Shown here: positions 1 through 64,000 of the stretch, piece after piece | How the letters are laid out: every line of letters starts with the position of its first letter | How positions within the stretch are numbered: position 1 is the stretch's first letter | Position numbers and translations under genes: made by a program | DNA from: Podarcis pityusensis | Taxonomy: Eukaryota | NCBI GenBank assembly: GCA_964106645.2 | Contig: OZ067047.1 | Reading direction: 5' to 3' (one strand) | DNA: 64,000 bases | Notes under the pieces: generated by a model | Seen by the model: the letters and a program-made list of their open reading frames with translations, nothing else | What the model was told of the DNA's origin: nothing | The model's database searches: none

Positions 1-558
1 TGTACATTGACATTCAAGATACATCAGTGATTTTATTTTTATTTTTAATTAAAAATAACCGTTGGATCCAACAGCCCATCTCATTCTGAATTCTGTTTGG
101 AAGTTTCAGAAACAAATATAAAACAGTTCTATAAAAGGTATCCTGGCTCTGATATATATGGCTGAGGTCTCAAAGATCCTACAATTTCCCACTAGAGACA
201 TTATGCAAGTGTCAGTTCTGGGGACAGAGAAAGCAATTGCTCAGAGCATACCTGTCATGAAGCAGATATGGTGAGCTGGATGTAAAGTAACTTTGTTCAT
301 TCCACAGAAGGCAGTGGCCTGGGCCCACATGAGACTGCACTCTTAACATGCTGCCGTTCAGGGTGGTTTACACTTGAAAAGCCTGATGCTATCCTAGGGG
401 CATGGAAAGCCCCTGTGGGGTGTCACTTCGTGGCCTCAGCCCAGCTCAGGGACTGCCATTTCCGCCCCACACTAAGTTGTAGGATTGGATCGTTACATTG
501 GTCTACACTATGTTGGGCATGAGATTTCTGTCACTCCTATCAATGTTATACCAGCATG

Positions 559-1187
559 TGTAGGCCCAACTCCTAGGGGCCATGGAGGCTTCGGCCCCCA
601 CAATAAAATATTAGAGAAGGCTGGTCTCCCGCAAAGTTGATGGGCATTCCCATTCAAATGGTGTGTGTGCACTGCATCATGTGATTATGTGGGGTGGGGC
701 TTACCTGGGCCCCCACAATATTTTATTCAAGTTGAAGATGATGGAATTTTCAGAGCTGGCCGACCTGACTGGAAGAGTCCGTGATCAGAAGGAGGAGGAT
801 TACCAGGAAGAATGGACGAAATTTAAAGACTATTTAGTTAAATATGTTAAGTTAAATTATTTGAAAAAGCTTGCAAATACCAGATAGTCTTAGGATTTAG
901 ATATGTAATGTGATGAATTAATATGTTTAATGCTAAATTGGAAAGAAAGAAAGATGTTAAGTGTTTAAGTTAATTTTTTAAGAATTCAGGTTTTGGAAAA
1001 CCGTTAAAATGTTATACACTGAAATTCAACCAGGGGGATATGAGGAAGTCACTTAACAATGATACAAAGTTTGGTTTAAATACGGTTGAGATTTATGTTG
1101 TTCGTTTATATGTTTGTTTGTTAAAAAAAAATGGAAAAACAATTTAAAAAATTGCGGGGGGGGGAATTATTCAAGTTGCCACCCCTG
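559..1187 (+). mobile_element. Non-autonomous hAT-type MITE, interrupted by an L1 3' fragment
   Basis: 8-bp TSD CCAGCATG (551-558) / CCACCATG (1188-1195). The body matches copies at about 2790-2973 and 14839-15021. Confidence 0.7.
735..1166 (+). mobile_element. 5'-truncated L1-clade LINE (ORF2 C-terminus plus AT-rich 3' UTR)
   Basis: MMEFSELADLTGRVRDQKEEDYQEEWTKFKDYL resembles squamate L1 ORF2 C-termini and the L1 at 35.8-36.0 kb. A-rich tail; perfect 12-bp TSD TTATTCAAGTTG (723-734 / 1167-1178). Confidence 0.8.
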
Positions 1188-1689
1188 CCACCATGTGTTT
1201 TGGGATGTGGTATCAAAGGAGCAGAGAAGTTGTCTGAAACTTGGAACTTGCCAAGAAATTTTGTGGCCACAGTAACCTCCCACTTCACCTGTTGTATTCA
1301 TTGTTGCTGCCCATATTCCATGCTACTGGCACATTTTTAATTGTGCCCTTTGAAGAAGCTACAACATGTAGGATTGCCATCAAAATGTATACTCTGCAGA
1401 TTAGCAGAAAAACGAAAGGACACCTACACTGAATGCAATGGAATCATCTGGGGTGCTGCTGCAATGATAACAACGAAGGTCAGGTCTAAATGCTAATTGA
1501 TCACATTGCTAAGTGCTGGTGTGGGAAGTGAGGTGCAATGTTGCCACATGTGTTGTTTGCGCTAGACAAATATTGTGTGATATGTGGTTTAAAAAGAATC
1601 CTGTCAGCTGTGGCTTTTTTAAAAAAAAACCTGCTGGGAGAAGCACATTTAGAAGTGAAACAGAAGTCAAGACTTCTGCTCCCATAGTG

Positions 1690-1980
1690 GAGGGGTGGCA
1701 AACCTTAGGCCCAGGGGGCAAATATCGCTCTCCAGGCCTCTGAATTGGGCCTTTGGGGATGTACTGAAGCCAAACCCTCTCCTCCGGCCCAGGCCTCCTC
1801 CTTACCCTCGAGTGTTTTTGTCTGACTGCGTTATGTCCTTGAACTCAGATAATTCTTTTAGCTTGCCTGAATGGAAGACAAAGAGTTGGGTAAGAGCAAG
1901 TGTTAAAACTAGGCTTTTCTACCAAGATAAAATTAAGGTTTTGGTTTTTTTCCTCCACCCACTTTTGCTTCTGAGCTCCC
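1690..1980. mobile_element. Degraded hAT-Charlie-like MITE fragment
   Basis: GGGGTGGCAAACCT...GGCCC terminus motif; related sequence near 21640-21905. Boundaries approximate. Confidence 0.4.
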
Positions 1981-2493
1981 AAACCACTGGCATGTGGATC
2001 CCAGAATGCAATGCAGCTCTCAGTCTGAAAAAGGTTCCCCAGTCCTCTCATAATGTCTACCTGTTACAAATGCAGCCCACTCTGCTGGGGCAGATTTCCT
2101 TCCTTCCTTTGGGTCCGTATTTTGACTGAAACTATTGAGAAAAGTGGTCTGCATTGCCTCCATGAGATTAGCCACTTTGACTCTCATGCAAAACAACAAC
2201 CCTGCATGGCCAGGCAAATCAGTTGTTCCCAGGGTATGTCCCACATGAATTTAGTGTGAATGTTGCACTGATCAGGCAAGGAGGAGAGTTCGCCCATCAA
2301 AGAATTCCTGAAAGCAGAAGACTCAGCAGGCCACTCACAAGTGATACATGTTGCATACAAGCAAAGACATCATGAGAGAATGACACATATCATGAGGGTA
2401 ATTCTTTTTCTTTAAAAAATGTTCATCCTGTTGAAAAAAAAATGCAATAGACAATCTCGCATCTACTGAGAACTAAGCAAAAGAGAGACAATA

Positions 2494-2703
2494 CCGTGGT
2501 ACCTCAGGATACGAATGGGATCCGTTCCGGAGCCCCGTTCGCATCCTGAAGACACTTCTGCACATGTGCGTGACGTCATTTTGACCATCTGTGCATGTGC
2601 GCACGGTGAAACCCGGAAGTAACACGCTCCATTACTTCCGGGTCGCTGCGGAGCGCAACCCGAAATACTTAACTTGAAGCACATTTATCCTGAGGTACGA
2701 CTG
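2494..2703. mobile_element. Tc1/mariner (pogo/Tigger-like) MITE
   Basis: TIRs CCGTGGTACCTCAGGATA / TATCCTGAGGTACGACTG flanked by TA on both sides. Confidence 0.8.
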
Positions 2704-2789
2704 TAGTAACTTGAGTCCTTAATCCTGTACTTCTTGTCATATGTTTCCATGAGTTTTAGTTGAGGTGGCCTTCTCATTTGGTCTTCCTG

Positions 2790-2973
2790 GCACAACTCCT
2801 AGGGCCCAAGCGGTCTTCCGCTCCCACAATAAAATATTTGAAGGAGACACTCTCCTCAGTTGAAAGGCATCACCATTCAAATGGTGTGCATGCACCACAT
2901 TATATGAGCGATTATGCGGGGAGGGGTTACCTGCCTGCTCCCAATACTTTATTAAAGTATTATGGCACCCCTG
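2790..2973 (+). mobile_element. hAT-type MITE, same family as 559-1187
   Basis: Shared blocks AACTCCTAGGG...CCCACAATAAAATATT...CCATTCAAATGGTGTG...GGCACCCCTG. Confidence 0.65.
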
Positions 2974-3855
2974 CACATAAGTGAAATAAATGGTTGCCAT
3001 ACTGCATAAAAAGATAATGGGTTTGATTTAACTCTGGTTGCTTTTACTTGACAGCCAAGGCAACATACCAGACTTATGTATATCAATTCTTATATCTATA
3101 TGGAGACAAGCATTGGGACAAATCTGTTGAAATATGCTGTCTTCAGAAATGCTTACACAAATCCTTTAGTTTTATTTTCACCAAGTTGCTTTTTTTTTTT
3201 TTTTTTTTGCTGCTCAGTATTATATATAATGTACAATTTAAAACCATGCAATGAAACGTCTGAACTTTTGTTGCTTCACTGAAAATTATGGACCACAGAT
3301 GTTGCTAGCGCACCAGCTTGTCCCATTACTGATAGCAGAGTTAATTGCACAACTGGAGTCATTTTTTCCCTGCATGTTATATAGATAGCAAGTTCCTAAA
3401 CCTGAATTTGAAAAATATAGACATAAGCAAAATCGGACAAGGTGTCCTTGTACCTGGAGTTATTCATTAATTGTATAATTATAACCCAAAACAGATGCTA
3501 GCCGGGGGTGGGGGGAATTTAAGGAACGCGAAGTTATCATCCATAAAGTACACGGTCATCAAGTGAGAGTGAATATTAAAGTCATATCATGCCTGTGAAA
3601 CTGAGCCTTTTTTTGGTCTGTTTAATGATGAGTATGTTTGATTGCTATTTCTTCTGAACCAATGACACAATGCGGAGAAATGCTGTCAAACTCTAGAAAC
3701 AAATGTCTTTCGTGTGTGTGCTATAGAGCAACTCATTTACATCCTGTACTGTGCCAAAATAAACATATATTAGGATTCAATGTGTGTCTTACACTGACAA
3801 TTTCACGCTGCATAGTTTAAGATTATGGTCCCTTCTGAATATATATATATGAACT

Positions 3856-5401
3856 TGGATGCAGTTCATCCAGGGCCAGATGAACTGCATCCAAGAGTAT
3901 TAAAAGAACTGGCAGATGTGATCTCAGAACCACTGGCAGTCATCTTTGAGAATTCCTGGAGATCAGGCGAAGTCCCGGCAGACTGGAGGAGGGCAAATGT
4001 TGTCCCTATTTTCAAAAAGGGGGAAAGAGAAGGCCCAAATAATTACCGCCCAGTCAGTCTGACATCAATACCAGGGAAGATTCTGGAGCAGATCATTAAG
4101 CAAAAAGTCTGTGAGCACCTAGAAAGGAATGCTGTGATCACCAATAGTCAGCATGGATTTCTGAAGAATAAGTCATGTCAGACCAACCTGATCTCGTTTT
4201 TTGACAGAATTACAAGCCTGGTAGATGAAGGGAACGCAGTGGATGTAGCCTACCTTGATTTCAGCAAGGCATTTGACAAGGTGCCCCATGATATTCTTGT
4301 AAAGAAGCTGGTAAAATGCGGTCTTGACTATGCTACCACTCAGTGGATTTGTAACTGGCTGACTGACCGAACCCAAAGGGTGCTCATCAATGGTTCCTCT
4401 TCATCCTGGAGAAGAGTGACTAGTGGGGTGCCACAGGGTTCTGTCTTGGGCCTTCAACATCTTTATCAACGACTTGGATGATGGACTCAAGGGCATCCTG
4501 ATCAAATTTGCAGATGACACCAAACTGGGAGGGGTGGCTAACACCCCAGAGGACAGGATCACACTTCAAAACGACCTTGACAGATTAGAGAACTGGGCCA
4601 AAACAAACAAGATGAATTTTAACAGGGAGAAATGTAAAGTATTGCACTTGGGCAAAAAAAATGAGAGGCACAAATACAAGATGGGTGACACCTGGCTTGA
4701 GAGCAGTACATGTGAAAAGGATCTAGGAGTCTTGGTTGACCACAAACTTGACATGAGCCAACAGTGTGACGCGGCAGCTAAAAAAGCCAATGCAATTCTG
4801 GGCTGCATCAATAGGAGTATAGCATCTAGATCAAGGGAAGCAATAGTGCCACTGTATTCTGCTCTGGTCAGACCTCACCTGGAGTACTGTGTCCAGTTCT
4901 GGGCACCACAGTTCAAGAAGGACACTGACAAACTGGAACGTGTCCAGAGGAGGGCAACCAAAATGGTCAAAGGCCTGGAAACGATGTCTTATGAGGAACG
5001 GCTAAGGGAGCTGGGCATGTTTAGCCTGGAGAAGAGGAGGTTAAGGGGTGATATGATAGCCATGTTCAAATATATAAAAGGATGTCACATAGAGGAGGGA
5101 GAAAGGTTGTTTTCTGCTGCTCCAGAGAAGCGGACACGGAGCAATGGATCCAAACTACAAGAAAGAAGATTCCACCTAAACATTAGGAAGAACTTCCTGA
5201 CAGTAAGAGCTGTTCGACAGTGGAATTTGCTGCCAAGGAGTGTGGTGGAGTCTCCTTCTTTGGAGGTCTTTAAGCAGAGGCTTGACAACCATATGTCAGG
5301 AGTGCTCTGATGGTGTTTCCTGCTTGGCAGGGGGTTGGACTCGATGGCCCTTGTGGTCTCTTCCAACTCTATGATTCTATGATTCCATTATTCTATGATT
5401 C
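3856..5401 (+). mobile_element. Young 5'-truncated CR1 LINE: ORF2 RT domain to C-terminus plus 3' UTR
   Basis: ORFs 3825-4481 and 4423-5310 carry the CR1 RT motifs GPDELHPRVLKEL, NYRPVSLTS, YLDFSKAFD, GVPQGSVLG, KFADD and RPHLEYCVQFW. One frameshift (about 8-nt deletion in GPVLFN at about 4452). Ends in (ATTCTATG)n; TSD TATGAACT at 3848-3855 / 5402-5409. Confidence 0.97.
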
Positions 5402-7932
5402 TATGAACTGGCCAGGATGCCAGAAGGGATACAATTTACAAGCTTTCTCCATTATCTGCACAGCAGGGGGTGTTCAGTCAACAGTGCAAAGGCTGAGCTG
5501 AAGCGTTCCCTGCTGGTTCCCTGCTTTCTGCAATAGGGGTCGCTGTTTGGTTGTACCCAATTGGTTAGCTGTCAGATTCTAGAGCTCTCTATTAGTGACT
5601 CTTAGGTAATTCACAAAATACAGAGTCCATTCATAAAACACAGTGTTAATTCAAAAAGCAGTAACATAAATCTCCATTGCTACATATTGGGTGTCTATTT
5701 CAGCAGTTGAACATACAGGTTTATGGCCGTGCTGTAGTGTAGTGCTTATGCGACTGTGAATAAAAGGTGGCTGGGCTCATTGTCTCGTGGCTTTTGGGGG
5801 TGGGAGGTGACAAAACTGATTTCCAATAAGTGCCCCCCTTTATTTCCATAACAAGTCCTTGAGTCTGTACTCTGAATAGTGACACCAGGGACAAAGAAGG
5901 TGCAAGGCTTGTCAGTCCAAGCCCTGCACAGTCTCATCAGGGCTGACCTTGAGGCAATTGGAACAATTGAGCCAAATTGAGCCCCGCGTGCTGCTCCTAA
6001 GGGGACCCCCACACCAGGGCAATCTAGATGGATTTTATTTATATCTATAAGATTTTGCAGATTTTGGCTGTGGACTGCCCCTCCCCCAAAAAACATTCAA
6101 GTTGTGCCCCACTGCTTTAAATTGGGCCCCACTGGCTAGCCCTGAGTCTCATAGTTGCTCGGCCTGAGTTGCCCTGCCCTTGCATGAAGTCTTGGGTTTG
6201 CAATTTTGGGAGAGGGGAGACTGCCCGCTGGGGAGTGAGTGGGCTGGCGAGGCCCCTTAGATTTAGAGGCCCTAGGCTTCAGCCTACTTAGCTTATATAT
6301 AAATCTGGCACTGATTTGATCATAGTTTTCAGTACCATTTTGCAGCCAAAATATGGTTTGCACAAACCACCATTTGCCTAGCTCAGTGTAACAGAAAACT
6401 ATGGTTTGTTAAGGAAGAGGGATTTGGGACAATGTGTGGGGAGGAAGAAAGAGGGAAGCATACAAACTGAGGTTTGCTCACGTAACAAAAGCAAATCATG
6501 TTTTGGCATTGCATCTCAGCCGTGAGCTACACATGCAGAAGTACCTTAAATACTTTTACTAACATTTGGTTTCATTAATGAGAATGATTTATTTGAAGGA
6601 TAAAATCAGGCTCTTAGAAGTTGGTGAACAAATGAGATCATAATCCATGATATTGTAGTCCCTAGTTCAGAAAGCATTACTCGTTGCTCCAGGGATATAC
6701 ATGAGAAGTGACTTCCTTGAAGTGCTTGGCAGAACTGCTTGAGATTTTGCCCACCTTCTGTCAAGTACTGAAGTGTATGCCCATGTCCACCACTGGAGAG
6801 ACACACTTAATTTCTCATTACTGCCTGCACAAAGACAGAATTTGCCCATGGGCTAAGTAGCATATCCTAATGTCTACCTGAGACTTAATGGATTAATGAA
6901 ATGTTGCTTTCGAAAAAGAAAAGGAAATGTAAGTCATTTGGAACTGAAATCTCATTCATGAATATTACCTGACATATCATAAAGGATTATGAAATTGCTG
7001 CCTCTGTAGGAAGACTTAAGTGAGATTTGTGATTAAAAGGACAAATAAATAGTAACTCCTTAAGAAACAGAGACCTTTAATCTTCAAATGGGAAGTCTTA
7101 GACTCTTGCCAAAGCCCATCTGGAAAGAATAAAGTGACAGTATTTAATTACTAGAAAAAGCCATCTCGGGCCTACTCTACTGAAAACAGCAAGATGAGAT
7201 TAAATGATTTTATTCACCAGACAAAGAAAGCAAGAGGTTTTTTATGGCTGCTTTGCAAAAATTGACATTCAGAAGACAATTTGTGTAGTTGTTTTCAACA
7301 CAACTTTCAGGGTTTCTCATGGATACAGACAACCAGGGTTTTTCTGAAAATATTTTCCAATGAAGGGAGTGATGGCACTGAGGAAAAGAGAGAGGGGAGG
7401 CTTCTGATTTATGCTCAACAAAGAATTTAACAGTGTTTTATTATGCCCTCCCCCCTCAACCAAGGTTGAATGGACTTTATCTAAAATTATATTTGGACTG
7501 GACCAGGAGTGTAACGGAGCAAAGAAGAAAATGGTTGCAAATTAAATCTGGCAAGAAGCTGCATTCGTGAAAGAGGATCTGTTTTTAGCTATGTGCCGAG
7601 GAAGAACCCCAAAGTGGAATTTTAATGGCGGAGAGTGGACATGTTATCTGAGAGTTATTCATAGCAGCAGCCTGCATGTAAGTTGGTGAAAGATAGCAAT
7701 TAACCCTCCCAGCACACCAGGTCTGAGAACAACATTTATGAAGGACTACACAAGTGACATGGAATTTGTATTTATGAGAAACAACAAAGGTGCTGTATGT
7801 AAGGAAACAATAAAAGTCGTCTGCGAGAATGGACTGACATCAAAAGATAAATTAAAGAGGAGATGAAAGAAGGATGAAGTGGCTACATGAGGAAGTAATA
7901 GACATATGTTTGCAACAGGAGCGGGAAACCTG

Positions 7933-7976
7933 ATTACTTTAATTTAACACAAGAAATTGTGTTAAATTAAAGTAAT
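7933..7976. repeat. Perfect 20-bp inverted repeat with GAAA loop
   Basis: ATTACTTTAATTTAACACAA-GAAA-TTGTGTTAAATTAAAGTAAT. Confidence 0.95.
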
Positions 7977-8139
7977 TGCGACCTATGAAGTGATGGTTAC
8001 TGTATGCATTAGGATATGTGCTGTGAAATGGAAGTACCTAACATGGAAATGGTGCTGCAACATTAAAATTCTCGCAGCCATCTGACAGCAACAAAAGATC
8101 AATAATGCTGCAAAGGGCAAACTACCAGCAGAGGGAGCT

Positions 8140-8665
8140 CCAACAATGGCTATTAGCTGGTGCTCACCCCTGGGGTTCCCAGGGGTCCTGGCATGGCCCT
8201 AGCCCCTCCCCGGGCTTCAGCCGAGATCCAGACCCCCTGGATTCCTTTAACGGAATACCCTATCAAATGGAGGGGCAGGTGATGGCCGTACCTCCCCGCC
8301 CCACATTCCCCTAAACCAATGCCTAACTGCTAAACCTTACAAAGTTGTGACGATTGCTAAGAGGTAGGCAAAAACCAAGTGGCCACTGCCAATCTGCCAC
8401 ATTGGAAAAAATTCCTACCCGGCCCCGTTCCAAAACAGGTTGGGTGTGTGTGTGTTTGGCAGCGCGAAGCAAGAGGGGTTCCCCACGTTGCGCTGCCGTT
8501 TAAATAATAAAGCCCCGATCATCCTGCCATGACAATTGGCTAAGAGCCAGTGGCATGATTGTGGCACCACTGTCCCAGAGCGGGGCAAAGCCCCATCTCC
8601 AGGCCAGTTGGGGGAAGTCCCGGGGTTGCGCGCAACATGGACCCTCGGTTATGAGGATCCAACTT
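8140..8665 (-). mobile_element. DIRS/Ngaro-like non-autonomous element, 3'-truncated copy
   Basis: Shares GGTAGGAATTTTT, GCCTACCTCTTAGCAATCGTCACAAC, TTAGGCATTGG and CCGTTAAAGGAAT with the copies at 22.3 and 35.0 kb. The family name is inferred. Confidence 0.6.
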
Positions 8666-9311
8666 GTCACATTCAAAGGCTCCATGGTGTGTCATTTACT
8701 CCGCAATGTCATAACTTTCAAAGTTAGGACCACACAAACATCCAGCTAGTCTCCCCACCTTTCATTCTAGTTTCAAACCTGTTAGTAAAGCCAGCTCAGA
8801 TGATGTTTCTAAACACTGAGCACAATTTTCAGGTCATTCACTGTAACACCAAGTGGGGAGTGTATAATGTTTCTTAGCAGCTACAGTGAATATCATCATC
8901 ATCTCAAGGCCTCATTCTCCAGACCAAAGTGGATGTTGCACACATTTGTTTGGTAACATTCAACTTCTTCTTCTTTTAAATGAAAACAGTTTTGCGGAGA
9001 AGATGCTGTTAACAACAAAGAGCAGGTATACATGAATCTCCTTAACCTCTTTTCTACTTAGCCATTTTACTGCGGAAAACTGCATCCCCCCTCTAGATGC
9101 CTTTTCTTCCACAGGAATATATTGCTTGCATCTGTATGTGATGGACACAACAAGGGGACAATAAAACAAAGAATTGAGGGCCACCTTAGAGCCAAAAGAA
9201 GTAAGGTTCTGGGAATGAAGTAACTGAAGACCAATGCCCTCTTGCCATGGGAACTCTCTCTTTCAACCCAAACCCTGGATGTTCTGTGGGAAGCATGAGA
9301 GGGGCAGAGTT

Positions 9312-9622
9312 CTGGTGACCTTTAAAGCCCTAAACAGCCTCAGACCTGTATACCTGAAGGAGCATCTCCACCTCCATCGTTCAGCCCGGACACTGAAGTC
9401 CAGCTCTGAGGGCCTTCTGGTGGTTCCCTCCCTGTGAGATGTGAAACTACAGGGAACCAAGCAGAACGCCTTCTTGGTAGTACGCACCCGCCCTGTGGAA
9501 TGCCCTCCCATCAGATGTCAAACAGATAGACAACTATTTGACTTTAAGAACACATCAGGGAAGATTTTATTAGTTGATGCTGTATTGTGTTTTTAATATT
9601 TTGTTGGGAGCTGCCCAGAGTG
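9312..9622 (+). mobile_element. L2 LINE 3' fragment
   Basis: VLVTFKALNSLRPVYLKEHL...RTLKSS C-terminal L2 ORF2 motif, followed by the squamate L2 3' UTR. Confidence 0.8.
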
Positions 9623-10331
9623 GCACTAAATCAAAACAGATAGCAATCTGCAGAAAACCCAACTGCCATTTGTTCCAATTCAGTGCTAAACTGTGGGTTT
9701 TCCCCAGGGGAAGCAGTGGGGCAAGTGGAGGAGTGCATAACCTCTTAGCATAAGATAGCTTCTTGTGTTCCTAATTGTCTACAGTAAACTGAAAGGGCAT
9801 CACATTTGTGGGCAATGCATATTCCCTTGACTACAGCATTTTCTATTGAAATAATAAATGTTTGAGATACAGGTTTATATATTAACTTGGTTATGTTTTA
9901 AATGCCATAACATGCCGTAAAAAGATATGTTATTTCTGTGAATAACAATTCTCATATAGAACAGTTATTAGAAGCATTCAAAGAACCTAAATTTTATGTT
10001 AGCAAGCTGAGGGGCTCCTTTTTATCACAAATTGTTCCTTACATATAATTTGATTTCCATCTGAGAAAATGAAATTCTTAACAAGGAAGTATTGCAGTCA
10101 TTTATCTAGCGTAATTAAAAACTGATTCCCCATAAAAGCTACTGTGTGGTTTAAGATTACTTACATAATTTGAAATGAACACACATATTTTTAACTCTTG
10201 CATTAAGGTACAATTAACTTTGCCTTTAGAAAAATTCAGAACTGATAATTCTGAACAAATCTAGCACTAGCCACATTAACCAATTTATAGGTTGGTTCCT
10301 TTTTAAAAAAACAATTCTTTCATTAGAATGA

Positions 10332-10545
10332 AAATAAAAAAATAATAAAATAAAATAAATAAATAAATAAATCCTTCCAGTAGCACCTTTAAGACCAACT
10401 AAGTTAGTTCTTGGTATGAGCTTTCGTGTGCTTGCACACGAAAGCTCATACCAAGAACTAACTTAGTTGGTCTTAAAGGTGCTACTGGAAGGATTTTTTT
10501 TATTTTGACTATGGCAGACCAACACGGCTACCTATCTGTAACTGG
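10332..10545. mobile_element. Penelope-like element terminal fragment arranged as a fold-back palindrome
   Basis: 62-bp perfect inverted arms (10369-10430 / 10435-10496) plus the 3' end GCAGACCAACACGGCTACC. 13-bp TSD TTCATTAGAATGA (10319-10331 / 10546-10558). Nearly identical to 50415-50542. Confidence 0.85.
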
Positions 10546-10974
10546 TTCATTAGAATGATCACACACTATAATGACCATGAATAGGAAGTGTATGCTTATG
10601 GTATACATCTAATAGGCTGCAGAATCATATTCTTTACTTTAAAATGGACTCAAGTGTGCCCCCGTTTTCCTTCATCTAATATACCATTCCCACTAATTTA
10701 GACTTATACATTCCTTTGTGTTACAGCAAGGAAGTAGTAAAAGTCTCAGATGGGCAGCGATAAAAAAAAAAAGCTTTGAACAATTTTTTGAAATCTAGCA
10801 TGTGACTTCCTAAGCAACCTTCCTAATACTTCGTATTAGGAGCTGCCACATGTTTTGAGCAGCAAAAACAGTAAGGGATTGGGGTTGGCCGTTGGTAAAC
10901 GGCCATATATGATTGCTGAAACATATTTGATTCAATGGATTAGCAGCTGCCAGGGACAAAAATAGGGGAAGGGC

Positions 10975-11490
10975 AAAGCATCTCCTTTGAATGCAAAAGG
11001 TCTTGGGTTCCATCCTCAGCATTGCCAAGTAGGGCTGGACATGTCCCCTGTCTGAACCTCTGGAGAGTCACTGAGTAAAGTAAGGTAGAGGTCAAGGACC
11101 CCTGGACGGTTAAGTCCAGTCAAAGGCGACTGTGGAGTTGCGGTGCTCATCTCGCTTTCAGGCCGAGGGAGCTGGCATTTGTCCACAGACAGCTTTCCGG
11201 GTCATGTGGCCAGCATGACTAAATGGGACACCGTGACAGAAACCAGAGCGCATGGAAATGCCATTTATCTTCCCGCTACAATGGTACCTATTTATCTACT
11301 TGCACTGGCATGCTTTCAAAATGCTAGGTTGGCAGGAGCTAGGACAGAGCAACAGGATCTCACCCCATTGTGGGGATTTGAACCGTCGACCTTCCGATCG
11401 GCTTTAGAGCACAGCGCCACCCGCATCCTCACTGGGTAAAGTAGACTGAGAATAGACTCAGTGGAATAGAAGACAGCTTCCGGCATTCCT
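10975..11490 (+). mobile_element. Older Squam3-like tRNA SINE split by a Sauria SINE
   Basis: GCATCTCCTTTGAATGCAAAAGGTCTTGGGTTCCATCC...AGGGCTGG...TGAACCTCTGGAGAGTCACTG before the insertion; remainder after 11443. Confidence 0.55.
11083..11428 (-). mobile_element. Sauria (Squam1) SINE, near full length
   Basis: Core GGTACCTATTTATCTACTTGCAC and (ACCTTT)-type tail on the minus strand. 15-bp TSD TCACTG(A/G)GTAAAGTA (11068-11082 / 11429-11443). Confidence 0.9.
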
Positions 11491-12437
11491 ATTTAGGGGT
11501 AAGCAAACCAGGCCAATAAATATTCATCAGACTTCAGTGAAGTGGCAGACTTTGGGGTCTCAAATTTCAGCAGCACCCTGTGTGATGCCAAAATTCAGCA
11601 CCCCCTGCCTCTTGCGCTCTATTCTAGGTAATAGTTGTGACACCCCTGGGGGCACCCCTGAGGTTCAGCACCAAGTGCAACTGAACTGGTTGCACTCACC
11701 TAAATCTGCCGCTGTGCAGGGACTCCTTCAACTTCTGTTCCTTTTTTTTTTTTTTTTAAAGTGGCTATGTTAAAGCATGAATATGCTTATTTGGGGGGTG
11801 AGGGTTTATTTCGATAACCTTTTATTTAACATTGGAAGTGTTATGGATATTGTATCTTGAGGTTTTATGGCATGGTTTTTGAGATTGCACATCTACTTTT
11901 ATGCATGCTGGAAACTGGCTTGGGCCTATGGGAATGTCGGTATAAAAATCCAAATGAATAAGAAGAAATAAAACAAAATGCTGGCTTTGAACCTGCAAGC
12001 CTTCTGGGAGCCCTAAGATTTGGGGGGGAAATTATTGACCACATAAAGCCCCTGATTTACCATGAATAATATTTAAAACCAAAGTTACTATACAACTAAA
12101 ACTGGTGAAAATAAAAAAGTGTGTGTGTGTGTATTTAACTATTGGGGGGAGACGAGGGCACTGTTAGTTTCAAGCTGCATTTTGATTAGTTTTGTATTTT
12201 CTGCAGGAACTTTATGTAATGGGAACATTTCGCCATTTTATGGAACAACAATCCAGATTCCTTGCATGCAGAAAGAAATAGTAAAGAAAAATATAAGCAC
12301 CAAGCTAATTTTACTTTAAAGTGTCAGCTTCTATTTTAAAAGTGTACATGAAATAAACAGAAATTGTACTGATCACATTATAAGCCACAAGCATTATAAA
12401 GAGATGCATTTCTAAGTATGCACAGTGCTTCAATAAA

Positions 12438-12760
12438 GTTGGCAGTTCAAATCCCCACGATGGGGTGAGCTCCCATTGCTCTGTCCCAGCTCCTGCCAAT
12501 CTATCAGTTTGAAAGCACACCAGTGCAAGTAGATAAATAGGTACCGCTGCGGCGGGAAGGTAAATGGCGTTTCCATGAGCTCTGGTTTCTGTCACAGTGT
12601 CCCATTGTGCCAGAAGCGGTTTAGTCATGCTGACCACATGACCCGGAAAGCTGTCTGTAGACAAACGCCAGCTCCCTCGGCCTGAAAGCGAGATGAGTGC
12701 CGCAACCCCATAGTCGCCTTTGACTGGACTTAACCATCCAGAGGTTCTTTACTTTTACCT
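12438..12760 (+). mobile_element. Sauria (Squam1) SINE
   Basis: B-box-like GTTCAAATCC, core GTGCAAGTAGATAAATAGGTACC, tail TTTACTTTTACCT. Confidence 0.9.
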
Positions 12761-13184
12761 GTTAGCCATTGTTTTAACTATAAAATGAAAATGATTTAAT
12801 AATAATAATAATAAAGGAATGCATTGCCCACTGCTGCTGCCATGGTGCTACAGTATGCTGCTTGGATGCCAGATCTGCCAGCTCCTCAGCAGCCCTGACA
12901 GTGCCGCCATTGGTCTACTTCTACCCTGGTTCCCGATGTAGCTACTTATTCTGCCCTCCACCTCACGCCCCGTTCCTGATGTATCTTCACTCAGCACTTC
13001 CAGACCCTCCAAGTGTTCCAGGAACAGTTATTGATTTACAGAAGCCATCCTGCTTTCTGCTTTGATCCTGGGATGTCCCATTATTTCCTTAGGATGTCCC
13101 TTTTTTCATCGGAGAAATCAGGAGGGTATGGAATGATGCGACCCCCTGAGCCAAGGAGATAAGTAACTATACAACCTTTAGGAG

Positions 13185-13328
13185 ATATCTGCAGCCCTGT
13201 ATAGGAGAGTTTTTCAATGTTTAATGTTTTATTATGTTTTTGTATATGTTGGAAGCTGCCCAAAGTGGCTGGGTCAACGCAGTCAGATGGGCAGAGTATA
13301 AATAATAAAGTTGTTGTTGTTGTTGTTG
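13185..13328 (+). mobile_element. L2 3' end with (GTT)n tail, nested in a hAT-like MITE (about 13000-13372)
   Basis: GCAGCCCTGTATAGGAGAGTTTTT...CAGTCAGATGGGCAGAGTATAAATAATAAAG(TTG)n. Flanking GACCCTCCAA / TTGGAGGGTG inverted ends. Confidence 0.7.
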
Positions 13329-13400
13329 AATATGATGTCCATATTTTCATTGGAGAAACGTTGGAGGGTGTGTGCTTCTTTCCTGGTGGGAGGGGAGGGG

Positions 13401-13490
13401 CATAGCTGTCAACTTTCCCCTTTTTTTAAGGGAAATTCCCTTATTCCGAATAGGATTCCTCGCAAGAAAAGGGAAAAGTTGACAGCTATG
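13401..13490. mobile_element. 90-bp hAT MITE
   Basis: TIR CATAGCTGTCAACTTT / AAAGTTGACAGCTATG; 8-bp TSD GGGAGGGG / GGTAGGGG. Confidence 0.85.
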
Positions 13491-14327
13491 GGTAGGGGAC
13501 ACAATTTTGCAGTTTGCATCAGGTACCAAAATGTCTTGGGCTAGCCCTGCTGTTAGGAATCATACTATAATCAGGGCTGAGAATTCTGTAGTTTCTCCCC
13601 CTGTCTTTTTCCAGATAATGTTTCAAGGTTGTACTTTCAATATTCTTTCTTAAGGCACCTGTCCAGACTTGTACAATGAGATATATTTTAGTCAGCTGCA
13701 AATATTCTACATACACCCCAGAAAGATTAGTGAATGAAATCCCTGTTGGTGCAAAAATGATCCATGTGGTACATTTTACCCTATCAATATATTTGCCGCA
13801 TTCCTCCACAGGAAAAGTTTGTGCTTTTAAAAGAAACCAGCAATGCAATGAATCAAGGTGCGGCAGATGAAACTGCCTTGTAATAGTGAGTCTTCTAATA
13901 AGAATGTATTTTATTTTGAAGCGATAACAAATGACAAACCAATTACAGCTAGCCTCAGTTATTGTTCGTAAATTATACACAGCTGATTTTATTAGTTCTA
14001 ATTTTATGGCTGTTCTCGTCCTGCCCTTTTATTACCTAATGTCTGCTGACCCAGCATTATTCAGCTGATTAACAACTTCCAACATTCGGACAGCTATAAT
14101 AGGAATTTTAGCAGCCATAGGATCAACTCTATTGCAACCTCAAATCTCACGCTCAAATATCCATTATTCCTCACATTTTTTCAGGAAAGATAAGAGGCAT
14201 TCATGACCAAAGTCCAGAAAGTGGATCAAATTGAATGGCGCCATGCAAACCCTGTAGAAACGCCAAGCTGTTTAAAGCAGTATTCTGAGACAGAAAAGTG
14301 TCCATCTCAGGCCTTATTGATATCATA

Positions 14328-14569
14328 CAGTGGTACCTCAGGTTAAAGACACTTCAGCTTACAGACGCTTCAGGTTACAGACTCTGCTAACCCAGAAATA
14401 GTACCTCAGGTTAAGAACTTTACCTCAGGATGAGAACAGAAATCGCACGGTGGCGGCACGGTGGCAGCGGGAGGCCCCACTAGCTAAAGAGGTACCTCAG
14501 GTTAAGAACAGTTTCAGGTTAAGAACAGACCTCCAGAACGAATTAGGTTCTTAACCCGAGGTACCACTG
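14328..14569 (+). mobile_element. Tc1/mariner (pogo/Tigger-like) MITE
   Basis: TIR CAGTGGTACCTCAGGTTAA / TTAACCCGAGGTACCACTG with TA TSD. Reverse complement of 31691-31931. Confidence 0.9.
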
Positions 14570-14612
14570 TACAGTTAAAGTACTTTGATACCACTTTAAA
14601 TAGTCATGGTTT

Positions 14613-14652
<40 letters not shown>

Positions 14653-14700
14653 TACTTGTACACAACCCATCTGACTGGGTTGTCCCAGCCACTCTGGGGA
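14613..14700 (-). mobile_element. L2 extreme 3' end with (AAC)n microsatellite tail
   Basis: (AAC)~13 followed by CCCATCTGACTGGGTTGTCCCAGCCACTCTGGG. Confidence 0.75.
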
Positions 14701-14838
14701 GCTCTATTTTGTTGATTCTGGGAGTTGTAGTTTGTCAAGGGTGTTGAGAGATGTGCGGAAACCTGTGTTCCCCTTACAGAACTACATTTCCCAGGGTTCA
14801 CTGTGAGGAAGGATTTCTTGTAAAACACCTCTGGGAGG

Positions 14839-15021
14839 CAGATGTGCCAACAAATAAAATATGGGGGGGGCAGGTGAGCCCCGCCCCACATAACCAATCA
14901 CATGACATGTTGTACCCACATCATTTGAATGGCAGTGCTCATCAACTTTGGGGCCCCCGGTCCCCTCAAATGTTTTAGGGGGGGCTGAAGCCCCTGAAGC
15001 CCCTAGGAGTTGGCTCCTATG
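14839..15021 (-). mobile_element. hAT-type MITE nested in an older palindromic MITE (about 14715-15110)
   Basis: 8-bp TSD CTGGGAGG / CTGGGAGA; same family as 559-1187. Confidence 0.8.
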
Positions 15022-17209
15022 CTGGGAGAGGAATAGGGGTGTCCTATAAACTCTCACCACCCTTAACTATAGCTCCCAGAATTCTTTGGAAGAGAGCCAT
15101 GACTGTTAAAGTGCTTTAAGTGTAGGATGTAAATGTGCAACACACTTACAAGAAGTAAACACATTGAATCCAGTGAGTACATATGTATATGTTTGCACTA
15201 TTCATAAGGTGAATGCCAATTGTGATCCAAGTTACAGTCTTGGAATCTTTCATGGACAGTTGAGAATCCTTTATTTCCATTCAGTTTCATTGTCCCTTGA
15301 GACATCTAAGTCTCCACGCAAGGCAGGAGCTGACCTAATTGTTGAGCATTAAGTTGCGTGTTCATCAGTGTACTTGGACTGAGCTGAACAAGGGTGACAA
15401 AACAAAAGTTTTACCTGGCTGTCTCATTGTCAGAGTCCTTCCCATACACAGTTTCTCAACTACAAGATTTAACACAGAGAATCTGCACTCTTGAACCCGG
15501 GGACATTGAATAGTAATACGTAAGATTGTATATATCTCTTCAAGATTGATCTGAGACTGTATATTCATATTCTTTAAGCTCACATTATTCTGAGTTATAG
15601 TATGTGTTGCATTGAGATATTTAGTCTACAGTATACTCTTATTCCGTATACCAGAGTTGTACTGTACTTGATGAACTTGATGACCAAGCATTCATTTTTA
15701 CAAGAGCATTTTGTGTATACGTGCAAAACAAAGAGGGAGCTTGCTTTCCATAGATCCTGACATAGTGGATGCCAAAATAAAAATGAACTGAAGCACAAAA
15801 CTGGTTGAATGCTTTTAGTGTTAAATCTGCTGAATTACAACATAAAAAGATATCACGCTTGCTTTCAGTGGTAAAAAGGTTTAATGTAATTCTGTTAACC
15901 TTACTGTAGTTCAGGATAACAAAATTAGAAGTTCATTTGCATGTCTAATATATATGTTTGGATGCTGCTTTTGTCAGATTGAAAATTAATATGATGAATT
16001 AAGCTGAAAAAGAGCCTACAAACCTTGCTTATTGTGTATTTGTCTTTCATACACTTCATTAACACTGTGTTGCTTATGCTTATTGGACCAAAGGAAGTTT
16101 GTTAGCTAACATTATGCCATGTGAGTTTCAACGACTGTGAGTGATGTTGTTGTTGTGCTGTGTTTTTCCATTACAATGCACTGAGAAATATCCAAATTAG
16201 CTGGAGCAAAAGAGGCACAAAAAGCCCATGGCTGCAATACATTGCTGGGGGTTTTTGTATGAGCTTGGTGATCCTGGCTTGAGCATTCAACATGGTAATT
16301 TTCAGACCACATTCTGAAGCATAATGTTCAGGGGGCGAAAATCACTTCTAAGCATATGAAAGAATAGGTGGTCTAATACAAATTAGACCAACTATTTTAT
16401 ATGTTTAGAATTCTTTTCTTTTTATTGCACATTATTATGCTTCAGGATTTCATTTTTTTCTGTGGGATTGGCTTCTCTGGTAATGCTTATATGTGAAGGG
16501 TACCAAATGTCATCCTCCAAAAAGAGAATGCAATAGGAAGAAGATGCTCAGATGAGAATCTAATTGAGAGAAGACGGCTGAGTAGGCAGGGCAAGGCAGG
16601 GCATCAAAACAAAACACTTCAAAGAAGTGCTGCTGTGACTCAGGCCACAGAAGGAGGTTTGTGTTGAAAGGCTAAATCTTGCAGCCTTTTCTTTTTTTTT
16701 GCAAGGCATCAATTCCATAGGATTCTAACTGTGGAGTTGAGGAGAGACCCTTTCACAACCCAAGGGCAACATTACATTCTGAACAACCCTCAAAGAACTT
16801 CAGTTCAACAGTGGAATTGATGTTTCTCATCCATGCAAGGTTTTTTCAACACATGTCATTCTCATCAAAATGCCAGCCTGTGTTTTCAACAATAGAGCAT
16901 GTGCTTCTCCAGTTCCTATATTATAGAGACATTCGTATTAGCCTTATCTCCCCACTACTCGATAAGTACCCAAGGCGCACAGGACAACTCTATACCTCCC
17001 TGCTGCTTTCAGATACCAACCCTGCTACGTTGACAGGTTCTGCAAAGCAGTGTTCAAAATTCGTCAGATGATGACCTGTGCCACAAACTAGATTTAATGA
17101 ACATTCATATCAGAGTTCTCTGTAAACTGATATCCATAGCCTTTTATATACAGTAGTTCCTCTTTCTCATTAGACAGCAAAGAGAAAAGGGGGTGAAGGG
17201 GAGAGGCAC

Positions 17210-17567
17210 ACTGTGGACACAAACCCTGATTGGGAGAGAGCAAAGGCTACATCTTCCGTGTTGCAGGGCAGTCCTCTTCTGGCCCCTTCTACCCCACCCC
17301 CCTTTCTCAGAGCGATAAAGGAGAGCTGAAAAACAGAAAGAACAGGTAAGAAAGAACAGGTAAGAAAAGCTGAATCATGCCAGAAGAATGCACAGAGAGA
17401 AATGCTTAAATAAGCGAAGGAGGGTAGGGCTTTCCGGCTTCTTCAACTTTCATACCCTCAGAACCAGGGTAGCCTTGGTTGTGAAGCAATAAAGTTATTT
17501 GCCTTCAAATCGCGTTCCTGTTCCTGATTTACACCCCAGTCGGCAAGGCTATTCTGGCAGCCTGACA
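17210..17567 (+). mobile_element. Possible partial LTR
   Basis: AATAAA at about 17488 followed by a U5-like segment ending ...CCTGACA against an L2 fragment. The 5' end is not defined. Confidence 0.35.
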
Positions 17568-18125
17568 CATAGTTGCTAATCTGTTTGACATCTGCTGGGA
17601 GGACGTTCCACACAGCAGGCACGACTACCGAAAAGGTCCTCTGTCTGGTTCCCTGTAACCTCACTTCTCACAATGAGGGAACCACCAGAAGGCCCCCAGA
17701 GTTGGATCTCTGTGTCCAGGCTGGACGATGGGTGTAGACAGTGGTGGGGGAACCCTCTCCATCACCTGGGGAGGTACGCCGAGGGACAGGGCAAACCGCC
17801 TGGCAACCCGATCAGACTGCACACGTGCGGCAGCCTGTACAGATGCCCGTATGGATGCCATGCGAGTGGCAGCCCGTACGGATGCCATGAGTGGCGCCCA
17901 TACTGACTGCGTGCACATCCTTCGTCACTCCACAGCTGGGGGGAGGCTGCGGCCCATCTTGTCACCCCCCCCCCAGGGTGGCACCCGGGGCAAACCGCCC
18001 CCTCTGCCACCCCTTTGTACGCCACCGGGTGTGGAGATGCTCCTTCAGGTATACAGAGCCGAAGCCGTTTAGGGCTTTAAAGGTCAGCACCAAGACTCTG
18101 AAGTGTGCTCGGAAACGTACTGGAA
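17568..18125 (-). mobile_element. L2 3' fragment interrupted by a hAT MITE
   Basis: Minus strand gives VLVLTFKALNGFGSVYLKEHL and RLQGTRQRTFSVVVPAVWNVLP. Confidence 0.8.
17739..18027. mobile_element. GC-rich hAT (Tip100-like) MITE
   Basis: Ends CAGTGGTG / GTACGCCACCG; 8-bp TSD GGTGTAGA (17731-17738) / GGTGTGGA (18028-18035). Confidence 0.8.
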
Positions 18126-19064
18126 AACATACATTTAGAGAGAGATGACTGAACTATACAAATCCTATGTACCATCCATGAGCAAGAGGGAGGAAATGCC
18201 ACATTTTGGGGCAGAACCCAAAGGCGCACACATAGGATAATGAGGCTAGAACATGCTACGTGGTCCTGGAATGCTGACTTACTGTGGAGTGGGGGAACAG
18301 TCTGTATTGCAACACTGTGTGGTGACCTTGGTTGTTCTTGTGTCTGGCAATAAGATATCAGGGAAGAGGAAGCCTCGCCTGCTCCATGTTTATGAATTTA
18401 GACAAGTTTACACAATGACAAGCATTGGAATAAATTAGTCAGAGCCCTTACTAAGTCTCCAACAAAGAGGTGAAATAAACAAGACAGGCTATAATCAAGC
18501 TAGTGAATTACGAAGGCACATTTCCCCCCGCTGTGCACAAGGTTTGTGTGACTAAGAATTCTTAATCTTACTAATCTGTTACTGTTTCCTTGATAAACCT
18601 GAAGTTGCACTGACAGTTTCAAGATCCTTGTCTTATTTATAAGCATAAAAAGAGCAGAAGCAAAAAACATTGGGCTGGATGGGCTATGGGCTATTATTTT
18701 TGCTGTGGTGTAACCTGATCCATAGTTCCACTGACTTCTCACTAAATTTATAGGAATCACATTAACAGAAATTCACCACAGTTATCAAATGGAATATTGC
18801 CACAGAATATTGTATAATATTTTAATGGATGAGGTACACAACTGATTCTATGCACAGGTGTTGATTATTTAAAGAAATCAGTATTTAAAATTTATTTCAT
18901 GATGTATCACCAGACACAGATCTCATCACATAAACATGTGCTCCCAGAACATACTCCTTTGTCAGGTAACAAGATGGTAATAATTTTCTAAATGCAAGAT
19001 TAAAACAAAAGTTGTGATCACTAAATGCAATAAAAATTGACATCAACTACAAATTATTGTACTT

Positions 19065-19205
19065 AGAATCATAGAATTGTAGAGTTGGAAGGGACCACAA
19101 GGATCATCTAGTCCAATGCCCTGCAATGCAGGAATATTTTGCCCAAGGTGGGGCTTGAACTCACAACGCTGAGATTAGGAGTCTCATGCTCTACTGACTG
19201 AGCTA
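19065..19205 (-). mobile_element. tRNA-Lys-derived SINE with CR1 3' tail
   Basis: Minus strand TAGCTCAGTCAGTAGAGCATGAGACTCCTAATCTCAGCGTTGTGAGTTCAAGCCCCACCTTGGGC is a decayed tRNA-Lys(CTT), followed by the CR1 tail TTCCAACTCTACAATTCTATGATTCT. Not a functional tRNA. Confidence 0.85.
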
Positions 19206-20289
19206 TTCTAAATCAACAAGGGGAGGAGCTTATGCAACCTAAGAAGAGCACTGCTGGGTCAACCAAGGACCCATCTAGTCCAGCATTCTGTTCTCACAGT
19301 GGCCAACCCAGGAGAAGCCTGCAAAGGGGAACTCTCTCTACTTGTGATTCCCAGCAACTGGTATTCAGAGACATTGGCGAACAAGACTTGGGAGCTTATT
19401 AGACTCCACTCCTACATTTTAAACTTCTAGAATCATTATGGATGCCGCAGGTACCTAAAATGTCTACTGAGAGCTAGACGATAATAACAATGGCAACAGG
19501 TTGTTTTTATTTCAGGCTGGCTTTTTTACCATTTAAATAATTAGTAGGAGAGAAGAACATGGGAAGGTGCCTTGCATTTGGTCCATTTCACCCAGTGGCC
19601 TCTGCTTCAAGGGCAGTAGCCCTTCAAGTCTTAAGCAGAATGCCTTTTATGGCTCTGATACCCAGAATCCTTTTAATCAGAGATATCTTTTGTATGGAAA
19701 ACATGTGCTTTACAACTGAGCCATGGGCAGGCCCTCTTCTCAATCTGATTTGGGATAGTGAAGAAACCGGCTGTTAAACTTTGCATCCAGTGAGAAAATC
19801 TCCATTTCCCTCCTTTTATCCTCCAGTTTAGAAGAACTCCAGACAGGCAGGAGGAAAGAGTTATGGCAATGTGTGAAGTCTCTATTCAAGTAAGACACAA
19901 AAAAGTTGTGAAGAGTAATGAAGCACCACTTAATGCCAACATTAAATTATATAAATGAGTTTCTTTCTAATTATAGAGTTGTGAGAGCAGCTCTGTGTTC
20001 AAGGTGTGCTAATGGTCTGCTCAAATCACACACGCAAGAATGTTCCTTATAACATTGAGAAGATTTGTTCCGTTGCTATGAAATTTGACCTCTTCAACAA
20101 ACGAGTTTCCAAAATCACATGAAATATTTGTGCACTAATGTTATGGAAGACTTAGAGAACACACCAGCTGGGAACTAGGCAATAACTTTATTGTCTCTAT
20201 CAAGAATAGAACAGGATCAGAAAACACCTGTTTCCACCCAGATACAACTACGCAAGTCCAGTGTCATTTAAGAAGTTTGTTTTCTTTTT

Positions 20290-20445
20290 TAAAATATGTT
20301 TCTTTTTTGCCATTCTTCCAAGGAATTCAAGGCATTGCATAACTTCCAAACCTCCACGTTATCCTCACAACAACCTTGTGACGTATGTCGGTCTAAGACA
20401 GTGAGACTTGTCCAATGACATTGAGTTAGTTCCATGGCTAGGATG
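20290..20445 (-). mobile_element. MIR/CORE-SINE relic
   Basis: TTATCCTCACAACAACCTTGTGA...GTGAGACTTGTCCAA resembles the CORE domain. Confidence 0.55.
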
Positions 20446-21958
20446 GTGCAGCAAAATAAGCCGTCTCTGAGCATTCCATGATTTACATTCTTGTACTTTG
20501 AACTCACAGACTTCATTTTACTAAAATGTATTACTTTCTCAGTCCAGCTGCCTTCTTCAGATAAGTGTTTCTCTTATCTAAGAATCAGGACACACACAGA
20601 GAGATTTATAAAAGGGAAAAAAATGAATCTCTTAAACCAAGCTCAAAAAAATTCTTCTCCTTGCTTGCCAAGTATGAATTCAGTTGCAAGATATTTAAAG
20701 CTGGCCTCCACCACTTGGACCACTTGGTAGAGGGCACCCCACCACCCAAAAAACCATCCTTTGCCTTTACGAACAAAAGTGAATATGGCATTGCAGTCCG
20801 TAGAACGAACTGAATAGAATAGTAGTAGGAACAAGAGGTTAAGGGAGCAATCGTGCATTTAAAAGGGATCTAACGCCTTGCAAAATCCAAGTTAACAGCA
20901 GATGCCTGAAAATGGACATGGAAGACATTTTAAGATCTTTTCTGACCTATTTGACAGGCAATAAAACACATTTCCATTAGCTCATCTATCATATATCCAT
21001 CTTTAACTTGTACAGTGCCCTTAAGTGGTGACATTCACAAGCTCTTGAATTAAGCTTGCTATGTTTCAGGAAGTGCTGCTCTCGCGGTGCACGAAATAAT
21101 GGATAGTTGAAACGGAATAATAGTTATCCTTAATAAGGAAGCTAGCTCCCATTTTGTTTTGTTTTTAACCCATGTTACGTTAAAAATATAAATACTAATT
21201 TGGCATCTATTTATTTTGTGGATAACTTTTTCAGCTTCACTTCTATGGGTTTTTGCTTATGTTGACAATGCAACTCTTGCCCAATTCTCTTTATCCTTGT
21301 CAACATGGTAAAGTCACTACCATGGACAAAGGAACAAATGCAAATACAAATTATACCTTTGTACACTGCATACCGTGCAATTGCCCCCAAAATCCCAGGA
21401 ATGTTCCCCAAACCCTCTAGCCATCATGGCTTCTCACAGTGCCACAGAGAGTCTTGATTTTGCAAGCAGCTTCCTTTCAGCACAGCATTTCAGTGTGTTG
21501 CACTTTTCTTAGATCTGTGCCTCCCACTCCCTTCCAGTACCCCCACTCAGTAAGTGTCACTTCCTGTTGTTTTTTATGAAAACAAGAACCAAGTCACATG
21601 AATACCCCTAAGAAAGTTTTGGCTCTGGCTTGCTTCACTCAGCCACTGCATCCCAGCCTCAGAGGATGAGGGGGTGAGGGGGCAGGGACAATGACACTAT
21701 TTTTATCTGAGGTATGTTGGAGGCCTGAAACTGGCTAGTCTTACACACATTCATACACCCTTCTCTATCCTCCATCTACTCAAGCAGGGAGTTCAAGGCT
21801 ACATTCCAGACTAGCAAAAGCACTAAAGTGAGGAATGTGGCCTGAGGTGAGTTTGGATGAAGAAGAGTGCTGAGGGCCTGGAGGGCCACAGTTACCACCC
21901 AAGGCTTATACTTCCACACTGCCTCTTGACAACCTGTTTCAGGAACTGGTAGGACATA

Positions 21959-22208
21959 CAGCGGTACCCCAGAAGTTGAACGGAATCCATTCTGGAAGTC
22001 CGTTCAACTTCCAAAACGTTCGGAAACCAAGACGCGGCTTCTGATTGGCTGCAGGAAGCTCCTGCAGCCAATCAGAAGCCATGGAAGTCGCATCAGATGT
22101 TCGGGTTCCAAAGAACGTTCGCAAACCGAAACATTCACTTCCGGGTTTGCAGCGTTCAGGAGCCAAAATGTTCAACTCACAGGGCATTTGGGATCCAAGC
22201 TATGACTG
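21959..22208. mobile_element. Tc1/mariner (pogo/Tigger-like) MITE
   Basis: TA-CAGCGGTACCCC ... ATGACTG-TA. Internal palindrome GATTGGCTGCAGGAAGCTCCTGCAGCCAATC is shared with 58749-58988. Confidence 0.8.
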
Positions 22209-22252
22209 TATACTTTAGCTGCTCCATTTCCCCCATAGTCACAGCCACTACT

Positions 22253-23042
22253 GTTTGTGTGGCAAGACCCTCAAGCCAATCCCCCATTAGCATAAAGAAA
22301 TTCACACAGACACAGAATTTTTGTTTAAGGTTATTGGGCAAATTTTTGGGCCACAACTTTATTGATTACAGGAAATGAGAGCAGTATTGGCTTAGGCATT
22401 GGCCAAAGACTATCTCTGACTCCTGCCCCCTTTGCAGGAAGTCTGTAAGGGTAAACCACCCAAAGGGAAACTGCTTTGGGGGAACCCACCTGCCTCTCCC
22501 CCGGTGTTCCCAGAGGCCTGGCATGGCCCTAGCCCCTCAGCAGACTTTGGACAAGATCCAGGCCCCAGATTCCTTTAACGGAATACCCTTGAACAATGGA
22601 GGGGCAGGCGATGGCCGACCTCCCCTCCCCCACTCAACAATAAGCCAATGCCTAACCGCCAAACCTTACAAAGTTGTGATGATTGCTAAGAGGTAGGCAA
22701 AAACCAAGTGGCCCGTGCCAATTTGCCAAATGGAAAAATTCCTACCCGGTCCCCGACCCAAGATGGGCAACCAACCGAAGTCCAAAGCAAGGCCAAAGGA
22801 CACTTAAATTAAAGGGAGGGTGGGCGGGTGTTTGACAGCGTGAAGCAGGTGCTTGGCACACGTCACGCTGCCGCTTTTATACATTCCCCCATGATCACCC
22901 ATTCAAATCGATTGGGCAATAGCCCTGGGTAATCATGGTGGCACCCTGGCGTGAGGGTGATGGCTCCACCCACACCAGGGCAGGGAGGGGACTGGGTTGA
23001 GGGCCTGCCCGCAACCAGGACCATCTATCAAGATGATCCCAT
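22253..23042 (-). mobile_element. DIRS/Ngaro-like non-autonomous element, near complete
   Basis: Minus strand has TATAAAAG, CCCACCCTCCC, GGTAGGAATTTTT and AATAAAGTTGTGGCC. Colinear with 34984-35792. Confidence 0.65.
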
Positions 23043-24084
23043 TTAACAGAGACACTGCTGCTTGAAATGTGATTGATTTTTTTTTTTAATGAAAGATTTG
23101 GAGGGCTCTATTGCCATTTAATTCTTGCTCAGCGCTCCCTGTTGGGCACTCTGGAATCTGAGCTCTTGGTCCCTTGGCACCCCACTGCATGAAAGATGCA
23201 CACTAGATGAAAGGCCATTCAACGCAAGCCATTGTATTAATGAAATTAATGAACATGAGGGTTGCCAGGCACAGCAGCTCTTTTGAAGAGCAATGTAAAA
23301 CACCGCCAAGTCTAGCTATGAAAGATTTTTTAAAAAGCACTTCTAAGGTAAAACTATGAATTTTGGATCCATTACAAGTTGAATAAATTTAAAGCATTTT
23401 TAAACACACACACACACTTGGCTAGCAACAATTCTTCCTTTTTAGTTATCTATAAAAACCAGTCTCTCTTAAGTAGGAAGCCTTACTGGGCATCTGCCTC
23501 AAATCTCAAAAAAACAGATGCAACTTTTAAAATGCAGGTCATGTTGCTAGGTGCACTAACAAGGACCTGCCAAAGGAGACCAAAGGAAAAGAAAAACATC
23601 TTGAAGAGTAGAATTGGCATAACTCTGAGGAATGTCACAACTGGCCTGGAGAACGACGTTTATTGTTTAAACCAAACACCGTCACACACCCACACACCCT
23701 TGAAAAGGGCAGTGCAAAGGTGCAAAGGATTTCACATAGTATGAATGGATTTTCTTCTTTTGTATTAATTGTAATAGTCCGTGAGAGCAGAGGAGAGCCT
23801 CTATCACGTTTCTATGCCCTCCAAAAGCCCAACTGGTTGAATAGCTGCCTTTCCCTGCAGCTCCTTTAAGACCCTTCAGGCAAAGGAGTTCAGTTGAGGG
23901 ATGGAGATGGTAAGGATAGGTGAGAGCTAGATATATTCATTTGGTTATTCTTCTTTGCCATGAAGGCTAACCAAGCATCTTGCCTCATGGAAGCTTCAGA
24001 TGACAAGACCGCCATGTGAGATTCATCCCAACATGTAATGCTCATTCTGTGGATTCTGTAGCCACTTAGTTAAACTGCAAGGGT

Positions 24085-24355
24085 CTCTTCAGTGATGGCC
24101 TCCAACTTGGATGGCTTTTGAAGAGGATTAGACAAATTCATGGAAGATAAGGCTATCAGAGGATTCTAGCCATGATGGCTATGCTCTGTCTCTGCAGTCA
24201 GAGGCTGTACGCATCTGAATAACAGTTACTGCAAATCTCAGGAGATGAGGATGCTCTTGTGCTTGGGATACTGCTTGTGGTATTCCCATGGGTTTCTTGC
24301 TGGCCACTATGAGAACAAGATGCTGGACTTAGGTGTGGGTCACTGGCCTCATGCA
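24085..24355 (+). mobile_element. Old CR1 3' fragment
   Basis: GTGATGGCC...TTGGATGGCTTTTGAAGAGGATTAGACAAATTCATGGA, a CR1 C-terminal/3' UTR motif also seen at about 36670. Confidence 0.7.
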
Positions 24356-25799
24356 GCAGGTACTTCAAATACATAAAGGGGAAAGAAAAGGACCACTTTC
24401 CCTTGTGCCCATAGCAGTGGAAGCCAGGTGGGCTGGTGGGTGCCAGTGGGAAGTAGAAGTTCTTCTCCTGAAAAGAAGTTTTCTTTCCTGGCTTGGATTA
24501 AAATCCAAACTAGGAAAGCACACAGGGGCTTCAAAGGCAAATAGTCGAATTGCAAAGATTCAGACTTTAGCTCAGCCCCTGCTTCCATATGGCTCAGTTT
24601 CACACAGGTGGCTTCTATTTGCTAAACTTATGTATTAAGCATTGATGAATTTAGTTCAAGTCTTCCTATAAAGAAAAGCCTATAAAAGGGAGGATGCACT
24701 TAAGAATGTAGGGTGAGGATTCTCACTCTTCTACCATCAACATCATGCTTTACAAAAATCATAGGTAGCTATTAATCTTTCTCCTTTGGAGGGCTGTGAT
24801 ACAGAGTGGATTTCCTGCTGAGCATTGTGGATTTTCTTTAAAGGTTTTCAGCCCTACAAGGCTAGATAAGCACTATAAGCAGCAGCTGTATTTTTTCCAT
24901 CTAGCTTTGCTAAAATAAAATAAAAAAATTACCAAGGACACCTTCTTGCCATTTGTCCTAACATCTACTACAGTGTAAATTAATCCGTAGGCATCTCAAA
25001 TTTAGTTGACAGCTTAGCACACTTTAAAAATTGGTTTTAAACATGATCTGAAAATGTTAGAGTCTGTATTTGATACATCTGATGGTACTTCCATTCCAAA
25101 CAGAAATGGAATGAGACACAAAAAAGGCTGGCGAGAAATCAATGTTAGCAATAATTATCCTTTGAAATGTATTTTATAATTAATGTTATTAATAGCTCAA
25201 TCTTTTCTGTCAAGAGGAGGTGACACAACCCTAGCCACACCTTTTTTTTCTCCTTTTAGTCTAGGAAGGATGAAAGGGGAACAAAACAAACAAGAGCAAA
25301 ATAAGATATCAGTGGGATATGAGAATTTATTTGAATAGATTTTTCCCCCACCAGTGCCTTCTGAAGAAAGGCAAGAAAACAAAAAAAAAAGGCCCCAAAA
25401 TGGTGCAGTTTCCTTCAGTTTGCCAGTGATTTCTGGAAGCTTATGGGTAGCTACTGAATCTTAAAGCAACTCTACTTCATTCAAAAAAGAAAAAGAAAAC
25501 CCAAAACTGTTTTGTCAGTTTCTAACCAACCTCTGGTTTTTACCAGGGAGCATGGGCACTGAAGCAATGAGCGACTGCAGCCACTATGAGAGAACACAGG
25601 AAGCTGTCGTACTGAGTTGACTCATATGTTCATCTAGTATCTCAGTATTGCTTACACTGACCCAGCAGTGGCTCTTGGGAATTTCCGGGAGGACACACTC
25701 CCAGTCCCAGCCCTAACTGGAGATGCTGTGGGTTGAGCCTGTGACCTTCTTCCCACAAAGCAGTTGTTAGAACCCTTTGCTTCCCCATATTCTTCTCCA

Positions 25800-26490
25800 T
25801 GCACTAGTGTTTGAGGACCGGGACATTCACAGGGAAACCAAAATGCTTGTTTACAAAGCTGTTGTACTACCAACCTTACTGTATGCTTGTGAAACATGGA
25901 CCACTTATAAATGCCATCTCCAACTCCTTGAAAGATTACATCAACGGTGTCTCCAAAAATTTTTACACATCACTTGGGAAGACAGGTGAACTAATACCAG
26001 TGTACTGGAAGAAGCAAAGATCACCAGTATCGAAGCAATGATTATTCAACATCAACTTCGTTGGACTGGTCATGTTGTGCAGATGCCAGATTATAGTCTT
26101 CCAAAGCAACTACTCTATTCCGAACTTAAAAATGGAAAGTGTTTAAAGACTTTCCATGGACTTTAAATGGAAAGAGGTTTAAAGACTGTCTCAATGCAAC
26201 TTTTTAAAAAAATGTCGTATAAACACCAACAATTGGGAAACACTGGCCTGTGAGCGCTCCAATTGGAGAACAGCTTTTACCAAAGGCTTTGAAGACACTT
26301 GAACTCAGGATGCAAGGGAGAAACGTGCTAAGAGGAGGACAGGCTTGGCAAATCCGTGATCCACTCCCACCCAGAAACCAATGTCCCCACTGTGGAAGGA
26401 CGTGTGGATCCAGAATTGGCCTCCACAGTGACTTACAAACTCATTGTTAAAACCGTGATCAGCTATGAGTGATCACCAGAGAAGAAGAAG
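25800..26490 (+). mobile_element. RTE-clade LINE 3' fragment
   Basis: VFEDRDIHRETKMLVYKAVVLPTLLYACETWT, HQLRWTGHV and a CPHCGRTCGSRIGLHS zinc knuckle; (GAA)n tail. Same family as 41274-41809. Confidence 0.9.
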
Positions 26491-26575
26491 ACTGGTCAAC
26501 AGCTGCCATTTGGCAAAGAGGTCTGTGGACTTAGCAGCTGCCCTCTATGTACACGTTCCCACTGGATTTTCTTAC

Positions 26576-26936
26576 TGTTATTGTTGTTTAGTCGTTTAGT
26601 CGTGTCTGACTCTTCGTGACCCCATGGACCAGAGTACGCCAGGCACTCCTGTCTTTCACTGCCTCTCACAGTTTGGTCAAACTCATGTTGGTAGCTTCGA
26701 GAACACTATCCAACAATCTCGTCCTCTGTCGTCCCCTTCTCCTTGTGCCCTCAATCTTTCCCAACATCAGGTTCTTTTCCAGGAAGTCTTCTCTTCTCAT
26801 GAGGTGGCCAAAGTATTGGAGCCTCAGCTTCAGGATCTGTCCTTCCAGTGAGCACTCAGGGCTGATTTCCTTAAGAATGGATAGGTTTGATCTTCTTACA
26901 GTCCATGGGACTCTCAAGAGTCTCCTCCAGCACCAT
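26576..26936 (-). mobile_element. Bov-B (RTE) LINE 3' fragment
   Basis: WCWRRLLRVPWTVRRSNLSILKEISPECSLEGQILKLRLQYFGHLMRREDFLEKNLMLGKIEG, the Bov-B RT C-terminus; tail (CTAAA)/(CAA)n. Confidence 0.93.
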
Positions 26937-26937
26937 T

Positions 26938-27110
26938 GCAAAAGACGAATACCAAACCCAACATGGCTGATATCCAAACGAGACACTGCTTATGTCCAGT
27001 GTCCAACAGGTCTGCTCTGAGTCGCAAAAGACGAATACCAAACCCAACATGGCTGATATCCAAACGAGACACTGCTTATGTCCAGTGATTTCAACAGGTC
27101 TGCTCTGAGT
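26938..27110. repeat. Tandem duplication, two units of about 86 bp
   Basis: GCAAAAGACGAATACC...TGCTCTGAGT at 26938-27022 and 27024-27110. Confidence 0.95.
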
Positions 27111-29662
27111 AGGGCTGCCATTAGATATCACCTGGAAAAAACATCCCTTTCATAACAACACTAAAAGACTAACAACTAGCACAGAGCTACCCTAACGCAT
27201 AATAGCAGTTAATAATATAGAATTAGTAACAGCAGGGAGGCAGCCATTGTGCGTCCTTGGCAGGAAGGGAGGAGGTGGCTGTCAGGTGTTCAAGGGGAGG
27301 GGGTGGCAGGTGAGGAGTGCCTGTTGAATTCAAATTCAAAAGAACATACTTTTTAAAAAAAATACCTTCCAGCTACAGTATGCACCATTAATCGAATCTC
27401 AGTAATGAGCATATCCAAACTTACTGTCTCTCCCTAGCACACATGTCAGCTGAAATACATGCAGCCTGCCTTCCTGCAATCTGGATGCTCTGCATTCTCA
27501 CTAAACTGTCACAAAGAAAGTAATGCATAGAAATAGTTATGCTGTGTGTAGCAACAGAATCAGTATGGGTTGCCTAAAAAGGAGTTTCAAAAGAGTGAAG
27601 TGTCCCTTTAAGCACAATCAGCCCTCTCTTTATCTTCATTATAGATAGGTGGGTATTAATAAAATATGTGGGGGGAAATGTTATGCAACAGAAAATAGGT
27701 TTCTGAGAAGAGAACATTCTGAATAGATACTTTTATGAGATACTCCGCATTCCAATAACTCTCATACAGAGTGGAGCTCAAGCATGGCAGAAGTCAGATA
27801 AGTTCTCACATATGAATAGCTAATTTTTAAGCAAGCATCATTTGTATTACTTTTGCAATATATCCAGTTATTATCAGCTGAGTGTGATGATTTGAGGCAT
27901 TTCGTATCTCATTTTCCACCTTTTCCCCCACTTTTGTATGCGTGTAAACAGATAAAAATATGTCACTGACTGACTGACTGGACTCTTACGCAGTGATGAC
28001 TGACAGTCACCCATGACCCTCAACGGGGGCCATCTTAATGACACTATTAGAGAAGGGCAGGGGGCTACTAAAGGTGTAGTGGGGATAATGCTTTCAGCTT
28101 ACATCTAAACTATTTTAAAGTTTCCTTTGAGAATATGTGCAATAAACTCTAGTATAAAGCATGCACTCCTTTCCTCTTGACAATGCTGTATACAATTCTA
28201 AATCTGTATCCATCTCTACTTGCCCCCACATTCAACTCCAGGTTTAAACAGATAAATCTAGTAAGGTACTACATCTGGGGTATGAGACGTCAATCCTATT
28301 AGCTTTAAGTTGCCTGGGTGCTAATGATCATGGTATAAATCAGAATTTGGGTCACCCATTATCTATATTCAATATTTTTCTTCACCAAACCATGCAGAAA
28401 AGTTCTTACTTGAAGAGCCGTTGGCAATTAACAGAACTCATTTGCAATAAAGGTGCTTATCAGAATCAGTAAGCAGCTTCTTTTAAGATGCTTAGTTGCA
28501 AATTATTCCTTAACACCAAATGAATGCATTAGCCACATCAAAATTCCCTGTTTCAGAGATTTTCTTGTCAGCAACACTGAATTAATGTGAAGGTAGTTTT
28601 CTCAAGTCTTTCTACATTTTTTTAAAAAGAAAGGTTTATCTTCCTAGCCCCAACCTATCACTGCTCTTTGCAGTTAAAGTTATTCCAATATATGTTTGCA
28701 AGGGCAATCTCTAAAGGCACATAAAATAAAATGGGAAAAGGGTGTCATTAAAAAAGAAAACAAATATTTCAGACATCAGAGGTGCTACTGAAAATGAGGC
28801 ACAAATGGGTATTCTTTAGGGGATGGTAGTAATTTGAGTTGTCAACGCCTCAAATATACTATGACAAAAAAATACAGGAGTCAGACCGGATCAGTGCAAT
28901 AGATATAACTAAAGAAAGTCTTGAACGTGAAAATAATTCCCACAAAAATGAATTTGCATTTTTCTTTGCTTTGGGATGAAGTACAAAAGATCAGAAATGC
29001 ACAGTTATGGAGCATATATAAATTTTTACAGGAACATTGGTATGACTAACATTAACAAGAAATAAGATGCTATTTCAAGGCAGTTTTGGACTTTAAACAT
29101 TATAAGTCACTATTTTCTTTTTTAAAAAAAATATCTTTGAACAGGAGAATCTGAAGGCAAGTACTTTGAATCTGTTCTGATTAGGGCTGTACGGTGGCAC
29201 CATTTCCTGTTGTACTTTGTATTCATCGCAAGCAGTACATTTTCCTCAGGAGTTTGTCTTTTGCCTAAAAGCACATTATTCGTCTCACTGTTCACTGTGG
29301 CAAAAGTATTTCGCTTACAAGTTGCAAACTGCACTAATTCACAATTTATATTCACTAACTATCAGTACAGGGTACTGGGCATCATTTTCTGGTGAGAGGA
29401 TGCCATCTTGCCCTCAGGATTATGGGTTCCTGTTGCCTGCACTACGTGTCAGCGTGTGTGTGTGACGTTGCACATCCGAGTTGCGGCGACCAGGGGCAGC
29501 TCCTCTTCCTCCTCCTCTCTGCAGCCAGTGAGGTACCCTTTGCTGCATGGAGGGGCTCACACTCGGAGGCAGAGAGACTCCGCCTCCATGTCCAAGCCCC
29601 ACCCCCCAAAAGGGTGTCTCGCTGGCTGGCTGCAGAGGACAGAGCTGAACTGCTTTTCTCTC

Positions 29663-29876
29663 GTAGATCAGGGGAACGCTGTGGACATAGTGTATCTTGA
29701 TTTCAGTAAGGCTTCCATAACCTGGTTTCAAGTTACAAGAAACGAGATTCAGACTAAACATCAGGAAGAACATTTGGGCAGTAAGAGCTGCTTGACAGTG
29801 GAATGGACTCTCTTGGAAGGTGGTTGACTGGAGGTTGTTAAGCAGACGTTGGATGGCTATCTGCCATGGAAGCTTT
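29663..29876 (+). repeat. 214-bp inverted copy of the CR1 segment at 32569-32782
   Basis: About 211/214 identical to the reverse complement of 32569-32782, including the same internal-deletion junction. Confidence 0.95.
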
Positions 29877-31214
29877 CACAGCGGCCTGCCGGCTTTTCTC
29901 ATTGAGTTTGTGGGTGCCTGGAGTCGGCTCCTATGCCTGGTGGAAACAAAGTTGCAAGGACAAATCCATTTTGAATGTTCTTCATGTAAAGGTCACATCC
30001 CAACTAGGGATGTCGAAGAATTCTGACAGAAATGGGAGCAGAAATTGCTGAGGTTCAATTATCTGTCCCATGTCCAGAACGGAAATCTCCTACAGTATTC
30101 CCTGTGGCTGTTGCTTTCAATCTGCAAATGTTCCGTAACTGATTACACACACCCCCTTTGCATTGAAATGAATGCAGCGGAATAACATCATGACAGTGTA
30201 ATTTACACAATTTGCATAATTCATTACGTATATTAGGGAAGGTACCTATTTTTTCCCAGAGTGGACAGTGAGACAAATGGTATAGTTTTGAGCAAAATGC
30301 AACCTCAAGTCTAGATGAAACTGTGCTGCATGTGACAAATACAGGCTGCAACAGAAAACAATGCCTTTTTATATCCCTGACTGCAAACTGCATGCCTTCA
30401 GAGTCTCTAGTTCAAAGAGTCAATGTGTTTTGCAAACCACATCTGCAGTGTTCACATATTTCTGCATTCCAAGCAAAGATGCCCAACTGCTTAACATTTC
30501 GGATTTACAGAACAGTTGAAATGCTGTCAAAGGACCTAGTAGTTAAAGCACGTGCAAATGCAATAATTGTCCACCCTTCTTTACCTATTGATTATTGCTT
30601 GGTGTTAATAATTATGGGTTGTATCCAGCACTGTCATTCTGCCTGTGCAATGTACTTTCTCTTGCACCAGAGAACTTGTCCTTCCTCTTCTTTCTCCTAC
30701 ATCCCCACCTTCAGCATCTGTTCCAGATTGTTGCCTTTCTAGAGATGTCTTTGGGGTTGCACAGGGAAAATCTGTGGAATTTCTGTGAAAATCTGCACTG
30801 CAGCGTTGGATTCGGTCTTACTTTTCATTGTGTATAGAAGACTGAATCAAAATATTTGTTTTAACATTACATTGAACTAAAAAAGGGGGTAAAAAGGAGG
30901 TTTGAGATATAGTGCCATTAGCTTTTACCATTCGGGCATATGTGATATCCAGTTTAAAGTTGTTTTCACAAGTACAGTGTCTGTATGGCCTAAGTATGCA
31001 TCAACTTTTACAGACAGTGGACTGAATATGGGACCTACTCAATGCAAAGCATGTGGTCAGGTACTGAATAAAAACCCTGTCTCATACCTATAGTTTCTTT
31101 CTCCCCCCCCCCCCACTTTTTTTGATGGTATGGATACTTATGGAACATAATGTAGAAGGAGTTGTGGTTATTTTCATAGAATTTCATTCATTTTCAATTT
31201 GTCTTCTTACTGAG

Positions 31215-31410
31215 CTTTCTAGGTGGCGACTTACATACACACCTACAAAGTGAAAATGTCAGACAGATGCAAGTTTTTGCTCTGCAGACCCTTCGAATGC
31301 AGCCCATTATTTTCACCTCTCAAGCTGTTGTTTAACATGCATAACCTCCCGCAGCCAGCGACATTGGATGTAGATTTAGTGCCGTTTATAGCCTCCTATT
31401 TATCCAGCCC
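31215..31410 (+). repeat. Non-coding paralogous element, copy A (copy B at 37405-37610)
   Basis: About 81% identity with no indels over a 156-bp core starting GTGAAAATGTCAGACAGATGCA. Confidence 0.85.
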
Positions 31411-31690
31411 TACTCGTGACTAGTTCTTCCCAAGCAAGTCTAAAAGAGAGAGAAAGAAGCTTAGTGCTGCAGAATTCTTGTGAAATATTACTGTTAACAG
31501 AAATGTTGTGAGCTGGTGATATTCTGTGTCCTTTGCATTTGCTAAAAGTCCTGTATCCATCACGGTTGCATGCTGTGCTGTATGTTGCAAAATGTGTTTA
31601 ATATTTCCATAGTCCACCTGCAAATGTGCCTGATTGTGGCCTTGATATTCTCTTGGAGTAGTGAACATGCCATAAAATTGCTTTGGGATA

Positions 31691-31931
31691 CAGTGGTACC
31701 TTGGGTTAAGAACTTAATTCATACTGGAGGTCCGTTCTTAACCTGAAACTGTTCTTAACCTGAGGTGCCACTTTAGCTAATGGGGCCTCCCGCTGCCGCC
31801 GAGCCCCCGCTGCGTGATTTCTGTTCTCATCCTGAAGCAAAGTTCTTAACCTGAGGTACTATTCTGGGTTAGCGGAGTCTGTAACCTGAAGTGTCTGTAA
31901 CCTGAAGTGTCTGTAACCCGAGATACCACTG
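31691..31931 (-). mobile_element. Tc1/mariner (pogo/Tigger-like) MITE
   Basis: TIR CAGTGGTACCTTGGGTTA / TAACCCGAGATACCACTG with TA TSD. Confidence 0.9.
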
Positions 31932-32493
31932 TACTTCATTGGAAGTGATCAATAAATGAAATGGTGATGATGATAATGATAATGATAATGATAACTATTT
32001 TTATTTTCATGTATGCTGGAACCCCACTAGGTGTCATGGCATCCAAAGTTCTGCCTAGAGGGAACTTGCCATCTTTATACTGTGTAGCAGGGTGCAGTAA
32101 TGATGGTGATAATGAGCACAGATCATAATCAAAGTTCTTGGGTTATTTCTGTAAGTCAATGTTTAATGAGAGACGTGTCAGCCTTCTCTGGTTCATAAGG
32201 CATATATCAATATAATGCGGTAGTCTATCAACAACAATATTTTTCTTCTGTGTCCTCAGTGCTTCGTCTTGTCCCCATTTCAGCACAGGTGACGCTTTTG
32301 AGTGATTTACCTGTTAGTTAGTTCTGCATCCTCCTGCCAATCTACTCAGCTGGCACAAGGTGAATACAAATGAAATTGCTATTCCGTTGAATACATTGCA
32401 TAAACTGGAGAAAGAAAAAATAATGTGGATGGAATAGATAATGAAATGCTCAGCATTTCAGTACCTTCTTCATATCTTTTAAAATCTCTTGAC

Positions 32494-33030
32494 ATCATAG
32501 AATGGTACAGTTGGAAGGGACCCTGAGTGTCATCTGATTCAACCGGATGCAATGCAGGAATCTCAGCTAAAGCTTCCATGGCAGATGGCCATCCAACCTC
32601 CGCTTAACAACCTCCAGTCAACCACCTTCCAAGAGAGTCCATTCCACTGTCAAGCAGCTCTTACTGCCCAAATGTTCTTCCTGATGTTTAGTCTGAATCT
32701 CGTTTCTTGTAACTTGAAACCAGGTTATGGAAGCCTTACTGAAATCAAGATACACTATGTCCACAGCGTTCCCCTGATCTACCAAGCTTGCAACTCTAAC
32801 AAAAAGAAAAAAGATTTGTCTGGCATGACTTGAGAAATCCATGCCGGGTCTTAGTAATCACAGCATCCTTTTTAAGTGCTCCCAGACCAACTGTTTAATT
32901 ATCTTTTCTAGGGCCTTTCCTGGTATCAATGTCAAGCTGACCAGTTGATAGTTACCTGGGTTTTCATTTCCCCCACATTTTGAAGATGGGGCAATGTTTG
33001 CCTGCAGTGACCTCACCTGTTCTCCAAGAA
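32494..33030 (-). mobile_element. Internally deleted old CR1 fragment
   Basis: NYQLVSLTLIPGKALEKIIKQ and LVDQGNAVDIVYLDFSKA fused directly to the C-terminal/3' UTR region; ends ...TTCCAACTGTACCATTCTATGATG. Confidence 0.85.
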
Positions 33031-34664
33031 TAATGTGTTTTGAATTTACTTGCTTCTGAAAAGGAGTTTCACTTAATTGCACAAGTCCTCTTGGGGTGGT
33101 GGGTAGGGAGGAGACAAGGCATTTAACTTCATTACGGCTATGTAATAATATTATTCTGTGCTAAGGTCCTCTCTCTGTTCACCACCTGCTTAACTTAAAT
33201 GTGTGTGGGGTGGGGAGACGTGCAGAAGATGGAGATGTAGTTGATGATCCCCATCCCACTCCATCCCCAGGTTACGGCATAAGCTCATACTTATCAGGGT
33301 TGGCTCTACCATTAGACAGAGTGAATGTCAGGGTTCAGCCCTGCCTAGTCCTGAGGTCTCAAGGGGCAGGAACAAGGGGATCAGATCCAGCAGATCACCA
33401 CAATGGACCCAGATATCCCTGCTCCACACCAGCTGACTGGGCCAGTGATCAGTCTCTTCTCCTATCTCCTTCAGGGCCTTAAGAAGAGAAGAGATAGACA
33501 AACAAACAGGCATGAGCTCCAGAACTGCTGCTGAAGTGTACTTGAAACAGGGGAATTGTATGGAAGTACCTGCCTGGATGCAGGCATGGATGAGAGCCAG
33601 GAAGGGTGGATCACCTATATTAGCTCCCAGAGTGAGCTCCTTTGCTGCTGAAGCAACAAGTATTACCAAATTCCCATCTTCCTGACCAAGGTGGCAAATG
33701 TGTTCATTGGTCATTTAATGACAGAGCTATGTAACCTGCCCTGCATTCACCTAAGTGACCCAGGTGTTCTATAGGATGCTGTCCTATCAGCAAATTGGAG
33801 ATGAATTTTGATTGCCAGCCAGTCTGGTTGGTTTTTGTATACATAACGGGGAGGGTGATATTTTCCCATTTGATTCCGACAGCAAAATGTTGTGGCCTGG
33901 CCCTGCTCATTATTAACACATCCCCCAATTATTAGTACTACCCCTGGCTTTATTTACTGGCCACTGATGTATTTAGAATTCAGCTAAACAAAGCAAGAAG
34001 TAAGAACAGAATAAATTTAGTAGTTTCTAAATAGGTGTTATTAAAATATGTGATTCAGGAATTACCCCAATATATTGCATCAGCTCTCATTGGGGTTTAT
34101 GAAGAACAGCACAGCTCCAGTAGGACTCTAATATTACTTTTCAAAATATTACTTGCATTATAGCATGCTTCTCTTTGGGATATATCAACTTCTCTACAAA
34201 ATCATGGAGGAGCTTGGGAGCGGTTCTGTTTCCTGCGGTATATGAAATGATTCTGGTGGATTAGACGTGATTAAGAAGCACAGCAACTAAGTCTGCTCAA
34301 TCTTTCCTCCGTTATGAAATTTCTTATTAGGAGAGTTGCAAAAATGAGGGGGAGAGAGTGTATAATAACAGTTTTGGCGCATGAGATCAGTGCTTAGGTA
34401 CAGTTTGCTACATGGATGTATGATTATGTCAGGATCATTTAACACACTCCCTGATATTTGGCCCTTGGCACTAGGTAGAATCTCTGCCTCGTATATTGGT
34501 AGTTAATATAATATGTGCTACAGGAATGATCAGATATAGAGCATCAGCTGCATTTTACCAAGCCACTTCTTTGGTCCATCTAATTCTACACTGGCAGGCA
34601 GCAGCCAGGGTTTCAGATAGTGTGGATTAAAAATTTCTCATTTCCCCCCTGACATTTGGGAAAT

Positions 34665-36070
34665 TTCCCTGAGTGATTTGAAATTTACCACGTGTTATTC
34701 TCTGAAAGAGAACTATTTGAAAATGATTCATAGATGGTATTTAACTGTGAGTAGGTTGCCTAAGATGTATATACAGAACCAGATATGTGTTGGAAATGGG
34801 AGGAACCCTTTTTCCTATGTGGTGGACATGTAGAAAGGTAAAAGAATATTGGGAAATGATTTAAAATGAATTGAAAAAAACATTTAAATTTACCTTCCCC
34901 TAAAAAACCAGAATTCTTTTTGTTGGGAATAACCCAGAAAGAAATCCCCAGATGCCAGAAAAGTTCATTTATGTATGCAGCAAAGCGTGTTCTCACTAAA
35001 GGAGAGCATGTGTTGCGGATGGGGCCGGACAAAGCACCCTGCAGTGACTAGGCAGGTTGGAATTAAGGGGCCTAGCGTTGGTTGGTGTTTGTGTTGCTGG
35101 AGCAAATTTGATGTTGCAAATTTAGGGGATATTTAAGCAGGGTCCACAGCAGGCTACTTTCTCTTTCGCTGTGGACATCGGATCACCCACCCGCCCTCCC
35201 TTGTTTGGGCTTGCGCCTTGACCTTGCTATGCCTGTCATGGGGTCGTCCGCATTGGTGCGGGGGCCTGGTAGGAATTTTTCCAATTGGCTGATTAGTGTG
35301 TGCCTTTTGGGTTTTGCCTACTGCTTAGCAAATCGTCACAACTTGTAAGGTTGGCGGTTAGGCATTGGTTTAAATTGGTTGGTGGAGGGGTATGGATTGG
35401 CTGTGCCTGCCCCTCCAATGCTGTTGCTGCACGGGAATTCCGTTAAAGGAATTCAGGGGCTTACCATCCTTTCGTCCAAACCCCTGGAATCAGGTTTGGG
35501 CCGTGTAAGCCCCTAGGAGCATGCAGGGAGAAGCTGAGGGTCTGTGTCGCAGCTCCAGTTATCCCTGAACTTGTTCCTCCACACTGGCTTTCGCTGGAAT
35601 CCGGGAGCCAGTGCTGTCCCCAAGGCGGGGGGGGGGGGGGGACAGATAGTCATAACCAATGCCTAAGCAACCACTCACAATTTGTATGCTAATAAAGTTG
35701 TGGCCAAAATTATGCCAAAAACCTTAAATAAAAATTATGTGTGATGTGTGAGTTATTGAGGTAAGGGTGTTTTGGGGGACCTCAGCACGCAACAGCGCCC
35801 CGTGTTCTGTTAGTCCCAAAATGAAAAGTGAGCGAGATAAAGAGCATTGACAATTTAAGATGTTAGAATATGCAGAACTTGCAGGCTTAACATACAGAAT
35901 AAGAGAGCAAGAAGAACACATATTTAAAGAAGAGTGGAAAATATTTATTGAATATATGGGAAATAATTGTACACAGCTGAAAATGCTGGCAAATATTAAG
36001 ATAAATGCAACAGCGTAAACAATATTTGATTGATGTAAAAGTGGAAAATTGATTTGAATGGTTAATGTAA
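34665..36070 (+). mobile_element. L1 ORF2 C-terminal fragment interrupted by a DIRS/Ngaro-like element
   Basis: SLKENYLKMIHRWYLT, MCWK, MWWTCRKVKEYWEMI and KKPEFFLLGI on the left. The junction reconstructs MYAATAPRVLL, then YAELAGLTYRIREQEEHIFKEEWKIFIEY on the right. Confidence 0.85.
34984..35792 (+). mobile_element. DIRS/Ngaro-like non-autonomous element, complete copy
   Basis: Cleanly splits the L1 ORF with only GCAA shared at both junctions. TATA-like GATATTTAAG and AATAAAGTTGTGGCC; homologous to the 8.1 and 22.3 kb copies. Confidence 0.7.
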
Positions 36071-36073
36071 TCA

Positions 36074-36354
36074 AAAAAGTTGTGGCCAAGACAACTTGTT
36101 GAGTTTGTTCCACCTGCCATTGCTATTGTCTTCACACACTGGGGTGGAGGGCACTGTGAGTGGGTCCATAGCTCTTATTTCCCACCATGAGGGGGAGAAA
36201 TAAAGAGAAAGAGAAAGAGAGAGGGGGGGGTGGAATATATTCCATGCATGTATCTTTGCTGCTGGGTATCCCAAAGAGAATTTTCCCTCCAATTGTGAGG
36301 AGATAGCTACCTTTCTGCCAGTGTCTTCATATTTTCCATAATAACTGATGAATA
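36074..36354 (+). repeat. About 280-bp near-identical direct copy of 44595-44878
   Basis: Differs by two substitutions plus changes in the GA/G-rich microsatellite. Confidence 0.95.
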
Positions 36355-36889
36355 AAAAACAAATGCAAAAGAGGAGGAGGAGACCACCCTTGGGGGGGGG
36401 GGGATAAATGAGCTGTGTTTCTGCCACTGCTAATGGTGATCCCCACCCCTGAGAAGATATTTGACCATTTCTCCTCCCTCTATAGAAATCTGGTGAAAGA
36501 GTTTCCCAGTTTCTCTGCTCACAGATGAGAAGGTTGTTAGTGTCCAGTTCTCCTTTCAGTCAAGGACCTTCCTATCTCTACCTGAAGGTGCCAAGAATTA
36601 AACCTGCATGTAAAGGAGATACTGTGCTGTCACAAAGCTAAATTTGCTCCCAGAAGAGCTAGAGGTGGCCACAAACTTGGTTGGATTTAAAAGAGAATTA
36701 GACAAATTCATGGAGGAGAGCCTTATGTTCTGCAGTGGAAGTAGAACATGGCTACCATGAGTAGTTCTCACTGATAGCCTTACGTTCTACTTCCACTGTC
36801 AAAGGCTACTGCCTCTGAATAGCAGGTGCTGGGAATCACTGGTGGGAAGTGTGCTATTGCACTTGGTTTCTGCTTTTGAGCTTCCCATA

Positions 36890-37182
36890 GGCCTTGGCCC
36901 AGTGTCTTCACCCCCATCGTTCTGCCTGGACGCTGAGGTCCAGCATTGAGGGCCTTCTGGCGGTTCCCTCACTGTGAGAAGCAAAGCTACAGGGAACCAG
37001 GCAGAGGGCCTTCTCGGTAGTGGCACCCACCCTGTGGAATGCCCTCCCACCAGATGTCAAAGAGAAGAACAACTACCTGACATTTCGAAGACATCTGAAG
37101 GCAGCCCTGTTCAGGGAAGTTTTTAATGTGTGTGACATTTTAATGTATGGGTGGGGCCAGATGGGTGGGGTACAAATAATAA

Positions 37183-37230
<48 letters not shown>
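36890..37230 (+). mobile_element. L2 3' fragment with (TTA)n tail, nested in an old CR1 3' end (about 36660-37300)
   Basis: RAFSVVAPTLWNALPPDVKEKNNYLTFRRHLKAALFREVFN; (TTA)~15. Confidence 0.85.
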
Positions 37231-37404
37231 CTTATTGGCCACTGTGAGAACAAGATGCTGGGCTTGATGGATCCATGGCCTGATCCAGCTCTTCTTACAT
37301 TCCCATGCAAAACTCTTCCCTTGTTTTAGTTTTCATATTTAAAAAAAATAGTTTGAATACTTATGGGAACTATGGCTACTTTACAGAACTCCATTCATTT
37401 TTAA

Positions 37405-37610
37405 TTTCTAGGTGGTGACTGCTGACTGCATATACAGACACATACGGAGTGAAAATGTCAGACAGATGCAGGTTTAAGCTCTAGAGAGCCTTAAAGCTTG
37501 GCCCTTCATTCTCATCTCTCAAGCTGTCATTTAACATGTATAACCTCCAGCAGCCAGGGACATTGGAGGTAGATGTAGTGCCATTTAGAGCCACCCATTT
37601 CTCCATGCCT
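37405..37610 (+). repeat. Non-coding paralogous element, copy B (copy A at 31215-31410)
   Basis: See copy A. Confidence 0.85.
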
Positions 37611-38029
37611 GAACCAATAAATAACATTTCCGTGCAATGTTACTTAAATGTCTGACATTCAGAATCTGAATAACATTTTGGTTATAATGAAATGTTCATG
37701 TTATCTGAAAGTTTTGCATTGTGTGCGTGCTTGTGTGTGTGTTCCTGGTTAGCAAAATCTAACTATTTCAGAAGTGAGGAACAAATTAACTTTGCAACCC
37801 TGTCCTTGAGTTAAACTGCCTCTATAAGGGTAATATTGCTCTTTCCAGTGCAATTCTCCAGATGTTGGTAGCCTTCACTACATATTCACTCCCACAAGAG
37901 AAAAGTGTCTAACTGATTACATCTCTCTCCCACCCACCCTGAGGAGCTATAGCGGTACCCAAGACCAGTGTCCTGGCCCTACAAAGATTTAATTCTACAG
38001 CCATAGGCCTTAGGCAGGAAGTTAGCTCT

Positions 38030-38755
38030 GAGGTCAATGAAATGGAAAATTGTGGAGTGTTCCAGAAAAGAAGAATAGGGGTACAGCTAGCTTAGACACT
38101 GTCATTGTGCAGTGACAATGCTTCAGGAGTTCCTCTACCAGGAGACCAGTGGCCCCAGATATTTTGCATCAGAATCCACAAGATTTGCCATGAGTGGCAA
38201 AAAGCCAAAAAGCACATGAAGACTTAGATTCTTGATCTGGGGATCCTGGAGCAGCTCCTGACCACACTGCTTCCAGAAATGAAGAGCTAGGCTAGAGCAA
38301 GTGAGCTAGAGACCAGTGTGTGGTTGGTTTTCCTGGCAGAAGACTTCCTACTGAGCCAGAGAAAAGACGAGAAGTAGGAAGAACATTATGCAAACCTTAA
38401 GCAGAGAAGACTTCACTGGATAAGAAGATTCTGTCCATGTAGATCATTTAGGAGGGCAATGGAGGTGTCACCTCACTGGAGAAGTGGGAAAAGTTGCTGT
38501 ATGCTTAGTTATGTACATTCAGAACTGGGTCTGTTGACCTTCAAGGAGGTGGCTGAGTATTTTACCAAAGAGGAATGAGCTCTGTTGGATCCAGGCAAAA
38601 CGTTCGGCACACGGAAAATCATAGAGGAGAATTTGGGTGTCTGGTCCCCATGACTGAACTCGTATCCCACCTAAAGCAAGGGGAACAGCCACAGCTGCCT
38701 AATCTGCTGGCGTCTGACAGAATGGAGGTTGTACACGAGACACAATGTCCCAGGC
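38030..38755 (+). pseudogene. Processed (intronless) SCAN-KRAB zinc-finger-family pseudogene fragment
   Basis: Across stops and frameshifts: SCAN QCFR/EFLYQETSGPR/FCIRIHKICHEWQKAKKHMKT*ILDLGILEQLLTTLLPEMKS*ARASELETSVWLVFLAEDFLLSQ (about 38110-38375). KRAB-A GLLTFKEVAEYFTKEE*ALLDPGK...EENLG (38527-38637) directly abuts KRAB-B LVPMTELVSHLKQGEQPQLPNL. Confidence 0.85.
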
Positions 38756-39517
38756 ATTATTCAACAAAAGTCATATGGACATCATTCAGGTTAGGAGTTG
38801 GCAATCTGAACAGAAATGAAAGGAAGACATTTGCCTATTTCCAATTAAACCCTCAGTGAAAAATCAGCATACTATGCTCATCCCAACTTCCTATATCTTT
38901 GTCCTTCCTGACCAGTAATTTTTACTGGTTTGATCAACAGCCCACCCAGTCTTGGGACCTTAGAGTTAACTTCCTCTTTGCAGCTGATGGTTTTAATGTT
39001 GCTTATTGGGGTTGGGAATTTTCTTTTATATCTAGTTTTGATTAATGGAGGTATTGGATTTATTTTTAAAAAAACAACAACTTTGCATTGTGAATTTATA
39101 TATCTTGTTAGTTGTCTAGAGGCCTTGGTGTAACCGATGAACACATTTGAATAATTAGGGGCTACTGCCCCTGCCTGCACTGCTTGCTAACTCCATCAAT
39201 TCCTCACCCCATTGCCAACCTCCACCCTCTACACTTCAATTGACCATCCCCAGCCATGAGAACATGGAAAGGCTCACCTGGGACACCCAACTGTCTGCCT
39301 GCCTACTTGCTTGCTCTGCCCACTTGTACTGCCAGCTTTCCTGCTTTGCTTGCTTACTGATCCAGCTACTGTCATGCTGAAGTTCATGTGGCTGCTTATG
39401 GGTGGCCATGCAAGCTCTAGCATGATGACTTTTCACCTTACCAAAATGTTATACAGTAAAACGACAGTAAATCTGCTTGGTGGCAGATGAAACAGTTTAC
39501 AGGTGTGTATGTATGTG

Positions 39518-39729
39518 TCAAAGTGCAAGTAGATAAATAGGTACCGCTCCGGCGGGAAGGTAAATGGTGTTTCTGTGCGCTGCTCTGGTTCGCCAGAAGC
39601 GGCTTAGTCATGCTGGCCACATGCCCCGGAAGCTGTACGTCGGCTCCCTCAGCCAATAAAGCGAGATGAGCGCTGCAACCCCAGAGTCGGTCATGACTGG
39701 ACCTAATGGTCAGGGGTCCCTTTACCTTT
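39518..39729 (+). mobile_element. 5'-truncated Sauria (Squam1) SINE
   Basis: Core motif plus the 3' end GGACCTAATGGTCAGGGGTCCCTTTACCTTT; 10-bp TSD TATGTATGTG (39508-39517 / 39730-39739). Confidence 0.9.
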
Positions 39730-41273
39730 TATGTATGTGGGGGGGGGGGGCATTCTCCTTGTAAACTAAATATTCTAGAAAGCTTTTTCATTCTCAGATG
39801 TTGACTACTGTAAATGTTCATATCATCCCTAGACACACATACAGGAATAATCTAGCGTTTCAATACATGCACATTACTAAGAAGAGATTTCATCGTAAAT
39901 GGGGTGTGGGGTGTCATCCAAATCAAACATTTGTTTACTAGCTTAGGTGACATTACCAATGTTATTTGCAATAAAAGTCAAACAGTGCTGTGGCACCTTA
40001 GAGACTACTGATTTATTGTAAAAGGACGCTAACAAATGTGAAATAACAAAGCCTATAAATTGTATAAATTACTTTAAAATGCACATGTAAAACTTTGTTG
40101 AGAAGTGATAGGCACAGTGGGGAGTTACCTTTTGGGTGAGCCATTACAGCAACAGGAAATTATTTTCCTCATTGTGAAGTAGGCTGCTTTGTGACAGGCA
40201 CCCCCCAAAAAATAGTCCCCCCTCCCTATTAATAATGCTGAGGAATAAGGGCAAAATGTAATATTAGCTCAGCTGCATTCGTACAATTGAAATTGCACTA
40301 TAGTGACTTATAATCTGGGTGAAATAAATTACAGTGTTTGCATTATATCTTTGCAAATTCTTCACATTAATGGCGTGTGTGTGTGTGCTAATTAGAAGAC
40401 GAAAGGTTGGTATAGCTATAAATGCAAGGATTTGCTTTGTATTAGCCGCAATGATTTGCATCATTAGTGAAACACCTACCAATGACCGTATACTCCCAGA
40501 GAATTAACACATTCTAGGAAGAAAACAAGCAGCAGCTAGTTAGAATCCAGAATCACTTAAATGATGTTATTAATTATGCAACACCTTCGATCAGGGCCAG
40601 CTCACACATGAGGCATGGTGAAGCAGCTGGGAGGGGCAGTAGGTCTGGCCCCAAGCAGGATGCCACATATCATCCACCTCTGCCTCCTCCTCCTCCTCCT
40701 CCTTTGCTGTCCCCCACCCAGACTGTTTCTTTATGGCCTTCTTTTCCACAACTTCTCTGTGCTTCTTCCATGGTAGTGGGGGTGCCCCACCTGCTCCCAT
40801 TGCTACACCAGTGCCACTAGAGAAGTGAGAAGAAGATGCCATAGGAACCCAGAAGCTACAGCTATGTGACCCCAGTAAGCAAGGCTTTGACAGTGGCTAT
40901 GATGGGAGATGGCACCTTTCTGTTTCGCCTCAGGGACAGGCTGTCCCTGGTTCCCAATCTCAGTGCTAAGCAGAGGAGGCAGAAGGATTTTATCCCCTGA
41001 TCTCAGGCATATGCGGATCATCTAAAGATCTTGATCAGATTGGGAGATGGGCCTCCAGCTGTGGCCTATGGGCTGCTAGGGAGTCATGAGGTACAAAAAA
41101 CAAAAACTTCAGGCTCAAATGGCACCAAGTCACAGAAACTAAGCGTTAAGCTGAATTGACAGGAATGCATGTGTGGGCATGTGGCACAGGGCAGAATAAA
41201 GTGAAAGTCTCACATTTCAAAGTAAACACCACTAGCGGAGATAGCAAACAATACAGACCAAGAACTAGGTAGT

Positions 41274-41809
41274 CTTCTTCTTCCTTGGCGATCACTCATA
41301 GCCAAGTAAAATTGTCTTCCATAAACACGGTTTTAACATGAGTCCGTAAGTGACTGTGGAGGCCAATTCTGGATCCAAATGTCCTTTCACAGTGGAGACA
41401 TTGGTTTCTGGGCGGGAGTTGATCAAGGTGTGGATTTGCCAAGCATACTTTCCTCTTAGCATGTTTCTCCCTTGCGTCCTGAGTTTGAGTGTCTTCAAAG
41501 CCCATGACACCTTTGGTAAAGGCTGTTCTTCAATTGGAGTGCTCACAGGCAAGTGTTTCCCAATTGTTGGTGTTTATACTACATTTTTTAAAAAATTGCC
41601 TTGAGACAGTCTTTAAAACTCTTTTGTTGACCACCAGCATTACGCTTTCCATTTTTAAGTTTGGAATAGGGTAGTTGGAAGACGATCATCAGGCATCCGC
41701 AAAACATGACCAGTACAATGAAGTTGATGTTGAACAATCATTGCTTTGATACTGGTGAACTTTGCTTCTTCCAGTACACTGGTATTAGTTCGCCTGTCTT
41801 CCCAGGCGA
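41274..41809 (-). mobile_element. RTE-clade LINE 3' fragment
   Basis: HIAWEDRRTNTSVLEEAK...HVLRMPDDRLP and CLHCERTFGSRIGLHSHLRTH; (GAA)n tail. Confidence 0.9.
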
Positions 41810-44594
41810 TGTGCCCTTTCCCCAATTCACCCTTTCCCCAATTCACTGTGATTGGGAGAGCCCTGGTAAAACCATTCCCTCTGATTGGAAGCTAGTTCTG
41901 CCAGTCATGAAAGAGCTCTTCCTCCCCTTGTCACCCCACCTTTGCATTTTCATTTTGTAGCAAGCTTGGGAAGAAACGTTTCAATTTTCGCAGACATACC
42001 CCACAAGTGGTGGTGGTTGTTTTTAAATACTTAGATCTCCAAACTGCTCTGATTTATTTTGGGGGTGCCTAGTTCAGTTTGGGGCAGTTCAGGGAGATCC
42101 TGCATTGGCTCAAACGTGCCCTAAATCTCTCTAGAGTAGTTGTCTGCTTTGGGTCAGGATTTATCCAAGTCCTGATACATTTCTTTTTCCCTCCACCCTG
42201 CCCAGTAGATAGTCTTAGAGCAAAATAAGTCCTACCACAGAATAAAATGTAATATTGAAAAGGAACCTGGAATCTTTATCTTTTACCTAAAGGCAAACAT
42301 GAGTGAACACTAAACAGACATAATCTTGTGTGAGCATACGACAGAGAACTGGGACTTTTGCCAAACACAAGAGATACAGAAAAGCAGCAACATACTAAAA
42401 GGATCCCCTCCCTCCAACTGGTTGAATGTAATTTCCTTCTATGTTATGTAGCCTAAATGAATTTGGCTTTCTTTAAGCCTTGTAGCAAGCAAAAGCGGGG
42501 GCAATGATTAAAAAACAGAGTGTTACATAATCTTTTAAAAAAGCAATCCAATTATTATTATTCCATTAAAGCTTTCAGTATTATACTTCCATTGATTTTT
42601 TTCCTAGCCTTTAGAATTAAAGGTATTAAAAACTGATATATTATTGTAATTATTATGTTTCAACATGCACTTATGTCAATGTTTGAAAATCTTATAAAGA
42701 CTACTAAGTAACCAACAACTAAAGAGTGTTTTACTACAATTTTCCACTATAAAACCCATAAGCAGTTTTTGCTCTGCTTTTCTTTTTTTCTTTTTTTAGT
42801 TCATTGATGAAAGAAATGCTAGTTCACTTCATAATACTTAGGGTTATATGAGCCTTATACAAACTAATCTTTAAAGTTTCTTTATTTATAAATGTGAATA
42901 ATTTCTAGTAGCAATTTGATTATAACTGCTCTGAAAGATATGAAACCTAATTGTGATTGTTTAAAAAATGCATTACTTTTTCTCACTGTTATAGGGGGCC
43001 ATTTCCTTCTGAAACTGGAATCTTCAAAAAAAGCGTTTTTAGGTGTTTATTGCATATTTTCCGTCTTTCAGAATTCACACATCTTTCTCCTATCAGGCAT
43101 CTGACTTTCTCAGATCAGGACCAGCTGAACCCAGCTTGCAGTGATGGGTATGATTTTGTATTAGTATGTATTAGTATCATATACAGTGTGATTTTGAATT
43201 AGAATGTCTAACTGTAGTCAAAAATAAAGACTTTTGCAGCTTAGAGGCAAGCATATTTATTATGCCATAAGCTTTGCATTATCGACTTATACAAATTGAC
43301 GTAGAACTTGAGTTGAACTTTAGGTTTCAGCAACACATTGATCTTCAACTGGAGATCATGGAATCTGCTACCTAGCTAAGGTGTATGGCAACAGCCTCAC
43401 AACTATCTTACAAATATATATTTAAAAATTAAGCAATGAGAGTCTAAATGCATGTTGGGGTTAAAAGTGGGCCATGGGTTGGAAAAGTTTGAAGTCTACT
43501 GTTCTAGCATGTAGGCTAAATACAAAATTAATATGTAAGGTTAGCTCCACACATGCGTACAGTTGTTTCACATTCAAAAATATATTTGACCACTTAAAAA
43601 ACAAACAACCCTTCCAGTCAGTCATTTCTGCACGTTAATTTATTTGCTTGATTTAGTTGCATTAAGTAGAGAAATGGATCGCCTTCTCTTTCTTTAGTCT
43701 GAGACCCTGCTGGTGATTAATGTTTTCCCCATAATTCTAAGAGAAGAAAATCATTACAAAAACAATTATTGCTCAATTCTCAAATCAGTCAAAATATCAC
43801 AGATAAGGCACTTACTTGCCAGTGACAGTTTTTGCCTTCTGCAAGCATAATTAATCGAAGCAGCTGAATAGATTTTTTTAAATGGAATATGGTTCACGCA
43901 TAACTGACAAGATTTCTATCAAATCATCACTGGATGGCTGATAGGCACATCACAGATCATCACGTTGCATCCTGGTATGGTGCTAACTAAGAGATACTGG
44001 TGCTGACATTTCCAGGGTGACAGCGTACAAGACAAAAAATGGATATGGTGACTCGCAACTTCCTTTGCACTAGTATTTAAAAAACAAACAAAGAAGACTG
44101 TTTCTATCTTCTTTTTCTTCTTTAAAAAAAATCCCCACTACATTTCAGCTACAGCAAGTATTTTTAAAATATTTAAGTTTAAAATTGCATGCAGATATGA
44201 CAAAGTCTACAGTTATTTCTCAGTCTGTGGCTTTCTATCAAGTACACCAGATGTTGTTGGGCTACAACTGCCATCATCATTGACCATTATTATTGTTATT
44301 ATTGTTATTATTATTTTATTATTATACCTCTCTTGCAAGCTCAAGCTCATTCTGAGTTTGGGACCGCCTGACCTGCCTGCAACTGTTGGCTACTCATGCA
44401 TGCTCTTCCTTCATGATTTCCCCTTCCTTCCATTTCTTATACAAGAAACCAGCAGCGGCTTCCAGCAGTGGCTGGGGGGTAGAGCACCTCAGTTGGCCTG
44501 TGTCTTGATGTGGCCCATATCCCAGGCACAACCCTGCTCAAATAATGGATATACACCCAATACCAGAGCCAAACCCTACCTACATCTGTAATTT

Positions 44595-44878
44595 AAAAAG
44601 TTGTGGCCAAGACAACTTGTTGAGTTTGTTCCACCTGCCATTGCTATTGTCTTCACACATTGGGGTGGAGAGCACTGTGAGTGGGTCCATAGCTCTTATT
44701 TCCCACCATGAGGGGGAGAAAGAAAGAGAAAGAGAAAGAGAGAGAGGGGGGTGGTGGAATATATTCCATGCATGTATCTTTGCTGCTGGGTATCCCAAAG
44801 AGAATTTTCCCTCCAATTGTGAGGAGATAGCTACCTTTCTGCCAGTGTCTTCATATTTTCCATAATAACTGATGAATA
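44595..44878 (+). repeat. Probable source copy of the 280-bp duplication at 36074-36354
   Basis: Near identity to 36074-36354; lies in sequence with no recognisable repeat at its flanks. Confidence 0.9.
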
Positions 44879-45687
44879 CACTAGAGCAATGGACATGAAT
44901 GTGTGACTTACATGTGTGACTTATGCCATACATACTTTTTCAACCTGCTGAAAGAATTCACACGAAAACATTGCATCAGACTGCGAAGTCCATGCAGATA
45001 GGAATATTCTGCAAGTATTACATTAGATTCCCTGGATATTTAAGGGAGGGAGAGAGAGTTTCCTCATGTGTTACACTTTACATTTGTCCTTCCTGAATTT
45101 CATTCTGCTGCTCTCTCTCCAATTGGCACAGGTCACATAATATTTCATTTATGGTCTCTTGGAGGCATTGGGGTAGGTGTCGTCTCAATAGTGAGAAAAT
45201 GAACCTGACTGTTTCAAGGTGTTTTCACACCAGTGCCCTTTAGAGTGTTCCACCTCAGGCTGCAACCACCTGACACTATCACTTCAGTGCCAGGGATTCA
45301 TAGGCAGATAACTGTTGACATACACGCGGATACTTTTGAGGCACTTTAATGGCAACCCTCTCGCACTGCCTCAGACGTGTCGGAAGGCTATCAAGGGAGA
45401 TGCCAGCACTTTGCCTTCCTACTTTTACACAGGTTATAGATTTTCAGCACTGATGTTAACATGCCCCAATGCTTGAGGCAGACATAAAACACAAGGCCCT
45501 TGCAATTCATGATTAAGAAGATTGCAACATTTTATATGAAGGACTCTTGGGAATTGGGAAGAAAGGGAGAGAGAATGCACAGATGTGCATAGTTTGGAAA
45601 GGCCACTGGCCAACTGTCAATTGGCAGTGCAGGCTCTGGATGTCTGTGCCTCTGTTGTAAGAGTCATCCAATGGATTCTTTGACAGA

Positions 45688-46177
45688 TGTCAGGCAGCAG
45701 AGGAAGCAACTCTCCTAGCAGGTTGCCAGGAACGTATAAGACCAGGACAAGTTATTACCACTTGCTTTTTATTCAATATTTACAAAAAGAGGCTTGGCAC
45801 ACAGCCTCTTGGAATAATGGCATTGTCCCAAGTGACTCTCCACCCCCTTTTTCTCCCACTTCCTCATACGGGTGGCGCTGAGGGCCCTTTGCTTCTGAGC
45901 CCTTTGCTCTCCTACTTTCAAGGCTCGCTGGGTTCTGGGAGAGGGGGGATCTGGAATGCTTTCTAAAGACACTGTGTCCATCAGCTATTGCCCTCCTGGT
46001 GCTTCCTCTTCCTCCTCCTCCTCTCCTATTATTTCCCAGCTTTTCCCCTCATCTGCCTCTGAGCTGTGACCACCCTCAATTCCCTGTTGTAATTCTGAAT
46101 TGTCTTCTTCTTCTTTTCTGGAAGGGTCAGGCTAGGAAGGCAGTCTCCACCATACTTCCTCTGTCCAGTCCCTGACA
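45688..46177 (-). mobile_element. Solo LTR (Gypsy-like)
   Basis: TGTCAGG...CCTGACA termini and AATAAA on the minus strand. Homologous along its length to 60999-61492. TSD degenerate. Confidence 0.85.
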
Positions 46178-48431
46178 GGAGATGACATTCCAATGAGGAA
46201 AATGTAATACAGAGGCTACTAGAAAAGGAGGAGTTGTTTCAACACCCCTGTGTCATTATCTATGCTAGAAAATTACTGACAACTCAATGCATTGGCCATA
46301 GCTGAAAAGTGATAAAATGAGATGAAGCAATATCATAGCCCAACCCCAACCTTCTGTTAAAGCCCCTCTCGCTAATTACCCAGATATGTCAGGTGGCAAG
46401 TCTTCTCATTCTGAAGAAATCTGACATCAACAGATTTCTCTTCTTAATTTTTATTTTAATAAATAAGCCATAAAGCAGCTGTGAAGTTACTGATAAATGA
46501 ACTGCTAGGGAATAGGCTTACTCAAGTGAGCTAAATCCTTCTGCCCTTTCATTATAAGCAAGATAATACTGTGAACACATGTTCCGAATAACCTGAGAAC
46601 AAGTGTCTGAGAGATACGTATTTGGTCCTTGTGCCTTTGGCTAAAGAATCAGACAATGGACACACAGTTGTGCTTCCTATAGGTCATACGATGGGGAAAC
46701 AGTAGGAGAAATGAGAATCAAGTGTGTTCTAACAGAGAGAATGGTGGATTTCAAATTGAGGGCTGGCTGATGAGGTTGCACTTCTCCTTAACTTCCCAAT
46801 CTCCTTGTTGAATAAAGATGTAAAACCTGAACTATTAGGAGCTAAGCACCAGGCTAATGAAGGAGCTGGATGGTTAGAGGGGGGGGGAGTAGAGTAGTGA
46901 GATGTTTCAAATGTAAAATAAATGGAAATTCAATGCACACACACACACCCGACTGGGCACAAACTACAGCCTCATATGGGTGCTAATATATCTCACATAT
47001 ATCAATACAGGAGCAAACGGTGGGTTGTGATGTATAGCCCCACCACCAACACAGCAAATGCTCTCTAGACTCTTCCCTGACATCTGGATGTAGATTGTGA
47101 ATACCTGTAGGCAAGGGGCCTTCATATAGATATACACTTGAAGTATTCCATGGAATCTGGAACACTGATCATTTAGAGTTCCAGATCTTGTGCACATACA
47201 CCTACAGAGATTCAAGATGTACATGCATATCCAGATGGAATGTGCAACATCAGGGGTGTGGCTAATCAGTGCAGTTCCACCCCTTGCTCATAGATTATCC
47301 TTGGGGTCCTTTCCAACTCTACAATTCTATGATTCTATGATGTCCATAGGCATGAGCAGTATATGCTTAGGGCTTCTGGGTCATGTAAAAAAGACATGGA
47401 ATTGTGGGCATAATAAGAGCACAAGATGACCAGAAGGAGGGTCCTGAGCACTTATCCCTTGAAAGGTGTGCTTTTCATTTCTGCAAGATGGATCAATAAT
47501 AGCCCAAGACTGCAAACCTATGAGTAAGTCAAGATGAACTCAATGCAACTTACATCTTATTAGGCATATACTGAAGCACAGTTTGCATGGATTAGTCCAT
47601 TTAGAAGTAGGCCGCAATGTTTTCAGAAAATTATCAAAGACAAAGAGAGGGAAAGCAATGAAAGAAGAGGCACCAGTCTAGACAAGTAACATGCTTTGCA
47701 TTCCCCCCCCCCCCCAAATCAAATTTATTGTAACTATTTATAATGGCTTCCTGTTTGCAGATTACTTATTTACACAGCAAAATGACAGATTTGGAGCTTT
47801 TAATAAAACAGCATCCTCTCTCCTCTTCTTTTATAAAAGTTTTTCCGTCTGTATTTTATCGAGCTCAGTTTCACTATACATGAACAATTAATCAAGCACT
47901 CCTTTGAGTATGATGCTGTTCTCTTTAAATATCAGTAACAGAGAAGATATTGCAAGCAATGAAACCACAACATTTACCATCATTCACATCCTCCTTTCTG
48001 GTTGCTTGCCCCATATATATATTTTTGCAATGGCTGTGGAACATATAAGTAGACAAGTGAGGCTTTATGAAATCACATAGCACAGAGTGGAGATTATGGA
48101 TTAAATTGTAATTGTAGCATTTATAATCTATACACCACAGACCAGAGATCTGCTGCCAGTGCTAGGTCTCTGGCATCCTCGGAGCAACCAGGTGTAAACA
48201 CAGGCAGACCAGAAGTAATGTCATACAGCTGGGGTCAGCCACCTAGGCTGCTCCCATGTCCATTGTGGTACATAAGGGGCAGAGCATATTCTCCAGCAGA
48301 GAAGCAAGCTGTGAGGCAAAAGGCGCCAGGAGGAAAAAATTGTTTGAGTCCTTTAACCCAGTGGCTGGTCAGGATGATAGGAACACAGAGGGTTCATCCA
48401 CAGTGTCGCTTGTTCCATGTTTTCTAGGCAC

Positions 48432-48544
48432 TTTCCCAGGGAAAACCTGCTGTTTACTGCTGAATCAGAACAAACATCAATCCACAGAAAGCCCAACTGA
48501 TGTTTGCTCTGATTCAGTGGTAAACAGAGGGTTTCCCCAGGGAT
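48432..48544. mobile_element. Palindromic MITE core (family unassigned; related relic at about 9622-9715)
   Basis: Imperfect arms CTGTTTACTGCTGAATCAGAACAAACATCA / TGATGTTTGCTCTGATTCAGTGGTAAACAG. Confidence 0.6.
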
Positions 48545-49083
48545 AGCGGTGGTGCTAACAACCCAAAACCCTCTCATACCCATGCCTAAGAAAGCACAGG
48601 ACAAGGAAAAGTGTGGACAAACCAGAAGTATGTCTAAATTGGAGGGATTGTAAAGGGAAGGGTGCGCATGGATGTGAAAGCATTATAATGAGATGTTCTG
48701 CTGAACTCCCTGTTTTAGGAATAAAGGATTCACTAAGCCTCCTTTGCAGTAAATGGTAAGACTGGGGCTCTGAGTGCATTGCACAGATTTCCCAACTCCT
48801 TATCTCTGGAGGAGTCTGGCAGGCTCCCTTGCACAGATGGAGCTTTCCTCACAGTGGGTTCCCATTTATTTTCACTGTAGGGGACACTCTGCTTGCACTG
48901 CCTTTAATTGCAGAGAGCTGCCTTTTTCATTGACATTGTTATAGATTTGTGGGGTGACCCACCCCCAAACCCTAGACTTTAATAAATGGTAGGATTCTTG
49001 AGTACTGAAGGGAAACGTGTAGGCTAGTGGGGAAATACAGGTTAAGCTTCCTTTCCAAACCACCTGGGATAGAGGCATTAACA

Positions 49084-49219
49084 CAGGCATCCCCAAACTC
49101 AGCCCTCCAGATGTTTTGGGACTACAACTCCCAGCATCCCTAGCTAACAGAACCATAGGTCAGGGATGATAGGAATTGTAGTCCCAAAACATCTGGAGGG
49201 CTGAGTTTGGGGATGCCTG
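49084..49219. mobile_element. Young palindromic hAT-Charlie-like MITE
   Basis: Long TIR CAGGCATCCCCAAACTCAGCCCTCCAGATGTTTTGGGACTACAA; perfect 8-bp TSD CATTAACA (49076-49083 / 49220-49227). Confidence 0.93.
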
Positions 49220-50414
49220 CATTAACATGTCAAAAGGTGTTGATGGCCCATTTGAGAGGAATCTTGGGCCTGGGCAGACAGACGGTTGCCAGGTTAACTG
49301 GGTATGACAGGAAAAGAGTCTTTAGCAAGGTGTGCTGGGAAGAAGAAGGGAGAGAACAAACTGGGATCCATCTTGGGCAGGTTGGCTGAAGGCTGGCTGG
49401 GAGAGGTAGCTTTGACTCCAGGGCTGCTGTGGGGTACAAGCCCATCTTGAAATGACCATGCGATTGATCTAGTCTCCCTTCATGCAGACTGAAGATGTAA
49501 ATATGTGAATAAACTACATTTATTAAAACTATGGCATCCTGTACCATGTCTCAGTTCTCCAAATCAACACAGACCCTAGGGGAGTGCCTGGAACCACGTG
49601 GAATCTTCCAGCAGCTTGGCAGAGAGTGTGGGTGGCACACAACTTTTGTAACAATATCAATAGGCAAAACCACCTGATTTTAATCAGGCCAATTAATTTT
49701 TTTAAACCGTTTGCATGAGGAGGAAATGGCTTGCAGACAACCATTTCTATTGTCCTGTTTATTTGTAACAACATGAGTTCCATAGATTCAAAACATACCA
49801 AATTATGCCCTGAAACTGGGCGTAAGTACCAGAGTAGCGGTGTATAATTTATTTCTACAGAAATAACTCCTGGACTGCTTTCAAGTATACATTGTGGCAT
49901 TGATTCACAGAGGGAGGACTTGGGGAGTGGGAGTGAAATGTTGACTGGTCATGGAAAGTGGTAAAGTTAATGAAAAACTAAAGTAAATCACAAACAAAAG
50001 AACATGAGTAGGGAGTTGTTGTTTTTTGTCAAAATGCCCAATTGTGTAATAGCTTGCAAATTATAATAGAGTATTATGAAATGAATGTTGTTATTCTACA
50101 TGTAAATATAATTCTCCACCTGCACCAATTTGAGCTGGTATAACGCTTGAGAAGTCAGTAAATCAGGAAAATGACATTAAAGCTCAATTTGCATAATAAC
50201 ATGAATAAATGGCGAGCTTTTCCCCCCTGAGCCCCATACAGCTAATGTTATTTTTCAAGAGTGTAAAGTTTCTTGGACCATTAATACACTATTCATAGAA
50301 TAAGCCAATAGAGGCTGAGTCATAGATGGACTCTGGTGTATGACAGCTAAGCTTTTAACTCCCACAGCACGCTATAGCAACCATACTGAAGTTAAGCAGG
50401 CCTGGATTTAGTTA

Positions 50415-50542
50415 CAGATAGGTAGCCGTGTTGGTCTGCCATAGTCAAAATAAAAAAAACCCTTCCAGTAGCACCTTTAAGACCAACTAAGTTAGTTCTT
50501 GGTATGAGCTTTCGTGTGCAAGCACACTTCTTCAGATACACA
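50415..50542 (-). mobile_element. Penelope-like element terminal (pLTR) fragment
   Basis: Same sequence as the 10.4 kb copy; 14-bp TSD CCTGGATTTAGTTA (50401-50414 / 50543-50556). Confidence 0.85.
50502..50539 (-). ncRNA. Minimal type-I hammerhead ribozyme motif (Penelope-associated)
   Basis: Minus strand GUAU-CUGAAGA-A-GUGUG-CUUG-CACAC-GAAA-GC-UC-AUAC. Stem I GUAU/AUAC, core CUGANGA and GAAA, stem II GUGUG/CACAC, palindromic AGCU stem III. Confidence 0.8.
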
Positions 50543-51985
50543 CCTGGATTTAGTTAGTTCTTGAATGAAAAATAAGTTGAACTGACAGCAGTATCCTTTC
50601 AGTTTCTGATGGTGGGGGGCCGACACTTTTGAAAGTCACCCCCCTCACCACAGCCTCCCATGCCACCTCCCACATTAAAGAATGTGCGAGACACTTCTGA
50701 AACAGTGTGAGAGGTGGTACTTGGGACTTCAAGGGGAAGGAAGAATTGGCAAGAGGTGCCTTTTCCTCACAGTCAGCTAAATTCTTCCACCAGATGAAAA
50801 GCCTTCTGTGGGTGGATGGAAGGAGCCTGGATGCAGCCCAATCAATGGTATGGGAGAAATGTCAAAGATAAAAAAATTATTATATAAATAAATATCCCCC
50901 TAACTTTGACAACATAGATTGCTATAACAACAGGCCACTGCCCATTCATTTAACTTATCATACATGTGTTTTTGTTAATATAATAGGGCTCTTGCTCTAA
51001 AGCATGACCTTATTTTCTATAATGGTGTGATGGACTAGAAGGACAAGATTGTGTTTCTTTTACTAAATTGAGGTCCCAATTTAGTTCACTTTGGAATAGT
51101 ATCTAAAGAAATCTGAGCCAAATCGAGCATTTTACAAAATGCTGAAGGAGGCCCCAACCTTAATCTTGCCTTCCATGCACATTCGAAATTGAATCATGGT
51201 GACTCCACATGAGGTGGGCATTTTAACAGGCCCTCAAAATGGCAGTAATAGGCACTAGAATGCCTGCCTGCTTTTGAGTACTGCTAACTGAAGCATTTAG
51301 AAAGCTTTGTACGGTAATAATTATAAGACTATTCTTATAACCATCAGTCAGGAAAATCTCCGAGATAATAGGATGCAGGAAAAGAGAGAACTGTAATCAT
51401 TTTGCCTCTAGGGAGTGAAAGACCTTTATAATAACTAATTCTACATTCTTCTTGCTGAACAAGTTAAGCCTGGCAAGAATTCCCAAGGGGTGACAACTAT
51501 TGAGAATAAGACTGAATACCCATTGATAAATGTGGTGATTTTTGTCCTCTAGCCTTTGAGAAGGTATTCTGTTCCCATCAAGGCCAATGGGAAGAATTCT
51601 GCTGAGCTCAGAAGGGAGGACTTTGCTGGCACGTTGCAGCTTAAACTGTGAAAATCAGCCCCCTTTCTCATGCAAGCAGACCGTACTAAATAATCATAAT
51701 GCTCCTTCCACCTTTAACATCTGTGAATCTACATGAGAACAATAGGGGCTTTCTGCAAAGGGAGGTTATGAAATATAGATGCCTCCTTGCCTTGGAAAAG
51801 AATGGGTATTTCTCAGAGTGTTTGGCTCCCCATGAATTAATGACCCTGGAAACGAATCACGCACCAAAAGCAAGTAAACACCTGTGAGACAAATGGTTGC
51901 CCACTGTGGTTTAATTGATTACCCCGACTGCCGAATGACAAAAGAGGCAACTGGATAGTCATTAAAATTTACGAAACAATAGAAG

Positions 51986-52002
51986 AGGTCATCCGGAGGT
52001 CA
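51986..52002 (+). promoter_or_regulatory. Perfect DR5 nuclear-receptor element (candidate RARE)
   Basis: AGGTCA-TCCGG-AGGTCA. Function untested. Confidence 0.5.
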
Positions 52003-52574
52003 GAAGAATAATGTACTCTTATTACCAAACTCGCTTTTGGATTTTTCACTATATTCATTTACTGTTCAGTTTAAAAAGAGCAGGACTTTCATGAACCTGT
52101 CGCCAGTGATTTATGAAGTTCATTTTCTCTTCATATGTTTATAGATCAAACATGGAAAGAAAGTCTTGGCAATACTGAGCAAGTTTAATATTAAAAGGAG
52201 TGGAAATTTCAACTTTGCATTGTGCTAGCTTAAACAATTTGTCGGAGGCGGAGGGGACGACCACGCAAAATAATTACACTCAAGCAATTGTTTTGATCGT
52301 GGATAAATGCTCTTAAAATCAATGTGCCAATTTAACACCGTGCACTAGTTCCTGAAGAAGCATTCCATTGTGCTATTTAGTACATGGCATTTAGTGCAAG
52401 GCATTTAGTGCATGGCAAAATCAAAGGACAAAGGCAAGGGGTTGGAAAGGGAACGCCAGCAATTGTTTTGGAGGCGGGGATTCTAAACATAGACTGCGTA
52501 ATATTCTACCAGGCAAAATGAACCGACTGTTTTTTTGGCTTAAATGTAACGATTACAGGTTTGCCCCAAACTGA

Positions 52575-52618
<44 letters not shown>

Positions 52619-52660
52619 CCCACCCATCTGATGGGATGGCATTCCACAGGGTGGGCTCCC
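52575..52660 (-). mobile_element. (ATT)n microsatellite on a deleted L2 3' end
   Basis: (ATT)~14 then CCCCACCCATCTGATGGGATGGCATTCCACAGGGTGGG. Confidence 0.65.
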
Positions 52661-53944
52661 ATGTTTGCCCGCGGGGGTGGAGCAAGGCGCCCGTAGGGTG
52701 GGGCGGGGCAGGACAGGGTACGCCAGAATCCCAGTGCCCATTCCACTCCAGCACCCTGCAGGCCCGTGTTGCTTTTAACTGGGCAGATCCAAATACCCAG
52801 TCAAGGTTTGAAGGAAAATAGACTTCAGTGGAACTTTTAGGCTCCCTCATGGTCCAAATGATATAACTGGGAGTATGGCAGTTTTGGAAGCTTATTAGCT
52901 TTGAAACCAGTATGTCTTAAAGAAGGATGAACTGAAATTATTCACTGGATATACACTTACTGTATCTTCTATCAGCAAATCAGTTACAAATGGGAAATTG
53001 GAAAGGACCACCCATCTCTGTCAGTCCTGTACTTTTACTCACTATTATGCTTGGTAGTCACATAGGTACTACGAGCCATCATTTCAATGTACCCAACTTC
53101 TCTGGCCATGGATACTCATCCATGAATGAATGCCTGGGGCTTTTATCTTGTTTTTGAGTGATTCCTAACTGAGCCTAAAATCATATTTAGTGTAATGGTT
53201 TATCATAAATTTTACAAACAGAAGGAAGAACTTTAAAGAGTAAATGCTTACAGCATAGAAATAGAAAACAGAATAGGATGCATGCTTGCTGTTTATCTCT
53301 GTTTGAATTCAGTATTGACATAAAGATAGGCTTTGTGGTTAACTTGAAGAGTCAACCCCCTGGAAAAATATTGGTCTTGTTCATACAAAGATGAGGTCCC
53401 CCCCCCCCAAAAAAATATGTGTACTTTCAGGAGGTGCAACCACAAATCTTTGAAAAAATGTGTCAGAAAGAACAGAGGATCTTGCTCTCTATGAGAATGA
53501 AATACTTACATTTTAAAATAGCTATTTACCACATGGTACAACCTGTTATCTTATGAAATCAGGTGGTGTGTGGGCATGTGTGGTGCTCAACCACATGGTA
53601 AACAGATTTATTCCAGAACTTACAACTGCCTGAAAAATAAGTATAATGAAAAAGGCAATATGTAACCTTACGCCATGTTTCTGTTTATTTAACAAAATGT
53701 CTATACAAACTTGATGTTCTACATAAAGGAAGGCTTGCCTACTGGCACCTCTATAATATATGCCGTATTTTTTATTTTATTTTTGTACACAGTACCTACA
53801 AAACCACAAAGGCAAGTGAAACCTCTTTAGTTCTGCCCCCCCAAATTTAACTTTCAAGTTGCCTAACACTTGCGTGTGTACCTGAATCCTTTTTAACCCT
53901 CCCAAACAGTAAAGGTTGCTCTTGCAGGGAAACACTTGTCCATT

Positions 53945-54100
53945 CATTTTATTTCATTTTATTAATATCCCACCTGTCTTCTGCCTTGGAACCTGCAGTG
54001 GTGTATACCTGGTTCCCAGGCAGTCACCCGTCTAGGCACTGACCAGAATTAGACCTTCCAAATTTAAGGGAGATGATGGTGTCATGTGATTTCAGACAAC
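53945..54100 (-). mobile_element. 5S rRNA-derived SINE relic (5S-Sauria-like)
   Basis: Minus strand TCTGGTCAGTGCCTAGACGGGTGACTGCCTGGGAACC resembles the 5S internal control region; AT-rich tail. Confidence 0.55.
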
Positions 54101-54239
54101 ATCCTGGGCCTTTCCTTCAGAAATCTGGCAGTATTTATCCCATCCAAATGGACTACCATGACTGCAATTCTGCCACTAAATAAAAAGGCAGTTCCCCATT
54201 TTAAAAACTCAAAAGTTTAAAGGCACTGAGAATAAAAGT

Positions 54240-54342
54240 TCCTGCCAACCTAGCAGTTAGAAAGCACATCAAAGTGCAAGTAGATAAATAGGTACCACTC
54301 CAGCGGGAAGGTAATCAGCATTTCCATGCGGTGCTCTGGTTT
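54240..54342 (+). mobile_element. Sauria SINE internal fragment abutting Rex1
   Basis: CCTGCCAACCTAGCAGTT...GTGCAAGTAGATAAATAGGTACC...GCTCTGGTTT. Confidence 0.85.
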
Positions 54343-55290
54343 AAAGTCTGATTAAAGACTTTCTGATAGATCGGACACAAACAGTGAGGATTGGACATGT
54401 AACATCTAATTCCTTAAAAATCAGCACTGGCACACCACAGGGATATGTGCTAAATCCCTACCTGTATTCATTGTATACATACAATTGTGTATCATCTGAC
54501 CTGTCTACTGCAATTATTAAGTTTGCAGATGACACCACCATAATGGGTTTAATAACAGGTGGAGACGAATCAGCGTATAGAGGGGAGGTCCAAAAAAATA
54601 TCTACACGGTGCCTAGGGAACAACTTGCACCTTAATATCAGCAAGACACAGGAGATGGTGTTGGACTTTCGGAGGAAGAGAGGAGAACTAGCCCTGCTGT
54701 ACATCGGGGAGGGCTGTGTGGAGAGAGTCTCTTCCTTTAAATTCCTAGGAGTTTATCTCAGTGAAGACCTTACTTGGAAAATAAATACATCCCAGGTGGT
54801 TAAGAAAGCCCAACAGAGACTCCATCTCCTCAGAGTATTGTGGAAGAATGATGTCAATCAACACCTGATGATCATCTTCTACCGGTCCACAGTAGAAAGT
54901 GTCCTTTCATACTGCATCACAGTGTGGTACGCTGGGTTGACATCATCTGACAGGAAGTGCCTACAGAGGGTGGTGAATACAGCACAAAATATTATGGGCT
55001 GTCCCGTGAATCCGCTGGATGAAATAGCGGAAGAACGTTGCCTCAGGAGAGTAAGGAAAAGACTCAGGGATGATTCACACCCTGGCTGGCACTTTCTTCA
55101 TATCCTGCCCTCAGGCAGAAGATATAGAAGCATGATTAGTCACAACAAAGGCAACTGACTTTCGGGTTTGGTGGGTGTACGTCAGTAAACGACGGGAATT
55201 AAGACTAAGAGAGCTGAGTGGGGGGTGCTCGTGTAATCTCACTGTATACAAGTTATACAAGTGACAATAAAGTATTTCAATTTCAATTTA
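54343..55290 (+). mobile_element. Rex1/Babar-clade LINE 3' fragment (RT)
   Basis: STGTPQGYVLNPYLYSLYT, KFADDTT, LNISKTQEMVLDFRR, VKKAQQRLHLLR, FYRSTVESVLSYCITVWY and LPSGRRYRS. Frameshift in the A-run at about 54595; ends GACAATAAAG-TA(TTTCAA)n. Confidence 0.9.
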
Positions 55291-58200
55291 ACCATTGAGA
55301 AAGTAATTGCATCCAATTCTGACCCAAGATAAAAATGTTACTGCTAGTTTTAAGTAAATTGTTGGACTAGTGATTGGGCAGATGTGGAACTTAAGTTTTT
55401 CTGAAGTGAGGTTCTGATTTGGTCCAAAAGCAAAGCAAGAAGCCCTAATTCTTTCACAACCCACTGGGAAGTTCTCCTGCCCAGTCTCTATTGAAATTAA
55501 CTAGCTGCACAAGAGAATGCTGGGATAGCGTCCCTCAAACTACTCAAGTGTTTTTCATTAACATAATCTCCACACCAGAATGGCTGAGAGATGGCTTTGT
55601 TCTACTGACGTGCTTACTCGCAACACAAAATCCTCACAGCACATTTCCAAAATATTGAATGGCTTTCAGTTTATGGTCATTTCAAGGGCTTTTCCTTAAT
55701 TTATTAACTGCTCATGACCTTGAGGGTTATCTTGGCTAACCTTCTCAAGCCACTGCTGCTCATGCAGTAATTAGTTTGCCACCCTAGTGGTCTCATTTCC
55801 TTTTACTGTACTGCTAATCAGTCTGAGATCTTATGCTATTAAAATACCTAAACACTCTTTTTAATTTAGAAGGGAACTCATTGTGTCGTGGGGCTTGAGC
55901 CCCCTGCTATTTGAGAATGTGGTGAGCAATCTTCCATCTCTTGTTTATACCTTCAGAAATGCAGCCACCGCGACTCAGCCCTTCTGTCCCCTGGAAAGAA
56001 TAACCCGCATGGAAACCATATGGACAATAGTAGGAGCAAAAAAAGCAAGAAAATGCACAAAAGCTTTGTTGTCTTCTGTGTTAACCTGATGGCATTTGTA
56101 ACTAAGAGTTCTCAGCCTACAAACTCATTTACTCTGAATTAATGCCGTAAATCAAGCAATACTGGTTACTGCTCCCAAAGCATTGAGAGGAAATAACAAG
56201 TGCAGTGGCTAATCAGATTGTAATGCTTTTTTTTTTTTTTTAAGGAAGATGTAAGGGGAAACATGGGTAGATAGCTACATGATGGTGCCAGGTCTCTGAA
56301 TTATGCTCTGGATTTCTGGCACCTACTGTATTTACATCAAGAAAAATAAATAGATTTTAATTGTAGACTGCAAGCTTCCAGTCACATTTGGCAAGAGGAA
56401 GCAGTCTTCTAATTTACCATTCAGTCAAGCTTCCAACACGAAGATATTTATTACAGCCATGCCAAAGATCTGACAGAATCATTTTGGGAAAAGAGATTTT
56501 GTTTGTTTGTATTTTAAAACATCCAGTAATTCAGTTGTAAGGATCTTTTTAATTCACCCTCTAAGCTCACTTGATATTTAGGTACTGAGATAAATAAAAT
56601 TTATGACTACAGCAGAGCCAAAATCTTAAGGCTTGGGGATGAGAATCAGCCAGGTTTCCCTCCACCCCCTTTGCTTTTCTCTCCTACTTTTCAGAGACTC
56701 TTTAATCCTGAAACTACCCATATGCCCATCTGATTCTGTTTAATTACTGTGGCACAAGCCATAAAACTTCAAGGAAGTTCTGGTTCACAAAGAAAATCAA
56801 AGTCCATGAACATTTTGCCTCCTGGCGCTCAGGCTTTTCGGTTAAGGAACATCTCAGGCTTGGGACACTCCAACATTGGGCCAGTGATATAATGGTGGCC
56901 TCCTGGTGTCTCATCCAATAGGCATCATCTTGGGCCATGGCTATGCCTTTCACTCCTGTGCAGACAAAGGGCTGGGTCCTGTCCCCCCATTGGCTTTCAA
57001 AAATAACTTGGGCAGAAGCTAGAAGTAGACGAGATGGGAGAAAGCGTGTGGCTGCTGCCCAGAATTCTGTGTCTATTGTCCCTCGGTAGTCTAGTAATTT
57101 AAGATGCATGACATAGCATCACTTTACTGCATGTTTCTCCCCACGCTGCTCCATTTCATTGGTGGCTGCTTGTGGGAGCAAGTAAAACTGCTCTGAGGTA
57201 CTGTTGGGCCATGCATTTTCCTTATCAGAAAGAGACACGGGACAAATTATATCAGTCAGACACCCCATGTCACATCTACCTCTGGCCTAAGTGCAAGCCA
57301 TGGAACTCAACTTTCTTTTCACTGAGTTGGGCTTGTGGGGAAAACTCTGGAGCAAGACTCATCTGGGATAAGACTGAATGTGTACTTTGGATGACAGCTG
57401 AATTCTCCTTGGGGCTCAGATCATTAGGGCCCCTAGCGGGGCCAATGGGCATGTGGGGAGTTTGAGAAAATCCCCAAATGGCTGCTGAGTGTATGTGGCG
57501 TAACACAACATGGCTAAAAAGCAGTAAAAGGTTCTGCTTTAAAAAGCACTAAAATTGGATACAACCCCGAATGCTCACTGAGCTTGTAGTATTATTCGGG
57601 GTGGAAGGCATCCGTTTCAGCGAGTCTTACAATTATCTGTGGTTACGATAATTGCTATTGTGTTAAACAGATGTTAGCACCACTGCTGTAGCACACATAC
57701 AGCTTGTGGTGCAAGGAAGTTGGCTAGTTCTTGCCAAGGTAGCAAAGATTTGCCTGGGTTCACATTACTGAATACTTCTAAATGAGAAACAAAAGCCAAA
57801 CAAGCAGAAATAGCTTGTTAAGTTGAAGACTAGGTTAACAGTTACCCCCGGCATACAGTTTCTAATTAGAGGGCTTCTCCTGAATAAAGGTTCTATGAGA
57901 GCCACGACCTGCGGTCCGAAGTGCAACAGCTCAGACACAGGTTACCACCTAAATGAGAACGGGGTCAGAAACTGGTGAGATTTGAACCATAAAATACTAT
58001 TGCAAGCCTGCATGCCACATCGCTTAAGAAAGGAGTGCTTAGTCCTGGCTTTAGTAAAATACCTTCAATAACCAAAGGAACAAGATAAAATAAATCTAAA
58101 TCCTATTTTCCAAAGGAGGTCAATTTCATAAATATCAGTCATTTTATTTCGACATTTTCCCTGCCATATTTTCCATGGGAAGACTTGTCAAGAATGTGAA

Positions 58201-58748
58201 GCAGAAGCAGCTATGTATATAGTCTCATGGGTAATTATTATTTTTTACTTTTTTAAAGGAAAGGGCCTTTCTCAAATAGAATTTAGAGTAAAACATTTCT
58301 AAACTAGGCAGCACCTGAGACAGTATTTCTCTGGAGTAGAACATTGGAAGGGATACCAAGAATAAACCTTTCACCTCTGGTCCTCAGCTCAAATATTCTC
58401 TTGGAAGAATAAAACTTTTAGGGTTTGCTTCTAAGCATTAAAGCAATTGAAGTAACATCAACTCTGCTTTCAAAAAAGAAACTTTGTAGCATTCACATTT
58501 TTGAATTCCTCCCCACCCCTGATATTTCCAGGACAAAGCTGCATTTCTATACTAAAGTAGAACACAGCTTATTTCAGCTTTATGCATCCAACAAAGAGGT
58601 ACATGAAATGAGTTGAACTGGAGCAACATTTATTAATGAGAAGAACCTTTGATCCTCCAGATGTTGTTGAATTTCAACTCCCCTCAGCCCCAGCCAGCCC
58701 CAGCCATTTGAATTTCAACTCCTAACCCAGCCAGCCCCCTCCTTGGTA

Positions 58749-58988
58749 CAGTCAAACCTTGGTTGTCAAACATAATCCATTCTGTAAGCCCATTCGGCTT
58801 CCAAATGTTTGACAACCGACGCTCATTTTCCAATTGGCTGCAGGAGCCTCCTGCACTCAAGTGGAAGCCACGTTGGACGTTTGGCTTCTGAAAAACATTC
58901 AAAAACCGGAGCATTTACTTCTGGGTTTTCGTCATTTGGAAGCCGAAACATTCCAAAATGGAGGAGTTCGGGAGCTGAGTTTTGACTG
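58749..58988. mobile_element. Tc1/mariner (pogo/Tigger-like) MITE
   Basis: TA-CAGTCAAACC ... TTTGACTG-TA; related to 21959-22208. Confidence 0.8.
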
Positions 58989-59325
58989 TATAAGAAATCA
59001 AATTAGCAACAACAGCAACAGATCTGAAGGGGGAACGGACAGTGCAGGAATCTCCATTACTTACCTGTGGTGAGTCAAATCCTGCCCAAGACTAGTCATA
59101 TCCCCATTTCCTGGGTTCTACCTTCCAGTGAGCAGGGAGGTGTTCCTTCCCCACATCCCCTCCGAGGCCCCCACAACTCGGATTTGTTTCAAAAACATTC
59201 CATATCCAGACTAAGGGTTAGAGCTGCCGGCTTCTAGAAGCTCCCATAACTTTTGAAGGTGCCGAAGGCTGCTCACCTACCCACTTCTCTCCCAACTAAG
59301 TTTTCCCACATCTTCCTGCCTAATA

Positions 59326-59522
59326 ATGTCAGAGTTGGACCTGGGAGATCAGGGTTCAAATCTGCACTAAGTTATGAAGCTCTCTCGCTGACCTTAGGTC
59401 AGTCATTCTCTCTCAGCCTAACCTACCTCACATGGTGGCTGTCAGGATAAAAACAGGAAGGGAAAAACATGTATGCCACCTCAAGCTTTAGGAGGAAAGG
59501 TGGGGTGTAAATTCAGTAAATT
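59326..59522 (+). mobile_element. MIR/CORE-SINE
   Basis: B-box GGTTCAAATC, CORE TGACCTTAGGTCAGTCATTCTCTCTCAGCCTAACCTACCTCACA, L2-like tail. Confidence 0.75.
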
Positions 59523-60998
59523 AAAATTTTGAAAAGAAGAGCCTTAGCCAACTTGGAGCTTTATCCAATCTTGAACACTGAACTGCATTACATTAGTGTA
59601 ATTTAAGGTATACTAACACAGATAGCTATGCTGACACTACCAGTCTTTCCTTTGGCTTCCTCAATTCACATATCAGGTTCCTGCTTGTAACAAGTTTCTC
59701 TTAGGCCAAGTGAAATTCAATATCTGTGACAGGTTGCAATTTTTGTAGAACTGTCTAAGTAAATATGAAGAAAACGTGAAAACGGGTTTTGCAAAGACAA
59801 ACTGTGTTCCCGGGAAGTTAGATGACCCAGTTGACAAATGCCTGGAAGCTATGCAAAGACCACAGATGTGTAGATGACAATCCAAAATCCTGAGAAAATG
59901 AATCCCATAACCTGGCACACAACATTGTTTCCCTATTAACACAATGAGCTGCTTAAACCTCTGGAGATGAGCCGAATCCTGAGTTTCAGTGGAACCAATA
60001 TAAATAAAAGGTAGGTCATAGCACTTAGATGAGGTGAGGTTATGGAGAGCAGAAATGTGTTTCCATTCATGTCTATTTCCCTCTTTGTCACTTATTAATT
60101 TTTTGTTTTAAAATATGCAAGTCAATATTTCTTCTTCCTAAAAGCTTTTTTTTTTTTTTTTTTTTTTTGTACAAAGGAAAGAGCACTCTATCATCTGGGC
60201 TGTTAGCATGAATTCCGAAGAAAGTATTCAGGTCATTTTATTTTGTCAGTGTAAAGTAAGACAGCATTTGTTTATCTTTATGTTAAGTTTATTGAAATGC
60301 TGCCTTCCAAGAGTGAACCGCTAGACACACGAATATCAAAATATAACATGGCAATGGAAAACAAACTATTACAAATCATGTCAGCACATTTTGAAAAAGT
60401 CAGCAGTTAAATAATCACAGCAAAATATAAATAAACACATGGAAGAGTGCATAGAGACATCAAATGTTAAAGCGAGAGAAGACATTGGCAACTCTATGCT
60501 CAGTATAGGATCAGCCTGATAGTTTAGGACAGTGGCCCATCAAGGCCATCACTCTGTTCTCACAATGGCCAACCATATGCCTCTTCTGGGGTTCCCAAAA
60601 GAAGGACCTGAGTTTAAATAATGTTTAGGATCCCAGAGGTGGGACTCTCCCAGGTTGCTCATACAGCAGCCACTGAGGCTTGGGCTTTCTGCTTACCCCA
60701 CCAACACCCACTTCTGGGATGCTGAGATCATGTTCTTGTGAAATGATGCCAAGACCAAGTTCTGCAGAGTCTCCAGCACAGCACAATACCACACACAAAG
60801 GTCTAAAGCCAAAATCCTCAGTCAGTAAGCGGAGGATGGCTAACGGACAAGCAATACAGGGCACCATGCCTGTGGCTGTCAAAGGAGTTACAGAAGAAAC
60901 AAGTCCAGGAGCCCCAAAGACAAGCCATCAAGTTATCACATGAGTCTTTTCTATGCCTTTGCCCATGACAGTGTGTCCTCTGTCTACTTCTCTGCCAC

Positions 60999-61492
60999 TG
61001 TCAGGTACGGGGCAGAAGAGGAGGAATAGTAGAGACTGCTTCCCCATCCTGACCCTTCCAGGGAGGAGGAAGAGGAAGACAGTATAGATTCACAACAGGG
61101 GTTTGAGGGAGGTCGCAGCTCAGAGGCAGATGAGGTGGAAAGTTGGGGAATAATGGGAGAGCCAGAGCAGCAGCTGACTGACATATTGTCATTAGAAAGC
61201 ATTCCAGACCCTCCATCTCCCAGAACCTGGCGAGCCTTAAAAGTAGGAGAGCAAAGAGCTAGAAGACAGAGGGCACTTAGCGGCACCCATAGAGGAGATG
61301 ATGAGAATGACGAATGAGGAAGTGGGAGAGAAGGGGGATGGAGATTTACTCAGGACAAAGTCATTATCCAAGAGGCTGGGTTCTACAGCCTCTCTATGTA
61401 AAGTTTGAAATAAGAAAGGACTGTAAGAAACTTTCCCTTGTCTTTATACTTTCCTGGGCAACGAGCAGGGAGCCGCTGACAGCATCCTGACA
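60999..61492 (+). mobile_element. Solo LTR (Gypsy-like)
   Basis: TGTCAGG...CCTGACA termini; 5-bp TSD GCCAC / GCTAC; homologous to 45688-46177. Confidence 0.88.
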
Positions 61493-61575
61493 GCTACATA
61501 ACCACTTTGCAAGTCCCATGTGTAACTGCCCGACAAGGGGTTGCTAGTACAGTACCATCAACCTACACTGAAAAT

Positions 61576-61765
61576 ATGGGAACATATGAAGTTCCCTTAT
61601 ACCAAGTCAAACTGTTGATGCTCCTTGCTCACTCTGCTCTGACTGACAATGGCTCCCTGGGGTTTCAGACTGGGGACATTCCCATCTCCACCTGGAGTTG
61701 CCTGGGGATTGGAACCTGGGACCTTCTACAAGAAGATGCTCCATCACTGAGTTACACCCCTTCCC
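61576..61765 (-). mobile_element. Squam3-like tRNA SINE
   Basis: Minus strand CTCAGTGATGGAGCATC...AAGGTCCCAGGTTCCAATCCCCAGGCAACTCCAGG...TGAAACCC...GACTTGGTATAAGG. Confidence 0.7.
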
Positions 61766-63437
61766 TCAAGACATGTCAGTCTCTCTACTGATCATATTTG
61801 TGACCTTCCCTTGTGACCCTGGCACAACAGTATCTGGGCTTGAGCCACAAGCCACCCAATTTGCATGGATTCCAAATTCAGGGTCTTGCAGATCTCACTG
61901 CGGAAGAACGATAAAGGGACACCACCTGCACGTAGCCTTTTAAAATGCATTCCAAGTCCCAGGCAGTACTCCACAGGAATATTTTATACTTCCTTATTGA
62001 TTTTTAGACAGAAGTATATGTCAACAAACAAATCTCTTGCATCGGTTCACCTCTTTATTCAGATACAACCCTTATTTAGTTCAATTGCATTTATTACTCC
62101 AACTCCCCATCCCCTAAGGGGTTGGAATGCCAAACAAACTAATAAATTACTAAAAGTATTTCCATATTTCACAGACAATTGTTTTGCAGACTGATTCCTT
62201 AATAAGGTGTAAAGTGTTTGGGTGTGATTAATTGTCACTGTATAAGAGGCGATTGCTGCTGTTCAGAACAGCACTCATGGTTTCCATCAAAATAAATATT
62301 GTCGGCAAACGACCTGAGAGGATAAAGATTCCTCCTTGGAGAATGACAGCCCATATTTCTGCCCATTTGGAGGGAAGTTCTGAATGTATCTGTGCACTTG
62401 CGGAAGTCTGCCAATTGGTATAAATAATATACCAGAGCCTTGGTCATGGGCCATCCCCTGACAGCTGCGGCAGAGCTGGTAGGCAGTGTGAGCCATTTCA
62501 ACACAGGTTGTAGATGCCACTGAGTGCCTAGAAGCCGTGCCAAGGCAGGTTGGAAAGTGATAAGATTCTTGCATCACACTGGGATAAATATACACCCTGC
62601 ATGTAATTATATGGAAAGGAAGAGCTGTGCTGTGTGTCAGAAGAAAGTGAATTGATGGGTTAGGGGAGTCAGCATGGGTGATTAATACAAAGCTCATGTA
62701 TTTTCCTTCCCTTTGTAATTTTTCTGTGTAGATTATGCCCCAAGGCTCTATGACTGAGACAGGACTCTTTAAATACTGGGGTTGGTATGTAGCTGGATTT
62801 GGGTGGGTGGTAATCAAAGTTGCTTTCTTCTTGCTCCCATATTCAGAACATGGTGCTGGTATCAGTGCACCGAACATTGTAGCTGCAATCCTAAATTGAA
62901 CATTTAGGCTGCAATCCTATGCCTACTTCCCCGAGAGTAAGCCCCATTAAACTCCATGGGACTCACAACTGAATAGGTATATATAGAATTGTGCTGTGTG
63001 TCGGCTATTGCTTGCTGTTGAATCTCCATGGCAAAACCTTTCATGTGCTACTGAAGGTCAGTGAAGAGAAGGAATAATGAGGCTAAGCCGCCTGCTTTAA
63101 TGTTTTCACTTGGTCCCCTTGTCTCACAGGAGAGCTAACACTAATGTACATTACTGTCAGAGCCAGAGGGTACTTATAAGTCCAGGCTGAGTAACTCATC
63201 TTTCCAACAGCAATGAGTTATGCTTGCACTCATCATCCAAGGGATCAATAAATTTAGTAGACACCCAACCTAGCATAAGAAAAAACTTTCAAAGCTTTTG
63301 ATTTGCCTCTGAGCCTTGTTATTTTTCTTAGCAATATGCAACCTTGAGTGCCACAGAAAAACCCCAATGCAGTGAAATTTTATTTTAACCCACTCTATTT
63401 AACCCACAGAAAATTAAGGAATACTGAAACTAGTGTG

Positions 63438-63474
63438 AACCAAACCAAACCAAACCAAACCAAACCAAACCAAA
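63438..63474. repeat. (AAACC)n microsatellite
   Basis: About 7 units. Confidence 0.95.
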
Positions 63475-64000
63475 GGAGGTTTTTATGAACATTGCTGTGC
63501 CTCTTGAAAAGTGTAATTCATTTAGGGATTTTTTTTTTCAGATGCAAATATTAGAACACAGGTTCCCAAACTGTGGTCTCTGTACTTCAGGTAGTCTGTG
63601 ACATGCCTGTGTCTTTGTGCTTGAAGACAGGAGATGGCACATCCATCACAATATATATTATTTAATATTGGTTTTAGGTTGCATTTAGGTTGCTTAGAAC
63701 CTGCCACATGATCAAAAAGCCTGTCAAATCAGGGTTGCCGACCATGTGCAGGATTTTACATGTGTTCAGCCACATGCACAAAGTTTACATCCAGGCCAGA
63801 GGATGGTTCTGCCTGCCAACTTACTCTCAGGGTGCACTTGTAGGGAAACAGATGGGAGGCAAAACTAGAACTGGTTTGCTCTGCTTGTCATTGGCTCCGT
63901 GTGTGCCTGTCATTCACTTCTGTTGCAACTACTATTGGCCTGCCTGCCTCCTGCTGCACCAGTCCAGCTGGAATGCAGACTATTTTAAAAGTGTCTTAGC

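Follow-up and report, generated by a model that had tools for sequence, protein, structure and literature searches.

We propose, at a probability of about 0.87, that the pol frame of a lizard chromovirus ran through the polypurine tract (PPT) and some 105 codons into the long terminal repeat (LTR) at the 3' end, and that the selected tail encoded there was likely kept on the integrase, likely serving as a disordered arm that docks on chromatin or nuclear factors. The proposal starts from two LTRs found in the window, that is, the whole stretch of 64,000 nucleotides of Podarcis pityusensis DNA that was analysed (Table 1). The coordinates, strands and shared ends given for them in an initial annotation were right, and the peptides it quoted are obtained when both LTRs are read from base 2.

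Table 1. LTR features in the window and positions of the encoded tail.
Feature	Position	Strand	Details
Solo LTR, subfamily A	60999..61492	+	494 bp; 7-bp terminal inverted repeat TGTCAGG...CCTGACA
Solo LTR, subfamily B, same family as 60999-61492	45688..46177	-	490 bp; TGTCAGG...CCTGACA
Target-site duplication of A LTR, 5' copy, 5 bp	60994..60998	+	4/5 match to 61493-61497
Target-site duplication of A LTR, 3' copy	61493..61497	+	pairs with 60994-60998
Target-site duplication of B LTR, 5' copy	46178..46182	-	3/5 match to 45683-45687
LTR-encoded Pol/integrase C-terminal tail (putative), A copy	61000..61317	+	105 codons + stop; decayed
Conserved block 1 of tail	61078..61155	+	low between-subfamily pN; motif census
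Conserved block 2 of tail	61186..61281	+	LSLES, Pro-rich SPR(T/S), basic helix
Poly(A) signal position, A LTR	61409..61414	+	AATAAG here; ~90 nt behind the stop
Same reading frame, B copy	45877..46176	-	100 codons to ...QRALS; two internal stops
AATAAA poly(A) signal, B LTR	45768..45773	-	sequence

We assign both repeats to the solo LTRs of an old Ty3/Gypsy chromovirus of the Sushi/Amn type (V-clade-like) in this lizard genome. The A LTR has about 2,500 candidate copies (2,493 at first look), the best 40 of which scored 86-90% identity, and the B LTR has 2,833 candidates, the best 40 scoring 81-87%; the top matches are spread over at least 16 large contigs. The LTR termini fit the Sushi att motifs TGTYANR/CNTNACA given in Table 3 of PMC3601003. 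Where both ends could be called, target-site duplications (TSDs) matching at 4/5 positions or better flank 17/25 A, 12/21 B and 14/18 C copies, and AATAAA stands at the poly(A) signal position in 7/30 A, 26/30 B and 16/20 E copies. Directly upstream of the PPT, window-type copies carry a chromodomain behind an SH3/GPY-F module at the integrase C-terminus (SH3_Tf2-1 and Chromo by Pfam on stop-free relatives), with all three aromatic-cage residues present (Y/W/Y). Gag and the order PR-RT-RH-INT are present in sister lineages, namely in the intact elements L236 and L237 and, by tblastn, in the C-like L093. In a tree of the integrase ends of our own loci, A, B and C join L077 and L079 in one group (support 85), and a young lineage stands separate (support 100). 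A 10-11-nt complement between the leader and LTR nt 307 is found in 3/3 clean young elements and also in L098 and L242, against 2/90 solo flanks used as control. The nearest named public proteins to a related integrase end include frog and fish Gypsy integrases (38-44%) and one amphisbaenian model (57%).

The case for a protein-coding tail began with the 31-codon SLES...ALS block, for which the recount returned the 9 synonymous and 3 non-synonymous codon differences first noted between the two LTRs. Eleven of its 16 base differences lie at third positions (P ~2e-5), and at least 9 synonymous differences alone give P 0.003, both values assuming random placement and being uncorrected for the choice of this block, which is the best window of the A/B pair. 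When the entire frame is counted, the raw pair has 15 synonymous against 30 non-synonymous codons (12/33 and 7/36 in the other frames), a weak signal explained by neutral decay after insertion. The in-frame indels had been described as 3 and 18 nt; the aligned part in fact contains 3, 3 and 24 nt, 18 nt being the net figure. Immediately after 'ALS', the minus-strand copy falls short of the plus-strand copy by 23 nt and of 11 other B-type copies by 14-17 nt, with the result that it alone leaves the frame ahead of the shared stop. The internal stops, two of which lie near the start of the A-copy tail, had been read as decay, and their distribution is what decay would lead one to expect: out of 29 further copies from the respective subfamily, only 1, 4, 2 and 0 share them, and the stop at LTR nt 317 is found in 23/29.

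It is between subfamilies that the constraint becomes legible. With subfamilies defined as top-30 BLAST sets and not as clades, and in contrasts that share branches, are not independent and vary in absolute value with the ts/tv weight, the net dN/dS of the tail frame is 0.39 (0.17-0.89) for A-B, 0.23 for A-C (upper bound undefined through saturation), 0.26 (0.12-0.60) for B-C, 0.41 (0.22-0.71) for A-E and 0.44 (0.25-0.73) for B-E. The same contrasts give 1.4-2.9 in the other two sense frames, and the ratio thus falls below 1 in the tail frame alone, as a coding reading would have it. Within subfamily A, dN/dS is 1.00 (0.76-1.35), with mismatches even across codon positions. The purifying selection originally claimed for the LTR frame is consequently upheld between subfamilies (0.23-0.44) but not on solo copies, and it was evidently the element lineage on which selection acted. 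Model-free counts of subfamily-level differences at the three codon positions are 4/5/15 for A-B, 28/25/51 for A-C, 21/14/32 for A-E and 22/18/33 for B-E, and they are flat behind the stop in all four contrasts. Indels that shift the frame would have spoken against coding; modal length differences between subfamilies are multiples of three in 7/7 cases at nt 40-318 and in 0/8 at nt 330-440. Among length variants common to at least four copies, 2/7 shift the frame, and 21/50 single-copy variants are in frame. Ahead of nt 314 the tail frame holds no stop common to half of any group, the two other frames holding 13 and 7 of them, and the terminal stop is present in 24/27 A, 27/28 B and 20/28 C copies.

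The frame is joined to that of the integrase. The chromodomain-end motif and the LTR start were both called in 14/30 loci, 10 of these 14 being in frame, and among copies with the window's LTR type the path from integrase chromodomain through the PPT to LTR base 2 is in frame in 6/7. The four off-frame junctions comprise one that is off by one base (L061), two that are duplicates of one insertion, in which the chromodomain end and the tail peptide still share a frame (L070 and L071), and one that carries a different LTR type (L082). The search for a full-length A- or B-type element found none: in 17 ten-kb regions around the broken junction copies all internal parts were broken or interrupted, a gag/leader search returned only duplicates of one C-like insertion, and among the 21 hits of an LTR-end pattern search there was neither a common leader or gag nor a 5' LTR-leader junction. 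The expectation that pol enters the 3' LTR in the predicted frame is therefore borne out from broken copies in A and B, and continuity with a whole pol comes only from the sister lineages, including the C-like L093, in which gag, pol and tail follow in order.

One of these is the young lineage, for which 8 regions were fetched. Three are clean intact elements (L236-L238), L242 shows in-frame entry from a broken pol, and L239, L240, L241 and L243 were excluded from the count, another repeat or an offset start having been chosen. The intact elements have LTR pairs 97-99% alike, perfect 5-bp TSDs and one open frame of 1,265-1,361 codons, which ends at LTR nt 331, 110 codons into the 3' LTR; Pfam reads L236 as PR-RT-RH-INT-SH3-Chromo. 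Among young subfamilies the last 45 LTR codons show dN/dS of 0.09-0.18, and the first 55-65 are near neutral (0.6-1.5). A TATA-like TTTATG sits within the conserved codons. Four RNA runs on one young element gave 19-44 reads each, too few for starts, ends or full-length RNA; nearly all reads lie on the LTR and the PPT-proximal part, and most continue into unrelated sequence.

The layout of the tail first described, acidic, then Pro/Ser, then basic, is kept across subfamilies, and the structure prediction then suggested has now been run: AlphaFold gives residues 1-73 no structure and predicts one confident basic helix at 74-97. In most copies block 1 reads Leu-x-Gln-(Trp/Gly/Arg)-Phe, a Gly/Ser/acidic linker, then Ser-Trp-Glu-x-Leu/Met, with a linker of 13 aa in A and B and 10 in C (Phe to Trp: 13 aa in 15/30 A and 12/30 B, 10 aa in 22/30 C); no helix was predicted here by AlphaFold for the free peptide. 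A Pro-[ST]P-basic module is shared by A, B, C, E, D (15/20 copies) and the young lineage. Searches of Pfam, PDB and Atlas gave no meaningful match and none accounting for the tail, a protein search gave 1 hit among 1,042 candidates, and 1.84 billion representatives yielded 9 hits, mostly short unnamed ORFs and in no case attached to Pol. In the young lineage the aromatic cage of the chromodomain is lost. The lineage also carries, as a sequence pattern, two FxGF motifs of the LEDGF-binding type. At least two acidic+FxGF motifs occur in 27/30 young loci, with linkers of 8 or 9 aa; an alignment of the L084 motif to IWS1 (PDB 6emr) has E 5.5, and no PDB chain matched a profile built on the FxGF spacer of the young lineage. 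FxGF occurs in 0/30 A, 0/30 B, 0/30 C and 1/20 E copies of the window's family.

A translated tail might merely have been tolerated as run-on, its frame kept open, for example to hold a stop near the poly(A) site, and its composition benign but free of specific binding motifs. The near-neutral N-terminal part of the young LTR tail, the wholly different tails of different lineages, and the fish and frog relatives, which on their protein sequences appear to extend only 5-25 residues beyond the GGG-x-V motif, are all consistent with this. We nonetheless consider it unlikely, since constraint sits in residue-specific blocks (at nt 182-241, pN 0.01-0.13 against pS 0.13-0.63 in most contrasts), dN/dS is 0.09-0.18 in the last 45 young codons, and the S/T-P and basic-helix arrangement recurs across lineages. 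Constraint on the DNA itself, through a promoter or purine-rich triplet repeats, or the choice of the best window, could produce a codon pattern as a by-product: the block first noticed was such a window, the signal over the full pair is weak, triplet slippage is favoured by GAG/GAA runs, 21/50 single-copy length variants being in frame, and the TATA-like box of the young lineage lies inside conserved codons. Against this stand the third-position excess in four subfamily contrasts, confined to the part ahead of the stop, the absence of shared stops from the tail frame alone and the in-frame chromodomain junction, which together refute it as the sole cause and leave it very improbable.

HIV nef and MMTV sag are separate retroviral accessory genes whose coding overlaps U3, and the second origin initially offered for the frame was a gene of this kind, which would be expressed from its own start or a spliced RNA. 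The overlap with U3 is alike, but the lizard frame is the pol end of a Ty3/Gypsy element: it opens on Val at LTR base 2, lacks a separate start, carries on from the chromodomain in frame in 6/7 window-type junctions and forms part of a single uninterrupted pol frame in intact sister elements. The accessory gene is thereby largely refuted and we hold it highly unlikely, the other option, Pol/integrase running through the PPT into the LTR, being the one that stands. We give even less credence to host selection on the solo LTRs themselves as exapted peptides. Two public Podarcis gene models (P0007, P0014) do contain C-type tail pieces in frame, and 7 A copies with a called start keep the frame open for 104-107 codons, but the neutral pattern within A and the internal stops of both window copies argue against it.

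The element was also compared with known chromoviruses. The V-clade elements (Sushi-ichi, Amn-ichi/ni/san) share the Ty3/Gypsy domain order and the SH3 and chromodomain at the integrase end, according to the consulted portions of PMC2774666, PMC6317226 and PMC4131045, in which an LTR-encoded tail is undescribed; they also share LTR ends that fit the Sushi att motifs, and the leader complement of the young sister elements may be of the self-priming type. They differ in that fish and frog relatives stop no more than ~25 residues beyond the presumed PPT motif, whereas the lizard frame, with its selected motifs, enters the LTR for 84-110 codons. Precedents for LTR-encoded integrase tails are reported for plant CRM and Galadriel chromoviruses (PMC3059260, PMC3605345, in the parts available). 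In CRM group A, the CR motif (CHDCR; PMC3059260, PMC3605345, PMC6317226, likewise in part) stands in place of a chromodomain; the lizard chromodomain lies upstream of the PPT with the LTR part additional, and the copies are dispersed over many chromosomes. Closer are the beet Galadriel elements Bingo1-4 and Bingo7, in which, according to the accessible part of PMC3605345, the chromodomain is upstream of the PPT and gag-pol extends into the flanking LTR; they belong to a plant clade with a type II chromodomain, and that part does not analyse how long the extension is, how it is selected or which motifs it has. In the literature searched, no vertebrate account of an LTR-encoded integrase tail was found.

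We return to an integrase whose C-terminal tail would be encoded by the 5' two-thirds of the LTR, translated and kept on the mature enzyme, and which would dock chromatin or nuclear factors through a disordered arm. During replication the RNA's 3' end supplies U3 to both new LTRs, and coding constraint on the 3' LTR is thus stamped on every LTR; recombination between LTRs leaves this imprint in solo copies, which decay neutrally thereafter. Selection kept the tail as protein during spread, likely because it aided the integrase in reaching or holding chromatin. That the role lay in targeting or nuclear/chromatin docking via short motifs, the acidic-aromatic block and the S/T-P with basic helix, is a reading towards which we lean slightly, bearing in mind that short-motif matches are common in acidic disordered regions. 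Among such matches, the tail may also be read as containing a LIR-like WEEL, a PIP-like LxxWF, a W-acidic motif, a cyclin RxL, a D-box, acidic-aromatic anchors of the histone-chaperone kind or a likeness to plant CR. TND-interacting motifs (TIM/IBM), which bind LEDGF/HRP2 and other TFIIS-N domains, are described in the available parts of PMC9987994 and 10.1101/624023 as a helix ending in Phe, an acidic Gly/Ser linker of 8-16 residues and an aromatic anchor. The young lineage has canonical FxGF pairs, and block 1 of the window's tail, a candidate motif, resembles TIMs in spacing at the level of sequence but has W-E-x-L/M where TIMs have FxGF. More speculatively, the post-chromodomain tail, lying partly inside the LTR, may be an exchangeable chromatin-tethering arm: in the old family, U3 would have added an acidic-aromatic block of TIM-like character and a basic helix regulated by phosphorylation to an intact chromodomain of the methyl-lysine type, and the young lineage, its cage lost, would use tandem host-like FxGF motifs to be carried by LEDGF/HRP2 to transcribed chromatin, and so would have arrived at the lentiviral tether along another path.

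The full-length parent of the window's LTR family is all but gone, yet thousands of dispersed solo LTRs keep a coding record of the integrase tail, so that solo LTRs by themselves suffice for reading selection on the element. Protein-coding sequence in the young elements doubles as U3, as TATA-like box and as presumed transcription start. An arrangement known from plant chromoviruses would thus extend, as a selected LTR-encoded tail of 100 codons, to a vertebrate lineage, in which the defined short motifs of the tail may bear on the site choice of vertebrate chromoviruses and the tandem FxGF motifs of the sister lineage suggest a candidate link to LEDGF/HRP2.

The pol frame of the Sushi/Amn-type Ty3/Gypsy chromovirus to which both window LTRs belong (the old lineage) reads through into the LTR and has been under protein-level constraint. 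Both LTRs had been placed correctly in the initial annotation, as the location of their ends and target duplications confirmed, and its peptides were reproduced by translation from LTR base 2, the frame whose product of about 105 codons, the tail, stops at LTR nt 317. Junction copies, found by a pattern of PPT plus LTR start and then by a search with the internal sequence recovered, lead from an SH3 module and chromodomain through a purine tract coding G-G-D to V-R-D at LTR base 2. The junction is in frame in 10 of the 14 loci with both the chromodomain-end motif and the LTR start called (30 loci examined), and in 6/7 loci whose LTR matches that of the window. The four off-frame junctions comprise one 1-base shift, one element of another LTR type and two duplicates of a single insertion, in which the tail peptide is nevertheless in frame with the chromodomain end. 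It is the integrase/chromodomain frame that enters the 3' LTR in most of these junction copies. Internal, gag/leader and LTR-end pattern searches of the genome found no full-length element of subfamily A or B; a C-like element (L093) carries gag, then pol, then the tail.

When the integrase ends of 28 loci are placed in a tree, A, B and C fall into one group that also takes in L077 and L079 (support 85), and a young lineage of sister chromoviruses stands apart (support 100). Three young elements (L236-L238), with LTR pairs 97-99% alike and perfect TSDs, possess a single open frame of 1,265-1,361 codons ending at LTR nt 331, 110 codons into the 3' LTR; the Pfam order in L236 is PR, RT, RNase H, integrase, SH3, Chromo. 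The suggestion that Pol/integrase runs through the PPT into the LTR is thus borne out by the in-frame junctions and by these open elements. The leader of L236-L238, L098 and L242 contains a 10-11-nt complement to LTR nt 307 (280 in L098, 214 in L242), compared with 2/90 solo flanks in the control, and the LTR site sits 30 nt past TTTATG in L236-L238 and L098. This complement suggests self-priming, as described for the Tf1/Sushi group (PMC6317226). The U3/R boundary of the young elements would then fall just ahead of the stop, and from the complement position their pol frame appears to cross U3 completely and to end some 8 codons into R.

Selection was evaluated in subfamilies A, B and C (30 copies apiece) and E (20 copies), with codons registered on the window A copy, as net divergence (between-group minus mean within-group pairwise divergence, no consensus used) with intervals bootstrapped over codons. 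Net dN/dS in the base-2 frame is 0.39 (0.17-0.89) for A-B, 0.23 for A-C (upper bound undefined), 0.26 (0.12-0.60) for B-C, 0.41 (0.22-0.71) for A-E and 0.44 (0.25-0.73) for B-E; the groups are BLAST sets, the contrasts share branches and the values shift with ts/tv weight. The two other sense frames give 1.4-2.9, and the antisense frame with the same third positions 0.5-0.6, which we read as a shadow of the sense frame. Model-free counts of subfamily-level differences at codon positions 1/2/3 ahead of the stop are 4/5/15 (A-B), 21/14/32 (A-E), 28/25/51 (A-C) and 22/18/33 (B-E), and behind the stop differences are spread evenly. Modal inter-subfamily length differences are triplets in 7/7 cases within nt 40-318 and in 0/8 within nt 330-440; of the length variants common to at least four copies, 2/7 are frame-shifting. 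Majority stops before nt 314 number none in this frame, and 13 and 7 in the other two. That the signal is a DNA-level artefact is considered highly improbable. The purifying selection claimed for the solo LTRs holds between subfamilies (0.23-0.44) but not for the solo copies. Within subfamilies, dN/dS is 1.00 in A, 0.80 in B and 0.68 in C. Since constraint between subfamilies coexists with a value of 1.00 within A, selection acted during element replication, in which both LTRs receive U3 from the RNA 3' end, and the solo copies left by recombination decay neutrally; host exaptation is given hardly any weight.

The window pair carries less of this signal. A recount of the 31-codon SLES...ALS block returned the 9 synonymous and 3 non-synonymous differences initially reported, with third positions taking 11/16 base changes (P ~2e-5, uncorrected for block choice), but this block is the most favourable segment, and the whole frame has 15 synonymous vs 30 non-synonymous codon differences. 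The indels, initially given as 3 and 18 nt, are of 3, 3 and 24 nt; they are indeed triplets, but a private deletion behind 'ALS' throws the minus-strand copy out of frame. The four internal stops are each common to 0-4/29 sibling copies, and the terminal stop to 23/29.

The tail begins with an acidic E-E-W-W and a Pro-rich spacer, followed by block 1 (L-x-Q-(W/G/R)-F, a Gly/Ser/acidic linker of 10-13 residues, S-W-E-x-L/M) and block 2 (L-E-S-I/V, Pro-rich S-P-R-T/S, basic helix), the latter also present in 15/20 copies of family D. AlphaFold, run as the initial annotation had proposed, gives residues 1-73 no predicted structure and a confident helix at 74-97. The young tail, predicted to be disordered after the chromodomain, ends in a comparable Pro-[ST]P-basic stretch. 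Taking as a model the CR motif that plant CRM elements encode in their LTRs, we propose that the tail would be translated as a continuation of pol and retained on the integrase as a disordered arm, whose short motifs would dock chromatin or aid nuclear entry; this role is given a probability of about 0.55. The main rival for this functional step, a run-on free of motifs, is judged unlikely; dN/dS in the young tail is near neutral over the first 55-65 codons and 0.09-0.18 over the last 45. A separate gene in the manner of nef or sag, the other option initially raised, is very improbable, as the frame is continuous with the integrase in junction copies and young elements.

Searches of Pfam, PDB and Atlas with the tail gave no match accounting for it, and a profile search returned 9 relatives, chiefly short unnamed ORFs plus two Podarcis gene models. 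These models (P0007, Podarcis lilfordi endophilin-A2 X2; P0014, Podarcis muralis SPARC) contain in-frame C-type LTR tail pieces, which could reflect either faulty annotation or exonisation. The acidic EEWW-type motif lies ahead of the PPT in L105, L096 and L097 and just within the LTR in families A-E, a possible sign that the LTR boundary has moved or that a segment has been duplicated.

The aromatic cage Y/W/Y is kept by the old lineage, whereas the young lineage is without its first and third residues. Between chromodomain and PPT, the young lineage has two motifs of helix-Phe, an 8-9-residue acidic linker and FxGF (L166-L195, L236-L238, L098, L084; for example G000:C14:51674000-51683900 in the source genome). 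At least two such motifs occur in 27/30 young loci, 0/14 old-lineage loci and 1/20 public relatives, the last itself of the young lineage. The motifs fit the sequence pattern of the TND-interacting motif, described in PMC9987994 and 10.1101/624023 as essential to bind LEDGF and HRP2; block 1 of the window family is similarly spaced, yet W-E-x-L/M replaces FxGF. The single motif of L084 aligned to IWS1 in the LEDGF-IWS1 structure PDB 6emr with a weak score (E 5.5), and literature searches found no paper on an FxGF-type motif in a retrotransposon integrase. It can tentatively be surmised, as a possibility we do not favour, that the tail might serve as an exchangeable tether to chromatin and, in the young lineage, involve LEDGF mimicry.

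In the 1.5 Gb genome searched, each window LTR had 2,493-2,833 first-look candidates, the best 40 of which were scored; the top-scoring copies are solo LTRs, judged by TSDs. Where both ends were called, at least 4/5 TSD positions match in 17/25 copies of A, 12/21 of B and 14/18 of C. Divergence within subfamilies is 11-18%, which corresponds to roughly 0.06-0.10 substitutions per site accumulated after insertion. The LTR ends match the Sushi att motifs of Table 3 in PMC3601003, and AATAAA lies about 90 nt downstream of the stop in A/B. One D-type LTR insertion was copied along with its flanks (L209, L210 and L212-L215 on contig C19, L207 on C20), as was a C-like element (L069-L072). Contig C19 (38 Mb) is strongly enriched in internal chromovirus sequence, with a large share of 150 scored SH3_Tf2-1 matches, a pattern that a W chromosome would show. 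Short interspersed repeats are abundant in the remainder of the window.

Table. Features located in the window
Feature	Coordinates	Strand	Remarks
LTR, subfamily A	60999-61492	+	TGTCAGG...CCTGACA ends, decayed 5-bp target duplication
LTR, subfamily B	45688-46177	-	TGTCAGG...CCTGACA ends, decayed 5-bp target duplication
Open stretches	3816-5307; 54556-55155		200-296 codons; presumably LINE reverse-transcriptase fragments, by motifs
Palindrome	10365-10500		near-perfect, 67-bp arms
Tandem duplication	26938-27110		86 bp
Inverted pair	29663-29876 / 32569-32782		214 bp, 99% identical, 2.7 kb apart

In the CRM group A elements of plants and in the Galadriel elements of beet, gag-pol is described as continuing into the 3' LTR (PMC3059260, PMC3605345), as pol does in the lizard elements; fish and frog V-clade proteins seemingly extend only a few residues beyond the GGG-x-V motif, as inferred from protein. 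Literature searches brought up no description of a vertebrate chromovirus whose LTR encodes a long integrase tail under selection, the papers compared including PMC4131045 and PMC2774666; subscription journals or Repbase reports may note such overlaps. The LTR-encoded Pol tail is a real feature, and the initial annotation is supported in this form: LTR read-through is known from plant chromoviruses, and a long selected tail is apparently new for those of vertebrates.
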